Below are positions 1-64,000 of a DNA stretch of 64,000 nt, in pieces; the stretch's first letter is position 1; every line of letters begins with the position of its first letter. This stretch comes from Acidobacteriota bacterium (GTDB lineage: Bacteria; Acidobacteriota; Terriglobia; Terriglobales; Acidobacteriaceae). Location: contig QIAJ01000084.1 of NCBI GenBank assembly GCA_003225495.1, positions 30,953 to 94,952 of the forward strand. Direction: 5' to 3'. The notes under the pieces were generated by a model. That model saw only the letters and a list, made by a program, of their open reading frames with translations, ran no database searches and had not been told where the DNA came from. A program made the position numbers and the translations under genes.

Positions 1-2
1 GC

Positions 3-1118
3 ATGCCTTCGCGTTACGCCCAATGGATGTACAACTGGGAAACTCGCCTCACGTCGGTCGACAACAACCGTGTGGTGCGTCCTCTGGATTGGGGAGTGGA
101 TTGGACCCGGCATTGGCCCGGCCGCAACGGCGGACCTTCGGGACAGTCCCCGCGCGAGCTTCTGGAATACTTCATTCGTTTCAACGACCACATCATTGAG
201 AACAGCGACGATTTCTACTCCTACCGTCCACCTACGGATTTCCGTCTTGAGCGCCGCGAAGTCCAGGTATTCAGCACGCGGGCAATTCCCGATCCAAAAT
301 TAGAAGCGAAGGTCCGCAACACGCACGCCGAGTTTTTGCGTTTCACCTCACCGGTGCAAACGCCCTATGCGGAGAATGACCTGGCCAACGCTCGGTGGTT
401 TCCAGTTCCCGGACACCGCGCGGTGGTCCTGCTCCCGCACTGGAATGCCGACGCGCTTGCCTACAACAGCCTGTGCCGCACACTGAATTGGATGGGGATC
501 TCCGTTCTCCGGTTGAGCCTGCCTCATCATGACATTCGGCGCCCCGCTGAGATCCATCGCGCCGACTACGCCGTCTCCGCCAACATCGGCCGCACTATGG
601 ACGCTATGCGCCAGGGCGTCATTGACGTTCGCTGCTGCCTCGACTGGCTCGAATCAAAGGGCTACAACCGCCTCGGCATTGTCGGGACCAGTCTCGGATC
701 CTGCTACGCGTTCATCGCCACAGCACACGATCCGCGCATCAGCGTCGCTGCGTTCAACCACGCTTCGACCTACGTTGCCGACGTAGTGTGGCATGGGCAA
801 TCCACCCGCCACGTCCGCGAGGGATTGGAACCTGCAATTCAACTCGACGATTTGCGCCGTGTCTGGCGCGCCGTCAGCCCGATGGTTTATTTCGACAAAT
901 TCTCGCGATGGCCGCGCAAGTCACTGATCATTTATGCGAAGTATGACCTGACCTTCCTCCCAGAGTTATCCAAGCGGGTGGTGGACGAATTCGCCCGCCA
1001 CAAACTCGACCACAGAGTCGTCGTCCTGCCCTGCGGCCACTACACCATGGGCGAGACCCCCTTCAAATACATGGACGGCTGGCAGCTGGCAAACTTCCTG
1101 CGCACCGCATTTGACTAG
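3..1118 (+). CDS. alpha/beta-hydrolase fold protein (esterase-like), function unknown
   Basis: 371-aa ORF with a GxSxG nucleophile elbow (LGIVGTSLGSCYAF) and late Asp/His candidates (YDLTF, PCGHYT). The ATG at 3 lies at the window edge, so the true start is uncertain. Confidence 0.6.
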   Translation: MPSRYAQWMYNWETRLTSVDNNRVVRPLDWGVDWTRHWPGRNGGPSGQSPRELLEYFIRFNDHIIENSDDFYSYRPPTDFRLERREVQVFSTRAIPDPKLEAKVRNTHAEFLRFTSPVQTPYAENDLANARWFPVPGHRAVVLLPHWNADALAYNSLCRTLNWMGISVLRLSLPHHDIRRPAEIHRADYAVSANIGRTMDAMRQGVIDVRCCLDWLESKGYNRLGIVGTSLGSCYAFIATAHDPRISVAAFNHASTYVADVVWHGQSTRHVREGLEPAIQLDDLRRVWRAVSPMVYFDKFSRWPRKSLIIYAKYDLTFLPELSKRVVDEFARHKLDHRVVVLPCGHYTMGETPFKYMDGWQLANFLRTAFD

Positions 1119-1122
1119 CTCG

Positions 1123-1150
1123 TGTAGGGACGGGTCTCTGACCCGTCCAG
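1123..1150. repeat. REP-like palindromic element, family A, copy 1 (TGTAGGGACGGGTCTCTGACCCGTCCAG)
   Basis: Perfect 8-bp stem GGACGGGT/ACCCGTCC with loop CTCTG at 1128-1148. It lies between two convergent genes. The 28-mer is identical to 48494-48521. Confidence 0.8.
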
Positions 1151-1178
1151 CGCGATTGAAGCTCCGGCCCGACAACCT

Positions 1179-1544
1179 TTATTGCTTCGCCGTGACCTTG
1201 TCGGCAATTCTGTCGTATTCGCTTTGTGGGAGGATGTGTCGCGTCACCAAGTCATGCGGGTCGTTGTAAGGACGCGCCTCGATCACGCGATCCGCCTGTC
1301 CCGTCGTCATGCCGGGCAAACTCATCAACTGATCGCGCGTAGCAGTATTCAAATCCAGTGGCTTGTTGCGATTCCAGCCTTCGCGGATGCCTTCCGCCAC
1401 CGCCTTGGCATCGCTCTTTGCCCGAGCGGTCGCTTCCGCGGTTCTCTCTTTCAGTTCTTGAGGGCTCTGCTCTTGCTTCGTGCATCCGGCGAGTGTGCCG
1501 AGCAGCAGGATGGCCGCAGCGAGGTGATATTTGGGTGAGCTCAT
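1179..1544 (-). CDS. ComEA-like helix-hairpin-helix DNA-binding lipoprotein
   Basis: An internal ATG at 1544 gives MSSPKYHLAAAILLLGTLAGC (lipobox). The C-terminus LDLNTATRDQLMSLPGMTTGQADRVIEARPY is a typical ComEA HhH motif. The upstream part of the 171-aa ORF looks non-coding. Confidence 0.7.
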   Translation of the reverse strand: MSSPKYHLAAAILLLGTLAGCTKQEQSPQELKERTAEATARAKSDAKAVAEGIREGWNRNKPLDLNTATRDQLMSLPGMTTGQADRVIEARPYNDPHDLVTRHILPQSEYDRIADKVTAKQ

Positions 1545-1809
1545 TTGGTCAGCCTTTCGTGCTTTTCGATGATTTCTTGGCCGATACGGTTGGCAACCTG
1601 CGGGGAACTGCCCATGAGCGCAACTTAAATCGGGATGGGGTAGAAGTTGATCCTCCCGGCAGATATCTGGGCGGACTTCCGAATAGCCGACCATCCGCCC
1701 GGTAACGTCCGATCAGTTTGCGCCGATGCGAACTTGTGGCCATAACTATGAGTTGCCTGTGGCAGGGCCAGTGCCCTAACATACGGCAACCCAGAGTTGA
1801 CGCCCAGTC

Positions 1810-4599
1810 ATGATCGGCCAGACAATCTCCCACTATCGCATCGTCGAGAAACTCGGTGGCGGCGGGATGGGAATCGTTTACAAGGCCGAGGATCTCAAAC
1901 TCGATCGCTTCGTAGCCCTCAAGTTTCTGCCGAATGAACTGGCCACAGATGGGCAAGCTCTCAGCCGCTTCCAGCGCGAAGCTAAGGCCGCTTCTGCGTT
2001 GAACCATCCCAACATCTGCACCATCCACGAGATTGATGACCAGCATGGACAAACCTTTATTGCCATGGAGTTTCTGGATGGAATGACGCTGAAGCACCGC
2101 ATCGCGGGAAAGCCGCTGGACATGGAGACGGTTCTATCCCTCGCTATCGAGATTGCCGACGCGCTCGATGCTGCCCACGACGGTGGAATCGTTCACCGCG
2201 ACATCAAGCCGGCGAACCTTTTCGTGACCAAGCGCGGTCATGCCAAAATCTTGGACTTTGGATTGGCCAAGGTGACGCGGCGCAGCAGTCGGGCTGGCGA
2301 GGGCGCGACCGCGACCATTCAGGAGATCCTGCTCGTCGAAGACCACCTGACGAGTCCGGGTGCCATGCTGGGCACGGTTTCTTATATGTCGCCGGAGCAG
2401 GTGCGGGGCCGAGAATTGAATGCGCGCACGGACCTGTTTTCATTCGGGGCGGTGCTTTATGAGATGGCGACGGGCACGGTACCGTTTCGGGGCGAAGGTT
2501 CGGGCGACATCCTGGACGCGATCCTGCACAAGGCCCCAATAACTCCGGTGCGTCTGAATCCGGAAGTTCCCGTCGAGCTGGAGCGGATCATCCAGAAAGC
2601 TTTGGAGAAGGACCGCGATTTGCGCTACCAGCACGCATCCGAAATGCGATCCGATCTGAAGCGTCTGAAGCGGGACACAGAATCGGGCGGGTCGGTTGCG
2701 GAAGCCGCATCTGCTGGTTCTGCGGATATGGTTGAGAGTCGGGGCGCCGTTTCCACACATAGAGGCGCCGCAGCTTCTGCTGTTGGGTCGTCGTCTAGTT
2801 CGATTCTGATCGCCGAAGCTCGACGGCACAAGGGCATGCTGATCGGTACGGCTGCGTTGGTTTTGGTGCTGATAGTCGCGGCAGGGTTCGGCGTGTACAA
2901 ACTCCTAATTAAGAGCGTCCCCTCTATCGATACTCGCAACATCAGCATCCGGCCTCTGACCGAGCATGGAGAGGCAGCAGATTTTGCCAGCATCTCGCCC
3001 GACGGCAGATTGGTGGCCTATGGCAGGCGGGAAGGGCAACGCAGCCTACGCGTGAAACAGGTGGCCACGGGTAGCGAAGTGACAGTTGTGCCGCCTCAAA
3101 CCGGCTTCTTTGGCTCAGGCGCCACATTTAAGCCGGACGGGAATTATCTGTACTACACGCATGCCGACGCGGCCAATCCTAACATTGTCAACCTATATAG
3201 CGTACCGTCTTTGGGCGGTGCATCACGCCAGATCGTGGGCAACGTGGCTGGCGCGGCGGCATTCTCCGCTGATGGCAAGCGTATCGCTTACCGCCGCACA
3301 ATTCAGGAGAAAGGCGAAGATCAGATCTTGACCGCAAATGCCGATGGTGGGGGGGAACAAGTGATCTTCCGCCGCAACGTTGCGATTGGGGGTTTGCTCA
3401 CTGATCCATCCTGGTCGTCTGCTGCTGGTCTAATCGCAGTGGGCGCTTTTGACACGGGAAATAACAAGATCACATCGATTTTGGTACTCACACCGGAAGG
3501 CAACCTGGTCAAGAGTTTTCCGCTCCCCACGCTAATTACGTCGGTCGCATGGTTGCCCGATGGCTCCGGTCTGTTTTTTGTGGCCGGTGAAAAGTCGACC
3601 GGGCTGCGGTGGCAGATCTGGTTCCAACCATATTCTGACGGCGATGCTTTCAAGATTAGCAACGACTTGAGTCTTTATCACTCGCTTAGTGTCACAGCCG
3701 ACGGCAAATCATTCGTTAGTACTCAGGAGCGGCGAGCGGCAACGATTTATGTCGGCGATTCTCCTTCGGTACTGAACGACAAGATCGATTGGAAGCTCAC
3801 TCCCATTTCGACCGAACAAGCGACCGGCTATGATCTTTCATGGGCCTCCTCCGGTAGGCTCCTCCAACGAGATGTAGCGTTCCACCTTTACGCGACTGCC
3901 GCCGATGGTAGCAACCGGGTCCGCCTGCTGGAAAATGATGATCTTGTTTTTTCTGCAAATGCGTGCGGTTCCGGGGATACGGTCGTGGTCGGTAGAGTTC
4001 TTGAGGACAATGCCCCCAATGTCTGGCGGCTGAATGTGGGCACGGGTGAGTTGAAGCAGCTTACTTTTGGCAAGGACATAGAAAATGGTTCGTGCACCCC
4101 CGACGGAAAGTGGGTCATTTACAATGACGGTCAAGCGAAAGGTGGAGCCCGCATTTTCAAGGTCTCCATCGATGGCGGCACGCCTGTTGAACTGGCCCAC
4201 GGAACCCCGTTTTCCCCGCGAGTTTCGCCTAATGGTGAACTGATCGCGTACGGCAGGACCGAAGGACAGGGCGCCAGTGCAAAGTCGAAGATTGTGTTGC
4301 AAAACCTGGAAGACAGCGCAATCGTAAAGGAGATCGAGTTGCCCGCGACATACGACTGGGAGCAACTTGCGTGGACGCCGGACGGACACGCGCTCACGTT
4401 GGTGCACCATACGACAGGTGCCTTGCAGAATGTGTACATGCAGCCGCTGACCGGTGGCGCACGGGTGCAGCTAACACACTTCGATTCTGAGCCCTCTCTT
4501 GTGATGGCCTATGCTTGGTCGCCGGACGGCAGGAAGTTCGCAGTTACCCGCGCTCGCTCAAACGATAGCGATGTTGTCATGTTCAGCGGCTTCAAATAG
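1810..4599 (+). CDS. Ser/Thr protein kinase with one TM helix and a C-terminal TolB/PD40-like beta-propeller region
   Basis: Carries [32 protein letters not shown] and SPEQ motifs. TM helix is [20 protein letters not shown]. Repeated SPDG/SADG/TPDG..IAY blades follow. Confidence 0.9.
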
Positions 4600-4826
4600 A
4601 TCCCCTCCAGAAGTAGCTAGGCGCCCGGAATCCACACAGAGCGTAGCATCGCAGTCTTGGTTGCACCTCGGAGCTACGACCGAGTGATGGGCAAAACGGA
4701 AGTAGTTCTTGAGACAACGCTTATGGGGGCGCTGCCCAAGTACCTTCAGTCCGACCAGGCTTCGTGTGGCACTCATTCGCGGACAGGAGTGTCCGTGCCA
4801 CAGTAAAATAACCTCCGGCACCTACT

Positions 4827-6116
4827 ATGAACAATTCATCCATGTCCCGCCCGCTCTATGAAGTCGATCCCCAGATCGCCGCCGCCATCGACAACGAAGC
4901 TCGCCGCCAGCATGAAGGCCTGGAACTGATCGCCTCCGAGAATTTCGTGAGCGAAGCCGTGCTCGAAGCCGCCGGCTCGGTATTCACAAACAAGTACGCA
5001 GAAGGCTATCCCGGCAAGCGCTACTACGGCGGATGTGAATTTACCGATGTTGTAGAAGAACTAGCCCGCGAGCGCGCGAAAAAACTATTCGGCGCCGAGC
5101 ATGCGAACGTACAACCTCATTCCGGATCGCAGGCCAACATGGGCGCCTATTATGCGGTCCTCCAGCCGGGTGACACGATTCTGGGATTGAACCTCGCTCA
5201 CGGCGGACATCTCACGCACGGACATCATCTGAATTTTTCCGGCAAGACGTACAAAGTCATTCCCTATGGCGTGACCAAAGAAACCGAAACCATCGACTAC
5301 GACGAACTGGAGAAAATAGCGGAGAAAGAACGTCCCAGGATGATCATCGGCGGCGGCAGCGCCTATCCGCGCATCATCGACTTCGCGCGCATGCGCCAGA
5401 TCGCCGACAAGATCGGCGCGCTCTACCTGGTCGACATGGCGCACTTCTCCGGATTGGTCGCTGGTGGCGCGCATCCGTCGCCCGTTCCGCACGCACACAT
5501 CGTGACCTCGACTACGCACAAGACTCTTCGGGGACCGCGCTCCGGGATGATCCTCAGCAAACAGGAATTCGCCGCGCCCATCGACAAAGTTGTGTTCCCC
5601 GGAATTCAGGGCGGACCGCTCGTCCATATCGTGGCGGCGAAGGCCGTGTGTTTCCTTGAAGCCTCGCAGCCTGAGTTCCGCGAATATGCGCGTCAGGTTG
5701 TCGCCAACGCGAAAGTGATGGCCGAAGCGCTTGCCGCGGAAGGCTTCCGCATAGTCTCCGGTGGAACCGATACACACCTGTTGCTGGTAGACGTATTTGC
5801 GCAAGGCATGTTCGGCAGCGAAGCCGAGAAGGCGCTGGGTGAAGCTGGCATCACCGTCAACAAGAATGCGATTCCATTCGACGTCAATCCGCCGATGAAG
5901 CCAAGCGGCGTTCGGATCGGTTCTCCTGCGGTCACGACCCGCGGGATGAAAGAGCCCGAGATGCGCCAGATCGCCCACTGGATCGCGGAAGCGCTACATC
6001 ACCGCAGCGATGCAGGTCAGTTGGCGAGAATCCGTAAGGAAGTATTGAATTTGGCCGAAGAGTTCCCACTCTATGCCGAGCGGCGGGCGCGAGCGCAAGC
6101 GGAACTCAAAGTCTAG
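4827..6116 (+). CDS. glyA: serine hydroxymethyltransferase
   Basis: 429 aa of full-length SHMT-like sequence, including the PLP-lysine motif [12 protein letters not shown] and [10 protein letters not shown]. Confidence 0.97.
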
Positions 6117-6201
6117 AATCTGGATCCTTCGTGCCCTTTTGCGGTCAAGCCTTTGACAACGAGAACTCAACAAGAGCGCAAGGCCACTTTTTCCTGACCT
6201 C

Positions 6202-6972
6202 ATGAAAGTTGCCCTCATCACCGGAGCCGCCCAGGGGATCGGCCGGCGCACCGCCGAAGTCCTGGCCCAGCGCGGATTCTCGCTCGCCCTCAATGACCTC
6301 CGTTCTCCCATAGAAACCATAGCGCAAGTACGAAGCCACGGTGTCGATGCTCTCGAAGTCCTCGGCGACGTCTCCGACGAATCCGCGGTCTCTCGCATGG
6401 CCGAGTCCGTCATGTCTCATTACGGTCGCATTGACGTGCTTGTGAACAATGCAGGCATCAGCTCCATTGCTCCGGCGGAAGAAATCACCGTCAGCGAGTG
6501 GCAGCGGGTGATGGATATCAACCTGCTCGGACCATTTCTCCTCTGCCGCGCCTTCGGCCGCATCATGCTCCAGCAAAAATCCGGCAGCATCATCAATGTT
6601 GCATCGGTAGCCGGACTGCTCGGAGTCGCCGACCGCGCCGCCTACAACGCCTCCAAGCACGGGCTCGTCGGCCTGACTCGCACTCTGGCCGCCGAGTGGG
6701 GAGGACGCGGCGTTCGCTGCAACGCCGTTTGTCCCGGATGGGTCAAGACTCCGATGGACGACTCCGCTCAGAACGCCGGCCTGTACGCCGACAGCGACAT
6801 TACCGGCCGTGTTCCTATGGCCCGCTTCGCCACTCCCGATGACGTCGCGCAAGCGATCGCCTTCCTCGCCGACCCAACGCAAAGCAGCTTCGTCAATGGT
6901 CACGCGCTTTCCGTCGACGGCGGCTGGGCGTCGGATGGAAGCTGGGAAAGTCTGCGCCTTGGACATCGCTGA
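6202..6972 (+). CDS. short-chain dehydrogenase/reductase (FabG-like)
   Basis: TGAAQGIGR cofactor motif, NNAG, and catalytic YNASK. Confidence 0.85.
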   Translation: MKVALITGAAQGIGRRTAEVLAQRGFSLALNDLRSPIETIAQVRSHGVDALEVLGDVSDESAVSRMAESVMSHYGRIDVLVNNAGISSIAPAEEITVSEWQRVMDINLLGPFLLCRAFGRIMLQQKSGSIINVASVAGLLGVADRAAYNASKHGLVGLTRTLAAEWGGRGVRCNAVCPGWVKTPMDDSAQNAGLYADSDITGRVPMARFATPDDVAQAIAFLADPTQSSFVNGHALSVDGGWASDGSWESLRLGHR

Positions 6973-7099
6973 GCCCGCATGCTTTTCTTGGCTGCTTGTC
7001 ACTGCGACCTTTGCAATCGAGAGCTACTAACCGCAAAGTTCGCAAAGAAAACCCACGAAGGTCGCTAAGTAACCCTCTAATTGTGTTTAAATTCCCTTC

Positions 7100-8260
7100 G
7101 TGAAAGTCGCCATCGATATCCGTCGCATGACGGAGTTTGGCATTGGCACTTATATCCGCAACGTGGTCCGGACGCTGGCCCGTCTGGATCGCGAGAGCCA
7201 GTATTTCCTGATCGGTTTACCTGCAAAAGTTGACGAGTGCGGCCCGCTCCCTCCGAACTTTCACGCTGTGCCGCTGGCCGATCGTGAGAACACGTTGCGA
7301 GGAAGTTTCGAGTTTCGCGCCACCGTGCGCCGCCTGCACTGCGACGTAGTCCATATCCCGCACTTGTTCTGGATTCCGCGCGGTCTGCCCTGCCCTTACG
7401 TGGTGACGGTGCACGATCTCCTCGACCACATGTACGGAGCCCGCGATCGCTCAAGCCTGCGCCGCAGCCTGCATCTTCAGTTAACGCGGCGCGCGCTTCG
7501 CAAAGCCGCGCGGGTGCTCGCCGTCTCGCAGTTCACGAAAAGTGAGATCGCCAGAACATTTGACGTTCCTGACGGCCGCATCGAAGTTGTCTACAACGCC
7601 ATCGACGAGCGTTTTCTGCACGGCCATGCTTCCCAGTCCGACCGGGATCTGATCGCCGAACGCTATCAGGTCAACTACCCGTTCCTCCTGTACGCAGGCG
7701 CGATTCGTCCACATAAAAACGTTGTGCGCACCATCGAAGCATTCTCAGCGCTGAAAACTGAATTGGAAAAAGAGCAGCAATTGCTGGACCTGAAACTCAT
7801 CATCATCGGCGACGACCTCTCCGGCCACCCCGGTCTGCGCCGCACAGTAGTCCGGAGCGGCGTGCAGAACGATGTGCGTTTTCTCGGTTTCGTGCCTATC
7901 GAAGTACTGCGCATCTTCTACGACGTCGCCAAGATTTTCGTTTTCCCATCTCTCTACGAAGGTTTCGGACTGCCGCCGCTCGAAGCGATGGCCCACGGAA
8001 CTCCTGTGGTCACATCGAATACGTCAAGCCTGCCCGAGGTAGCTGGGAACGCAGCTCTGCTGGTCAATCCAGAGAATGTTTTTGAAATCCAGCGCGCCCT
8101 CCAGAAAGCCTTGCTCGATCCAGTCCTGCGGAATCGCATGAAGCAGCGCGGCTACCAGCAGGCGCAGCGTTTTTCGTGGACAAATTCAGTGTCGAGAATC
8201 CTCGAGATCTACCGCGAGGTAGCGGGCGGAAACGTTTCCAGTGGCGTCGCGGCAGATTGA
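7100..8260 (+). CDS. glycosyltransferase family 4 (GT-B)
   Basis: GTG start. The C-terminal EGFGLPPLEAMAHGTPVV (E-x7-E region) is typical of GT4. Confidence 0.85.
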   Translation: MKVAIDIRRMTEFGIGTYIRNVVRTLARLDRESQYFLIGLPAKVDECGPLPPNFHAVPLADRENTLRGSFEFRATVRRLHCDVVHIPHLFWIPRGLPCPYVVTVHDLLDHMYGARDRSSLRRSLHLQLTRRALRKAARVLAVSQFTKSEIARTFDVPDGRIEVVYNAIDERFLHGHASQSDRDLIAERYQVNYPFLLYAGAIRPHKNVVRTIEAFSALKTELEKEQQLLDLKLIIIGDDLSGHPGLRRTVVRSGVQNDVRFLGFVPIEVLRIFYDVAKIFVFPSLYEGFGLPPLEAMAHGTPVVTSNTSSLPEVAGNAALLVNPENVFEIQRALQKALLDPVLRNRMKQRGYQQAQRFSWTNSVSRILEIYREVAGGNVSSGVAAD

Positions 8261-8326
8261 GACTCCCTCGCGCCATAGACACTCGTTCCCGGCGCCTATC
8301 CCGGACGACTCCTCTTCCCCGCTATA

Positions 8327-10225
8327 ATGACCATTCTCTCGATGATTCCCTCTGAGGCCTCCGAGCCCGGGCAAGCGCGCACCCGTTCCTTCAATCGCCC
8401 GATCTCTCTCCTCTCGGATTGGAGGATCTCCGCCCTTATCCTCATTGCGCTTTGGATCGTCATCTATATGGTTGGCCTCTCCACGCCGGCGCTGCTTGAC
8501 GATGCCGACACCGTACACGCGGAAGCGGCTCGCGAAATGGTGCAGAGGCATGACTGGATCACGCTCTATGCCAACGGTGTCCGCTATCTGGAAAAAGCGC
8601 CGCTCATGTACTGGAGCGTTGCCACCAGCTACACGGTTTTCGGTGTTAATGAGTGGAGCACACGCTTCCCCCTGATGTTGGGCGTTTTGGGCATGATCCT
8701 GGCGACCTACGGCCTCGGTCGCTGGGCATTCGGCCCCGAGGGCGGATTCGATTCCGGACTGGTGCTAGCCACCGCTCTTGGGCCTTATCTGTTCACGCGT
8801 TTTCTCATTCCCGACGTGCCCGTCGCCCTCTGGTTGACTCTCACGTATTGGCTGTTTTTGAAATCGCTCGAACAGACGACGCCCTCACGCTGGGTCTGTT
8901 GGGGGCTGGCGGCGGTTTGTGCGCTGAATGTCCTGACCAAAGGTCTGATCGGACTGATCTTTCCTATTGCCGCAATCGGTCTTTATCTTCTCTTGACCGG
9001 AAATCTGAAGCACCTGTTCAAGCTGCGTCTGCCGTCCAGCGCGCTGGTTTTTTTTGCGATCGCCGCCCCCTGGCACATTCTGGCCGAGCGGGCAAATCCC
9101 GCGCAGGGCCAGGTACGCGGATTTCTGTGGTTCTATTTCGTCAATGAACATTTCCTCCGTTTCCTCAACAAACGTGTGCCGCGCGATTACGACACCGTCC
9201 CACTCCTGATTTTCTGGGCGCTGCTCATCGTGTGGTTGGTGCCGTGGAGCGTTTTCGTTCCGCAAGGATTGCTGGAAGTGCCGCGCCGTTGGAGTGAGTT
9301 CCGATCAAAGATGACGCGCCGGCAGCGCGCCAACCTGCTTTTCCTGCTCTGGGCCCTGGTAATTGTCGGCTTCTTCAGCTTCTCCACGCGCCAGGAGTAC
9401 TACACGATTCCCGCAATACCCGGCATGGCTCTTCTGATCGGCGGATGGCTGAGCCGTGAGCGAACCTCGCCCGCCGGAAGCCCGGAACGCCGCGCCGGTC
9501 GCACTTCAGCGACCGCGCTGCTGGTCATCGGCGTCATCGCTGCGGCGGCCGGATTCGGTTTGCTGTGGTTCTCGAAGCCGCCAACTCCAGGCATCGACCT
9601 TTCCGATCTGCTCAAGAAACACCCGCAGGACTACGCGCTATCCTTCGGACATTTCCTCGACCTCACTCCGCAGGCAATGGGCCTATTCCGGGGCCCGCTT
9701 CTCGGAGTCGCGCTTGCACTACTGCTGGGGACTTTTGCCAACTGGTTGTTCCGGCGTCGTGGGAGCGCGGGTGCCGGTAATGCTGTCCTGGCCGCGATGA
9801 TGATCGTAATTCTCGCCTGCGTTCATTCCGCATTTACGCTGTTTTCTCCCATCCTCTCATCCAAGGATCTGGCGATGGCGATAAAGGATCAATACCGCCC
9901 CGGCGACGTGATCGTCGTCATCGGTAAGTATGAGAATGCATCCGCGCTGAATTTTTATACCGGAGTGCCTCTCCGGAGCCTGCGCGAGCCCGCCGGAAAC
10001 ATGTGGTACGGATCAAAATTTCCAGACGCCCCCCGCGTCTTCGAAACGCCCGAATCTTTCAAAACTTTGTGGGCAGGTCCGCAGCGAGTGTTTCTGTGGG
10101 CGGAAGACGACAGCCCTGGAGAGCTGCATGGTTTGACCTACTATGAACTAGCGCGGCGTGGAGGAAAGTTCATCTTCACGAATCGGCCGGTGACCCAGCA
10201 ATCAGGGTCGGGGCAAACGGGATAG
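8327..10225 (+). CDS. polytopic membrane glycosyltransferase, ArnT/PMT-like (GT39/GT83 type)
   Basis: 632 aa with more than 10 predicted TM helices. The N-terminal loop DDADTVHAEAAREM...YLEKAPLMYW resembles the ArnT/PMT_2 catalytic loop. Confidence 0.7.
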   Translation: MTILSMIPSEASEPGQARTRSFNRPISLLSDWRISALILIALWIVIYMVGLSTPALLDDADTVHAEAAREMVQRHDWITLYANGVRYLEKAPLMYWSVATSYTVFGVNEWSTRFPLMLGVLGMILATYGLGRWAFGPEGGFDSGLVLATALGPYLFTRFLIPDVPVALWLTLTYWLFLKSLEQTTPSRWVCWGLAAVCALNVLTKGLIGLIFPIAAIGLYLLLTGNLKHLFKLRLPSSALVFFAIAAPWHILAERANPAQGQVRGFLWFYFVNEHFLRFLNKRVPRDYDTVPLLIFWALLIVWLVPWSVFVPQGLLEVPRRWSEFRSKMTRRQRANLLFLLWALVIVGFFSFSTRQEYYTIPAIPGMALLIGGWLSRERTSPAGSPERRAGRTSATALLVIGVIAAAAGFGLLWFSKPPTPGIDLSDLLKKHPQDYALSFGHFLDLTPQAMGLFRGPLLGVALALLLGTFANWLFRRRGSAGAGNAVLAAMMIVILACVHSAFTLFSPILSSKDLAMAIKDQYRPGDVIVVIGKYENASALNFYTGVPLRSLREPAGNMWYGSKFPDAPRVFETPESFKTLWAGPQRVFLWAEDDSPGELHGLTYYELARRGGKFIFTNRPVTQQSGSGQTG

Positions 10226-11383
10226 TTCATGCCGCACCGGAGCTTCACCGGAAGCTCTTTTTAGCCGGCCATTCCTGAGATAGAACACATCGCCTCGCCA
10301 TACGATCCGATTGCCTACCAGCCCAAGGGCCCACACAAATGGCGCAATCAGATCGCGCACCGGCAACAGAAAGAGGTCGCGTAGCGCCCGTGCATCGCCG
10401 AGTACCGTGAGTGCTGAAGCCAAACCGACCGCGAGCCGCGCAGCAACGGCGATCGCCAACAACACCCATGTCCACGCCGCTCCTCGCGCCGCCAACACGG
10501 TGATCAGTGCCCATGGCAAACCGAACGTCAGAACAAGGCCCTCGTATCCCCAGCTGCGCGCGCCCCGGACGCTGCGCGCCCAGCGCAACTGGTGATCGAA
10601 AAACTGCCGGATCGAGTATGCCGGCAAGAACGTTTCGACTACGACGTCGCTCAGTTCGACGCGCTTTCCCAGCGCGGCAATGCGGCGTCCGATTTCGTAA
10701 TCGTCGGCTAGATAATCCACCATCGCTTCGAAACCGCCGATCGCTCGCAGATCACTCTTACGAAAAGCCAGCGTCGATCCCAGCTCAAAGTGCAAACCGC
10801 CCTCGATAAGTCGAGCGCTCAACACACCCGGCACAAAATCCGTGCTGATCCCCAGCGCTTCGAGCCGCGACCCGATCGTCGAGCTGGCAGTGCCACGGTA
10901 CAAGCAACTCACCATGCCGACCGAATAATCGGACGCGACCCGAATGTCGCTATCATTCACCAGTAATATTTCGTGACGCGCAGTGGGCAGCATCTGCGCC
11001 AACGTACTTAGCTTTCGATTCGTACCGAGATCACGCTGGCAAACCACCAACTCAATCTGCCGGTTCGGATACTTCTCCTGCAGCTTCCGAACCAGTTCGA
11101 TCGCTGGATCGTCTGCATCGCTGACGCCGAAGATCAACTGATATTCCGGATAGTCCAATTCACAGTGACTGCAAAACGCCTCCCAGATCTGCGGATCGAT
11201 TCCCTTCAGCGGCTTCAGTATGGAGACAGGTGGGAGTTGAGCCTGAGGTATCAAACCGGATGCGCGGCGGTGATGACGCAGAAAGCTCACGATGCCGCAT
11301 CCCGAAAGTAAATAAAATCCAAGGCTGGCCAGAGTTCCAAACGCAGCCACGGTTTCAATCAGGGAGCGTAACGTCAGATGCAT
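10202..11383 (-). CDS. GT2/GT21-type glycosyltransferase (ceramide glucosyltransferase / HpnI-like)
   Basis: N-terminal TM helix, then SILKPLKG, NDSDIRV (D-x-D), AEDYEIG-like DDYEIG and QLRWARS (Q-x-x-RW). Its 3' end overlaps the convergent GT39 gene by 24 nt. Confidence 0.6.
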   Translation of the reverse strand: MHLTLRSLIETVAAFGTLASLGFYLLSGCGIVSFLRHHRRASGLIPQAQLPPVSILKPLKGIDPQIWEAFCSHCELDYPEYQLIFGVSDADDPAIELVRKLQEKYPNRQIELVVCQRDLGTNRKLSTLAQMLPTARHEILLVNDSDIRVASDYSVGMVSCLYRGTASSTIGSRLEALGISTDFVPGVLSARLIEGGLHFELGSTLAFRKSDLRAIGGFEAMVDYLADDYEIGRRIAALGKRVELSDVVVETFLPAYSIRQFFDHQLRWARSVRGARSWGYEGLVLTFGLPWALITVLAARGAAWTWVLLAIAVAARLAVGLASALTVLGDARALRDLFLLPVRDLIAPFVWALGLVGNRIVWRGDVFYLRNGRLKRASGEAPVRHELSRLPRP

Positions 11384-11419
11384 GAGTTCTCGCTGGCTCC
11401 CGTCATCACGCGACGTATG

Positions 11420-12679
11420 TTACTCGTAACGCAACGACTCGATGGGGTCGAGGTTGGCGGCCTTCCATGCCGGATAAATTCCAAATAGCAGGCCCTCGGC
11501 CGCAGCCGCGCCAAATCCAAAAGCAGTCCAGAAAAATGACATGCGCGCCGGCATCGAACTCCAGATCGCTGGAATCACCCAGGTAATCACCGCCCCAACA
11601 AGGATGCCAATAACCCCGCCCACTGCTGTCAGCGTGACCGCTTCCAGCGTGAACTGCATGAGGATGTCCGCCTTGCGCGCGCCGATCGCTTTGCGCACGC
11701 CGATTTCGGGGGTGCGCTCCGTCACCGACACCAGCATGATGTTCATTACTCCCACGCCGCCCACGATCAGCCCTACGCTCGAAACTGCGAACATAAAAAT
11801 GAACACCGCTCCGGTGATCTGGTTCCAGAAGTCGGTAAATGATTCCTGAGTGAAGATCGAGAAGTTGTCTGGAGTCTGTGGCGCAAGCCTGCGCCTGCGT
11901 CGCAGCAACTCCCGCATCTCATCTTCCAGCTTCGGCATATCCACGTGCGATGTCGCTTTGACGCTGATCCAGTAATCCTTCAACTCGGGATGCAACTTCC
12001 GGAACGTCGTCAGAGGGAAAAGTACAATGTTGTCTTCCGGATTGTTGCCGCCCGCAAACGCACTCTTGCGTTTCTCGGCGACTCCAATGACGGTGAACAA
12101 CTGCCCGTCGATATTGATTTCCTTTTCCAGAGCGCCGCCATTGGGAAATAGCTCCTCGGCGGTGTCAGAGCCCAGCACAATAACGGAGGCATGACGTTCG
12201 TCGTCACTCTCGTTCCACCAACGGCCTTCAGTGACCCCCAGATCGAATACTTTTGGCCATTCTCCGGTATCGCCTTCCAGCATGGTGTTCTTGGCGCGCC
12301 GGTCGCCGTATTTCACAACGTAAGTTCCTGCGCCGAATTCCGGTCTCTGGAAGCGCAGGCCGGTCGTCACAGCCTTCGCGTGCGGCAGGTCCTTCATCGC
12401 GAGACAGTCGTCAAGCGTCAACTGCTTGCGAGTCCGCATCTCTTCAGTCGGCCGTCCGACCTGAAAGGGTTGGATATGAAACGCAAAAACCAGGTCCGAT
12501 CCTAGACTGCTGATCGACTCCGTTACGCTCTCATTCAGTCCGCGCACCACCGAAGAGATGCTGATGACGACCGCCACCCCGATCACGATCCCTAGCACCG
12601 TCAGCGCAGATCGCATCTTGTTGCTGCGGATGGTGTCCAACGCCATCTGGACGCTCTCGGTATAGTCGCTTCGTCGCAT
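11420..12679 (-). CDS. MacB-like ABC transporter permease (MacB periplasmic domain + FtsX)
   Basis: N-terminal TM helix, large periplasmic domain and 3 C-terminal TM helices. Carries [16 protein letters not shown] and ends [11 protein letters not shown]. Confidence 0.85.
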
Positions 12680-12700
12680 GCTGTTCGAGCCAGTACTGAA

Positions 12701-13963
12701 CTACATTTCAAAACGCAGCGCCGCAATTGGATCGAGCCTGGCCGCGCGTTTTGCAGGATACACTCCGAAAAACAAGCCCACGCTGGTCGCCACCAGTAAG
12801 GCAGTTACGACCGACCACAGTTGTACCGACGAGGGCATTCCGATCAGCGCAGTGATTGTCTTGGCGAAGCCGATCCCGAAGATCACGCCCAGGCACCCGC
12901 CAGCCAGCGCGACCGTGGCGGATTCGATCAGGAACTGCGCCAGCACATCCTGCCGCCGGGCGCCCATCGCTTTTCGAATACCAATCTCGCGCGTGCGCTC
13001 CGTGACCGACACCAGCATGATATTCATGATCACAATGCCGCCCACCACCAGCGCGATCGCGGCAATGGCGGTGATCGTGATGAAAAGCGTCTGCGTCAGA
13101 TTCTTCCACAGGCTCAGGAAGTTCTCGTTCGTCTCCGCTACAAAGCTGTCGGGCTGCCCCGGAGCATCGTGACGGCGGGCTCGCAAGATCATCCGCACTT
13201 CGTCGATAGCGGCGTTCAGCTGGTTGCCCACTCCGTGCGCCTTTCCTGAAATACGAATGCTGGTGTGGGAGCCGTACTGCTTCAGGTAGGCCGAAATCGG
13301 GACCGCGATAAAGTTGTCCAGACTCTGGCCGAGAGTCTTGCCTTGCTTCTCGCCCACTCCGATGACGCGATAGATTTGTCCATCGAGCCTGATTTCCATT
13401 CCCAGCGGATCCTGGCTCGGAAACAGATTTTCTACAACGTCCGTACCGATGACCGCGACATTCGTCCGATTGTCCTCATCCGTATCATTGAGCATCCGGC
13501 CCGAAGAGAGGTTCAAATCCAGTACCGTCGCCATCGAAGGCGTAATGCCTCGCACCCACGTGTCATTCAGCGAGTGCTCCCCATAGCGAACATGCCCCGT
13601 AGGATTCAGCACCGACGCGGCCACCACTGAGCACTTGCCGCAGGCGTCGCGCACCGCGTAATAGTCCTCCATGGCGAAGTTCTTGCGCTTCTCACCCTCG
13701 ATCATTTGGTCAATATTGGTGATGACAGGGGAGATCTTGCTGACGATGAAGACATCGGTTCCTAGTCGGAACACTCGTTCGGCAACATAGCGATCCAGCC
13801 CGCTGGTGAACGTGACCACCGCAATCACCGCCGCCACCGCAATCACGACTCCCAACATCGTGAGAAACGTCCGCAGCTTGTTCGCCCACAAGGATTGCAG
13901 AGCCAGACGTAGCCCCTCAGTCGAGGCCATAGCTCCATGTCGCAGGATTTCGGTTCGGGGCAT
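12701..13963 (-). CDS. MacB-like ABC transporter permease, paralog of the preceding gene
   Basis: Same architecture as the neighbour. Carries VTERTREIGIRKAMGA and ends RLDPIAALRFEM. Confidence 0.85.
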   Translation of the reverse strand: MPRTEILRHGAMASTEGLRLALQSLWANKLRTFLTMLGVVIAVAAVIAVVTFTSGLDRYVAERVFRLGTDVFIVSKISPVITNIDQMIEGEKRKNFAMEDYYAVRDACGKCSVVAASVLNPTGHVRYGEHSLNDTWVRGITPSMATVLDLNLSSGRMLNDTDEDNRTNVAVIGTDVVENLFPSQDPLGMEIRLDGQIYRVIGVGEKQGKTLGQSLDNFIAVPISAYLKQYGSHTSIRISGKAHGVGNQLNAAIDEVRMILRARRHDAPGQPDSFVAETNENFLSLWKNLTQTLFITITAIAAIALVVGGIVIMNIMLVSVTERTREIGIRKAMGARRQDVLAQFLIESATVALAGGCLGVIFGIGFAKTITALIGMPSSVQLWSVVTALLVATSVGLFFGVYPAKRAARLDPIAALRFEM

Positions 13964-14050
13964 TCCCAGGAACCTCTTTGCTATTCGGTATATCAGTCTA
14001 GCAGAGCGATTCCTGGCTCCGGCATGCGGGGATTGGCCGCTGCCGCTTTT

Positions 14051-16042
14051 TTAGGGGCTCTGAACTACTTGAGGAATCGACTTCTTGATCGGCGCGAAAG
14101 AATTATCGCCTGGGTAAACGGCTCTAATGGAATGCCTTTTCACTGACAAGGAAGAGGTTGTGTAGGCCGCTGTTCCCGCCGCCAGAGCGACTGTCGCGAG
14201 CACGGTCTTACCATCGTAAAAAGTCACCATTTCTCCATTTGGAATCGCGCCGTAATTCGAGAAAACCCCGCACGTGAATGTCACCGGCTGTCCGGCGATA
14301 GAGGGAGACCCCGACGTTGTGAGAGTCATTTTCGACGTGCCCTGAACGTACTGTGCTAAGGAGGCCGAGACACTGCCCAGGCTGTCCACATCGCCGGAGT
14401 AGGTGGCGGTGATCATGTGCGTGGCTACCTTGCTGTACGAAGTTGAATATGTCACTGGGTGGCCTGTCCAGCGGACTGTTAGCAGCACGGTGGTTCCATC
14501 CTTGAATGTCACCGTTCCCGTAACAGGTCCAGGGTAACCGCTGACGACGGTGGCGGTGTAGGTGACTAACTTCCTAAAAGTGACTGGATTAATATCTGAC
14601 ACGACTGTCGTGGTGGTTGGACTGTGAGGCGGCGAATCGTTGAGGAATACGCCGGCACTGCCCCCTAGAGCACAATTGTTAGTTTGCATGCAATCGTTAG
14701 TGACGACCGCATCCGGCTTGCCGTCACGATTCACATCGGCAGCGACAACCTGTACTGCAATGAATCCGCCGGTGTCGTAAGTTGTCGCCGGCTGAAAGGT
14801 TCCGTCACCATTTCCCATTAAAACCTGCATCGCACCCCGGTCTTCACCTCCGCAAGGAAGGTATCCCCCGGCGACCAGCAAGTCCACTTTTCCGTCGTTA
14901 TTGAGGTCTGCGACAGCCACTGAGTTCGCGCTGCAGCCGCCCGACCCATAAATTACTGCCTCTTGGAACGTGCCATTACCGTTGCCGAGAAGCACGCTAA
15001 TTCCGCCTTCACCACCGTTGTCGCACACCCCGAAACCGCACTCCGCAGCCACCAGGATGTCGGGTTTGCCATCACCGTTTACGTCGGCTACGGTCGAGCC
15101 CCGAGTTGCATAGACGTTTGAGTTGTAGAGCACCGCCGTCTTAAAGGTCCCATTCCCCTTGCCGATCAGAACACCGACTACTCCTTCTCCAGGACATGAA
15201 CCATCTCCATCGTCGGCCGCACAGTTAACTGCTACCAGATCGGGTCTTCCGTCGCCATTCACGTCGGCGATAATCACGGCCTTAGGATATTACCCGCCTG
15301 AACGGTAATTCACCGCCGATCGAAAGGAGCCGTCCCCGTTACCCAGTAAGACAGTTGTGATTCCGGTGCCTGTGAAACATCCGCTGGGTCCGCATCGGCC
15401 ACCTACAAAATCCAGTTTGCCGTCCCCATTGAGATCTGCCACCTCGCCTGGGGCGACTAGACGTCCACCGAAGTCCGAGGCCACAGCGGACTGGAAGGTG
15501 CCGTCGCCGTTCCCCAGCAGTACCCCGACAGAACCGGAGGGCGTCTGACAGGTTTTATCGGAGCCGCATCCATTCTCGACGACCAAGTCGGGCTTCCCGT
15601 CTCCGTTCATGTCTCCAATCGTCACCGACACCGCGCCGAATCCTCCGGAACCGTAAGTCGTCGCCGCCTGAAAGGTGCCATCGCCATTTCCGAGCAGCAC
15701 CCCGATTGTGCTGATGGGACAACCGTTCGGACCGCCATCCCTGCATGCGTTCATCAACACCATATCCGGAAATGAATCTCCATTCAGATCCGCCACCGCA
15801 ACCGCAAGCGTCCCTACTCCTCCAGAACCGTAGGTGACCGCAGGAACAAAAAGGGGATCAGAGTCCGGATCAGCCGCTGCTCGGAGCTGGATTGCGTTGG
15901 GCGTCCAATGAAGGTTTGTCGGCGTGTGCCGCAACGTCCTGACCTCAGTGGGTTGCTGCCCGAAGGCTGTGAGCACCACTGACAGGGTCAGAAGTGTCAA
16001 TACAGGGATATGGCGGAAATGGTGCTTCATAAGATCGCGCAT
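14051..16042 (-). pseudogene. secreted FG-GAP/VCBS-repeat protein with C-terminal Ig-like domains, interrupted by one in-frame TAA (15290-15292)
   Basis: ORFs 15290..16042 (signal peptide plus FG-GAP repeats) and 14051..15277 are in the same frame. The junction reads ...AVNYRSGG-TAA-YPKAVIIADVNGDGRPD, which is one intact FG-GAP repeat unit. Confidence 0.75.
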
Positions 16043-16233
16043 GGGAGACCACCTTGAGGCCAGAATCGGGCCGAGGAACGCGTGCGTTTACCCGAGGAAG
16101 AAGAGCGGCGTAAGCGTAGTTCTGAAGAGCTCCCTTGTCAATCGGAATGTGGCTCAAGCGAGGGCATGAGGATGAGTATGGTTGGTCGGCAGGCAGAACG
16201 CACGGCTTAATCGACCTTTACGAGGCCCTTCGA

Positions 16234-16263
16234 TTGTTCCATCGAGTGCGGGGATACTATAAT
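16234..16263 (+). promoter_or_regulatory. sigma70-type promoter for rnpB (-35 TTGTTC, 18-nt spacer, -10 TATAAT)
   Basis: TATAAT at 16258-16263 lies 7 nt before the predicted rnpB 5' end. TTGTTC is at 16234-16239. Confidence 0.55.
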
Positions 16264-16270
16264 CACAAGG

Positions 16271-16670
16271 TTGGCAGCCGGATCGGACGGCCGCTGCTGC
16301 AAGGCAGAGGAAAGTCCGAACTCCGCAGAGCAGTGTGCCGGATAACGTCCGGGAGGCTGGGTTCAAGCTCAGCCGACGGAAAGTGCCACAGAAAACATAC
16401 CGCCGCGGGCCGCAAGGCCCAGGTAAGGGTGAAAAGGTGCGGTAAGAGCGCACCGCCGTCGCAGTAATGCGGCGGGCAGGGCAAACCCCACACGGAGCAA
16501 GACCAAATAGGGAGGGAATTTCCGGCTTCGGCCGGGAATACGTGCCGGCTCGGTGCGTCAAACCTTCGGGTAGGTCGCTAGAGCCGCGCAGCGATGCGCG
16601 GCCCAGAGGAATGGCCGTCCCGCAGGAGCAATCCCGCGGACAAAATTCGGCTTACACATCCGGCTGCCAA
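16271..16670 (+). ncRNA. rnpB: RNase P RNA, bacterial type A
   Basis: Conserved blocks present: GAGGAAAGTCCG, GGAAAGTGCCACAGAAAACATACCGCC, GGTAAGGGTGAAAAGGTGCGGTAAGAGCGCACC, GGCAAACCCCAC and ACAAAATTCGGCTTACA. P1 pairing is TTGGCAGCCGGAT/ATCCGGCTGCCAA. Ends are good to within a few nt. Confidence 0.93.
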
Positions 16671-16776
16671 GAACTCATTTCTCTCTTGGGTTAGAAAATC
16701 GCTCCCATGGTTTGTCGCGCCGTGCGGTGAATAGAGTCGCTATTCCCCGCATGGCAGGGGTTGAATAATTCCTCTC

Positions 16777-17532
16777 TCATGTTTCGCGCGAAAAGTCGGA
16801 AGCCACTGCCTCAACCGTCTGCCTGAATTTGCGAACAGTGTCCTCGAACAAATTGGCTCCGATTGCAGAACTGGCTGACTCGGAAGCTGCATTATCGCTT
16901 GATGTCCGCGTGTATCCGCCGAGCGATGTGTGGATTTCCCTCACGCCCGTGTCCCGCAAGATCCGCTCGATATGAACGCTACGGATTCCTCCACCGACCA
17001 TAATGACGATGCGATCGCCAGCCGCGCTCAACAGACTCCTGATCGTCGGGAGGCCATCGATGACGCTGGATTTCCCACCAGAGGTCAGGATTCGCTTCGC
17101 CCCCGTTTCTACGACCGCCTCGACTGCTTGGGGAAGATCCGGGCATTCGTCAAATGCCCGGTGAAAAGTCAGCGGGAGCGGGTGCGCCCAAAGCACCAGC
17201 GCCCGGGCATTCACGATATCGACTCGGCCCATCGGATCCAGGACGCCTGACACGATTCCATCCAGTCCACTGTCCTTGGCCAACTCAATGTCGCGTTTCA
17301 TGGCCTCGAGCTCAATTCGGGAGTAACAGAAGTCGCCCGGTCGCGGACGGATCATCCCGTAGACAGGAATTCGCACGCGTTGGCGCACGGCGCGAATCAG
17401 TTCAACGCCTGGAGTAATTCCTCCGCACGCTAAGTTATCGCAGAGTTCGATCCGGTCGGCACCGCCGCGTTCGGCTGCAACCGCATAGTCGAGCGATTCG
17501 ACGCAGATTTCCACAACAATCGGGTTTGCCAT
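16777..17532 (-). CDS. cutC: copper homeostasis protein CutC
   Basis: Start chosen at MANPIVVEICVESLDYAVAAERGGADRIELC, which is typical of the CutC family. The protein is 251 aa. Confidence 0.85.
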   Translation of the reverse strand: MANPIVVEICVESLDYAVAAERGGADRIELCDNLACGGITPGVELIRAVRQRVRIPVYGMIRPRPGDFCYSRIELEAMKRDIELAKDSGLDGIVSGVLDPMGRVDIVNARALVLWAHPLPLTFHRAFDECPDLPQAVEAVVETGAKRILTSGGKSSVIDGLPTIRSLLSAAGDRIVIMVGGGIRSVHIERILRDTGVREIHTSLGGYTRTSSDNAASESASSAIGANLFEDTVRKFRQTVEAVASDFSRET

Positions 17533-17713
17533 GGGGGAGATAATCCTCCCAAGGATAACGCGTCGCATGCCCGCGATTCAGGGGCGGCGGCCAGCTAACT
17601 GGTCCGAATTCAGCTTTCCTTTCTCGTTTTTAAGCGTCGATACCACAGAATGTTTTAGGATGTCTGATTCTCCACGCGAGCCAAATCCAAATTATCCATG
17701 GGGCAAACCTCTG

Positions 17714-19738
17714 ATGCGTTTTTCAATGTCGCTTATTGCAATTCTTGCGTTCTCGTCATTGCTTTTCGGCCAAACCCCCTCGCTGCAGGGTGTCGATGTC
17801 GCAGAACTCGATCGCAAAACTGAACCTTGCACCGATTTCGCGCAGTTCTCCAATGGAACCTGGCACTCCCAAAATCCTATCCCCGCCTCGATGAACCGCT
17901 GGAGCAGGCGTTGGCAGGCAGGAGAGAACGCCAAGGACCGTCTGAAAGAGATCCTCGAAGCCATCGACCCAGCTCAGGCCGCAAAAGGCAGCACTGAACA
18001 AATTATCGGCGACTACTACAGAGCCTGCATGAACGAATCGCGGGTCAACTCGCGTGGAATCGAGCCACTCAAGCCATGGTTCGCCAAGATCGACTCCGCA
18101 AAAGATATGGCCGCGTTGCAACGCGTCATGATCGAGCTGCATGACATCCAGGTGATCGGCCCCTTCGCCGTGAGCGGCCAGCAGGATGTCCACAAGCCAA
18201 CCCAGGTCCTCGCCGATATCAGCGCCGCCGGCTACAGCATGCCCGATCGGGACTACTACTTGAAACCGGACGCCCGTTTCAAGGAAGCGCGTGCGAAATA
18301 CATCGACCACGTCGCCAGGATGTTTGCTCTCGCCGGATGGGATGCCAAATCAGCCGCTGCCGCCGCGCAAACCGTCTTGACGATGGAAACGAAATTCGCG
18401 GAAGTATCGTTCGACAAGGTTGTCCTGCGCGATCCAACGGCAATTGACCACAATTCGACGTTCGCGCAATTGCAGGCGATGGCGCCCCATTTTGACTGGG
18501 CAACTTATCTCAGCCACAAACAACTTCCGCAGGACGTCGACATGAACGTCGATCAGCCGAAATTCATGCAGGAATTCGACCGCCAGTTGCAGCAGACGCC
18601 TCTCGCCGACTGGAAGGTGTATCTGATATGGAACCTGCTGAATTCAACTGCCGAAGCTCTCTCTGGCCCCATCGAAGCCGAAGACTTCGAGTTCTTCGGC
18701 AAATACCTGAGCGGAGCCACCGAGTTGAAGCCGCGCTGGAAGCGCTGCGCCGAGCAGACCGATCGCTATCTGGGCGAAGCGCTCGGAAAGAAGTATGTCG
18801 AAAAATATTTTTCTCCGGAAGCCAAGGCCCGCATGCAGGAAATGGTGCGCAATCTCCTCGCGGCAATGCGCGACGATATCCTCACTCGTCCCTGGATGAG
18901 CGACGACACCAAAGAAAAAGCGCTCGCCAAGATCGCAACCTTCAATCCCAAAATCGGCTACCCGGACAAATGGAAGGACTACAGCAAAGTTGAAATCCGC
19001 CCCGACGCGTTGTTCGAAGACAATATTGCCGGACGCCGCTTCGCCGTGGAAGACGATCGCCTGACCATCGGAAAGCCCGTGGATCGTGGCCGTTGGGGTC
19101 TGACTCCGCCCACCTCTGACGCCTACTACAACCCGCTGCTCAACGAGATCGTTTTCCCCGCGGGCATCTTGCAGCCACCGGCTTTCGACATTTCAGCCGT
19201 CGATGCAGTGAACTATGGCGCCATTGGAGTCGTGATTGGCCACGAGATTTCCCACGGCTTCGACGACGAAGGCGCACAGTTCGATTATCTCGGCCGCCTC
19301 CGCAACTGGTGGAGCGACGCCGACCTCAAGCAGTTTCAGACCCGCGGCGCCTGCGTAGCGAACCAGTTCGATAATTACTTCATCGAGCCCGGCATCCACC
19401 ATAACGGCAAGATGGTTTTGGGAGAGAGCATCGGCGATCTGGGTGGCGCAAAGATCGCCTACCTCGCCTACCAGAAATCACTCGAGGGCAAGCCGCGTCC
19501 CACCAACATCGACGGCTTCACTCCCGAACAGCAGTTCTTTATCGCGTGGGGCCAGTTCCGGGCAGACGAAATTCGCCCCGAACAGCAACGCCTGATGGTG
19601 CAGTCCGACCCGCACCCGATTGCGAAGTACCGCGTGATCGGCCCGCTGTCGAACCTGCCGGAGTTTCAGAAAGCATTTCAGTGCAAGGCCGGCGACCCAA
19701 TGGTGCGAGCCTCCGACAAGATTTGTGAGGTTTGGTAA
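17714..19738 (+). CDS. M13 family zinc metallopeptidase (PepO/endothelin-converting-enzyme-like), secreted
   Basis: HEISHGF (HExxH) and GESIGDLGG (ExxxD). Start chosen at MRFSMSLIAILAFSSLLFGQ (signal peptide). ATG 17660 is an alternative start. Confidence 0.9.
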   Translation: MRFSMSLIAILAFSSLLFGQTPSLQGVDVAELDRKTEPCTDFAQFSNGTWHSQNPIPASMNRWSRRWQAGENAKDRLKEILEAIDPAQAAKGSTEQIIGDYYRACMNESRVNSRGIEPLKPWFAKIDSAKDMAALQRVMIELHDIQVIGPFAVSGQQDVHKPTQVLADISAAGYSMPDRDYYLKPDARFKEARAKYIDHVARMFALAGWDAKSAAAAAQTVLTMETKFAEVSFDKVVLRDPTAIDHNSTFAQLQAMAPHFDWATYLSHKQLPQDVDMNVDQPKFMQEFDRQLQQTPLADWKVYLIWNLLNSTAEALSGPIEAEDFEFFGKYLSGATELKPRWKRCAEQTDRYLGEALGKKYVEKYFSPEAKARMQEMVRNLLAAMRDDILTRPWMSDDTKEKALAKIATFNPKIGYPDKWKDYSKVEIRPDALFEDNIAGRRFAVEDDRLTIGKPVDRGRWGLTPPTSDAYYNPLLNEIVFPAGILQPPAFDISAVDAVNYGAIGVVIGHEISHGFDDEGAQFDYLGRLRNWWSDADLKQFQTRGACVANQFDNYFIEPGIHHNGKMVLGESIGDLGGAKIAYLAYQKSLEGKPRPTNIDGFTPEQQFFIAWGQFRADEIRPEQQRLMVQSDPHPIAKYRVIGPLSNLPEFQKAFQCKAGDPMVRASDKICEVW

Positions 19739-19773
19739 GTCAGAATGTGCACAAACCAGTACTGGAGCCGCGC

Positions 19774-20325
19774 CTACACCGAGTAGGAGACGTTCTCCCC
19801 GCTCGCCTCCGCGGAAGCCACGACAGTCGTCGTAACTGCGCCCGAAGACTTGCTGCCGCGCCTCATAGCTACGATTCCCGTGCGCACCATCTCCATCACG
19901 CCGTACGGACGCAGCACTTCGAGCAGCCCGTCAATCTTGTCTTCCGCTCCGGTGATTTCGATAGTTAGAGATTCCGGCGCGACATCGACCACCCGCGCCC
20001 GGAAGACGCTGGCTAGTTCCAGCACGTGCGAACGCGCTTCATGCGTCGCCGCGACCTTGATCATTGCCAGGTCACGGACGATCGACGGCTCATGCGTAAT
20101 GTTCTCCACCAGCATCACATTGACCAGTTTGTAGAGGTTTGCCTCGATGCGGCGCGCCTGATCGTAGTCGGCATCCACGGTGATTGTCATCCGCGACACT
20201 TCAGGCTTTTCAGTGCGTCCCACCGTCAGCGAATCAATATTGAAAGCCCGCCGCCGAAAGAGCGATGCTACCCGAGTCAGCACGCCGGGCTTGTTTTCGA
20301 CATAAACCACGAATGTGTTCATCAT
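19774..20325 (-). CDS. ilvN: acetolactate synthase small (regulatory) subunit
   Basis: MMNTFVVYVENKPGVLTRVASLFRRRAFNIDSLTVG is an ACT domain. The gene lies immediately downstream of ilvB. Confidence 0.92.
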   Translation of the reverse strand: MMNTFVVYVENKPGVLTRVASLFRRRAFNIDSLTVGRTEKPEVSRMTITVDADYDQARRIEANLYKLVNVMLVENITHEPSIVRDLAMIKVAATHEARSHVLELASVFRARVVDVAPESLTIEITGAEDKIDGLLEVLRPYGVMEMVRTGIVAMRRGSKSSGAVTTTVVASAEASGENVSYSV

Positions 20326-20366
20326 AAATTTTGCATTCCGCAGCCGTGCAAGCAGCCTTTGGGTGG

Positions 20367-20422
20367 CGCAGCGCTTCAGCGCTGCGATCAAGCCTTTTAA
20401 TCCCCTGGGACTCCAGCCCCAG
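20367..20422. repeat. REP-like element, family B, copy (stem CGCAGCGC-TTCA-GCGCTGCG plus second small hairpin)
   Basis: Lies between ilvB and ilvN. It aligns by eye with 44437-44488 and 46585-46633: a GC stem with TTCA loop, then AAGC.., then GGG.CT..AGCCCC. Confidence 0.6.
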
Positions 20423-20427
20423 TTTAT

Positions 20428-22100
20428 CTACTCGTCTGCCGCTGTCTCCACAATTGGACTCGGCCGCCGGATCATCTCATGCAGTCCCGATCCCGCTGCC
20501 ACCATCGGATACACCGTATCCTCCTGCTCCACGTGGAAATTAATCAGCATCGGACCGTCATGCCCGCGCGCCTCCCGAACTACCGGGACAACCTCAGCGC
20601 GTTGCCGAACCGTCGCAGCTTTAATCCCATATGCCTCAGCCAGTTTTGCAAAATCGGGATTCAACAGCGGCGTCGCCGAGTAATTTCGCTCGTAGAAAAA
20701 CTCCTGCCACTGCCGCACCATACCCAGATACCCGTTGTTGATGATGGCGATGTTGATCTTCAGATTCTCCTGCACGATCGTGGCCAGTTCCGCCATCGTC
20801 ATCTGAAAGCCGCCATCCCCGACTATCACCCAGACTTCTGCTTCCGGCCGCGCCACCTTCGCCCCAATTGCCGCGGGCAAGGCGAATCCCATCGTGCCCA
20901 GGCCTCCGGAAGTAATCAGACTCCGCGGCTTCTCATGCTTGTAGTATTGCGCCTCCCACATCTGGTGCTGGCCGACGTCGGTCACGACGACCCGTTATCC
21001 GGCAGGTTCTGAATGTCCCGGACTGCCGCGTCCCCTTTCAGTTGATCGATCGAGTCCAACCATTCGCTCCGATCTGGAGAATCAATCCGCGGCAGCAGCT
21101 CATGTAGCACTTGGCGCAAATCGCCCACCAGCGCGACATCCACCTTCACATTCTTGTTGATCTCCGCCGGATCGATCTCGACGTGAATCTTCTTTGCATT
21201 GGGCGCATATGTCTTCAGATTGCCCGTTACTCGATCATCAAAGCGCATCCCGAGCGCGATCAACAGGTCGGCATCCTGAATCGTGTGATTCACCCACGCT
21301 TCTCCGTGCATCCCCATCATCCCGAGATTCAGCGGGTGCGATGCCGGAAACGCCCCCAGCCCCAGCAGTGTCAGCGCCACCGGAACCCCCGCGCGCTCGG
21401 CAAAATCCCGAACTTCACGCATAGCCCCGGAAATGATGATGCCGTGTCCGGCCAGGATGACCGGCCTCTTGGCGTTGTGGATCAGCTCCAGCGCCTCCTC
21501 ATACTCCTTCGGCGCCGGCGAGAGATCCGGACGATATCCCGGCAACTGTGGCGCCGCCGCATCCCAATCGAACACGCACGTTGTCTGCTGCGCGTCTTTG
21601 GTGATGTCCACCAGTACCGGCCCCGGACGTCCCGACTTCGCAACGTAAAAAGCTTCGCGGATCGTCTGCGCCACTTCGCTGGCGTGTGTCACCAGATAGT
21701 TGTGCTTGGTGATCGGAAGCGTGACGCCGGTAATGTCCGTTTCCTGAAATGCATCGGAGCCGATCAGCTTGCTGCCCACTTGCCCAGTGATGCAGACAAT
21801 CGGCGAAGAGTCCAGCATAGCGGTCGCAATCCCAGTGACCATGTTGGTTGCGCCCGGCCCCGACGTAGCCACCGCAACTCCAACGCCTCCGCCGGCGCGG
21901 GCATAGCCGTCGGCCATATGGGTCGCACCCTGCTCGTGGCGCACCAGGATGTGATGGATCTTGCTGTGCTTCAGCGCGTCATAAGCCGGGAGAATTGCGC
22001 CGCCGGGATAACCGAACACTTCCTGCACTCCCTCCCGCTCCAGGCACTCCCAGAGAATGCTCGCCCCAGTCATCGTCCCCGATTTCTTTTCGTCCTTCAT
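20428..22100 (-). pseudogene. ilvB: acetolactate synthase large subunit, split by a frameshift at about 20985-20994
   Basis: N-terminal ORF (MKDEKK..GYPGGAILP..) ends ..[15 protein letters not shown] at 20982. The C-terminal ORF continues in another frame as (R)[27 protein letters not shown]. That C-terminal frame has a TAA at 20995-20997. Total length is not a multiple of 3. Confidence 0.8.
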
Positions 22101-22535
22101 GAAGCCCTGACCTCTCCGGCCGGCGACAGAATAAGGATCGCCAGGTAAGTCTTCGATTGTACCAACCGACCGTCCGGTCGGCAATCCCAAACCTTCCCAC
22201 CTGTAAAGCTCTAGTCATCCCCGAACTTACATCTTGGCTCGAGCACAGCTTTATCTACCAGCAGAATCTACCCGCTCAGGATTTGTATTGACTTCACTTT
22301 CATCCTGACATACATTCGCGCGATCTCAGCGAGTCGGTTTTCCCCAAACCCGCAATCTTAAGTATTTCCTTCTCGCTGCTTCCCAAAAATCCAATTTCCA
22401 TCGTGTGGCTCTTTGCACGCGGACGCAGCATTCCGGATATTTCACATCCAGATGCCTGCGCGGCCAAAGCAATCTGCACACGGATCAGCAGTCGGGCCGC
22501 GTGATTTTGAACTACTTAAGACAAAGGAGCTCACT

Positions 22536-24044
22536 ATGCCAACCAAACGAAAGTCCAGAAAACCCAGAAAGACCTCCGCAGGATCGCCGGCTGGCGCAGG
22601 AACCAGCGTGCTCGTCGCCTGCTGGCAAGACGACCCCGGAGATCCCGCATCGCAGCCGGTCTTGATGCCGATTCAAGTGCCAGTGCCCGACCCGAGCGCC
22701 CAGCCTCTCCCATTCAAAATTGCGGAGAAAACTCCGCCCCCAAGTATTTACCAGCCAGGAACTGCTCAGTTCCTTTATTACGCCAATGCCTGCGCTCTGC
22801 GCCGGACCGCCGATTTTTGGGGCAGTGTCGTTCCCTCCGGTACCCAATGGGAGATCGGCAAAACTCTGCCCGTGAACCTCGATTCCGGAGTTGACCTCAA
22901 CGCGTTTTACACCCGCGGCGATGGCGGCGACTCTCCAGGCTTACACTTCTTCCACGAAGCCCTGGGGGGACGAGTGTTTTTCTCCGGAGAAAGCCCCGAC
23001 GTCGCCTGCCACGAGATGGGTCATGCGATCCTCGATGCCGTCCGCCCGCAATTGTTCGACGCGCAGACCGTCGAAGCCGCCGCCTTTCACGAGTCTTTTG
23101 GGGATATGACCGCTCTGCTCTCCGCTCTGCAGGTCCCGTCCTTCCGCGAAATACTTTTGAGCGAAACCGGCGGCAGGTTGAAACGCTCCTCTCGATTCTC
23201 CCGCCTCGCGGAGCAACTCGGAGCCGCCATCCGCTCTCAGGAATCGGACGCGGTCGACCCTGATTGCTTACGCAACGCCAACAATTCCTTCTTCTACCGC
23301 GATCCGCAGACACTGCCCCCCTCCGCCCCAGCCTCCTCATTGTCCTCGGAGCCACATTCTTTCTCACGCGTCTTTACCGGTGCGTTCCTCGACATTTTGG
23401 CCGGGATTTTCGCTCTGCAAACCACTCAGGACAGTGACGGGATTGTCCAGACCGCAAGGGCCGCCGCCCAGATTCTGTTAGGGGGCATCGCCAATGCCGC
23501 CGTTGTGCCCGACTTCTACAGCCAGGTTGCCGGCAACATGGTGCAGTTCGGAGACGGCGGTCCCTTCAACGGCAAATATCACGACGTACTAAAAAGCGCC
23601 TTCGTACGTCGCGGAATTCTGTCCCTGCAAGCCGCTTCGACCATCAGCAAAACGAAGTCTCAGGCCAAAGGGATGGTTGCCGCCACGGAAATGCGCGCCA
23701 AGCAGCCGGCAAAATTACCCAAAGCCGCTATTCCGGCTTCGCATTTTGGTCTCAATCAATCGACCTTGCAGGTCCATGTTGCCTCCGAGCCCAGACGCTT
23801 GGCCTTAAGCGCCTCATCCAACCTGCTCGGTCCGGTTGAACCTCGTTCCTCGCAGAACGCCGCCGAATCCTACACGGAGGATCTCTTCCAACGAGGCCAC
23901 GTGGATGTCGGCAAGTACGCCGACCCAGAGAGCGGGATGTCCCGGGCTTTCAGCTTCAAGACTCACATGGTTACGGAAGAAGCCGGGCAACTGGTGTTGA
24001 AACGAATCACATTCAACTGTGGATTCGGTAACGCTGACATCTGA
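22536..24044 (+). CDS. thermolysin-like (gluzincin) zinc metalloprotease-like protein with a Lys/Arg-rich N-terminal tail
   Basis: AAGGAG lies 7 nt before ATG 22536. N-terminus is MPTKRKSRKPRKTS. HEMGH is followed 23 residues later by HESFGD (HExxH...ExxxD). Confidence 0.6.
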   Translation: MPTKRKSRKPRKTSAGSPAGAGTSVLVACWQDDPGDPASQPVLMPIQVPVPDPSAQPLPFKIAEKTPPPSIYQPGTAQFLYYANACALRRTADFWGSVVPSGTQWEIGKTLPVNLDSGVDLNAFYTRGDGGDSPGLHFFHEALGGRVFFSGESPDVACHEMGHAILDAVRPQLFDAQTVEAAAFHESFGDMTALLSALQVPSFREILLSETGGRLKRSSRFSRLAEQLGAAIRSQESDAVDPDCLRNANNSFFYRDPQTLPPSAPASSLSSEPHSFSRVFTGAFLDILAGIFALQTTQDSDGIVQTARAAAQILLGGIANAAVVPDFYSQVAGNMVQFGDGGPFNGKYHDVLKSAFVRRGILSLQAASTISKTKSQAKGMVAATEMRAKQPAKLPKAAIPASHFGLNQSTLQVHVASEPRRLALSASSNLLGPVEPRSSQNAAESYTEDLFQRGHVDVGKYADPESGMSRAFSFKTHMVTEEAGQLVLKRITFNCGFGNADI

Positions 24045-24168
24045 CACGATGGTACTGGGATGCACGCGCCGATTCGCGCGCGTTCCCCTGCGTGCCCTAT
24101 AACCCCCGACACTCGGGGATTTGACCGGTGTCGGGGGGGCACGTAAAGTAAGAATCAGGGTCCCGCAA

Positions 24169-24441
24169 ATGCCGAATAAGACGAAGCAAAAAGGAAAAAC
24201 CAAGTCTCCTACCAGCAAAAAGAAGGCCTCCAGACCTGTTGCAGCAAAAACGAAGAAGCCGAATGCCGCCGTCGGAATGGCGCCCGCCACCGATCGCTTC
24301 GTAAAAGACCTGCTGGTCCGCGGAGACGCCGCAGCGCCCGACTCCACCGGTAAAGTGCCTCGCGATGCGACGCATGTAATAGAAAATCAAAACGAAGACG
24401 GGACCGCCGTAGTCAGGCGAGTGCGCTACAAAATGTTCTAG
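24169..24441 (+). CDS. small basic hypothetical protein (90 aa)
   Basis: MPNKTKQKGKTKSPTSKKKASRPVAAKTKKP tail, then ..VPRDATHVIENQNEDGTAVVRRVRYKMF. The ATG is preferred over the upstream TTG. Confidence 0.45.
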   Translation: MPNKTKQKGKTKSPTSKKKASRPVAAKTKKPNAAVGMAPATDRFVKDLLVRGDAAAPDSTGKVPRDATHVIENQNEDGTAVVRRVRYKMF

Positions 24442-24573
24442 CCATCGACAACCGGCGTGCTCTGCCGTGTAATCCACATAAGACCCGCGACTGTTTTTCT
24501 GAATGATATTTTTCCAATAGTCGCCAGCGCCTATTCCGACTCAACTCCGGTAAACTATTTCGCGGGTCAACCG

Positions 24574-27309
24574 ATGGCTTTCTGTAGCTCCTGCGGCACT
24601 GATCTGCCCATTGCAGTCCGCTTCTGTTCCACTTGCGGAAAGCCGGTGGGCTCCGACGACATAGCGACGCTTGAATTCGCCACCGCCGCGATCACCCGCG
24701 AACCACGAACTGCTAACTCCACGCCATCTCGTCCCCCGAGTTCTTCCGGCTTCTCTTTGAATGAAGGCCGCTTTCTTCCAGGACGGTTGCTCGCCGGTCG
24801 CTATCGCATCATCGCGCTCCTCGGAAAAGGTGGCATGGGCGAAGTCTACCGCGCCGACGATCTGACGCTCGGCCAGCCCGTGGCGCTGAAGTTTCTTCCG
24901 GAAGAAGCCACCCGTGACGAAAGCCTGCTGGAACGGTTCCGCAATGAAGTCCGCATTGCCCGCCGCGTCTCGCATCCGAATGTATGCCGCGTCTACGACG
25001 TCGGCGAAGTCGACGGCCACAGTTTTTTCACCATGGAGTATGTTGACGGAGAAGACCTGGCCTCGCTGCTCCGCCGCATCGGTCGCCTTCCCCAGGACAA
25101 AGCTACCGACATCGCCCGCCAACTCTGTGCCGGACTGGCTGCTGCCCATGCCAAGGGGGTCCTCCATCGCGACCTCAAGCCCGCCAACATCATGCTCGAC
25201 GGCCGCGGCCAGGTCGTTATGACCGATTTCGGTCTCGCCGGCCTGACCGACCAGATCAAAGGTGCCGACGTCCGCAGCGGCACGCCCGCTTACATGGCCC
25301 CCGAGCAACTTGCCGGCAAAGAAGTCACCGCCCAAAGTGATATCTACGCGCTAGGCCTGGTGTTATATGAGATCTTCACCGGCAAGCGCGCCTTCACCGC
25401 GGAGACTTTGGCCGAACTGATCCGCAGCGGAACGCAGACGACGCCCAGTCGGCCATCGTCGGTGGTTAAAGATCTCGACCCGGCAGTAGAGCGCGTGATC
25501 CTGCGCTGTCTGGAACCCGAGCCTGCGCGCCGTCCCGCAAGCGCACTCAGCGTCGCCGCCGCCCTCCCGGGTGGAGATCCGCTAGCCGCCGCGCTCGCCG
25601 CCGGCGAGACGCCCTCTCCGCAGATGGTCGCCGCCGCCGGCGAAACGGCCGGCCTGAAACCGCGTATCGCACTCATCTGTTTCGCGGCTCTCTTATTGGG
25701 TCTGGCGGCCGGTGTCTATCTCAGCATTCGCAACAGCGCCATCGAACAGCTCGGCCTCGACCAGGCTCCCGAAGTTCTTCGCCAGAAAGCGCGCGACGTG
25801 ATCGGCAGTTTTGGATACACTGAGCGGCCCGTCGATTCCGCGATGGACTTCGATTACGACACTGACTTCGTCAATTACGCCGAGAAAAACGACAAGCCGC
25901 ATCCGAACTGGAACCAGATTTTCGCCAACCAGCCCCCGGTTCTCTATTTCTCCTACCGGCAGAGTCCGCAATATCTGGTGGCTTCCGACTTCCATGACCT
26001 TTTGCTCACTCCCGGAGTAGTTCAGAAGAACGACCCGCCGACCACCCTCTCCGGCATGATCAACCTCGCGCTCGATCCCCGCGGGCGTCTGCTCTACTTC
26101 CAGGCGATCCCTCCCGAGAAGGACAGTGAATCCGCAACCTCGAAAGTGGTGGACTGGAACCCGGTCTTCACCGCCGCCGGTCTCGATCTTTCAAAGTTCC
26201 AGCCCGCGCCGCCGATCTGGAATTCCCTCGCCAGCTCCGACACACGCGCCGCCTGGACTGGCCTGTGGCCCGGGAACTCGCGGCCTTTGCGGGTAGAAGC
26301 CGCCGCCTACCACGCCAGGCCGGTATTCTTCGCCCTCGTCGGCGAATGGACGCAACCGCCCCGTATGAAGCCTCCCGAAGCATCCGTCAGTAAGAAAATC
26401 GTGACGGTTGCCGGCGTGTTGCTATTGATCTCGATGATGGCCTTTGGCGTGTTCCTCGCGCGTCTCAACCATCGCCGCGGCCGCGGCGATCGCGCCGGCG
26501 CGTTCCGTCTCGCTTGCTTCATGTTTGCCGTTGAGATGGTGCTGTGGCTGTGCCGCAGTCATCTGGTCCCGGGAGTGGAAACATTCGGCCTGTTCGTAAT
26601 TGCAGTCAGCACGGCGCTCTTCATCTCCGGCCTTACATGGATTCTCTATCTGGCCCTGGAGCCCTATGTGCGCCGCTACTGGCCTCAATCGATCATTTCC
26701 TGGAGCCGCCTGGTATCCGGCCAGTTGCGCGACCCACTGGTTGGTCGCGACATTTTATTCGGTGTCATGCTCGGTACCACCTGGTTGCTGATCTTCAAGA
26801 TCACTCATATTGTGCTGCTACGCCACGGATCTCCTCCATCACTCTTGCAGACCGATTACCTGCTCGGCGTTCGTTGGACCCTCAGCGCGTGGGTGTTCCA
26901 GGTACCTACTTCGATCCTCGCTGCTTTGGAGTTCTTTTTTCTTCTCTTGGGCTTAAAGATTAGCCTGCGCCGCGATTGGCTGGCAGCGATCGTCTTTGTT
27001 GCGATCTTTACTGCACTGAAGACCTCAGGCAGTGCCTATCCGGCCATCGAGTTGCCCGCCGAGATCCTTGTTTACGCGATCGCCGTGCTCATCGTAGTCC
27101 GCTTCGGACTAATCCCGCTGGCCTGCGCCATCTTCACCGTCGATTTGCTCGTCAACGTGCCCTTCGCGGCTGATTTTTCCGCCTGGTATGCAAACAGCGC
27201 AATCTTTGTTTTGCTGAGCGTGGTCGCTTTGGCTGCATGGGGCTTCTACCATTCTCTCGGCGGAGCGCCACTCTGGAATCCTGACGCCCACGAGCGTTTA
27301 AAAGTGTGA
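24574..27309 (+). CDS. Ser/Thr protein kinase with N-terminal zinc ribbon and a C-terminal polytopic membrane domain
   Basis: MAFCSSCGTDLPIAVRFCSTCGKPV (CxxC..CxxC). Kinase motifs GKGGMGEVYRA, HRDLKPANIM, DFGLAG and APEQ. One TM helix, a loop of about 220 aa, then about 8 TM helices. Confidence 0.88.
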   Translation: MAFCSSCGTDLPIAVRFCSTCGKPVGSDDIATLEFATAAITREPRTANSTPSRPPSSSGFSLNEGRFLPGRLLAGRYRIIALLGKGGMGEVYRADDLTLGQPVALKFLPEEATRDESLLERFRNEVRIARRVSHPNVCRVYDVGEVDGHSFFTMEYVDGEDLASLLRRIGRLPQDKATDIARQLCAGLAAAHAKGVLHRDLKPANIMLDGRGQVVMTDFGLAGLTDQIKGADVRSGTPAYMAPEQLAGKEVTAQSDIYALGLVLYEIFTGKRAFTAETLAELIRSGTQTTPSRPSSVVKDLDPAVERVILRCLEPEPARRPASALSVAAALPGGDPLAAALAAGETPSPQMVAAAGETAGLKPRIALICFAALLLGLAAGVYLSIRNSAIEQLGLDQAPEVLRQKARDVIGSFGYTERPVDSAMDFDYDTDFVNYAEKNDKPHPNWNQIFANQPPVLYFSYRQSPQYLVASDFHDLLLTPGVVQKNDPPTTLSGMINLALDPRGRLLYFQAIPPEKDSESATSKVVDWNPVFTAAGLDLSKFQPAPPIWNSLASSDTRAAWTGLWPGNSRPLRVEAAAYHARPVFFALVGEWTQPPRMKPPEASVSKKIVTVAGVLLLISMMAFGVFLARLNHRRGRGDRAGAFRLACFMFAVEMVLWLCRSHLVPGVETFGLFVIAVSTALFISGLTWILYLALEPYVRRYWPQSIISWSRLVSGQLRDPLVGRDILFGVMLGTTWLLIFKITHIVLLRHGSPPSLLQTDYLLGVRWTLSAWVFQVPTSILAALEFFFLLLGLKISLRRDWLAAIVFVAIFTALKTSGSAYPAIELPAEILVYAIAVLIVVRFGLIPLACAIFTVDLLVNVPFAADFSAWYANSAIFVLLSVVALAAWGFYHSLGGAPLWNPDAHERLKV

Positions 27310-27500
27310 TCGGAGACGCCGGATCCTCGCGCGAACCCAATCCCGGCCTTTGCCGAGATTGCCAACACTCCCGCCGCATTGAATCCGACCGCGGCTCCGT
27401 TTTCTTCCGCTGCGACCTGTCGTTCAAAGATCCAAAGTTTCCCAAGTATCCCCGTTTGCCCGTGATCAATTGCAGCGGCTATCGACCCCTAAGGCCCTAG
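27306..27500 (+). CDS. small Cys-rich hypothetical protein (64 aa), translationally coupled to the kinase
   Basis: GTG start overlaps the kinase stop (GTGTGA). Four Cys (CRDC...C...C) and ..DPKFPKYPRLPV.. suggest a small zinc-binding fold. Confidence 0.5.
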   Translation: MIGDAGSSREPNPGLCRDCQHSRRIESDRGSVFFRCDLSFKDPKFPKYPRLPVINCSGYRPLRP

Positions 27501-27719
27501 GGATAACTGAAAATAGCCCGGCATTTTCGGCCCGCGTCTTTAAGAACTGTCATTTTGAGCGAAGCGAAGACCTGGCTTCCCCATAGTCGGGCGGGACACT
27601 CGACCATAGTTTGCGATTAGCCTTTCCATGCGTGCGACTCTATAATCAAACCTCCACTAGGATCCGCGCTACTAATCAGGCCTGGACCCTGGACCCCCAC
27701 ATCAACAGGAGCTGCTCCA

Positions 27720-27896
27720 ATGTCCGCACCCAGCCGTCGTCCCGAAATTCGCCGCCGCCGCACCCGCGCCGAGAAAGTTCAGAAACTGCGCAAACGCCTG
27801 GCCGCGTCCTCCGGCGCAGACAAAGACCGTCTCACCGCCAAGCTCAATCGCTACCAGCAAGTGTCCCCCGGCAATCCCCTGGTCAAGAGCGCGTAG
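27720..27896 (+). CDS. small basic hypothetical protein (58 aa), not in the supplied ORF track
   Basis: AGGAG lies 9 nt upstream of the ATG. Translation is MSAPSRRPEIRRRRTRAEKVQKLRKRLAASSGADKDRLTAKLNRYQQVSPGNPLVKSA. It fills an otherwise empty gap, and the overlapping 147-aa ORF looks spurious. Confidence 0.5.
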   Translation: MSAPSRRPEIRRRRTRAEKVQKLRKRLAASSGADKDRLTAKLNRYQQVSPGNPLVKSA

Positions 27897-27938
27897 CCCC
27901 GAACGGCGCCATCAACCGCAGTGCTACAATCCACCGCC

Positions 27939-28637
27939 ATGAAACGTGTCTTCGTCGCCGCGTTGCTGCTTCTCCCGCTGCTCGCCGCTTTGGCCGCCGC
28001 TCCCGAGGTGGAGATCACCTCCGAACCTTCGCACCATCTTGCGATCGACAATGATCACGTTCGTGTTTTCCAGGTCGAAGTTGCTCCGAACACCTCCACG
28101 CTGGTGCATCGGCATCGGCATGACTACTTCTTCGTTACCCTTGGCGCCTCCCATGTCGTCAACCAGGTCGTTGATAAGCCACCCGTAGATCTCAATCTGG
28201 CCGACGGAGAAACCCGCTTCACTCCCGGCAACTTCGCACACGCTGCCAAGAATCTTTCCGATAGCCCGTTCCGTAACGTCACCATTGAATTAGTGCAGGA
28301 CGAAAAGATGCGCGCCGCTCCGTCGCCTTGGCCCATGGAAGGCGGAGACAAAGAGTTTCCCGGCGTAAAAGTCAAGATTCTCTATGTCCGCGACGGCGCT
28401 CGCGTCGCCGCCGTCGAACTGCAGCCCGGAGCCACCGTCCCTAGCCATCATCATGACGGTCCGCATCTCCTGGTAGCAGTCAGCGACCTTGACATCCGCA
28501 GCGATGTGGACGGCATGGGCCCCATGCCCGGCAAATTCAAGTCTGGCGACGTGAAATGGCTGCCCGGCGGCTATACCCACACCGTGACCAATACCGGCAA
28601 GACGGCTGCGAGGTTCGTGACCGTGGAATTCAAGTGA
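27939..28637 (+). CDS. secreted bicupin-domain protein
   Basis: Signal peptide MKRVFVAALLLLPLLAALAAA. Two cupin-like halves (..LVHRHRHDYFFV.., ..VPSHHHDGPHLLVAV..). Confidence 0.65.
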   Translation: MKRVFVAALLLLPLLAALAAAPEVEITSEPSHHLAIDNDHVRVFQVEVAPNTSTLVHRHRHDYFFVTLGASHVVNQVVDKPPVDLNLADGETRFTPGNFAHAAKNLSDSPFRNVTIELVQDEKMRAAPSPWPMEGGDKEFPGVKVKILYVRDGARVAAVELQPGATVPSHHHDGPHLLVAVSDLDIRSDVDGMGPMPGKFKSGDVKWLPGGYTHTVTNTGKTAARFVTVEFK

Positions 28638-28655
28638 TGCGTCGGATTATATTTC

Positions 28656-29075
28656 CTACTTCGTTTCCGGAACGATACGGAAGGGCCGATTCTTCGCTGA
28701 ACGATAGACGGAGAAATCCCGGCGATCCAATGTGAAGATGGTGTCGAAGCCGTCGCGGTTGGCAAGGTGTACCAGAGCCGCGTCCGCGAGCTGTGGCCGA
28801 AGGTTTGCATATCTTGCCATGAATTCAGACAATGCGCCCGCTTCCATGCCAGATAGTGGAAGCAACTCCAGAAATCCAGTGCTGACACTTTGCAGTAGAT
28901 CCGTGACTAAACGGGGAGAGCGGCGCAACAGCCAAGCCGCTTCCGTAATCACCGGCCAGCAAGAGAAGAGCGGTCCCGGCAGGTCATGGAGCGTAGCAAC
29001 ACAGAGGTCATGATACTGATCCGTCGCGGAAAGAATCGCAACCATCGGGCCGGTGTCGATCAGAACCCTCCTCAC
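28656..29075 (-). CDS. vapC: PIN-domain toxin VapC
   Basis: MRRVLIDTGPMVA.. supplies the N-terminal acidic Asp. Carries ..FDTIFTLDRRDF.. and has a 4-nt overlap with the upstream antitoxin gene. Confidence 0.8.
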   Translation of the reverse strand: MRRVLIDTGPMVAILSATDQYHDLCVATLHDLPGPLFSCWPVITEAAWLLRRSPRLVTDLLQSVSTGFLELLPLSGMEAGALSEFMARYANLRPQLADAALVHLANRDGFDTIFTLDRRDFSVYRSAKNRPFRIVPETK

Positions 29076-29332
29076 TGCTTTTCGCCAAAGCCCTTAAAGT
29101 GGCGCGGATTGGTACTCAGATCCCGCGGAGCGTCTTTAAGCCGGCCGATCAGACCAGCCTGTCTGGCCAATTCGTAGGCGGACTGGCCAGCAGCCTGACG
29201 GAGGTAGCTCTCTATGGCCTCTCTGACAATTTCCGACTCCGGCAGTCCTTTTACATCCGCCTGTCTCTTCAAACGTTTGCCAAGCGATAGTGGGATCCGG
29301 ATGGTAATGCGTTGCGAAGACATGTCGGACAT
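29072..29332 (-). CDS. vapB: ribbon-helix-helix antitoxin VapB (CopG-like)
   Basis: RITIRIPLSLGKRLKRQADVKGLPESEIVREAIESYL is an RHH pattern. The gene has an ATGA overlap with vapC. Confidence 0.75.
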   Translation of the reverse strand: MSDMSSQRITIRIPLSLGKRLKRQADVKGLPESEIVREAIESYLRQAAGQSAYELARQAGLIGRLKDAPRDLSTNPRHFKGFGEKQ

Positions 29333-29389
29333 TATAACGTATTTGTCTGACAGACCGGCGATGTCGTAAATGCAACCGGTTCCGATCGT

Positions 29390-30688
29390 TCAGTGGCCAT
29401 AGACGACCCTCCCACCAACAATCGTCGCCACGACTTTCCCTGTAAGCTGCCACCCATCAAAGGGCGTGTTCTTCGATTTAGAAAGGGACTTCACCGCCTC
29501 AAATGTCCACCGTTTCTTCGGATCGAAAATAGTTACATCGCCATAGTAACCGCGTCCCAGCGACCCGCGTCCACGCAAATCGAAGCATCGTGCCGGACCC
29601 GCAGTAAATAACTCAACGATGCGACCTAGCGGAATATGCTTCTCCTTAGACAACTTCGCAATCGCCAACCCCAGCGCAGTCTCCAGTCCGGTAATACCAA
29701 ACGAAGCCCGCTCGAATTCCATCTCTTTTTCGTGCGAAGCATGCGGCGCGTGATCCGTCGCAATCGCGTCCACCGTGCCGTCCGCGAGCGCGACCAGGAT
29801 CGCCTCCAGATCTGAAGCCGACCGCAGCGGCGGATTCATTTTGTACCGGCTGTCGTAGTCCCGGACATCATCATCCGTCAGCGCAAAATGATGCGGCGTC
29901 ACCTCGCACGTCACTCGCGTCTTCGCACGCTTCCCACGCCGCACTTCCTTTAGAGCGTCCGCCGTCGAAATATGCGCTACATGTAGCCGCGAATTCGGAA
30001 TCTGCATTGCCAGATGAACATCGCGCTCTACGATATTGGCTTCAGCCGCCGCCGGCATGCCGCGCAGCCCCAACCGAAACGCCCTTGCTCCCGCATGCAT
30101 GGAGCAGTTCTCTGTGAGCCTCGTATCTTCCGCGTGCTGGACGACTGGGAAATTTACTTCGGCCCCCAGCACCAGCGCAGCCCTCATGATGTCGTCTTCC
30201 AGAATGGGCTTGCCGTCGTCGGTAACCGCCACCGCGCCCGCCCGCTGCAGTGACCGGAAGTCCGTCAGATTCCCGCCCTTGCTCCCGCGCGTTGCCGCCG
30301 CGATCGGCAACACATTGACCACTGCACTTCGTTCCGGCGAACGCAGCCACTGGACCCACTCCACCGAATCCACGATCGGGTCGGTATTCGGCATTGTGCA
30401 GACCGAAGTAAATCCACCCGCCGCCGCCGCCGCCGTCCCAGTAGCAATCGTCTCCTTGTAAGACTGTCCCGGCTCGCGCAGATGCACATGCAAATCGATA
30501 AAGCCCGGAGCAACAATCAGCCCGCGCGCGTCAAAGTTCTCGTCCGCCCCTTTGATCTTCTTTGGAGGCGCTACCTCCACGACGCGTCCGCCCTCAATAA
30601 GGATATCCATGGGCCCATCGATCTTCGCCGCCGGATCAATCAAATGCCCGCCCTTGATCAAGAGACTGTTTGTGGACCCTGTCTTCAC
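29390..30688 (-). CDS. pyrC: dihydroorotase
   Basis: GFIDLHVHLREPG (HxH) and DHAPH, with full-length amidohydrolase similarity. It lies downstream of pyrB. Confidence 0.93.
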   Translation of the reverse strand: MKTGSTNSLLIKGGHLIDPAAKIDGPMDILIEGGRVVEVAPPKKIKGADENFDARGLIVAPGFIDLHVHLREPGQSYKETIATGTAAAAAGGFTSVCTMPNTDPIVDSVEWVQWLRSPERSAVVNVLPIAAATRGSKGGNLTDFRSLQRAGAVAVTDDGKPILEDDIMRAALVLGAEVNFPVVQHAEDTRLTENCSMHAGARAFRLGLRGMPAAAEANIVERDVHLAMQIPNSRLHVAHISTADALKEVRRGKRAKTRVTCEVTPHHFALTDDDVRDYDSRYKMNPPLRSASDLEAILVALADGTVDAIATDHAPHASHEKEMEFERASFGITGLETALGLAIAKLSKEKHIPLGRIVELFTAGPARCFDLRGRGSLGRGYYGDVTIFDPKKRWTFEAVKSLSKSKNTPFDGWQLTGKVVATIVGGRVVYGH

Positions 30689-30728
30689 TTCTTTCCTTTC
30701 GGCTCTCTCTCTGTGGTCAATTGCCTTG

Positions 30729-31640
30729 TCAACGCATTCTCCCCACCGCCCGCGCCAGAATCGCCATGCGCACCGGAACGCCGTTTCGCACCTCGTCCAG
30801 AATACGTGCTTGCGCCCCGTCGGCCACTTCGCCAGTCAGCTCCAGTCCGCGGATAATCGGCCCCGGGTGCATCACGATGGCATCCTTCTTCGCCGCTTTT
30901 ACCCGCGCCGCCGTCATCTGATAATGCGCGATGTAATCCGGTAAGTTGATCTTCATCCCGGACAGCCGCTCTTTCTGCACGCGCAGCAACATCACCACAT
31001 TCGTCCCGCGCAACGCATCTTCTATATGACGCGTCACCCGCACTCCCGGCGCCAGCGTGGCCGCAATCTCCGGCACCAGCTCCGGAGGCCCGCACAGGAT
31101 GACCTTCACTCCAAACTTGCTCAACAGATGGCACGCCGATCGCGCTACCCGGCTATGAAAGATGTCTCCGATAATTGCGACCTGCAACCCTTTAAACGTT
31201 TTCTTGTTGCGCAAGATCGTGTAAGCGTCGAGCAACGCCTGCGAAGGATGTTCGTGCAGTCCGTCGCCCGCATTGATCACCGGCACATCGACGTATTGCG
31301 CCATCACATGCGGCGCGCCCGCATTGGGATGCCGAATCACGATTACATCCGCGCCCAGTGCTCGCACCGTGTAGCCCGTATCGAGCAATGACTCGCCTTT
31401 TTCAATGCTCGATCCCGAAGCCTGAATCAGGACGGTATGGGCGCCCAGCGCTTTCGCCGCAATCTCAAACGAACTGCGCGTGCGCGTGGAAGCTTCGTAG
31501 AAAAGGAGAACGACCCGTTTGCCTTTCAGCAGCGGCCGCGGCTTGTCCGGATTCATACGCCGCGCGAATTTCAGAATTTTCAGGATCTCCGCTGCTTCCA
31601 GATGCTCGATTCCGAGCAGCGAACCCCGGGCTGCACTCAT
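30729..31640 (-). CDS. pyrB: aspartate carbamoyltransferase catalytic subunit
   Basis: Start at MSAARGSLLGIEHL. Carries EASTRTRSSFE, HEHPSQALLD and MHPGP. Confidence 0.95.
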   Translation of the reverse strand: MSAARGSLLGIEHLEAAEILKILKFARRMNPDKPRPLLKGKRVVLLFYEASTRTRSSFEIAAKALGAHTVLIQASGSSIEKGESLLDTGYTVRALGADVIVIRHPNAGAPHVMAQYVDVPVINAGDGLHEHPSQALLDAYTILRNKKTFKGLQVAIIGDIFHSRVARSACHLLSKFGVKVILCGPPELVPEIAATLAPGVRVTRHIEDALRGTNVVMLLRVQKERLSGMKINLPDYIAHYQMTAARVKAAKKDAIVMHPGPIIRGLELTGEVADGAQARILDEVRNGVPVRMAILARAVGRMR

Positions 31641-31779
31641 GCCGTTTCTCACCAAACCAGTATTAAAGAGATCTATCGTCGGAAGGGCTGAATTTCTTTT
31701 GCCGTGCCGCATCATACGTGGGCGACCGGGCTGGGGGCAAGACAGGCGTTGCCGCCGCACTAAGCATACTCGCCAACAT

Positions 31780-32430
31780 CTACATTGGCGGCCTTCTTCG
31801 ATCGCGGAACAGCGTCGATCCGATCACTCCGCCCACCGCCGCGAACAGTATCGACAGCAGCAGTGCGAACACCATTCCAAACGCAAGAACTGTTCCGAAC
31901 CCTTGCGGAGTATGCAGCCATTGCAGGAGTGATTGCACCTCAGGTTCAGACCGATTTGCGATCCCTTGTTCGACCGCTTGCATCATTACGTCATGAAATT
32001 TTTGCTGCGAATTCAGCAGGACGATTGTCATCACAGTCAGCAGCGCGGTCGCCGCAAAAGAAATTGCTCCCGCCATTGCTCCGAGGCGCGCCGCCTTGCC
32101 GCCGCGCAACGTCCCTGGATTCGCCCTGTGATACAGCAGCGCCGCCAGAATCCCGGTGAGCACCATTCCCAGCCCGAACGGGATGAGATTGGCCATCACT
32201 CCCAACAAGCCCGCCTGCATTGCCGTTCGAAAAAATGCGGCGTCGGTAGAAGGCCGCACCCCCGTGCCATTCAGATGATCGGGTACCAGTTCAACGTCCG
32301 ATCCAGAGCCTGGAGCGGTCGGCTCCAAGGGCGCGAATTCCACCCTCACCTGCGGGGCGCGGCACTGCGGACAGAACGGACGTCCGTCTTCAACCTCCGT
32401 CCCACACTGGTCACAGGAATGAGCCACCAC
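31780..32430 (-). CDS. zinc-ribbon membrane protein, function unknown
   Basis: CDQCGTEVEDGRPFCPQC at the N-terminus, followed by about 4 TM helices. Confidence 0.55.
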   Translation of the reverse strand: MVAHSCDQCGTEVEDGRPFCPQCRAPQVRVEFAPLEPTAPGSGSDVELVPDHLNGTGVRPSTDAAFFRTAMQAGLLGVMANLIPFGLGMVLTGILAALLYHRANPGTLRGGKAARLGAMAGAISFAATALLTVMTIVLLNSQQKFHDVMMQAVEQGIANRSEPEVQSLLQWLHTPQGFGTVLAFGMVFALLLSILFAAVGGVIGSTLFRDRRRPPM

Positions 32431-32632
32431 TCAAAAGCTAGCGCAGCTTTGCGAGGAGAGCAACCCGGCACTAAGCAACTATAGGGAGTGCGCAATCTGG
32501 AGTTGTCGAAGGGAGCGACACCAGCGCCCAGCCGCAGACGTCAGCGATCCATATTGATTCGCCACAACTTCACACAGTAGACGAGCGCCGCGGTCCTTCC
32601 CGCCGAGCATGAGCAGCGCAACGACTTCATCG

Positions 32633-33451
32633 CTACTTAATGCCTTGGATGGCCAATGGGAAGACCGGGTCCATCGCGGAAGCTCCGCCATCAACGTACA
32701 GCAGCTGGCCAGTGATGAAGCTCGCCTGGTCGGTGCAGAGAAGAACAACGGCATTGCCGACGTCGGCTGGCACTCCGAGGCGCCTCATGGGCGTCCAGCC
32801 GCTCTCGTGCCAGTCCTTGATTATCTGGAATACCTCGGGCGGCAGCCCGCTGAGGACGCTGTCGTCGCAGGCGCCCGGACTGATGATATTTACCGTGATG
32901 CCCTTCTGGGCGAGAGCGACCGCGAAATAACGAGCCAGCGCCTCCTTCGCGGCTTTTGCTGAGCCCATGGCAACCCAAGGCTGCCAGCTGCCGGTTTGCC
33001 CGCCGGGCGCGTAGGTGATGGCGATGATCCGGCCGTTCTTGCCCATCATGGGCACCGCTGCGCGGACCGCAACCAGGAACTCCGTAGCCTGGCTATCAAA
33101 CGTCGCCTGCCATACCTCCAGCGGGATCTCCATCGGTTCCGCGTAGAAGCCGGTAGCGAGCGTAGCCCTGGCGTTAGAAACGAAGATGTCCAGGCCGCCG
33201 AATTGGGACTTAATGGTCTCGAACATGCGCTGGATGTCCACAACCTTACCGACATCCGCCTTGATCAGCAGTGGCATCGCACCGCGTTCTTTGAGGAGGC
33301 GAGCGGCGTCTTCAGCGGCCGCGTCGTTCTCCTTGTAGTTGATTGCAATTCTTTTGAATCCCTGCTCAGCGAGCTTCAGCGTGATTCCGCGGCCAATACC
33401 ACGTGATGCCCCTGTGATCAGAGCGGTCTGCTGCGTGACTGTGATTGGCAT
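32633..33451 (-). CDS. SDR-superfamily protein, FabL/FabI-like enoyl reductase type
   Basis: GGAGGG lies 4 nt before ATG 33451. TGASRGIGRG cofactor motif. The ..MGSAKAAKEAL.. region resembles the FabI/FabL Y-x6-K region but has Trp at the Tyr column (see finding). Confidence 0.65.
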   Translation of the reverse strand: MPITVTQQTALITGASRGIGRGITLKLAEQGFKRIAINYKENDAAAEDAARLLKERGAMPLLIKADVGKVVDIQRMFETIKSQFGGLDIFVSNARATLATGFYAEPMEIPLEVWQATFDSQATEFLVAVRAAVPMMGKNGRIIAITYAPGGQTGSWQPWVAMGSAKAAKEALARYFAVALAQKGITVNIISPGACDDSVLSGLPPEVFQIIKDWHESGWTPMRRLGVPADVGNAVVLLCTDQASFITGQLLYVDGGASAMDPVFPLAIQGIK

Positions 33452-33576
33452 GACACCCTCCGGTTGTGTCTGATGGATCGACACGATCGATCTCGCGTAC
33501 TACACTCTGCGACCTACCCCTAGGAAAACGCAAACGCGAGGGGGCAGCCGGAGATGTGGGTATCGACCACGGACTG

Positions 33577-34185
33577 CTAGATCGTGTCATCCTTGCCCGC
33601 GTGTGTACGCACATACACCAGCGCGAACCGCGATCCCTTGCCATCCGGCTTTACAGCAACGATGTGCTGGTTGTCTTCTGTGCCGACCTTCAACTCCACC
33701 GACTCTCCATGCCCATTGTCGCGGCACGAAACCGGCTTGGCGGACTCTCTTCCTTTGTCCCTGCTGTTAAGGTCGGTATCGACATCCCCGCCCGTCCAGC
33801 GCCCGTGACATTGAATCGGCTTACCGAAGCGGCGCAATTCTTTGTCGTAATACGCGATGATCTTCTCCGGCGCATCATCTGACTGGAACTCCGCCGCCAC
33901 CACTCGCAGCGCGAATCCCATCGCCGAAATATTGACGTTAGCGCTCTTCTTATCCTCGCCACTATCTTTCGCCGCCGGCCTTGCGCCTCCGTACAGCGAA
34001 AGTCCCGTGTCGCGTATATCGGGCTGTGCGTTGACGTGGATATCGCCCATCGGCGTCTTGATGTCCACGCGTTGTTCGCCCTCTTTGTTCTTGTCCTTCA
34101 CATTGATGCTGCAAGCCGGCAGAACAACTATCGACGAAAGCAGCACGGCGCACCCGAGCGGTGCAACAAAGTTACGGCTGAGCAT
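33577..34185 (-). CDS. lipoprotein, hypothetical
   Basis: AGGAGG lies 8 nt before ATG 34185. MLSRNFVAPLGCAVLLSSIVVLPAC carries a lipobox. It overlaps the GH3 gene end by 14 nt. Confidence 0.6.
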   Translation of the reverse strand: MLSRNFVAPLGCAVLLSSIVVLPACSINVKDKNKEGEQRVDIKTPMGDIHVNAQPDIRDTGLSLYGGARPAAKDSGEDKKSANVNISAMGFALRVVAAEFQSDDAPEKIIAYYDKELRRFGKPIQCHGRWTGGDVDTDLNSRDKGRESAKPVSCRDNGHGESVELKVGTEDNQHIVAVKPDGKGSRFALVYVRTHAGKDDTI

Positions 34186-36100
34186 GAGATGAGCCTCCTG
34201 AACTGATTGACGCGGAGTGTTCCAGGCCCGCGCCTCGTGACGCGATTCCCGGAATCGTGACTGGCAAATGTCCGTGCGTTGGAATCTCGCCGAACAGCGC
34301 CTTGACCGCAGCCACCTCTGACACCGTGGCATTCGAAAAGGTACAGAGATAAGTTTGAACCGACGGAAAATCCTGCGCCAGATACGGATTTCCCATCGCC
34401 AGCACCGCTGTTCGCGGCCCCGCGTGTTCAAGAATTGCGTTGAGCAAAGTTGCGCTCGCATCTGCCATAGCCACGCTATTCTTCAGGCCGCCCGCCGCCG
34501 CAATCACGCGCCCCGCCGTCGGAATCACATACACCGCCGCCACCACGTGCTCCGCCGCGTTCACCGCAGCCAGAACATCGGCGCTCATTCCCGCCGCCGA
34601 CCGCGTATCGACATAGATCACGTGAGCATCCGGCACCCGGGCGAGGATCTGGCGTTCTAGCATCCGTCCGGAGTCGGTGCGCAAGTCTTCGCTGAAAATC
34701 ACCGCGACCAGCCGGTTGCGCACCTCAACTACAGATTGATACGGAAGCGCCGACCCCGTTGTTCCCGTCACGTTGGGACGAAGTGGCAGCACCTTCCCGT
34801 TATCCCGGACCAGCGTCACCGCCTCGTCCGCCACTCGCTGTCCAACCGCCAGATTCTCAGGCTTTCCGATCGCCTTCGGAAGCAGATTCAGATCCACCAA
34901 CCGCGCTTTCTGCAATCGCAAAGAAGCCTTTAATTCCAGGATTTTACGGACCGATTCGTCCAGTCTCGCAGTCGGGATTTCGCCGCTCTTCACCGCCTGC
35001 GCCATCGCCCGGAAACTGGCGTCGAGATCCACCGGAATCAGCAATACATCATTGCCCGCCTTGAATGCATCCACCGACGCTCGTCCAATATCGTTAGCGT
35101 ACATTCGCGTCAGCCCGGCCATATCGAGCGCGTCCGTGACGACGATCCCTTTGAACTTCATCTGCTCTTTCAGCAAGCTCGTCACGACCGTACTCGATGT
35201 CGTCGCAACGTGGTTAGCTTCAGCGTCGAGCGCGGGTACCGTCACATGCGCGACCATCACGGAATCCACTCCCGCCTCGATCCCTCGTCGAAACGGCGGC
35301 AGTTCCACAGAATCCAGCCGCGCTCGATCTCCCGTCACCTGCGCAACTCCCAGATGCGAATCCGTCGCAGTGTCGCCATGTCCGGGAAAATGTTTGACGG
35401 TCGTCAGCATTCCGCCCTCGTGCGCGCCCTTCACATAAGCCGCCACCATCTCGCCCACGTTTTGCGGATCTTCTCCGAACGAACGCGTGTTGATGATCGG
35501 ATTCGCCGGATTCGAATTCACGTCCGCATCGGGAAAGAAATTCCAGTGCACTCCGATCGCACGTGCCTCCTGAGCCGTGATTCGACCGAAGGCCTCCGCA
35601 TCCTCGAGTTTTCCCGCCGCCCCAAACGCCATCGCATGCGGAAACACCGTCGCGCCATACAGCCGCATCGAAACGCCACGCTCAAAGTCAGCCGCAATAA
35701 CCAGCGGCAACTCCGAGGACTGCTGTAGCCGGTTCAGTAACTCCGCCGCCTCAAAAGGCTGGTTCCTCATCAGCACCGCGCCATCCACTGGCACGCTCAT
35801 GCACAGCCCGCCAATGTGATACTTCCGCACGTTATCCCGCAACGTAATCCAGGCCGCATCGGCTTCGTTCATGAACGTGACTCGCGTCCAGATCATGAAC
35901 AACTGGCCGATCTTCTCTTCGGGCGACATTTTTCGCAGCGTCTTGTCGACCCATTTCTGACCGTCTTTGTCCAGACGGATGGCTCCTGGCTGCTGAAAAG
36001 TTTCTTTGTCTTTGGCGGCGCTGGACAAGGAAGTGCCAAGGATAATTGCAGCTAACGCATAATCTCGAAGCATGTAGGGAACGATAACAAATTCCCCCAT
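34172..36100 (-). CDS. glycoside hydrolase family 3 (NagZ/BglX-like), secreted
   Basis: KHFPGHGDT and GIVVTDALDM (catalytic Asp region). N-terminal signal-like segment. 642 aa across two domains. Confidence 0.88.
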   Translation of the reverse strand: MGEFVIVPYMLRDYALAAIILGTSLSSAAKDKETFQQPGAIRLDKDGQKWVDKTLRKMSPEEKIGQLFMIWTRVTFMNEADAAWITLRDNVRKYHIGGLCMSVPVDGAVLMRNQPFEAAELLNRLQQSSELPLVIAADFERGVSMRLYGATVFPHAMAFGAAGKLEDAEAFGRITAQEARAIGVHWNFFPDADVNSNPANPIINTRSFGEDPQNVGEMVAAYVKGAHEGGMLTTVKHFPGHGDTATDSHLGVAQVTGDRARLDSVELPPFRRGIEAGVDSVMVAHVTVPALDAEANHVATTSSTVVTSLLKEQMKFKGIVVTDALDMAGLTRMYANDIGRASVDAFKAGNDVLLIPVDLDASFRAMAQAVKSGEIPTARLDESVRKILELKASLRLQKARLVDLNLLPKAIGKPENLAVGQRVADEAVTLVRDNGKVLPLRPNVTGTTGSALPYQSVVEVRNRLVAVIFSEDLRTDSGRMLERQILARVPDAHVIYVDTRSAAGMSADVLAAVNAAEHVVAAVYVIPTAGRVIAAAGGLKNSVAMADASATLLNAILEHAGPRTAVLAMGNPYLAQDFPSVQTYLCTFSNATVSEVAAVKALFGEIPTHGHLPVTIPGIASRGAGLEHSASISSGGSSHAQP

Positions 36101-36268
36101 GAACCGCCGCTCTTAATCCTCATTCAATCATTGTTGTTGAGACAATTGGGAGTTGCCCCAACAACCGGATGCCCTAAGGGCTTCATAATTCTCACGACTC
36201 GGCCATTTTCCGGCCACTTGTTCCCCTCCCACCGCATCTCAACCCCATCATAATTTAGGAGGATTTCT

Positions 36269-36736
36269 TTGAAGACCATCGTGACTCTTCTCCTCATCGC
36301 CGCTCTTATCGTTGGAGCAACCTGGGTGATCACCGGAAAACTGCGCGAATCAGTATTGGATCATGAGAGGCGTATAGCGCAACTTGAACAACGGCCTCGT
36401 TTCGGCTCGCACACTTTAAGTGTTACGAATATCGCTACTACCACCAATATGAATCGATCCATCTGGAGTCTGGAGGGTACCGACACCATCTACTTTGCAT
36501 GGCTCAATGTGGAGACTTTTGGAACGCAAGCGGTCAATAGGTCAGTAATGTTGACTGCCAATTCAGCCGACAAAAAATCGGTTGTGATTGAACGGACCAG
36601 CCCGGCCACAGGAACCGCCACCTGTACTTTGACCTTCTGGGTAGAGAAAAATCAGATCATGCTTGCGCCTGCCGCCTGCACCGGCGGAAGCGCGGAAGAC
36701 CATGCGTCGATCGAAGCGGCCGTCGAGATCAGGTAA
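36269..36736 (+). CDS. membrane-anchored hypothetical protein
   Basis: AGGAGG lies before the TTG start. N-terminal TM helix is KTIVTLLLIAALIVGATWVI. Confidence 0.5.
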   Translation: MKTIVTLLLIAALIVGATWVITGKLRESVLDHERRIAQLEQRPRFGSHTLSVTNIATTTNMNRSIWSLEGTDTIYFAWLNVETFGTQAVNRSVMLTANSADKKSVVIERTSPATGTATCTLTFWVEKNQIMLAPAACTGGSAEDHASIEAAVEIR

Positions 36737-36739
36737 GGC

Positions 36740-38344
36740 CTACTTCGCCGCCACCGCCGTTTCCTTCGCCTTCTTCAACTCCGGACGCTCCGAGTTCGAT
36801 CCCTCGCACGTCTTCAGCAGCAACGCGTAGTACTCCGAAGGCTGCGAACTCTGGCCCGCCATCTCCGCCGCCCGCGCCGCCCCGTACAGCCCATTGAAGC
36901 GCTTCGGATTTGATTTCAACGCGCTCCGATACTCAACCAATGCCACCGCCGGACGATTCAACTCCAGCAACAGATCCGCCAGGATTTCGCGCGCAGGCAT
37001 GGAAGTCTGCTCATCTCCAACGCTGTCCTCATGATCGGCTGCTTTCCTTAGTGACGCGATTGCCTCGTCATTCTTTCCGTCGCCACGCAACACCCAGGCA
37101 TTCGCCTCCTCGTAGAGCATGTCGACAAAGTCTGCATCATAGTCGTGGTTGTGCGTTCCCTTGCCCTTGCTGATCGCTTCAATCTCGGCCAGATCCTTCT
37201 TTGCCGCCGCCAGATTTCCGCTGCGCGCATTGCCCATCGATCGCGCCCAGTAAGTATATGCGCGGTCCCCCGATTCCCACGTAGCGACGACCGGCAGCGC
37301 AGCCGCATCCTTCCACTGGTGTAACTCGACCGCATACATGGCCGGGAATTTCGATGTCGCGAAGGATTTCATGTCCCGCTCGCCGCCCATTTCCATGTCC
37401 GGCAGGGTCTTAACTTCCTCGATGACTTTCTGCGCGTCACATTCGCGCCCGCTTTGCAAATACGCGTAAATCAGAAAATCCATCGCGTGAAACTGATGTC
37501 CCCCACCCCCCATGTGCATTGCTGAAGTCTTGCGCGTTGCTTCAATCGAAGCCTTGTTCGATTCAATCGAAGCCTGCCAGTCTCCCACGCGCGCGAAGAT
37601 GTGCGACGGCATATGGACCGCATGCGGAGCAAAGGGCGCGATCTTCGCATAGCGACGCGCCGCCGGCAGTCCCAGTTCCGCCAGTTGCGGCTTGTCATAA
37701 CTGTGGATCAGATAGTGCGCGATGCCCGGATGATTCGGTTCAACATCAAACAGCTTTTCCAGAATCGCGCCGGCCTTCTTGCGGTTGGCGAACGTCGTAT
37801 CTCCCTCGGGCTCCGCCGCCAGCAGCGACAGCGCATAAAATGCCGCTGCCTCATGGTCATCCGGATACTTCTGATAGACCTTCTCCATCGCATCCGAGTA
37901 AGCTTTAGCGCGTTTTTCGTGTTCCAGCTTGCCATTCGTATAGAACTGCTTGAGCGCCGCAATGTAGTCCCGCTCTCGATCGGTACTCGCGTGCAGCTTC
38001 TGAGCTTTCTTCAGCCCGTCCAGCTCCTTCTTGATCGTCTTCGCTTCCGGGCGCCCCCACAGCTGATGCCACGAACTCATGCCCTCGCCCCAGTACGCCA
38101 TCGCGCACTTCGGGTCCTGCTTCTGGATTTCCAGAAACACCTTCCCCGACTCCTCGTACCAGAACGAGTGCAACAGCGCCACGCCCTTTTCAAAAGTCTT
38201 CTGCGATTCCGGCGCGCAAGAGACAGGAAAATGCACCGTGCCCAACTGCTCCTGCGTCAATTCTTCGTGATGATGCCCTTCATCAGCAACCGCGACGCCG
38301 CACCAGGCAGCAGCCACGCATATCAGCCAGATAACCTTGCGCAT
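36740..38344 (-). CDS. secreted TPR-repeat protein
   Basis: Start at MRKVIWLICVAAAWCGVAVA (signal peptide). Helical repeat composition throughout. The upstream part of the 591-aa ORF is a translated microsatellite. Confidence 0.7.
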   Translation of the reverse strand: MRKVIWLICVAAAWCGVAVADEGHHHEELTQEQLGTVHFPVSCAPESQKTFEKGVALLHSFWYEESGKVFLEIQKQDPKCAMAYWGEGMSSWHQLWGRPEAKTIKKELDGLKKAQKLHASTDRERDYIAALKQFYTNGKLEHEKRAKAYSDAMEKVYQKYPDDHEAAAFYALSLLAAEPEGDTTFANRKKAGAILEKLFDVEPNHPGIAHYLIHSYDKPQLAELGLPAARRYAKIAPFAPHAVHMPSHIFARVGDWQASIESNKASIEATRKTSAMHMGGGGHQFHAMDFLIYAYLQSGRECDAQKVIEEVKTLPDMEMGGERDMKSFATSKFPAMYAVELHQWKDAAALPVVATWESGDRAYTYWARSMGNARSGNLAAAKKDLAEIEAISKGKGTHNHDYDADFVDMLYEEANAWVLRGDGKNDEAIASLRKAADHEDSVGDEQTSMPAREILADLLLELNRPAVALVEYRSALKSNPKRFNGLYGAARAAEMAGQSSQPSEYYALLLKTCEGSNSERPELKKAKETAVAAK

Positions 38345-38472
38345 GAAACACCTCGAGGAACGAATTCTAGTGGTGAGAGAAGAGAGGATCAAGGAAGCTG
38401 TTGACAGTACGACAGCCAAAACGACAGACCGGAACCCTCTTGCCAACAACAATACAGCGGATTTTTGTTTTT

Positions 38473-38535
38473 CCTGAGACCTGAGACCTGAGACCTGAGA
38501 CCTGAGACCTGACACCTGTGACCCGAGACCCGAGA
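38473..38535. repeat. heptanucleotide microsatellite (CCTGAGA)x5 plus 4 degenerate units
   Basis: Five perfect CCTGAGA units, then CCTGACA, CCTGTGA and CCCGAGA twice. It lies 129 nt upstream of the TPR gene start. Confidence 0.95.
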
Positions 38536-38541
38536 CCTGCG

Positions 38542-38814
38542 TTACTGCAGCCGAAACCTCTCATTCATCAGCCGCTGCAGCCGCGGTTTATAAAGGATGT
38601 CATAAGCAAGCTCCTTATCCGGAAACATTGCCAGCGCAGTCCTCCGCGCATTCGCAGCCATTTCCGCCGCTTCTTCCACCGTCAGATCCGGATCCTGGCT
38701 AATGACCGACATCACCATGCTGATCATCAGCTGCAATCTGCGAATCTTGCGCGACTCGTCCAGTTGCTCGTTCTGTTGTATCCCCGACGGTTCGGCGCTT
38801 TGCGGCATTTCCAT
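38542..38814 (-). CDS. hypothetical protein (90 aa; alternative start 38892)
   Basis: A G-rich SD-like AAGGGGGG precedes MEMPQSAEPS... No recognisable motif. Confidence 0.4.
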   Translation of the reverse strand: MEMPQSAEPSGIQQNEQLDESRKIRRLQLMISMVMSVISQDPDLTVEEAAEMAANARRTALAMFPDKELAYDILYKPRLQRLMNERFRLQ

Positions 38815-39014
38815 GCTTCCCCCCTTGGCCCCACATCCCGCATCAATTTGGATGATCGATAGAACCGTGGCGTTGCGCTCCCAAGCCGCCATTGTGGCAT
38901 CTTAAACAGATCTTTCAAGTTTCGTTTGGACCTTGCACCTTTGTGACCCGCAAGACAGACGCGGGGTGACTGCCGTAATCTGTTAGTACGAAGTTTGATG
39001 GAGGACGAGGACGA

Positions 39015-39296
39015 ATGCCAGTCACCGCAAATCCCAAGCCCGATCCCAACGAAAAACTGGTCAAGGTATTCGATACCGAGCAGGAACCGGAGGCTCTCGT
39101 TGTGCAGGGCTTGCTTCAATCCGCCGGAATCGTCTCGGAGTTGCAGGCCATCGACGTCAGCCAGGACGCATTCCCCGGCTTGGGCGGCGTCAAACTTCTC
39201 GTGGCCGAGAATGACGCCGATGCGGCGAAAAAAATAATCGAGTCTTACCGCCAGTCGCCGCCCGTGGATGACGAAACCGCCGAACTCACCGGATAA
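39015..39296 (+). CDS. small DUF2007-like (putative signal-transducing) protein
   Basis: LVKVFDTEQEPEALVVQGLLQSAGI...GGVKLLVAENDADAAKKII follows the pattern of that family, as recalled from memory. Confidence 0.5.
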   Translation: MPVTANPKPDPNEKLVKVFDTEQEPEALVVQGLLQSAGIVSELQAIDVSQDAFPGLGGVKLLVAENDADAAKKIIESYRQSPPVDDETAELTG

Positions 39297-41985
39297 GGGC
39301 GACCTCCGGTGTAACGGACTTGCCGTCCAGATAAAAACTCACGACCCCCGTCATATCCGTGCGATACGTCTTCACTCCCGCCTGCTGCAATCGTTCCAGC
39401 ACCTCGCGCCGAGGATGTCCGTACACATTCCTTACACCCGCCGAGATCACCGCGAATTGAGGACGAACCATCGCCAGTAGTTCTGCGGAAGTCGAACTCG
39501 CGCTCCCATGGTGCGCCACCTTCAACAACTGTGCCTCTGGATGCTCCTCCACGATGCGCCGCTCCTCCGCTTTTTCAGCATCCGCCTCCAGCAGCGCCGT
39601 CGTCCCCGCCAGCGCCACCGTAAACACCAGTGATTGCAGGTTCGGCCGCAACGCCGACCGCGCCTCATCGTGCCTCGGACCAAGCACATGAAAGTGCGCG
39701 CCGCCGTAATCGAATTCTTCCCCTTCCGCCCGCACAGAAATCTTCATCCCCGCACTCTTCGCCTGCACGAGAATCGGATCCAACTCCGGGTTCGGCGCAG
39801 CCGTGCTCAGCCACAACTCCCGCGGATGAAAATTCGCAATCACGCTGGGCATGCCGCCCAGATGATCGGAATGATCGTGGGTGATGACCACCGCATCCAC
39901 CCGCTCGATCCCGCGATTCCAGAGATACGACGACACCACCTGCTCCCCGATATCGAACGAAGAATGCATCCACCGCGGCAGCTCCCCCGCATCCACCAGG
40001 ATCGTTCGTCCCTCGGGCGTCACCAGCAGAATCGAATCGCCTTGTCCAACATCGATCGAAGTAACTTCCAGAATTCCCCGCCGCACTTGCGGACGCGGAG
40101 GCACCAACGCGACCCAACCCGCCGTTGCAACCAGCAATATTAAAGAAGCGAACGCCACCACTCGCGATCGTCGTACCGCGATCATCGCTAACCCGAGCAC
40201 ACCCAGCGCAATCACGATCACCGCACCCGGTGGAGTAGCCACCCGAAGATCCGCCAGCCTCCAACCGCCCGCCCAGTGCACCGTCCCCGTGATCAGGTTG
40301 AGCGCAACTCCCGACACCCATGCCGCCGGACGCGCCACCATCACCGAAAAATATCCCACTCCTACCGCCGTCACTGCCGCCGGCATCAGTACTTCCGTCA
40401 ATGGAACAACCGCCAGGTTCGCCGGCATCCCCATGGTCGTAGCCCGATGAAAGTAGTACGCCATCGGCAACGCTAACCCCGCTTGCATCAACGCCGAGAC
40501 AAATAAAAGTTCGCCGCTCGCCAGGACGATCCGCATCATTGCGCCCGGAAGCATCAGCCCCGCTCGTTCGCCGATAAACCTCTTCAACCGCCCCGCGATC
40601 AGCCGCAAATCCAACCGGAACTGTGCCACCTCCGCCGGCACGTGCAAGTCATAGCTCGCGAATTTCAACAGTCGCAAGCCTCGCGTATACGGTTGCGTCG
40701 TTCTCTCCAACACCGGAATTCCAATCGCCGCAATGACCAGCACAGACAGAAATGTCAATTGAAAGCTGGTCCCGAAAAGAGCATGCGGATCGAAAATCAG
40801 AACTCCCAGTGCAGCCGCCCCAAGAGCATTCAGCATGCTTCGTTCGCGATATAAAAAACGCGCTCCCAGATAAATCGCCAGCATCAACGCAGCCCGCCAC
40901 ACCGGAGGCCCTACTCCAGTCACAAACGCGTACGCAAATGAAACCACCACAGTAACCACGCTCGCCAGCGCCTGATCCAGATGAAACTGCCGCAGCGTCC
41001 AGAAAATAACAAACGCAAGGATGCTCAGGTTCATCCTCGAAACAACCAGCACGTGATAAGTGCCCGAACGCTGAAAGTCGGCCCGCGTTCCGCCCTCCAG
41101 AAACGAATCTTCACCCAGGACCATCGCATCCATCAGCGCCGCCTGCGACGGCGTCCATAGCTCATGAATCTTCGCGACGATGCTGGCATGAATCCGCATC
41201 CGCAATCGCTCAATCCGGCTGCCGGAAAATCCTGGCAGCAGCTCGACATCCTGCGCTCGTGCCGACCCCAGCGCCGCAATCCCGTTCTCCCGCAGATAGC
41301 CTTCATAATCGAATGCGCCCGGATTGCGAAAATTCCGAGCCCGATGCAGTTTGGCCCGAACCCGCAACCTCGTTCCGTAGGTCACGCCGCATTGCAGTCC
41401 CTTGGGAACCATTAGTGCGATGGCAGGGTTATTGGGAGGGCACGACTTCAGTCGTGCCAAGACGTTTTCATCGCCGACGGCTTTAGCTGAGGCTGGCGCC
41501 TGATTCTCCCCCGCCGTCTCCTCGACTGTCTCCGAAACCGTCAGCCGTACCCCACTGCGAACATCGATAACCTCGGTTCCACGCTCAACACTCTCCGTCT
41601 CAATATCAATTTGTCGACTCAGATATCGAGACCCGCTCGCCCGCGCATATCCCTCACGCGTGACATGCCCAGTGATCGTGACCTCGCCCCCGTCCGTCAA
41701 CTCCCGTAAATGCGGATCATCCCCCTGCGCCCCCCGAATCTGAATCGACAAAGCTCCCACAAGAAACCACGTTCCCAGCGAGAACCCCTTAGCCAACCAC
41801 GCCCGCCGACCCACATACCAGAGGGCCGCCAGCGCGAACCCGAGCACCCCAAGCACCCACCATGCCGCCGGACGCCACTCCCGCGCTCCAATCCAAAGCC
41901 CCGCCGAAAATATCAGCGCCGCCCAAAGAAGTGGTTGCCGTTCGGCCTTGGGTTCACGGGTCATGAAATTGGAAAGCGCCTGCAA
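39286..41985 (-). CDS. comEC: DNA internalization competence protein ComEC/Rec2 with C-terminal metallo-beta-lactamase domain
   Basis: Polytopic competence domain plus VITHDHSDHLGG (HxHxDH) and VAHHGS. Confidence 0.9.
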   Translation of the reverse strand: MQALSNFMTREPKAERQPLLWAALIFSAGLWIGAREWRPAAWWVLGVLGFALAALWYVGRRAWLAKGFSLGTWFLVGALSIQIRGAQGDDPHLRELTDGGEVTITGHVTREGYARASGSRYLSRQIDIETESVERGTEVIDVRSGVRLTVSETVEETAGENQAPASAKAVGDENVLARLKSCPPNNPAIALMVPKGLQCGVTYGTRLRVRAKLHRARNFRNPGAFDYEGYLRENGIAALGSARAQDVELLPGFSGSRIERLRMRIHASIVAKIHELWTPSQAALMDAMVLGEDSFLEGGTRADFQRSGTYHVLVVSRMNLSILAFVIFWTLRQFHLDQALASVVTVVVSFAYAFVTGVGPPVWRAALMLAIYLGARFLYRERSMLNALGAAALGVLIFDPHALFGTSFQLTFLSVLVIAAIGIPVLERTTQPYTRGLRLLKFASYDLHVPAEVAQFRLDLRLIAGRLKRFIGERAGLMLPGAMMRIVLASGELLFVSALMQAGLALPMAYYFHRATTMGMPANLAVVPLTEVLMPAAVTAVGVGYFSVMVARPAAWVSGVALNLITGTVHWAGGWRLADLRVATPPGAVIVIALGVLGLAMIAVRRSRVVAFASLILLVATAGWVALVPPRPQVRRGILEVTSIDVGQGDSILLVTPEGRTILVDAGELPRWMHSSFDIGEQVVSSYLWNRGIERVDAVVITHDHSDHLGGMPSVIANFHPRELWLSTAAPNPELDPILVQAKSAGMKISVRAEGEEFDYGGAHFHVLGPRHDEARSALRPNLQSLVFTVALAGTTALLEADAEKAEERRIVEEHPEAQLLKVAHHGSASSTSAELLAMVRPQFAVISAGVRNVYGHPRREVLERLQQAGVKTYRTDMTGVVSFYLDGKSVTPEVALIR

Positions 41986-42029
41986 GCAGTGGAGGGGATA
42001 CAGCTATTTGCAAGCGAACATGAAAGCGG

Positions 42030-43331
42030 TCAGCGCGTCAGCAGCATCACCGTTTCGATATGGAATGTTTGGGGGAACATATCGAACAAGTGTGCCTCTT
42101 CGATGCGATACCCGGCTGTCAGCAAGGGGGCGAGATCCCGCGCCAGCGTAGCCGGATCGCACGAGACGTACCGGACGCGCTGCGCCCCGAGTTCTACCAG
42201 TGAGCGGGTGACTGCCTTCCCCACTCCGGCGCGGGGAGGGTCCAGGACGACCAAGTCAGGACGTTTTCGCGCCGGCCACTTTTGCAGGTAGTCCTCAGTG
42301 CGTGCACGGACCGCCTTCACGTTCGCTGCGCTATTGTTGACCAGGTCGCCATACGAAGTCTGTGACGCCTCTACAGCAAATATGTGATGAAAACTCTTGG
42401 CCAGATTGGCTGAGAACAGCCCGCCTCCCGCATACAGATCGAGCCCCAGTTCTCCACCAGCGTCGTCCGTCACCGTCGAAACCAGTTCTTCCAGCAGGTG
42501 ACGGTTCACCTGAAAAAACGCCCCCGCACTGACTCGATACTTCATATCTCCCACCGCATAAATGACTTCCGATTCTCCGGACTGAACCAGCGCCTTCTGA
42601 TCCGCCGCCTCGTCCTCCTCCGACTTTCGACGGGTCGGGAAAAAAGATAGCCCCTTAATCGCCGGAACCACCCGTCGGAGCCCATCCGCCCAACGCCTCA
42701 GACCTTCCCGGTCCGAGTCTCTTTCGCAGAAAGCCCACGCCAGCAATCTTTCATCCGCGGCATCCGCGAACAGTTCTATCTCCGCCACCTCCGCCGGACA
42801 ATCGCACCCTTTCAACTCCAGCAATCTGGCCATCACCCGGTTAATCAGCGGCGAGCTGATTGGACACTCCTGCACCCCGAGAAACTCATGCGAACCGAAG
42901 CGGTAGTACCCTAACGCAAACTCCGGCGTCGTCTGCACCCGCAGCCGTGTCCGGTTGCGATAATTCCATGGCTCGGACGGATGAATCTGGATCTCCGCCT
43001 TCAACTCAATCTTCGCAATCCTCTGTAGCGTCTCCCTCAGAATTCCCGCTTTGTACTCCAGTTGCCTTTCATAGGGAATGTGCTGGTACTGGCATCCGCC
43101 GCACTTCTGAAAATATGGACAAGCCGCTTCCACTCGCTCCGCCGACCGCTCCACCAATTTCGAAACCGTCGCCCTGGCAAATCCAGTCTTCGCCGACGCA
43201 ATCTCCGCCTCGACCCTCTCTCCCGGCAGCACGAATGGCACGAACACGGCCATGCTCCGCCCCTCAGCATCCACCGCCGTCCGAGCCAGCCCATCTCCGC
43301 CGTAAATCAATTTTTCAATAGTAAAAAGCAT
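42030..43331 (-). CDS. rlmD: 23S rRNA (uracil-C5)-methyltransferase RlmD/RumA family
   Basis: TRAM-like N-terminus, Fe-S cysteines CPYFQKCGGCQYQH, SAM motif LDLYAGGG and catalytic VSCDPATLARD. Confidence 0.9.
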   Translation of the reverse strand: MLFTIEKLIYGGDGLARTAVDAEGRSMAVFVPFVLPGERVEAEIASAKTGFARATVSKLVERSAERVEAACPYFQKCGGCQYQHIPYERQLEYKAGILRETLQRIAKIELKAEIQIHPSEPWNYRNRTRLRVQTTPEFALGYYRFGSHEFLGVQECPISSPLINRVMARLLELKGCDCPAEVAEIELFADAADERLLAWAFCERDSDREGLRRWADGLRRVVPAIKGLSFFPTRRKSEEDEAADQKALVQSGESEVIYAVGDMKYRVSAGAFFQVNRHLLEELVSTVTDDAGGELGLDLYAGGGLFSANLAKSFHHIFAVEASQTSYGDLVNNSAANVKAVRARTEDYLQKWPARKRPDLVVLDPPRAGVGKAVTRSLVELGAQRVRYVSCDPATLARDLAPLLTAGYRIEEAHLFDMFPQTFHIETVMLLTR

Positions 43332-43343
43332 GAGTCAGTGTAC

Positions 43344-43363
43344 GTCGGACAATCTTGTCCGAC
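43344..43363. other. perfect hairpin GTCGGACA-ATCT-TGTCCGAC
   Basis: 8-bp stem lying 13 nt upstream of the rlmD start. No T-tract on either strand. Confidence 0.6.
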
Positions 43364-43366
43364 GCC

Positions 43367-43456
43367 GTTGGTGTTGCAGTGGAAGTTGGTGTTGTAGTGG
43401 AAGTTGGTGTTGCAGTGGAATTTGTTGTTGCACCTGAAGTTGAAGTTGGTTTTGAC
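43367..43456. repeat. 18-bp tandem repeat (GTTGGTGTTGCAGTGGAA), 3 near-perfect plus 2 degenerate units
   Basis: Units at 43367, 43385 (1 mismatch) and 43403 (perfect), then degenerate units at 43421 and 43439. The region is intergenic. Confidence 0.9.
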
Positions 43457-43487
43457 CTTGCCAGCATGGCAAAGATTCCCCAACTCC

Positions 43488-44324
43488 CTAGTGCATATAA
43501 AACAAACTAAGCCGAGGTACTCCGCATCGTTCCAGCAGCCGCTTATGAACATACTGTTTATGTAACTGCTCGACCTGTGCCGCGGTCATATTCCTCCGGT
43601 ACGGAGCCAAATCCCGATCCGCCTCCGCGCGCACCGCCACCAGTTCCGAATCCGCCGTCACCGCCAACAGAGCCGCAAACAGTTTCTCTTCCATCACTGT
43701 TAAGCGCCGCTCCAGATCCTCCAGCCTCGGCAACTTCGTCTCCACGTCCTCCGCGATCTCCCGTAAAGCTCTCGCGTTCTCTCTTGCCAGCGCTCCAGTC
43801 GCGAACCCTTCCCGCTCCGGCAGCTGCGCCTTCTCCAACCGTTCCGCATTTCCACGCAGGAATGTCGCGATCTCGGCAGCGTCAAATCCCGCCGCCTTCT
43901 CCCCCTGAGCATTTCCCCCCGTCCCCACCGCCGCTTCCTTCATGTCCTCGGCAGCAGTGAGCACCGCCTGTGCGCAATACGCCAGGCTATTCACCTTCTT
44001 CGATTTCGTCGGACGCTGATCATACTTATCAAACGCTTCATCAATTCCACGTAGCACCGCCTCCAGCGGAATTCCCGCACCCTTCCAGGTCTCGATCAGA
44101 GCCCAGTCCAGCGTAGACAGGAGCAGGATCGTTCCCCGCCTCCGCTGAAAGTGCTCCTCGATTTCCGTGAAGTAATTGAAATAGTTTTCCAAGATAGCCC
44201 AGACACAATTCGTAGCGGAGGCCACGCCGACACAGACTGGGAACAACCCACGATGTTCGGATCCGTTCACAAACAACGCCGATCGGTCGCCGAACACTGC
44301 ACGATTCTGACCCGGCATTGACAA
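43488..44324 (-). CDS. conserved-looking hypothetical protein with coiled-coil C-terminal half
   Basis: ILENYFNYFTEIEEHFQRRRG..LDWALIETWKGAGIPLEAVLRGID.. and C-terminal GVPRLSLFYMH. The start is uncertain. Confidence 0.5.
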   Translation of the reverse strand: MSMPGQNRAVFGDRSALFVNGSEHRGLFPVCVGVASATNCVWAILENYFNYFTEIEEHFQRRRGTILLLSTLDWALIETWKGAGIPLEAVLRGIDEAFDKYDQRPTKSKKVNSLAYCAQAVLTAAEDMKEAAVGTGGNAQGEKAAGFDAAEIATFLRGNAERLEKAQLPEREGFATGALARENARALREIAEDVETKLPRLEDLERRLTVMEEKLFAALLAVTADSELVAVRAEADRDLAPYRRNMTAAQVEQLHKQYVHKRLLERCGVPRLSLFYMH

Positions 44325-44436
44325 TGCTCCGATTTCTATCGGAGCGTCGCTTCAACCGTGCCGTATCGCAGCAGGACGAGCACTGGCTTCAGCCGCTGTC
44401 GGCCAGGACCAAGAACGTCGGCGGCGCCGTGGAAGA

Positions 44437-44488
44437 GCGGCCCTTCAGGGCCGCGTAAGCCATGAAACTACGATGGGGCTTTAGCCCC
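44437..44488. repeat. REP-like element, family B, copy
   Basis: GCGGCCC-TTCA-GGGCCGC, then GTAAGCCATGAAACTACGAT, then GGGGC-TTTA-GCCCC. Confidence 0.7.
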
Positions 44489-44495
44489 CGCCAAC

Positions 44496-45395
44496 TCACC
44501 GCCCCTTTGATCCCTTCGGCGAAGGCCACGGCTTCGCCCCGACCACCGGCTTTGCCGTCGTCTTGCTTTTCGCGCCCGCATCCCGCGGCAGATTCCTCTC
44601 CCAAATGATGCGCAGCCCTTCCAGCGTCAGAAACTCATCCACCTCTTTAATGAAATGCGACGCCGTCCCGATCAGCGTTCCCAGCCCGCCAGTGGCAATT
44701 ACGCGAGTCTCTTCGCCCATCTCATCGCGGAGCCGTTCAAGAATCCCATCCACCAGTCCCAGATATCCGTAATACAGCCCTGACTGCAAACTGGCCACGG
44801 TATTCGTTCCGATCACCCGTGGTGGTTTGCGGATCTCCACTCGCGGCAACCGCGCCGTCCGCTGAAAGAGCGCGTCCGCCGAAACTCCGATCCCCGGACA
44901 AATCACGCCCCCCATGTACTCGCCTTTTTTCGAGACGCAATCAAAAGTTGTCGCCGTGCCAAAATCCACGATCACGCAAGGGCCACCATACTTTTCGAAC
45001 GCCGCAACGCCATTCACGATCCTGTCCGCGCCGACTTCAGCCGGATTTTCGTACAGCACCGGCATCCCGGTCTTAACGCCCGGCTCGATAAACAGCGGCT
45101 TTGTTTTGAAGTAGCGTTCGCAAACCTGCCGGAGTACCGCATCCAGGGGCGGCACGACCGAAGAAATCACTATCCCATGCACGCCTGAGACTTCCAGATT
45201 TTCCATCGAGAACAGGTTGCGGAAGATGACTCCATACTCGTCCACCGTCCGCGCCAGGTGCGAACCCACCCGCCAGTTGGCCGCGAGTCGCCCATAACGC
45301 GCCGCGCCATCGGACGAATCGTCCGCCTGCACTTCCGCCCGGGCAAATACTCCCAGCACCGTATTAGTATTTCCAACATCAATGACGAGGAGCAT
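44496..45395 (-). CDS. coaX: type III pantothenate kinase
   Basis: MLLVIDVGNTNTVLGVF, plus DFGTATTFD and GG-rich actin-fold motifs. It has a basic C-terminal extension of about 35 aa. Confidence 0.92.
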   Translation of the reverse strand: MLLVIDVGNTNTVLGVFARAEVQADDSSDGAARYGRLAANWRVGSHLARTVDEYGVIFRNLFSMENLEVSGVHGIVISSVVPPLDAVLRQVCERYFKTKPLFIEPGVKTGMPVLYENPAEVGADRIVNGVAAFEKYGGPCVIVDFGTATTFDCVSKKGEYMGGVICPGIGVSADALFQRTARLPRVEIRKPPRVIGTNTVASLQSGLYYGYLGLVDGILERLRDEMGEETRVIATGGLGTLIGTASHFIKEVDEFLTLEGLRIIWERNLPRDAGAKSKTTAKPVVGAKPWPSPKGSKGR

Positions 45396-45461
45396 AGAAA
45401 ATCCCGACCACAATCATCCACCAACGACTATCACCTACAGACTCTTGGCTTCAGCCCCCAC

Positions 45462-46463
45462 TCATTCTTGAATCACCGTCCCACTAAATACCGTTCGTAA
45501 CCCTGCCGCCGTTCTGACCCGCAAGAACCCGTTAGCATCCAGACCTTCGGTGATACCCTCGGTTCCGCCGTTCTCTTCTACCCGCACTCTCCGGCCGCAC
45601 GTAGATGACGAGTGCTCCTGAAACCGCCGCAGAATCGCATCCCGCGCATCAGCATCTTCCAGCAAACATCGATACTCGCGGTCGAGCGATTTTAACAAAG
45701 CCGCGCATAACTCCACTCGCGACCATTCCGTCCCAGTTTCGCTCTTCAGCGATGTGGCAATCTCACGCAATTCCGCCGGAAATTTGCTCTGGTTGACATT
45801 GATCCCAACACCAACCACCAGATGCCGCACTCGCGTTGCCTCGGAATTCATCTCCGTCAGGATCCCGCAGAACTTTTTGCCGTTCAACAGCAAGTCATTC
45901 GGCCATTTCAAGTCACAACGCAGTCCCGGAAACGTCTCCAGCACCGCCGCATGCACCGCCAATCCAGCCGCCAGCGAAAATATCAGCGCCTCAGACGGCG
46001 GCATCGCAGGACGAAACACCGCTGAACAATAAATTCCCGCCGAGCGCGCCGAATGCCATTTGTGCGCCCCCCGCCCGCGCCCCGCAAGCTGTTCCTCCGC
46101 CAGGAACACGCTGCCCTCGGGAGCCCCCTCACCCGCCGCCCGCATCGCCTCTGTGTTGGTCGATCCGATCTTGTAATAATGATGAAGATTTTTCGCGAAA
46201 ATAGTGCCCTTCACCAGCGGCGCCAGAATTTCCGGCAAAAGCAAATCGGGAACCGCCCGCAACTGGTACCCCGTCGCCGGATGCCCCGCGACATCGACCC
46301 CTAACCCGCGTAGCTGTTGAATCAGCCGCCACACCTCCGACCGGCTGGTTCCAATCTCCTCCGCAATCTTCGTCCCGCTAGCCACCACCGTCGCGTGCCC
46401 AGTCAGCAACCGCACAATGCTACCCAGACGCGCATCCGTGCGCGTAGAAGCAGTAACCTTCAT
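45462..46463 (-). CDS. birA: bifunctional biotin--[acetyl-CoA-carboxylase] ligase / repressor
   Basis: N-terminal wHTH (SGTKIAEEIGTSRSEVWRLIQQLR) and GRGRGAHKWHS motif. It forms the classic birA-coaX pair. Confidence 0.92.
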   Translation of the reverse strand: MKVTASTRTDARLGSIVRLLTGHATVVASGTKIAEEIGTSRSEVWRLIQQLRGLGVDVAGHPATGYQLRAVPDLLLPEILAPLVKGTIFAKNLHHYYKIGSTNTEAMRAAGEGAPEGSVFLAEEQLAGRGRGAHKWHSARSAGIYCSAVFRPAMPPSEALIFSLAAGLAVHAAVLETFPGLRCDLKWPNDLLLNGKKFCGILTEMNSEATRVRHLVVGVGINVNQSKFPAELREIATSLKSETGTEWSRVELCAALLKSLDREYRCLLEDADARDAILRRFQEHSSSTCGRRVRVEENGGTEGITEGLDANGFLRVRTAAGLRTVFSGTVIQE

Positions 46464-46584
46464 TCGGGATTTTGCTTTGCTTAGAATGCGGAAATTATAG
46501 CGGAGAGGAAGAAAGACGTTCTCCCTTCGGCAGCTAGCATTCGCTAACTAATGTTTGGGTGGATGAGGGGGTTTGAATGGCAGA

Positions 46585-46633
46585 GCCGGCCTTCAGGCCG
46601 GCGTATAAGCAAAATATTGATGGGCTTTAGCCC
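46585..46633. repeat. REP-like element, family B, copy
   Basis: GCCGGCC-TTCA-GGCCGGC, then GTATAAGCAAAATATTGAT, then GGGC-TTTA-GCCC. Confidence 0.7.
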
Positions 46634-46713
46634 AGAGCACCCTACCAGGCGCGAACCTTTCCGCGAAAGGCCCTCCTGCTTGACCAGAGACTCGCGAACG
46701 ACCAGCGATGCCC

Positions 46714-47592
46714 CTACGCCGGCACTACCCTCATACTCATATCCACCGCCAAGGACGAATGGGTCAGCGCCCCCACCGAAATAAAATCAACGCCCGTCTC
46801 CGCGTAAGCCCGCACGTTCTCCAGACTGATCCCGCCCGAGCATTCGAGCGGAGGCCGCTTGCTAAGCCCCGAGCAGATCTTGATCGCCTCACGCACAGCG
46901 TCAGGACTCAGGTTGTCCAGCAGGATCGCCTCCGCTCCGTGGTCGAGCGCCTGCCGCATCTCCTCCAGCGACCGCACTTCAATCTCGATCGGCTGATTGC
47001 CGCGCCGGTTGCGCAAGGCACGCTCCAGCGCCGTAGCAGCGCCGCCCGCCAAGGCGATGTGATTGTTCTTGATCAGCACCCCATCCGACAGGTCGAGACG
47101 GTGGTTCTGTCCGCCCCCGCACCGCACTGCATACTTATCAATCACGCGCAACCCTGGAATCGTTTTCCGCGTGTCCAGAATCCGCGCCCTCGTCCCCGCC
47201 ACCGCATCCACGAACTTGCGTGTGATGGTCGCCACCCCGCTCATGCGTTGCAGGAAATTCAAAATCACGCGCTCACAGGACAGAATCACACGCGCATTGT
47301 GCGTGATTACCGCGATCTGCTGTCCGCTGTGCAAACGGATGCCGTCAAAAATCGACGGATGGCTCGTAACCTCATAGTGCGAAGTGACCGCTCCATCGAG
47401 CGTCGCATACGCCTCGAGAATCCGCGGAACACATCCTAGTCCCGCCAAAATGCATTCCTGCTTGGCAATAATCGTGGCCGCCGCCCGCTGGCCCGGATCG
47501 ATGCATGCATAGCTCGTCGCATCGAGCGTAGCCCGATCCTCATTCAGCGCATTCTCGATAATCGCCGTAAGCCGTCTTGAATTCCAATCCAT
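46714..47592 (-). CDS. nadC: nicotinate-nucleotide pyrophosphorylase (carboxylating)
   Basis: 292 aa of full-length QPRTase-like sequence (..ILDTRKT.PGLR...KYAV..GGG.NHR..L.D..LIKDNH..). Confidence 0.92.
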   Translation of the reverse strand: MDWNSRRLTAIIENALNEDRATLDATSYACIDPGQRAAATIIAKQECILAGLGCVPRILEAYATLDGAVTSHYEVTSHPSIFDGIRLHSGQQIAVITHNARVILSCERVILNFLQRMSGVATITRKFVDAVAGTRARILDTRKTIPGLRVIDKYAVRCGGGQNHRLDLSDGVLIKNNHIALAGGAATALERALRNRRGNQPIEIEVRSLEEMRQALDHGAEAILLDNLSPDAVREAIKICSGLSKRPPLECSGGISLENVRAYAETGVDFISVGALTHSSLAVDMSMRVVPA

Positions 47593-47597
47593 GTTCG

Positions 47598-47641
47598 TGT
47601 GGTGACGGGTCTCTGACCCGTCCAGGCGGGCTCAAGCCCGC
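47598..47641. repeat. REP-like element, family A, copy 2 (two hairpins)
   Basis: TGTGGTGACGGGTCTCTGACCCGTCCAG differs from the family 28-mer at 2 positions. It is followed by GCGGGC-TCAA-GCCCGC. It lies between the nadC start and the valS stop. Confidence 0.8.
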
Positions 47642-47651
47642 AGCCCTGCTC

Positions 47652-50390
47652 CTAACCCAGCTCCTTCATCTTAGAAACCGTCTTCTCCCTCAACACTCTC
47701 AACTCTTCTGCTCTCCGCCTCAACCCTTCCACCACGCTCGCAGGCGCCTTCGCCAGAAATTGTTCATTGCCCAACTGCCGCTGCCCATTGGCAATTTCCT
47801 TCTCCATCTTCTCCAGTTCTTTAGTTAGACGCTCGCACTCGGCCGATACGTCAATCTTCTTTTCATATATCACGAGGACATCAAATCGCGCAGTGCTCCG
47901 CGCCCCTGCTCGATTCGCCAGCGACCTTTCAACGAACTTGATCGACTCCACGCCCGCTAGCCGCTCCACCGCGCTCCGGTTCTGCTCGATCATCGATCGG
48001 ATCTCCCGCTCCTGCGCGAACACCTCGACCGGCACCTTGACCTTCGGCTCCACCTTCAACTCTGCCCGCACATTCCGCACGCTCGCGATCAGATCCTTCA
48101 ACACCGCCATCTCCGTCTCCGCCCCGAGATCGATCTGCGATTCGTCCGCCGCCGGATACGCTGCCAGCGCAATCGATTTCACCGGAGGCTTGCCGTCGTA
48201 CATCGCCTGCCAGATCTCCTCCGTGATGAACGGCATCACCGGATGCAGCAGCCGCAACGAAGCCTCAAACAGTCCTGCCAGATTCTCGCAAGCCAGCTTC
48301 GCAGTCTCCGGACTCGCCGTCTCCATCAACCGCGGCTTGATCAATTCAATGTACCAATCGCAAAACTCGCCCCAGAAAACATCGTAAATCCGATTCGCCG
48401 CCTCATGAAACCGGTAAGTCCGAAGCGCCTCATTGACTTCCGCAGTCACCCTGTTGAATCGCGAAGCAATCCAACGATCCTCAAGAGCGTCCATGTAGGG
48501 ACGGGTCTCTGACCCGTCCAGGACAGGTCGAAGACCTGTCCCCAGCCGATCCACGTTCATGAACATGAACCGCGCCGCGTTCCATATCTTGTTAGCGAAC
48601 GCCCGATATCCATCGGTCCGGCTCTCATTGAATGCAATATCCGTCCCCGGCGCCGCCATCGCTGCCAGCGTAAACCGCGTCGCGTCCGTCCCGAACCGTT
48701 CAATAATTTCCAGCGGATCGATCACATTCCCCTTGGTCTTCGACATCTTCTGCCGATCTGCGTCCCGCACCAGTGCGTGGATATAAACCTCGCGGAACGG
48801 CACGCTGTCATTCTTCTTCTCCGCCCACCCGCTCGCCTTCTTGATCGCCGGATCCTGTTCGTGCCCCTCCATAAAATGGCAGCCAAACATGATCATGCGC
48901 GCCACCCAGAAGAATAGGATCTCGTAAGCCGTAATCAGCAGCGTAGTCGGATAAAAAACTTCCTGATCTCGCGTCTTTTCCGGCCACCCCAAAGTCGTAA
49001 ACGGCAGCAGCCCCGACGAAAACCACGTGTCGAGCACATCCGTGACCTGCTCCAGCTTCGCTCCTCCGCACTTCGGACACTTCACCGGGGCTTCGCGCGC
49101 GACCGTAACTTCCTTGCACGCATCGCAGGTCCACGCCGGAATCCGATGCCCCCACCACAACTGTCGCGACACGCACCAGTCATGGATGTTATTCATCCAG
49201 TTCAAATAAATCTGCCGGTAGTTATCCGGCGTGATCGTGATCTCGCCCGATTCCACCGCCGCAATCGCCTTCTTCGCCAGCGGCCCAATCTTCACGAACC
49301 ACTGCTCCGAAAGCCGAGGCTCCACAATCGTCCCCGACCGGTCGCACTTTCCGATCGCGATCGTGTAATCCTTCGTGCCGACCAGAAATCCCTGCGCCGT
49401 CAGATCCGCGACCACCCGCTCGCGCGCCGCAAATCTGTCCAACCCCGCATAAGCGCCCGCATTCGCGCTCATCTTGTTTTGCTCGTCAATGACTTCAATC
49501 TGCGGCAGATTGTGTCGCCGCCCCGCCTCAAAGTCATTCGGATCATGCGCCGGCGTCACCTTCACCGCGCCCGTCCCAAACTCAGGCTGCGCCAGTTCAT
49601 CCGCGATGATCGGAATCTCGCGATTCATCAGCGGCAGCAGCACCTTCTTCCCATGCAGATGCAGATACCGCTCGTCCCGCGGATTCAGCGCCACCGCCGT
49701 ATCTCCCAGCATCGTCTCCGGACGCGTAGTAGCCACGGTAATAAACTCGCTACTCCCCACCACCGGATACCGAATCTCATACAACTTCCCCTGCACATCC
49801 TCGTGCTTCACCTCGAGATCCGAGATCGCCGTCCCGCAATCGGCGCACCAGTTCACGATGTACTTCCCGCGATAAATCAACCCCTGTTCATACAGCCGGA
49901 CAAATACCTCCCGCACCGCCCGCGAAAGGTTCTCGTCCATCGTGAAGTACTCGCGCTCCCAATCAACGGACGCGCCCAGCCGCTTCATCTGATCGAGAAT
50001 CGCCCCGCCATAAAGCTTCTTCCACTCCCACACCCGCTCCACAAACTTCTCGCGCCCCATCTCCAGCCGCGACTTGCCCTCGCTGCGCAGCTGCCGATCC
50101 ACCATCATCTGCGTAGCGATCCCCGCATGATCCGTTCCCGGCAGCCACAAAGTGAGAAACCCCCGCATGCGATGCCAGCGCACGAGGATATCCATCTGCG
50201 TCTGGTTAAGCATGTGCCCCATGTGCAGCCGCCCCGTCACATTCGGAGGAGGCAAAAGCAAGGTGAACACCGGCCGAGTGTCACCAGCCGGAGGTGTATC
50301 CACATGAAACAACTTCTCGCGCACCCAGTACTCGGCCCAGCGCGCTTCAATCGCGCCCGGCTCATAAGATTTTGGCAATTCGTGCGGCAT
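47652..50390 (-). CDS. valS: valine--tRNA ligase
   Basis: Start at MPHELPKSYEPGAIEARW. HIGH-type motif (LHMGHMLN), KMSKT and a C-terminal coiled coil. 912 aa. Confidence 0.96.
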   Translation of the reverse strand: MPHELPKSYEPGAIEARWAEYWVREKLFHVDTPPAGDTRPVFTLLLPPPNVTGRLHMGHMLNQTQMDILVRWHRMRGFLTLWLPGTDHAGIATQMMVDRQLRSEGKSRLEMGREKFVERVWEWKKLYGGAILDQMKRLGASVDWEREYFTMDENLSRAVREVFVRLYEQGLIYRGKYIVNWCADCGTAISDLEVKHEDVQGKLYEIRYPVVGSSEFITVATTRPETMLGDTAVALNPRDERYLHLHGKKVLLPLMNREIPIIADELAQPEFGTGAVKVTPAHDPNDFEAGRRHNLPQIEVIDEQNKMSANAGAYAGLDRFAARERVVADLTAQGFLVGTKDYTIAIGKCDRSGTIVEPRLSEQWFVKIGPLAKKAIAAVESGEITITPDNYRQIYLNWMNNIHDWCVSRQLWWGHRIPAWTCDACKEVTVAREAPVKCPKCGGAKLEQVTDVLDTWFSSGLLPFTTLGWPEKTRDQEVFYPTTLLITAYEILFFWVARMIMFGCHFMEGHEQDPAIKKASGWAEKKNDSVPFREVYIHALVRDADRQKMSKTKGNVIDPLEIIERFGTDATRFTLAAMAAPGTDIAFNESRTDGYRAFANKIWNAARFMFMNVDRLGTGLRPVLDGSETRPYMDALEDRWIASRFNRVTAEVNEALRTYRFHEAANRIYDVFWGEFCDWYIELIKPRLMETASPETAKLACENLAGLFEASLRLLHPVMPFITEEIWQAMYDGKPPVKSIALAAYPAADESQIDLGAETEMAVLKDLIASVRNVRAELKVEPKVKVPVEVFAQEREIRSMIEQNRSAVERLAGVESIKFVERSLANRAGARSTARFDVLVIYEKKIDVSAECERLTKELEKMEKEIANGQRQLGNEQFLAKAPASVVEGLRRRAEELRVLREKTVSKMKELG
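48494..48541. repeat. REP-like element, family A, copy 3, inside the valS coding sequence
   Basis: Identical 28-mer plus a second perfect hairpin GGACAGGTC-GAA-GACCTGTCC. On the gene strand it encodes GTGLRPVLDGSETRPY in frame. Confidence 0.85.
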
Positions 50391-50405
50391 AGTTTGTCTG
50401 TGTGG

Positions 50406-50438
50406 AACCGGATCTCTGACCCGGTTGGCCTGGCCAAC
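50406..50438. repeat. degenerate family-A-like element in the valS 5' leader
   Basis: GGAACCGGATCTCTGACCCGGTTGG keeps the TCTCTGACCC core, then GTTGG-CCTGG-CCAAC. It lies 16 nt upstream of the valS ATG. Confidence 0.45.
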
Positions 50439-50787
50439 ACCCGGCTGAACAGGCGGACGAGAGACACCGCCAAGCCGTCCCACCGCGCAACCCCGGTAGC
50501 ATCGTCAGCAAAGGGATGAGCCTTCGATCTTACAGGCCCAAGAAAACAGAGGTCAAACTTAGCGCGGGAAGAGGGAAAGTGGGCATCTCAGAGCGCTTGA
50601 TTAAGTAGTAAACATAACTTCGTGCGCTGCTGGACGCTGGCGCGCGCGTGGGAGTTGAGTTCCAGTTGAGCGAGCGTGAACGTTGACGTTGGGGTGTGTT
50701 CGAGTTGACTTCGCGTTAACTTCACGCCAAGCGCCAGCACCGATTCCGTTGAAGTGGGATATTGGATCGTAGCCGAACTCCTCTCAG

Positions 50788-51750
50788 TCAGTTAATGTTA
50801 TTTACTGGCCATTTGTTATGAAGAGCAATAATTTTGAATCCGGCTTCCGAGCTTATATCGTGGGGATCGCTTCCTTTAAACGCTAAGAGCTGATCATTCG
50901 GATCGCCGGGCTTCCAACTAAAGATGGCCGGGCACGGATCATCTAAATCATTGAACTTGCAGCCTTCAGATGTCTGTTCGGTGAAGCGCACTGTGCCATC
51001 ATTCGCGACGATCATCGATCCAGCTGTCCATGTCATGCCTAAGCATGTAACCGTCGGGTTTTCTGCACCTGCGATGGGACCTGCACAGAGCTTGTCGCCG
51101 GAGCTATAAGCGATGTGCTCGCCATCCGGACTGATATTGAATTCTTTGACATTCGTCGCTATCAGACGCCGGGGTGAGGCGAGGTATAGCGCATTCTGGT
51201 TGGTCAATTCAAGCGTGTGAGTGCGGATGTCGTCACATCGCAAGTCCAACGTTGAGGCCGCCACTGGTATATTTCGGCCAGCCAATAAGTCGGTAAATGT
51301 AAAAGCGCCCTTTGACCCAGTAGTTGAGTACGTACGCAAAATAATCGTGCCACAAGTGGGATTCAGATCATTCCTTCGATCCGTCGCTTCGGATCTTGTT
51401 TTTCGTCCGGTGCGTAAATCAACAACTTCTAGAACGGCATGGGTCGGTGCAGGTAGTCTCACAAGAGCCAACAATGTTGCGTCTCTCGAAATTCCCCAGC
51501 TTTCGATGTCGCCTGTTTGAGTGAGGCGAACAGATTGGCGGCTGGCGACACCGCTTTGTACCGACGTGCATCGGATGTAGATATCTTTGGATTCTAATGT
51601 TGAACTACAGCTCCTCATAAAAGGCGATGGAGGCCTTCGTCGTACCCTTGTGGACTGGGGACGAATGGGAGATACGTATAGCAAACAGCCGAAGAAAACC
51701 ACCATCGCGACTATTGGAACCAATCGTGTCTGATGCCAACACTGTCGCAT
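50788..51750 (-). CDS. hypothetical secreted/membrane-anchored protein
   Basis: N-terminal hydrophobic segment LVPIVAMVVFFGCLLYV. AT-rich gene with no recognisable motif. Confidence 0.45.
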   Translation of the reverse strand: MRQCWHQTRLVPIVAMVVFFGCLLYVSPIRPQSTRVRRRPPSPFMRSCSSTLESKDIYIRCTSVQSGVASRQSVRLTQTGDIESWGISRDATLLALVRLPAPTHAVLEVVDLRTGRKTRSEATDRRNDLNPTCGTIILRTYSTTGSKGAFTFTDLLAGRNIPVAASTLDLRCDDIRTHTLELTNQNALYLASPRRLIATNVKEFNISPDGEHIAYSSGDKLCAGPIAGAENPTVTCLGMTWTAGSMIVANDGTVRFTEQTSEGCKFNDLDDPCPAIFSWKPGDPNDQLLAFKGSDPHDISSEAGFKIIALHNKWPVNNIN

Positions 51751-51972
51751 GACATGCGCACCTAAGCGATAATCACCTATCTTGGTCTAGTGATTGTTCA
51801 ATGAAAGTCTTCGCCTCGACGTGTATTGTCAATTTCTGCCTTGATTTTCTCACACAATCAGAGTTGACCAAGTTTTGCAGAGTCATAGTCATTCAACTTC
51901 TCCAACGACTGAGAAGGAATGGCTATTGTCCTCTCTCAACCCGTCATTCACCGAATAGGACAATGAGCTGGT

Positions 51973-52422
51973 CTACCAATCGAACCAGCTCCAACCGGTA
52001 CCTCTATTGATGCCGCCCGCCGCCGGTCTAGCCTTATCCGGTAGACATATCTCATAGTAGCCGCTCGGCACAGCTCCACTTGATTGATCCTGTTTATATC
52101 GGTCACCGTTCCAATACGCATTTTGAGTCCAATTGTTAACAGAAGCAGGTCCATTGGATGTCTGACTTCCCACAAAATTCCAACTAGAGCCAGTACTCGT
52201 CTCGATTCCCATGTGAGTCCCCCCGGGTGTTACGAATTGAACTATATTTCCCGGTTGCACATCATTTGGCGAAATCGAAGAAAATCTTGGAGTATTGCCG
52301 AGCTGTGTCGCTCCAACCCATGGAATGTTTATGCCAGGCGGGTGGCCCAGGTAACAACGGGTGCCCCACGTTTCGTTTTTTGAAACGTGGGTGCTGACAA
52401 CGGAAATGTTGCTGCGTTCCAT
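51973..52422 (-). CDS. hypothetical protein, weak CHAP/NlpC-P60-like Cys...His pattern
   Basis: ..WGTRCYLG.. followed about 45 aa later by ..PGNIVQFVTPGGTHMGIE.., resembling the GD-IV-F...HVGI strand of papain-like amidases. This is a by-eye impression only. Confidence 0.3.
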   Translation of the reverse strand: MERSNISVVSTHVSKNETWGTRCYLGHPPGINIPWVGATQLGNTPRFSSISPNDVQPGNIVQFVTPGGTHMGIETSTGSSWNFVGSQTSNGPASVNNWTQNAYWNGDRYKQDQSSGAVPSGYYEICLPDKARPAAGGINRGTGWSWFDW

Positions 52423-52574
52423 CAGGGACGGAGGCCCGAACCTTGCAAGGGCTTTACGGCTCGGCTGAAGATAAAAATCGCCCGTTTTACGCCGACCACC
52501 CGTGGAAAATGCCCATATCTCGGCGTAAAGTGGTGCACGTGAAACCCCGACCCAAATAGCAGGAGGTCAATCCA

Positions 52575-53000
52575 ATGCGCTTCACTCTAATGTTCTTCTT
52601 CACTTTTGTAATTTGCGCGTTTGCCCAAGCTCAAACTGGTCCTTGCACCGAGAAGGCCATCAAGCAAGGCAACTTGCCTTTTGCCGATGATGCCTTTTCC
52701 TTCATGCCTCCATACGGTAAGCCTGTGACTGGCACAGCCGCAACCGAGGAAGCCGCCAAGAAAAGCTTCTCTGATCGCGTAAACCGGAAGTTTGAATGGG
52801 CCAGCGACCACCGCATTGTGGCATCATCCTCCGCTGATATGGCCTACGAGCACGGCACAATGCATGTCTCCTATGACGACAAAAGCGACGGCAAGCACCA
52901 CACGTTCGATGCAGTGATGCTGAATGTGTACAAGGCGAAAGGCGCGGTGTGCCAGCAGGTGGCTGGAACCATGCACCCACTTGAAGATACCGTTAAGTAG
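52575..53000 (+). CDS. secreted NTF2/SnoaL-like (DUF4440-like) protein
   Basis: AGGAGG lies before the ATG. Signal peptide MRFTLMFFFTFVICAFAQA. Size and pattern are typical of NTF2-like folds. Confidence 0.45.
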   Translation: MRFTLMFFFTFVICAFAQAQTGPCTEKAIKQGNLPFADDAFSFMPPYGKPVTGTAATEEAAKKSFSDRVNRKFEWASDHRIVASSSADMAYEHGTMHVSYDDKSDGKHHTFDAVMLNVYKAKGAVCQQVAGTMHPLEDTVK

Positions 53001-53310
53001 GTGAATGCATGGTCGGTTCAGGTGTCGAATGGATCGTGCACGCGATGTCTAGTGCTGAACGCTCTTACTTTTTGTCGCTTACATCTTCTCCGTGCCATGA
53101 CGGCAACATTTCCTGATCCTATTCCGCAATAAGCAGAGCTTGCCAATCGGCTCGCCTCCATCGAACGGCTTCTCTCACATTCGCCACAATTTGACCCGAA
53201 TCGTGACCCGATGAGCCACTTCCCGTCGGGTTTGCGCATTTAACAAACGACAGAACAATTCCCCGGTCCTGTGAGTCTCAATCGATCGATGAATCAATAA
53301 GGAGAACATT

Positions 53311-53763
53311 ATGAATCCACGTCGTAAATCAACCCGGTTTGCAGTTCTGGGGCTGCTCTTGCTCGCCACCGTAGGATCGCTGGTCGGTGTCAGCGCAGCC
53401 GCACCCCCGATCACCATTGCTCAGCTCGCAGGTCCCTGGCAGGTCGCCGTGACTGGGAACACCGGCTGCGGCGTCTCGTCCTTGTTGTACAACGGCAAAC
53501 TCGACAGTATCGGCCACTCAACAGGCACTCTGACCGGCAGTAGTGCCGGATGCGGATCGAGTACCACGACCGAGACTTTCAACATTCTGACGCTGAACGG
53601 CAACGGTTCCGGCACAGCCGGTTTGACCTGCGGTGCTGGCTGCGGTTGGGTGTTCAACATTCAGGTCTCTCGCAACAAGCAGGTGATCAACATGGTGGAT
53701 GTCCATGACGGCGGCTCCAACGTATTGGCTGGCACTGCCGTGAAACAGACCGTCACTCCGTAA
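53311..53763 (+). CDS. secreted hypothetical protein (Gly/Thr/Cys-rich)
   Basis: AAGGAG lies before the ATG. Signal peptide ..FAVLGLLLLATVGSLVGVSAA. Four Cys arranged in pairs. Confidence 0.5.
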   Translation: MNPRRKSTRFAVLGLLLLATVGSLVGVSAAAPPITIAQLAGPWQVAVTGNTGCGVSSLLYNGKLDSIGHSTGTLTGSSAGCGSSTTTETFNILTLNGNGSGTAGLTCGAGCGWVFNIQVSRNKQVINMVDVHDGGSNVLAGTAVKQTVTP

Positions 53764-53813
53764 CCACACCCGCTCGACGTCGGAGTCAAAGTTGCATCCG
53801 TCTTGAACCGATT

Positions 53814-53848
53814 CCCACACATCGCGCACTTTGCGGTGTGTGGGTTTT
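53814..53848 (+). terminator. Rho-independent terminator
   Basis: 12-bp stem CCCACACATCGC/GCGGTGTGTGGG with one G-U pair, loop GCACTTT, then TTTTG. It lies 50 nt after the stop at 53763. Confidence 0.65.
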
Positions 53849-53984
53849 GTCGCCAACGAAATGTCGAAGTCACAATCAACCCCGATCTGGAACCCTCTCC
53901 TGGCCGGGAGAGATTAACAATCGGCAGTTGGCAACGTGTGAGAGAACCTTGCACACCGGAGCGCCCCGGATATAGCATGAATTA

Positions 53985-54341
53985 ATGGCGAAAGTCCGCT
54001 CCATTCTGATCGTGAGTTGGCTCCTTCTGTGGACATTCGCGCCTGCACTCACCTGTCTGCCCAACCGCCAAATGACCCAGGCGGAAATGGAGTGCTGCAA
54101 GAAGATGGCCGGTGATTGCCATCGGGGCCCCACGCAACATCCTTGTTGTAAGACCGCTCCAAATGTCGACGTACCCGTTGCAACCGTTCAGCACGTTCCG
54201 CAGATCCATGCCGACCTCGCAATTCTTTGCCAGACAAAGAGCTTGCAACTTGAGCCAGCGGATGCGGCACTAATCGCTCAAACCAATCTCGGCCTTCCGC
54301 CTCCTGCTCCACCCGGTGCCACCTCCGTTCTAAGAATCTAG
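53985..54341 (+). CDS. membrane-anchored Cys-rich small protein (two CC pairs)
   Basis: N-terminal anchor ILIVSWLLLWTFAPAL, then MTQAEMECCKKMAGDCHRGPTQHPCCK. First gene after the terminator. Confidence 0.55.
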   Translation: MAKVRSILIVSWLLLWTFAPALTCLPNRQMTQAEMECCKKMAGDCHRGPTQHPCCKTAPNVDVPVATVQHVPQIHADLAILCQTKSLQLEPADAALIAQTNLGLPPPAPPGATSVLRI

Positions 54342-54411
54342 ACCCCGCCTCGTTTGTTCGCGCACACAAGGAACGCATACGTGTGTATCCGCGCACTACG
54401 GAGGAGAAGCT

Positions 54412-55257
54412 ATGAGACGTGCAGTATTTCTGCTCGTTTTCCTGGGTCTGCCCTGGTTTGCTTTTGCATCCGGGCATGGGCCGGTTTTCGGGCTTGCAAC
54501 ACCTACCAACTCGCAGGGGGAATGGAGCTTCGACACCGGTCTGTTCGGCCGCGCCGGGAGTAATGGCTCGCAGGCCTCGATCCGAGGATTGGTTGGATAC
54601 GGCTTCACACCGCATCTGACCCTCTCATTTACGCTCCCCGCTGTCGTCACGAACACGACACTCCCACCCACCAGAATTCAACCGGGGGACGATTTCGATT
54701 CCACTCTGTCGTGGCGCTTTCAGCATCGGGCTACAAAAGTCGGTACCCGCTTCGAGAGCACTGCATTCGCCGGTCTGGCCGTACCCGGTCCGCAATCCGG
54801 GTTCACAGGAGTCGCCCACACCACTAACGCGCCGGGAACCATGTTCGGCGCAGTTACTGGCATGGCATCGCGGAGTCACTATATATGGCTCGGCAGCACC
54901 TACACCAGGTTCTTCGAGCACGACGGCGACAAGCGGCCCGACGTACTCGATTACAGCCTGGTGTACGGCTATCGTCCACCCAAATGGCGGAGACCGCCCG
55001 ACAAGTGGGACTGGCGTCTGTTCGGAGAATTGGTGGGCGAGCGGTCGCATCGATTTCTGGAAGCGAACTCGATCGTAGCTCGGACGCAAGCGCATCAGGT
55101 CTTCATCGGCCCCTCGGCGCTCGGGATTTATCACAACTACACCGTGAGCTTCGGAGTACAGCTGCCCATCTACCAGAATGTCGGCTCGATGTTCCCGAAA
55201 GAGCGTGTGCGGTTCGCAGTCAACTTCAGCTACCTGCTGTTTCAACACTCACACTAG
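54412..55257 (+). CDS. secreted hypothetical protein, possibly an outer-membrane beta-barrel
   Basis: GGAGGAG lies before the ATG. Signal peptide MRRAVFLLVFLGLPWFAFA. Alternating aromatic/Gly strands, and a C-terminal ..NFSYLLF near the end. Confidence 0.5.
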   Translation: MRRAVFLLVFLGLPWFAFASGHGPVFGLATPTNSQGEWSFDTGLFGRAGSNGSQASIRGLVGYGFTPHLTLSFTLPAVVTNTTLPPTRIQPGDDFDSTLSWRFQHRATKVGTRFESTAFAGLAVPGPQSGFTGVAHTTNAPGTMFGAVTGMASRSHYIWLGSTYTRFFEHDGDKRPDVLDYSLVYGYRPPKWRRPPDKWDWRLFGELVGERSHRFLEANSIVARTQAHQVFIGPSALGIYHNYTVSFGVQLPIYQNVGSMFPKERVRFAVNFSYLLFQHSH

Positions 55258-55267
55258 GAGGACTGGA

Positions 55268-55714
55268 ATGAAGAAGATAATTTCACGATTGCTGTTGCTG
55301 CTGATCGTTGCGGCTTCTGCTTCGGCGGAGATCAGATCCATTGACATCACGATTTTCGGGATGGATTGAGAGGTCTGTGCACACGCCGTGCGCGTGTCCC
55401 TGAAGTCGGTTTCTGGTGTGGACTCCGTTGAAGTGAGCCTTGAGAAGGGACTCGCCTCCGTAAGAATGAAGCCCGGCAACACGGCCACACTGAAACAGAT
55501 CAATGGAGCGATTAGCAAGAACGGCTCGATGCTGCAGGTGTCCGGCTCCAACGAAATGTTGGAGCTTGTGCCCGACTCCGCTGCAACGCCAGTAGCAACC
55601 ACTCTGATGGGGAAGTCGGTGTTGGTGGAAGCAATAATACCCGAGGCCGGAAAAGGCAAATCGCCCGACTCCATTCGCTATCGGTCGATAAAGGAAGATA
55701 ACAACTCGAAATGA
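55268..55714 (+). CDS. periplasmic MerP-like heavy-metal-associated protein with an in-frame TGA (55367-55369) at the first Cys of GMxCxxC; candidate selenoprotein or nonsense pseudogene
   Basis: AGGAGG lies 8 nt before the ATG. The signal peptide and ..ITIFGMD-TGA-EVCAHAVRVSLKSVSGVDSVEVSLEKGLASV sit in a single frame. The gene ends with an ATGA overlap onto the next gene. Confidence 0.6.
55381..55397 (+). promoter_or_regulatory. candidate bacterial SECIS upper stem-loop
   Basis: ACACGC-CGTGC-GCGTGT: a 6-bp stem with a 5-nt loop containing GT. It starts exactly 11 nt after the TGA. Confidence 0.4.
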
Positions 55715-56127
55715 ACACTACGTCAACGCCAATTACAACACGTGCGGGATTGCTCAATTATTTCTCTCTCTTCACGTCTTTGAGCACGCTGCTCTGCTGT
55801 GCGCTCCCTTCATTACTTGTGCTCTTAGGGCTTGGTGCCTCCGTTGCGTCCACCTTGTCATCTCTTCCATGGCTGGTCACGCTGTCCCGGCACAAAGTCT
55901 TGACATTCTCGGTATCCGGCGCCCTGATCGCGTGCAGCTTTCTGAACACGTACTACATTGTTCCTCGTCTTAAAAAAGAAGAGTGCAGCGCCGACAATCC
56001 CAATGCGTGCGCGGAGGCGAGCGGGCTCAGCAGGCTTCTACTCTGGATTTCGATGGTGATCTATTCAGTCGGCTTTTTTGTCGCATTCCTGCTTGGACCG
56101 ATTCTGTCCAGACTAGACAACGCATGA
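55711..56127 (+). CDS. MerT/MerC-like metal transport membrane protein
   Basis: The first TM helix carries a vicinal Cys pair, LLCCALPSLLVLLGLG (compare MerT ..ACCLGPLVLIALG..). A second Cys pair is CSADNPNAC. About 4 TM helices. Confidence 0.5.
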   Translation: MNTTSTPITTRAGLLNYFSLFTSLSTLLCCALPSLLVLLGLGASVASTLSSLPWLVTLSRHKVLTFSVSGALIACSFLNTYYIVPRLKKEECSADNPNACAEASGLSRLLLWISMVIYSVGFFVAFLLGPILSRLDNA

Positions 56128-56179
56128 CCACCTGGGAAACGCCGTATCTCCGAGTGTCGATGTAACAAATGATCGACCA

Positions 56180-56878
56180 CTATTGGCGAGGTAGAATGAC
56201 GTTTTTCGCGGACGAACGCAACGTTGGAATGAGCCAGCGAAATAGAAACGTGGCTCCCAAGCCGCCTGCGAACTGGGCCAGAACAAAGAGAGGAACATCG
56301 ATGGGGCGGATTCCCGCGAACGTATCTGAAAATGACCTTGCAATTGTCACAGCCGGATTTGCAAATGAGGTAGACGAGGTGAACCAGTAGGCTGCCGTGA
56401 TGTAGCTTGCAACAGCAAACGGCACTGCACTCGACCGGGAGCGCGAGCACCCCCAAATGACCGACAGCAATCCGAAGGTAGCAACGCATTCGCTTAAGAA
56501 TTGAGCTGGCCCGCTGCGGACGTGGTGGGAAAGAGAGATCAACGAAAGTCCAAACATCCCATGTGCCAGGACGCTTCCCCCGATTCCACCAGTGGTTTGG
56601 GCAAGAATATATGGGAGAGTCTCAGACCACGGCAGTCCTCCTTCTACGGCATCAGCCACTGAAACAACGGGGTTGAAATGTGCGCCGGAGATGGGTCCGA
56701 AGGTAAGGATCAAAGCCACCAGCGCGGCGCCGGTCGCGATCGCATTTGCGAGAAGAGCGATCGCAGTGTTTCCCGCTGAGAGCCGTTCTGCCATGATTCC
56801 CGAGCCGACTACTGCCGCCACCAGAAACCCCGTGCTGAGAAATTCCGCCGCAACCCGGGCTCGTAGATTGAATCTCAT
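56180..56878 (-). CDS. MIP-family channel (aquaglyceroporin-like, probable arsenite channel)
   Basis: Start at MRFNLRARVAAEF, with an ATGA overlap onto arsC. HFNPVVS and FANPAVT are the two NPA-type boxes. Confidence 0.8.
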   Translation of the reverse strand: MRFNLRARVAAEFLSTGFLVAAVVGSGIMAERLSAGNTAIALLANAIATGAALVALILTFGPISGAHFNPVVSVADAVEGGLPWSETLPYILAQTTGGIGGSVLAHGMFGLSLISLSHHVRSGPAQFLSECVATFGLLSVIWGCSRSRSSAVPFAVASYITAAYWFTSSTSFANPAVTIARSFSDTFAGIRPIDVPLFVLAQFAGGLGATFLFRWLIPTLRSSAKNVILPRQ

Positions 56879-57366
56879 TGCCGGCCGATATTGTCGATTT
56901 CTTTCTGAAGCGTCATCCTGTCGATGCTCTTGAGCGGGAGGCTTAGAAACAGCTCGATTCTGCGCTGAAGCATGCAGAAGGCATTGTTGAATGCACGCTG
57001 CACCTCTTTCTCTGTTCCCTGAACGGTTGCAGGATCGGGAACACCCCAATGAGCGCTCAGAGGCTGGCCCGGCCACACCGGACAAACTTCTTTGGCGGCA
57101 CTATCACAGACAGTGAACGCAAAATCGAGCTTGGGTGCATCCGGCTTGGCAAACTCTTCCCAACTCTTGCTTCGAAGCCCGGCTGTCGGCAAATCTGCCA
57201 TTTCAATTTGTTTCAGGGCTTCCGGCCGAACAACTCCCGTAGGATGGCTTCCTGCGCTGTAAGCGATGAAGTTGGGTTTTCCCCTGTAATTGAAAATTGC
57301 TTCGGCCATGATCGACCGCGCGGAATTTCCAGTGCACAAGAACAACACGTTGTAGGGTGCTTGCAT
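56875..57366 (-). CDS. arsC: arsenate reductase, LMW-PTPase / thioredoxin-coupled type
   Basis: VLFLCTGNSARS (CX5R P-loop) and the downstream Cys pair TVCDSAAKEVCP. GGAGAG lies before ATG 57366; ATG 57384 is an alternative start. Confidence 0.88.
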   Translation of the reverse strand: MQAPYNVLFLCTGNSARSIMAEAIFNYRGKPNFIAYSAGSHPTGVVRPEALKQIEMADLPTAGLRSKSWEEFAKPDAPKLDFAFTVCDSAAKEVCPVWPGQPLSAHWGVPDPATVQGTEKEVQRAFNNAFCMLQRRIELFLSLPLKSIDRMTLQKEIDNIGRQ

Positions 57367-57384
57367 GGGAACTCTCCGGACCAT

Positions 57385-58248
57385 TCAGCTACAGCAGGTC
57401 GGGCCACAGCAGGCTTCCGCCGCCGGGCTAGATGGCTTCACCGCGCGGACGAACGCGCTCATGAACTTGCCGTCTACTTCAGCTGCCATCGAATCCACGT
57501 CAACACCTTCCGCGGAAAGAAACTCGCGTGCATCCTCCACGTTGTAAATGCGAGTCGGTTCAATTTCGATTTGCTCGAAGCCAGCGGAGGTGAGCTTGCT
57601 GCGGTATTCACTGTCCTGGAGCGCTCCCGCCACGCAGCCGACCCAAAGCAGCACACTTTCGCGAATCTCCGGTTTCATTGCTCCTCGCGTCACAACATCT
57701 GACACCGCAAAGCGCCCTCCTGGCTTGAGTACGCGGAACGCTTCGCGCAACACGCGATCCTTGTCCGCTGAAAGGTTAATCACGCAATTCGAGATAATGA
57801 CATCCACGGTGTTGTCGGGAAGAGGAATGTGCTCGATCTCGCCTTTCAGGAATTCGACATTCTCGGCTCCGGATTTCCGCTTGTTCTCGTTTGCCAGGGC
57901 AAGCATTTCATCGGTCATATCAAGGCCGTAGGCCTTGCCTGTAGGCCCGACACGCTTGGCTGAAAGCAACACGTCGATGCCGCCGCCTGAACCCAGGTCA
58001 AGCACCACGTCTCCGGCGTTAAGTTTCGCCAATGTGGTAGGATTTCCGCAGCCCAGTGAAGCGAGCAAAGCTTCTTCAGGTAACTGACCCGACTGCGAAG
58101 CATCGTAGAGATTCGAGGTAATCGGATCGCAGCACAACTCCTTTGCCGCGGACGCCCCGCAGCAGCTACTGCTTCCGCCGCTCTGTACCCGAAGCGCCGC
58201 TTGCCCGTACTTCTCCTTGACAACTTCCTTTATATTCGTGGTGTCCAT
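57385..58248 (-). CDS. arsM: arsenite S-adenosylmethionine methyltransferase
   Basis: Cys pairs near the N-terminus (SSCCG, CCDP), LGCGNPT, SAM motif [12 protein letters not shown] and a Cys-rich C-terminus CCGPTCCS. Confidence 0.88.
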
Positions 58249-58257
58249 GGATTCCCC

Positions 58258-58614
58258 CTATTTGCAAATTTGAACGATGCTCTGTGGCTTGACCGCTTTG
58301 TTTCGCGTACAGCACTCCGCATATAAGAATTGCAGCAAGTCCTGCAGCACATCCGTATTGGCTGTGTAGCGCAAGAACGTGCTCTCCCGACGCACCTCTA
58401 CAAGACCTTCGTTTCTGAGCTTGTCCAGGTGGTGGGAAAGAGTTGAATTGGGGATTTCCAGTTCTTCCTGGATTTCGCCGACTACCAGACCATCCGGATG
58501 CGCCGTAAGCAGAAGTTGCATGATCCGGAGCCGCGCTTCGGTTCCCATTGCCGAGAACATGTCCGCGTATCGGGCAACCTGCTCAGTGCTCTTCTTTGCT
58601 AGCGTGCTCGGCAT
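58258..58614 (-). CDS. arsR: ArsR/SmtB-family metalloregulator
   Basis: Start at MPSTLAKKS. wHTH is ..LRIMQLLLTAHPDGLVVGEIQEELEIPNSTLSHHLDKLRNEGLV... C-terminal Cys (AECC). It is the first gene of the ars operon. Confidence 0.85.
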   Translation of the reverse strand: MPSTLAKKSTEQVARYADMFSAMGTEARLRIMQLLLTAHPDGLVVGEIQEELEIPNSTLSHHLDKLRNEGLVEVRRESTFLRYTANTDVLQDLLQFLYAECCTRNKAVKPQSIVQICK

Positions 58615-58753
58615 ATTTCGATAATTGCAGAAATACGGGCGGATGTCAAGTCCCCAAAGCGTGCCCCTCTCATTCGCGCCTTTTGCGGGACCGCCGCACA
58701 AGCTTGTTGTTTTGCGGGATCCCGAAGAAGAATATGGGAATACGCCGTTCTTT

Positions 58754-58768
58754 GTAGTAGCATTGCCG
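58754..58768. promoter_or_regulatory. candidate BlaI-type operator half (GTAGTAGCATTGCCG) upstream of blaI
   Basis: Matches 14 of 15 positions with 60173-60187. It lies 17 nt upstream of the blaI ATG and contains TGTA. Confidence 0.45.
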
Positions 58769-58784
58769 GGACGAGTAGGAGATT

Positions 58785-59183
58785 ATGAAAGAGCCGCGCC
58801 TTTCCAAGGCAGAAACTCGTATCCTGGAACAGTACTGGAAACTGGGGACCGCGTCCGTGCGCGAGGTCCTGGAAAGCCTCCCTGAGGACGAACGTGTCGC
58901 TTACACAACCGTGCAAACCCTCGTCTATAGACTTGAGGAGAAGGGGGCTTTGAGGAAGGTGAAGAAAATTGGTAATGCCCAACTGTTTCAACCGGCCCTC
59001 GATCAGAGCCAACACCGCAGCCGATTGATACGCGACCTGCTGGATCTTTTTGGAGGCTCGCCGCGCCTGCTGGTATCCAACCTGCTTGAGAATGGCGCCC
59101 TGACCTTGCGGGATCTGAAGGCGCTGCAGAGTGCGGCCCGAAGTGATAGGAACGGTCGCAGTCGTGGAGGTAAACGTGCATGA
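58785..59183 (+). CDS. BlaI/MecI/CopY-family transcriptional repressor
   Basis: LSKAETRILEQYWKLGTASVREVLESL...AYTTVQTLVYRLEEKGAL is a winged helix typical of the family. Confidence 0.88.
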   Translation: MKEPRLSKAETRILEQYWKLGTASVREVLESLPEDERVAYTTVQTLVYRLEEKGALRKVKKIGNAQLFQPALDQSQHRSRLIRDLLDLFGGSPRLLVSNLLENGALTLRDLKALQSAARSDRNGRSRGGKRA

Positions 59184-60105
59184 ACATATCGCGCGTGCGA
59201 TGTACTATGTCAGCGTCCACCTGCTATTCGCGTCAATCGTTGGCACCGCCGCCTGGGTGCTAACGACGATCCCTGGCGCCACCGCCACCACAAAGTATTG
59301 GATCTGGGTTGTTACGGCACTCAATTTCATCGTTCCGACAGGCGCGATAATCGATAAGCTCTGGGCGCCGCATTTGAGATGGGCCACACCGCTTGGTGTC
59401 ATTGGCGAGCCCATATGGAACATTACACAAGGCCGGACGGCGGCGGTGCTTGCCGCGATATGGATCGCTGGTGCATTGGGCATGCTGATGCGGCTCATCT
59501 CGCGCATACGCAAAGAGCGTAGCGAGGCTGAAGTTACGGGTGGGCTGAAAAAACGTGCTGTTGCTGGTTTCGTAGCAGACGGAATTCCTGTAAGTTTCGG
59601 CAGAAGGCATTCGAATCCCGCAGTCAGCGGGTTTATCTATCCGCAGGTCTCGCTTCCCATAGGAATCGATCGGGTACTCGATGAACGGGAACTGAACGCT
59701 GTCTTACTGCACGAATTGACCCACGCAAGAAGGCGGGATAATTTGATTCGCCTACTCTACGAAGGCGCGTTGTGCGCATTGTGGTTCCATCCGCTCATCT
59801 GGCTCGCTGGAATGCGGATGGCGCTTTATCGCGAGCTTTCCTGTGATGAGTCTGTCGTCCAGTGCGCCCACGGAGAGGCACTGGTCTCAGCCCTCGCCAA
59901 ACTTGCAGTCCCGAAACAAGGCGGGTTTCTGCAAGCGACAGCCTCCTCGCATCTGAGCTATCGCATGGCGCGCCTCGCCGGGCCGACACAAACCACAAAT
60001 CGCGCAGCGACCTTGCTGTTGACCTCACTATTTGCCGCTGTCATCGCAGCTGGCATCTTCCAAACAATCGCGCATACCGCCTGCTGTTTCCTGCTAAAGC
60101 GATGA
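59176..60105 (+). CDS. BlaR1/MecR1-like M56 membrane metalloprotease without a recognisable sensor domain
   Basis: GGAGG lies 4 nt before GTG 59176, which overlaps blaI by 8 nt. LLHELTHARRRD (HExxH). 4-5 TM helices. The protein ends shortly after the protease domain. Confidence 0.8.
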   Translation: MHEHIARAMYYVSVHLLFASIVGTAAWVLTTIPGATATTKYWIWVVTALNFIVPTGAIIDKLWAPHLRWATPLGVIGEPIWNITQGRTAAVLAAIWIAGALGMLMRLISRIRKERSEAEVTGGLKKRAVAGFVADGIPVSFGRRHSNPAVSGFIYPQVSLPIGIDRVLDERELNAVLLHELTHARRRDNLIRLLYEGALCALWFHPLIWLAGMRMALYRELSCDESVVQCAHGEALVSALAKLAVPKQGGFLQATASSHLSYRMARLAGPTQTTNRAATLLLTSLFAAVIAAGIFQTIAHTACCFLLKR

Positions 60106-60166
60106 TTACTGCGTCGTCGCGTTGCTAACCTGCGAACGGCTGCCGCGTCTATTGGCAATATAAACG

Positions 60167-60200
60167 TACTACGTAGTAGTATTGCCGTAGTATGTAGTAT
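60167..60200. promoter_or_regulatory. candidate BlaI-type operator cluster: palindrome TACTACGTAGTA plus GTAGTAGTATTGCCG and two more GTAGTAT repeats
   Basis: Perfect 12-bp palindrome at 60167-60178 and the shared 15-mer at 60173-60187. It sits directly upstream of the amidohydrolase gene. Confidence 0.5.
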
Positions 60201-60209
60201 GTGACAATC

Positions 60210-61622
60210 ATGCTGCATCCCATACGCCGGGCCCGCCAGTCGACCGAGCGTACGCCGCTAACTCGCTTGCAAAAGATCGCCACGCTTCTTGCGCTAGTGT
60301 TTGTCACGTTGGTTTCGGTGCAATCGAGCGCCCAATCTGCCGTTCCCATCGTTCTGGTCAAAGCCGACCGACTGCTCGATCCGCGCACCGGAAACGTACT
60401 CACGCCCGCGTTTGTCCTGATCGAAGGAGATAAGGTCAAGCAGGTTGGATCATCCTCCCAGATAGGCATTCCGGTCGGCGCGAAAACAATCGATCTAGGC
60501 GGCGCGACACTGCTCCCGGGATTAATCGACGCTCACATGCACCTGTTTCTCGACATCATTGTGCCCCCCGAAGCAGAGATTTCCCGGCATTGGAACGGGC
60601 TGTTTGCTCCGGGGCTGTTGCTGACCATCATTGAATCTCCTACGAAACGTGCGTTTCTAGGCGCGCTGATGGCCCGCGAGGATTTGGAGAGCGGTATCAC
60701 CACCGTTCGCAACCTGGGCCACTCCGGTGTTGACGGCGACACAGAATTGCGTGATGCGATCAACGCCCGCCGAGTCCCCGGCCCGCGAATCCTGGCCTCT
60801 GCACGTAAACTCATCACGCGTGCCTCATATGTTCAGAACCTCAATCCGGCGTTGTCTGAGGCCATCCTCCAGCAGGAGTTCTTGTTGATCGACGGGGCAG
60901 ACCGGGGGCGGGCAGCGGTCCGGCAGAATGAGTTCCAGAACGTGGACCTGATTAAGGTCACCGCCGATGAGAACCTTACCGTACCTGAACTGACGGCGGT
61001 GATCGAAGAGGCGCACCGTCAGCACCTCAAAGTTGCCGTGCATGCCATCGAAACCACCAGCATTCAGACTGCGATCGATGCGGGCGCAGATTCGATCGAG
61101 CACGGCAATGACTCGACGGACGAGCAGCTTAGACAGATGCCCGACAAAGGCATCTTCCTCGACCTGACGCCGACCTCGTATGGCGGCTTTTTCCTGAAGA
61201 TCATGGAGCCAAGCCTGGCGCTCTCCGCCGAGACTCGCTCTTCGAGAATCAGCTCCGGTGCGCGTCGGGACAAACGATATGCGGACTTCGTCCAGCGCGT
61301 ATTGAAGTCAGGCGTCAAGTTTGCCGCAGGGTCTGACATGTGCTGGTTTTATCCGGGAAAGACGCGGGGGCAAGCAAGCACTGCAACCTTGGTGAATCTG
61401 CGGGATGCGGGCATGCCCGCCCTCGATGTCATTCGTGCCATCACCATCAATGCCGCAGAGATGCTGGGCTGGCAGGACCGCATTGGTAGCGTTGAGCGCG
61501 GGAAATTCGCCGATCTTGTCGCGGTCAGCGGGGATCCGCTGGCGGATATCACCGAACTGGAGCGCGTTCGCTTCGTTATGAAAGACGGCAAAGTAGTACG
61601 GAACGATCTCACCAAACCGTAA
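60210..61622 (+). CDS. secreted amidohydrolase-superfamily metallohydrolase
   Basis: Signal peptide ..IATLLALVFVTLVSVQSSAQS. LPGLIDAHMHLF (HxH), later HAIE and IEHG motifs, and GSD near the C-terminus. Confidence 0.8.
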   Translation: MLHPIRRARQSTERTPLTRLQKIATLLALVFVTLVSVQSSAQSAVPIVLVKADRLLDPRTGNVLTPAFVLIEGDKVKQVGSSSQIGIPVGAKTIDLGGATLLPGLIDAHMHLFLDIIVPPEAEISRHWNGLFAPGLLLTIIESPTKRAFLGALMAREDLESGITTVRNLGHSGVDGDTELRDAINARRVPGPRILASARKLITRASYVQNLNPALSEAILQQEFLLIDGADRGRAAVRQNEFQNVDLIKVTADENLTVPELTAVIEEAHRQHLKVAVHAIETTSIQTAIDAGADSIEHGNDSTDEQLRQMPDKGIFLDLTPTSYGGFFLKIMEPSLALSAETRSSRISSGARRDKRYADFVQRVLKSGVKFAAGSDMCWFYPGKTRGQASTATLVNLRDAGMPALDVIRAITINAAEMLGWQDRIGSVERGKFADLVAVSGDPLADITELERVRFVMKDGKVVRNDLTKP

Positions 61623-61639
61623 AAAAGAGGACCTTTGCA

Positions 61640-62875
61640 ATGTGCCTGCGAACGTTTTTCTCAGTTGTGCTCGTGCTCGCTTCAACAGCGATCGCACAGA
61701 ATGATTCTAAGAGCGAGTCGCAACCTCACCTTCCCGCTCCGGAGGTTGTGAGTCTGAACGCACCAGGTGGAATGGTTCTGAAGGCTACCTATTTCGCTGC
61801 CGGCAAACCCGGTCCCGGTGTGATCCTCTTCCATCAGAGCAACCGGACACGTCATTCCTGGGACGATGTCGCCATGCAACTGGCATCGGCCGGCCTCAAC
61901 ATACTCGCAATCGATGATCGCGGCTATGGCGAAAGCGGCGGCAAAAAGGAGCAGAGAGCGCAGTACCAGGACGGCGATCTGGACACAGCTTTCGAATATC
62001 TGGTTTCGCAACCGGGAGTGACCCGCGCGGTAATCGGCGCCGGAGGAGCCGGATGGCTGGGGGTGGACGACTCGGTCGAAATGGCACGTCGTCATTCCGC
62101 CGAAGTCAAATCGCTCGTACTGATATCGGGGGAAACGTTACTGCCTCAACTGCGATTTCTGCGGCAAGCCTCGCACCTGCCCGGGCTGTTCATCGTGTCC
62201 GATGATGACGAATATCCCCCTACGGTCGAGGCGATGGAATGGCTCTATGACTGTTCTGCCAGCCCGGAAAAACAATTCATCCACTACATCGGACCAAAAG
62301 CGCCGTGGCTGTGGTATGAGACCTCCGATCCGACCAAAGTCCCTCCAACCGGAAGTCATGGAACTGACCTGTTTAAACGCCATCCGGAGTTAAAGGAGAC
62401 TATGGTGAGATGGTTCGTTGATACGCTAGTTAAGACGCCCGGTCACGCTCCCGCCGATGCTGTGGCCTCGGCTGCAGTCCTGAATGAAATCGAATCGCCC
62501 GGCGGAGTCGCCCGCGTTACCGAACGACTCCTGGAAGTCCGCAAGCGGGATCCGCAAGCCCAGCTCTTTCCCGAGGCGAATGTTGACATCATCGCCGAAG
62601 ATCATCAGCGCGAAGGTGACAACAGAACAGCGCTTCAGATCTTCAAGCTCAACCTGCTTGCTTATCCCGACTCCGCTGATGCCAACGGCAACTTGGCCGA
62701 CTCCTATTTAAGAGATGGGCAGAAAGATTTAGCGCGGAAGCATGCACAGAAAGCATTGGCGTTACTCGATTCCCACGCCGCGCCTGCCTCTTCATGGTCC
62801 GATACAGAGCAGCGCCGGGGTGAGATTCGCAAGGCCGTAGAGGATGTGCTCAAGAAGCTGAACGGCAGCAGATAA
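61640..62875 (+). CDS. secreted alpha/beta hydrolase with a C-terminal TPR-like helical domain
   Basis: Signal peptide MCLRTFFSVVLVLASTAIA. ..VILFHQSNRTRHSW..DDRGYGESGG.. The C-terminal ..LAYPDSADANGNLADSYLRDGQKDLARKHAQKAL is TPR-like. Confidence 0.65.
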   Translation: MCLRTFFSVVLVLASTAIAQNDSKSESQPHLPAPEVVSLNAPGGMVLKATYFAAGKPGPGVILFHQSNRTRHSWDDVAMQLASAGLNILAIDDRGYGESGGKKEQRAQYQDGDLDTAFEYLVSQPGVTRAVIGAGGAGWLGVDDSVEMARRHSAEVKSLVLISGETLLPQLRFLRQASHLPGLFIVSDDDEYPPTVEAMEWLYDCSASPEKQFIHYIGPKAPWLWYETSDPTKVPPTGSHGTDLFKRHPELKETMVRWFVDTLVKTPGHAPADAVASAAVLNEIESPGGVARVTERLLEVRKRDPQAQLFPEANVDIIAEDHQREGDNRTALQIFKLNLLAYPDSADANGNLADSYLRDGQKDLARKHAQKALALLDSHAAPASSWSDTEQRRGEIRKAVEDVLKKLNGSR

Positions 62876-63095
62876 ATAACGGGCACACGGAGGAATTCTC
62901 CTTAAGTTAGCGGTGCTCCGCCCCAAATCCGAATTTTTCAACCACACGCGGTTGATCTACCTGCCGCACTGGGTCTTAAGGTGTAAAAATGGATCAGCTT
63001 CCAACGGAAAGTAACAGTTCTGACGCACCGGTGTGAGACTCCACTTTTTCGAGGCGGGAAACGACTTACATCGTGGAACTACTCGAGCGGAACTC

Positions 63096-64000
63096 CTACT
63101 TCTTCGCCAGCTTCTTGGCAATCTCTTCCACGATCCTGGGACGCAAATCTGCGAGCACACTATCGACGATACTGGCGATCGAACCGGCGTCCGACGCGTT
63201 GTCCGCGGCGGCTGCGGCTGCCATGGTCTTCGGGCTTTCTTCGGGCTGTTTCGCCGCTTCCAATGCGTTATTCAACGCCGGCGCAGCCGGACGAATCTCA
63301 TGCCAAGTCGATTTTCCACCCTTACCTTTTGTTTCCTTACCCATGGTTTCCTGACCTCCCCCACCATTGTCTGAGATCGACCCTTCACCCACCACCGAAT
63401 CTTGAGTTGAAGCCTGCGTCCCACCAGCCGCCTGCGCGCTCGCCGCTACGCTTTCCGTTTCCTCTTGCCGGATTGCATCGGCAAACGTCGTTCCCGCTGC
63501 TTCCTCTGGCGCTTCGTCCGTTTGCTTCACTGACGAATTGCTCGACTGTGCTTCCACCTGCACACTCTCTGCTATCGCAGATGCCAGGCTGACTTCAGCC
63601 GCAGTAAACGCGCTGGCCTCTGACCGCATTTCCGCCGTACCCTCCGAACTGGCCGCAGCAGCTTCGCCACCGGTACCGTTCGACGGCGCGGCATCTTTGC
63701 CTTGCTCGCCTGAGGACGATGCAAATGTCCGGAACATCTCCGCCTCGAGCGACCCCGATGCCTCATCCGAACTCACCGCCATCGCTTCCGCGACCCATCG
63801 ATTTCCATTCCCCGCGACCGAGCCGCGAGAGAGTTCGTCCGCCAGCGCCGCACCCGCTTCCGCCAGCGATTGCGAAGCGCTTGTTTGCGAGGGAGTCAGG
63901 AACCGCAGCGCCTCTGCCAGTTCCTCCGCGCTCGGGGAAGGCTCTTCCGGAACTTTATGTTGAGCGCTCGCCACTGGTGTCGGCTCTGGTACCTCTGCCG
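63096..64000 (-). CDS. acidic Ala/Ser/Glu-rich low-complexity protein, 5'-truncated by the window edge
   Basis: The frame stays open upstream of the GTG at 63974 to the window end. The C-terminal SIASIVDSVLADLRPRIVEEIAKKLAKK looks like an amphipathic helix. Confidence 0.45.
   Translation of the reverse strand, partial: AEVPEPTPVASAQHKVPEEPSPSAEELAEALRFLTPSQTSASQSLAEAGAALADELSRGSVAGNGNRWVAEAMAVSSDEASGSLEAEMFRTFASSSGEQGKDAAPSNGTGGEAAAASSEGTAEMRSEASAFTAAEVSLASAIAESVQVEAQSSNSSVKQTDEAPEEAAGTTFADAIRQEETESVAASAQAAGGTQASTQDSVVGEGSISDNGGGGQETMGKETKGKGGKSTWHEIRPAAPALNNALEAAKQPEESPKTMAAAAAADNASDAGSIASIVDSVLADLRPRIVEEIAKKLAKK

What the first reader, a model, noticed from the sequence alone, without database searches (positions are those of the whole stretch)
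48494..48541. REP-like double hairpin embedded in-frame inside the essential valS gene
The 28-mer TGTAGGGACGGGTCTCTGACCCGTCCAG at 48494-48521 is identical to the intergenic copy at 1123-1150. It differs at 2 positions from the copy at 47598-47625.

Inside valS it is followed immediately by a second perfect hairpin, GGACAGGTC-GAA-GACCTGTCC. On the valS strand the 48 nt read GTGLRPVLDGSETRPY with no stop.

The insertion sits in the segment between ..NKIWNAARFMFMN.. and ..DRWIASRF.., which is a variable linker in ValRS as far as I recall from E. coli. This looks like a palindromic intergenic element that inserted into, and is tolerated by, a coding region. Such insertions are uncommon. It also places two stable hairpins in the mRNA of an aminoacyl-tRNA synthetase.
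Basis: partly seen in the sequence, partly recalled or inferred. Interest (0 to 1): 0.65.

Follow-up and report, generated by a model that had tools for sequence, protein, structure and literature searches.

The report
Mobile REP palindromes translated inside ValRS
A 48-base pair of REP palindromes, small repeats that normally lie between genes and are moved by a RAYT transposase, sits in frame in a surface loop of the essential valyl-tRNA synthetase gene; this kind of event is already known, but here the same loop carries such palindromes in most related soil Acidobacteria.

Summary
The 28-mer at 48494-48521 is a genuine GTAG-tagged REP. It has four copies in the window. Its 25-nt core recurs exactly 101 times in at least 42 Terriglobia species genomes. 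In one of them (L004) inverted copies flank a REP-associated tyrosine transposase (RAYT) gene.

With the adjoining hairpin it forms an inverted REP doublet. It is translated as GTGLRPVLDGSETRPY in the loop between two long helices at the start of the ValRS anticodon-binding region.

The insertion is not private to this genome. 92 of 120 orthologues at 81-90% identity encode GLRP at the same spot. Perfect hairpins are 45 times denser in this linker than in the rest of valS. Synonymous third-codon positions covary to keep the stem. The embedded hairpin tends to match the REP type next to valS in the same genome.

The site is therefore old and repeatedly rewritten. I found no sign of a function specific to the mRNA strand.

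In-frame intragenic REPs are already described, including in tRNA synthetase genes and as Rickettsia RPEs. This is a new member of a known kind, notable for its persistence across a whole clade.

The parts
48494..48521 (+). REP unit 'B': GTAG tag plus hairpin GGACGGGTC-TCT-GACCCGTCC. It is antisense to valS and is translated on the minus strand as (L)DGSETRPY.
   Evidence: Exact copy of the intergenic REP at 1123-1150. Perfect 9-bp stem. Its 25-nt core is found 101 times in Terriglobia MAG loci.
48521..48541 (+). REP unit 'A': hairpin GGACAGGTC-GAA-GACCTGTCC, translated on the minus strand as GTGLRPV. It is the inverted partner of unit B and has no GTAG tag in this genome.
   Evidence: Intergenic doublets in L017, L068 and L074 have the same layout (REP + GCCGGGTC-GAA/AAA-GACCCGGC + GCTACAC). 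L097 and L098 have GTGTAGG at this end. The two units can also pair with each other into one long hairpin (-38 kcal/mol, z = -3.47).
47652..50390 (-). valS (valine-tRNA ligase), 912 aa. The REP-coded residues are G617-Y632.
   Evidence: 100% identical to P0001 and 81-90% identical to proteins that their sources name valyl-tRNA synthetase. Matches T. thermophilus ValRS 1GAX at E = 2e-40.
47598..47641 (+). Intergenic REP doublet: a REP with a GTGG tag (2 mismatches to the 28-mer) plus hairpin GCGGGC-TCAA-GCCCGC. It fills most of the 59-nt spacer between the valS stop and the ATG of the next gene (47592).
   Evidence: REP-type hairpins lie just downstream of valS in many orthologous loci.
50400..50426 (+). 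REP variant GTGTGG-AACCGGATC-TCT-GACCCGGTT in the valS leader. It ends 9 nt upstream of the valS ATG.
1123..1150 (+). Intergenic REP copy identical to the valS copy, 4 nt after a TAG stop codon (1116-1118).
   Evidence: The orthologous REP lies at the same gene end in L068.

Best explanation
The 48 nt are an inverted doublet (REPIN-like) of a GTAG-tagged REP family native to Terriglobia. In this lineage the family is associated with a RAYT transposase.

The doublet lies in frame and in a stop-free reading frame, in the loop that joins the last helix before the anticodon-binding domain of ValRS to the first helix of that domain. It is therefore transcribed and translated as 16 loop residues, and it is tolerated because the loop is variable and sits between two long helices.

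The site was first occupied before a large Terriglobales clade radiated. Since then the hairpins have been replaced or homogenised repeatedly, so each genome's valS tends to carry that genome's own REP type. The mechanism is inferred: either RAYT-mediated re-insertion next to an existing REP, or gene conversion between REP copies.

The palindrome is kept at the DNA level by REP dynamics. It most likely gives ValRS no new function.

Shown: identity as a REP, the reading frame, the loop position, clade-wide occupancy, covariation, and matching to the local REP type.

Inferred: translation of the segment, neutrality, and the mechanism of turnover.
For: Evidence that it is a REP:
- 0 chance matches are expected for the 28-mer.
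- The 25-nt core occurs 101 times in 96 stretches from at least 42 Terriglobia species genomes (the MAG count covers the 80 loci whose titles were shown), mostly right after stop codons and followed by a second hairpin.
- In L004 an ORF scoring 92.2 bits on NCBIfam NF047646, REP-associated tyrosine transposase (cut-off 80), is flanked by inverted copies of this REP.
- In soil metagenomes the word depth over 48492-48523 is above 1000, against 5-6 for the flanks.

Evidence on the loop:
- The AF2 model of the 219-aa fragment has pLDDT 93.8. REP-coded residues 90-105 lie in the only long coil (90-108), between helices 62-89 and 109-130, where confidence is lowest (73-79).
- T. thermophilus ValRS aligns with an 11-residue gap here.
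- The median linker in representatives at 45-78% identity is 23 aa, against 29 here.

Evidence that the site is old:
- GLRP is present in 92/120 orthologous proteins and 41/75 metagenome loci.
- L119 has a 22-aa hairpin-free linker that shares the flank CGGCTGGGG with the window.

Evidence for constraint at the nucleic-acid level:
- Perfect hairpins of 8 bp or more occur at 4.37/kb in the linker and 0.098/kb in the rest of valS.
- REP tags occur at 4.2/kb against 0.51/kb.
- Helix A has a covariation score of 0.179, against 0.110 +/- 0.015 for shuffles (0/500) and at most 0.085 for slid controls.
- The Gly third base pairs with the Arg third base as C-G 23, A-U 5 and U-A 5.

Evidence for turnover:
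- The linker hairpin shares an 11-mer or longer with the 250 nt downstream of valS on the same contig in 8 of 69 loci. Random pairing predicts 2.6 (permutation p = 0.0018), although the REP sequences differ between genomes.

Other in-frame copies of the same REP lie in MutS2 (L096), LpxB (L083) and a xanthine-dehydrogenase-type subunit (L011).
Against: - No RAYT gene was found in the 64-kb window, so the association is shown only in a relative.
- Translation of the segment is not shown directly. No RNA or proteome data were available, because all the runs found were DNA contigs.
- The covariation test is inflated by the relatedness of the sequences. It also cannot tell in-place compensatory change from replacement by a different REP.
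- The tree from 206 flanking residues is too weak to count independent events.
- 25% of helix-A cells are unpaired and several lineages have lost the hairpin. Maintenance is therefore leaky.
- The own-genome matching rests on 8 loci.
Confidence: 0.8

Rival explanations
1. The hairpins have been co-opted as a cis-acting element of valS expression and are kept by selection on the mRNA. Candidate roles are a translational pause between the catalytic and anticodon-binding domains, an RNase processing or stability site, or an attenuator.
For: - Synonymous-site covariation keeps helix A.
- Hairpins persist across a large clade.
- valS in the window also has a REP hairpin 9 nt upstream of its ATG and a doublet just after its stop.
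- The doublet folds stably as RNA (-38 kcal/mol, z = -3.47).
Against: - There is no excess of sense-strand G.U over A.C in helix A (23 vs 29, p = 0.49). This fits a double-stranded DNA palindrome better than a sense RNA.
- The hairpin sequence follows each genome's REP family rather than a valS-specific consensus.
- The hairpins have decayed or are absent in several lineages (L119, L118, L135, L142, L176).
- No U-run follows either hairpin.
Confidence: 0.1
2. The inserted residues, especially the conserved P-G-L-R-P, give ValRS a selected protein-level property such as tRNA contact, oligomerisation or partner binding. On this view the palindrome is incidental.
For: GLRP is conserved in 92/120 close orthologues while the rest of the linker is hypervariable.
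Against: - A palindrome CCGGGNC-NNN-GNCCCGG read in this frame necessarily spells P-G-x-R-P-G, so DNA conservation alone explains the peptide conservation.
- Covariation is seen at synonymous positions.
- The remainder of the insert differs completely between orthologues at similar identity levels.
- The model places the insert in a coil of lowered confidence.
- Lineages without it exist.
Confidence: 0.07
3. The match is a chance palindrome, or an assembly chimera that placed a repeat inside valS.
For: Repeats are a known source of mis-assembly in metagenomes.
Against: - 0 of 100 shuffles give any match.
- The frame is intact across the insert.
- Two independent soil-metagenome contigs carry the same junctions.
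- 74 independently assembled orthologous loci show the same phenomenon.
Confidence: 0.01

Closest known systems
Intragenic GTAG/CGTC REPs surveyed by Di Nocera, De Gregorio and Rocco 2013 (PMC3733652)
   Same: Both are GTAG-tagged REP monomers or dimers lying wholly inside long ORFs and encoding about 7-30 residues. tRNA synthetase genes are among the targets: GlyRS beta in X. oryzae and E. litoralis, and IleRS in E. litoralis. The REPs there are also associated with RAYT genes.
   Different: ValRS and Terriglobia do not appear among the intragenic cases found in that paper's text or its held supplements. The paper reports single-genome cases. It does not report one site occupied across a whole clade, with hairpins that change along with each genome's REP type.
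Rickettsia palindromic elements (RPE; Ogata et al. 2000, as cited in PMC3733652)
   Same: Both are palindromic repeats inserted in frame into genes for functional, often essential, proteins, and both are tolerated in the protein.
   Different: From my own knowledge, the classic RPE-1 type is longer (about 100-150 bp). RPEs belong to unrelated sequence families in an obligate intracellular alphaproteobacterium. The element here is a 48-nt RAYT-type REP doublet in free-living soil Acidobacteria.
REPIN-RAYT systems (Bertels and Rainey; PMC3116915, PMC3337134)
   Same: Both have two inverted REPs able to form one long hairpin. Both have a RAYT flanked by the REPs. The exact REP core is shared by at least 42 species-level genomes, which fits vertical inheritance.
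   Different: REPINs are described as extragenic, with a spacer between the two REPs. Here the two units abut (they share one base), lie inside a coding sequence, and the left unit has lost its GTAG tag in this genome.
E. coli REP/BIME elements
   Same: Both are GC-rich imperfect palindromes of 20-40 bp, clustered in pairs at the 3' ends of genes, like the copies at 1123 and 47598.
   Different: The sequence family is different. E. coli REPs are extragenic by definition.

Membership tests
GTAG-type REP (RAYT-associated repetitive palindrome) | Short (20-40 bp) GC-rich imperfect palindrome | tested here: met
   The 28-mer has a perfect 9-bp stem and a 3-nt loop.
GTAG-type REP (RAYT-associated repetitive palindrome) | Conserved GTAG tetranucleotide at one end of the palindrome | tested here: met
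   TGTAGG precedes the stem at 48494 and 1123. The variant GTGG occurs at 47598 and 50400. GTGTAGG is conserved in the 101 MAG copies.
GTAG-type REP (RAYT-associated repetitive palindrome) | Many dispersed copies, predominantly extragenic and near the 3' ends of genes | tested here: met
   There are 4 copies in the window, 3 of them intergenic. Of the 101 MAG copies, only 3 lie inside verified genes. Metagenome word depth is more than 200-fold above the flanks. The copy number in this organism's own genome could not be counted.
GTAG-type REP (RAYT-associated repetitive palindrome) | A RAYT (Y1 HUH transposase) gene flanked by inverted copies of the same REP in the lineage | tested here: met
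   L004 ORF: NF047646 at 92.2 bits (cut-off 80); Pfam Y1_Tnp at 22.6 bits (cut-off 23); flanked by inverted REPs. No RAYT was found within the 64-kb window itself.
GTAG-type REP (RAYT-associated repetitive palindrome) | Mobilisation or cleavage by the RAYT | not testable with these tools
   This needs biochemistry or a mobilome experiment.
REPIN (inverted REP doublet) | Two REPs in inverted orientation that can fold into one long hairpin | tested here: met
   The MFE structure pairs unit A with unit B (-38 kcal/mol, z = -3.47). L097 and L098 have the tags GTGTAGG...CCCCACA at both ends. In the window the left unit lacks the tag.
Rickettsia palindromic elements (RPE) | In-frame insertion in protein-coding genes | tested here: met
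   for valS; for MutS2, LpxB and XDH.
Rickettsia palindromic elements (RPE) | Membership of the RPE sequence families of Rickettsia | not tested
   No RPE sequence was compared. The host phylum and the element length differ, so the element behaves like an RPE but I do not file it as one.
Intrinsic terminator / attenuator | GC-rich hairpin followed by a U-run on the transcribed strand | tested here: not met
   On the valS strand the hairpins are followed by CUACAUGGACGC, with no U-run.

The most novel reading that the evidence does not exclude
The ValRS linker is a selected REP site rather than a merely tolerated one. On this reading the host has co-opted the embedded palindrome. It might act as a pause or processing signal between the two halves of an essential synthetase, or as a DNA-level site bound by a REP-recognising protein. 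Selection would then explain why it has stayed occupied across Terriglobales while its sequence co-evolves with each genome's RAYT/REP system.
Probability: 0.12. Interest if true: 0.75.

Novelty: new member of a known kind. Interest (0 to 1): 0.5.

Why it matters
It gives a clean, datable natural example of a mobile palindrome living inside an essential gene. One protein loop has been written and rewritten by a genome's own REP population across a whole bacterial order.

This makes two open questions about REP/REPIN biology testable:
- how REP sites persist at orthologous positions;
- whether copies are homogenised by re-insertion or by gene conversion.

Here the reading frame provides a built-in filter and the synonymous sites provide a built-in neutral control.

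There are also two practical consequences. It flags a hypervariable, REP-coded segment that can mislead ValRS alignments and phylogenies of Acidobacteriota. It also shows that "repetitive extragenic" elements should not be masked blindly in gene calling for this phylum.

Tried and rejected
- The general inverted-repeat finder on the whole window returned mostly overlapping palindromes and missed the elements. I replaced it with my own hairpin scan.
- A full-length AF2 model from 42 close orthologues was too poor to use (mean pLDDT 54). I replaced it with a 219-aa fragment model built on 88 diverse sequences.
- The neighbour-joining tree from 206 flanking residues could not resolve whether hairpin types arose once or many times.
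- A motif scan for RAYT found none in the window and only one in the fetched loci.
- A search for RNA runs gave only DNA metagenome contigs, so expression of the segment could not be checked.
- The strand-asymmetry test (G.U vs A.C) gave no support for an mRNA-specific structure.
- Most long stop-free stretches across MAG REP copies were antisense or upstream artefacts. For example, in L023 the REP lies before the real start of a TatD-like gene. Only 3 were accepted as genic.
- A literature search for palindromic elements in valyl-tRNA synthetase found nothing.
Full report
**Observation**

The 28-mer TGTAGGGACGGGTCTCTGACCCGTCCAG is present exactly at 1123-1150 and 48494-48521, and with two mismatches at 47598-47625. 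None of 100 dinucleotide-preserving shuffles gave any match.

It contains a perfect 9-bp stem with a 3-nt loop. It is followed at once (sharing one base) by a second perfect 9-bp hairpin, GGACAGGTC-GAA-GACCTGTCC, at 48521-48541. The second stem is the first one with a compensatory G>A/C>T change.

The surrounding ORF, 47652-50483 on the minus strand, is valS. Its likely start is the ATG at 50390, which gives 912 aa identical to P0001. It is 81-90% identical to 119 proteins, many of which their sources name valyl-tRNA synthetase.

On that strand the 48 nt read GTGLRPVLDGSETRPY (residues 617-632), between NKIWNAARFMFMN and DRWIASRF.

Contigs from two unrelated soil metagenomes cover 48300-48741 with a single mismatch, so the junctions are real.

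**What the repeat is**

The 25-nt core GTAGGGACGGGTCTCTGACCCGTCC occurs in 96 stretches of the species-representative genome collection. All of them are Terriglobia or Acidobacteriota MAGs. At least 42 different MAGs appear among the first 80 loci, with up to 10 exact copies in one MAG.

The 101 copies share the 5' tag GTGTAGG. Typically they sit just after a stop codon and are followed by a second hairpin, most often GCCGAGC-GAAG-GCTCGGC and then a T-rich tract.

In L017, L068 and L074 the second hairpin is GCCGGGTC-GAA/AAA-GACCCGGC followed by GCTACAC. That is an inverted doublet with the tag at both ends, the same layout as in valS.

In L004 an ORF with an HxH motif (DHAHMV) and the motif NNPVRAGLV scores 92.2 bits on NCBIfam NF047646, REP-associated tyrosine transposase (cut-off 80). 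It scores 22.6 bits on Pfam Y1_Tnp (cut-off 23). Inverted copies of this very REP flank it, and one of them overlaps its 3' end.

This is the defining arrangement of a REP-RAYT system. The element is therefore a GTAG-type REP, not merely REP-like.

In the soil metagenomes the word depth over 48492-48523 exceeds 1000, against 5-6 for the valS flanks. Many different sequences adjoin it, which confirms that it is a dispersed repeat.

The window itself holds four copies, all in the same orientation:
- 1123, four bases after a stop codon;
- 47598, in the 59-nt spacer after valS, with a second hairpin at 47626-47641;
- 48494, inside valS;
- 50400-50426, a variant ending 9 nt before the valS ATG.

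**Where it sits in the protein**

The T. thermophilus ValRS structure 1GAX aligns over the region at E = 2e-40, with an 11-residue gap at the insert.

A full-length AF2 model was unusable (pLDDT 54). A model of the 219-residue fragment built on 88 diverse sequences is confident (pLDDT 93.8, pTM 0.89).

In that model the REP-coded residues, fragment positions 90-105, lie in the only long coil (90-108), between helices 62-89 and 109-130. Confidence there is the lowest in the model (73-79).

In representatives at 45-78% identity the same linker has a median of 23 residues and no GLRP motif, except in the closest representative with the linker captured. The window has 29 residues.

**The site is old and is a hot spot**

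Of 120 orthologues at 81-90% identity, 92 have GLRP at the same position and 104 have a close variant. It is followed by a hypervariable stretch, and total linker length ranges from 20 to 44 aa.

I fetched the DNA of 80 orthologous metagenome loci and extracted the linker from 74 of them plus the window. Almost all carry one to three GC-rich hairpins there, from several different sequence families:
- GGCGGACA-AGAG-TGTCCGCC, coding GGQECPPH;
- GGACAGCCG-AGGG-CGGCTGTCC, coding RTAEGGCPH;
- GGGACGGAC-GGGGA-GTCCGTCCC, coding GDGRGVRPS;
- CCGGGTC-AGA-GACCCGG, coding GSETRP.

These are commonly followed by CCCACA or CCTACA, the complement of the GTGG/GTAG tag.

Perfect hairpins of 8 bp or more occur at 4.37 per kb in the linker and 0.098 per kb in the rest of valS, a 45-fold difference. 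REP tags occur at 4.2 against 0.51 per kb.

L119 has a 22-aa linker without any hairpin and shares the left flank CGGCTGGGG with the window. It looks like an unoccupied site.

The closest relatives with DNA, L097 and L098, carry a complete doublet with tags at both ends: GTGTAGG...CCCCACA. Their stems differ from the window's by paired changes, GACGGGTC/GACCCGTC against GCCGGGTC/GACCCGGC. There a non-synonymous change (Asp to Ala) is matched by a synonymous change in Arg.

**What is conserved is the palindrome**

The peptide P-G-L-R-P-G is what the palindrome CCGGGNC-NNN-GNCCCGG spells in this frame. In it, the third base of the Gly codon pairs with the third base of the Arg codon.

Across 61 sequences (55 distinct) this pair is C-G 23, A-U 5, U-A 5 and U-G 3 times.

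For the whole helix:
- 75.2% of cells are paired, against 70.4 +/- 1.2 for shuffles.
- 28 cells have changes on both sides, against 15.5 +/- 3.2.
- The covariation score is 0.179, against 0.110 +/- 0.015.
- 0 of 500 shuffles reach the observed value on each of these three measures.
- All slid controls score 0.085 or less.

Relatedness inflates such tests, so I treat this as good but not conclusive evidence.

Sense-strand G.U pairs are not more frequent than A.C (23 vs 29, p = 0.49). The constraint therefore looks like that on a DNA palindrome, not on an mRNA structure.

One quarter of the cells are unpaired and some lineages have lost the hairpin. Maintenance is leaky.

**The embedded hairpin follows the genome's own REPs**

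In the window the valS copy is identical to the intergenic copy at 1123.

In L117, L126, L150, L151, L167, L174 and L123/L125 the valS hairpin matches a REP lying just downstream of valS on the same contig, although the sequence differs from the window's REP.

Own-contig matches of 11 nt or more occur in 8 of 69 non-redundant loci. Random pairing predicts 2.6 (permutation p = 0.0018).

Together with the multiple families and the variable number of units, this points to repeated replacement or homogenisation at one site. Whether that happens by RAYT-mediated insertion next to an existing REP or by gene conversion is inference. The short-fragment tree could not count events.

**Other genes**

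Among the 101 MAG copies, three lie in frame inside long conserved genes:
- MutS2 in L096 (MutS_V and Smr domains downstream of the insert);
- LpxB in L083 (the Pfam match resumes at profile position 29, after the insert);
- a molybdopterin-binding xanthine-dehydrogenase-type subunit in L011 (the MoCoBD_2 match spans the insert).

By my own translation of the 28-mer, four of its six reading frames are open. valS uses LDGSETRPY, LpxB uses TGQRPVPT, and MutS2 and XDH use CRDGSLTRP.

**Comparison with what is known**

Di Nocera and colleagues (PMC3733652) defined GTAG-tagged REPs and linked them to RAYTs. They listed REPs lying wholly inside ORFs in several species, including GlyRS beta and IleRS genes, and they noted the parallel with Rickettsia RPEs.

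Bertels and Rainey described REP doublets (REPINs) as vertically inherited partners of single-copy RAYTs.

The valS element meets every sequence-level criterion of a GTAG REP, and of a REPIN-like doublet. The two units can fold into a single long hairpin (-38 kcal/mol, z = -3.47). It behaves like an RPE but is not one of that family.

A search for palindromic elements in valyl-tRNA synthetase found nothing.

**Verdict**

The kind of event is already known.

What is new is the host (Terriglobia), the gene (valS), and the evidence that one loop of an essential enzyme has stayed a REP site across a large clade while its sequence was rewritten.

A selected regulatory role for the hairpins is not excluded, but nothing I tested favours it.

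Noticed in passing
window 50400-50426 (and 50424-50438): A REP variant (GTGTGG-AACCGGATC-TCT-GACCCGGTT) ends 9 nt upstream of the valS start codon and overlaps a second small palindrome, GTTGGCC-A-GGCCAAC. Its one imperfect stem pair is G.U on the valS mRNA strand and A.C on the other strand. valS therefore has REPs in its leader, in its coding sequence and after its stop codon.
   Followed up: partly
window 47593-47651; L102, L105, L115, L117, L126, L134, L138, L150, L151, L156, L160, L165, L167, L170, L174 just after the valS stop: The short spacer between valS and the next gene (which starts MDWNS...) is also a conserved REP site. Many orthologous loci carry one to three REP hairpins there, sometimes long inverted pairs (for example L156 at -76 kcal/mol).
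   Followed up: partly
L113, L114, L117, L118, L126, L128, L135, L137, L150, L164 between the valS stop and the next gene: Runs of a 7-nt unit (AACTGGC / CACTGAC / AACTGAC) lie directly upstream of the downstream gene's ATGGACTGG start in many orthologous loci. They are absent from the window.
   Followed up: no
L123/L125, L158, L131, L149 linkers; proteins P0024, P0045, P0081: A different repeat lies in frame in the same ValRS linker in some lineages. It codes peptides such as LRLRSGQAP, SLRAGE, QAQGRLS or FGSAQGELRP (DNA ...CTTCGACTCCGCTCAGGGCAGGCTC...). This loop therefore accepts more than one family of small repeats.
   Followed up: no
L096 ~4610, L083 ~1869, L011 ~5946: The same REP lies in frame inside MutS2, LpxB (with several units in a row) and a molybdopterin-binding dehydrogenase subunit in other Terriglobia MAGs.
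   Followed up: yes
L004 2488-2976: A RAYT gene (NF047646) is flanked by inverted REPs. The downstream REP overlaps the last codons of the transposase gene.
   Followed up: yes
L065 ~3225-3330; L086 2207-2270; L032 5164 and 5600; L047, L051: Other arrangements of the same REP occur. There are direct tandem arrays with spacers of about 14 nt (L065, L086). There are also single long palindromes with the tag on both sides, GTGTAGGGACGGGTCTCTGACCCGTCCCTACAC (L032, L047, L051).
   Followed up: no
window 52365-52391: A perfect 10-bp hairpin, CCCACGTTTC-GTTTTTT-GAAACGTGGG, is the longest perfect hairpin in the window. It is unrelated to the REP family and might be a terminator.
   Followed up: no
window 1090-1150 vs L068 2224-2290: The gene end and REP at 1123 are orthologous to those in JACQDD010000055.1 (Acidobacteriales MAG from groundwater). 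There the REP is followed by a complete second unit and a CCACAC tag that the window lacks. This MAG is probably a close relative of the source organism.
   Followed up: partly
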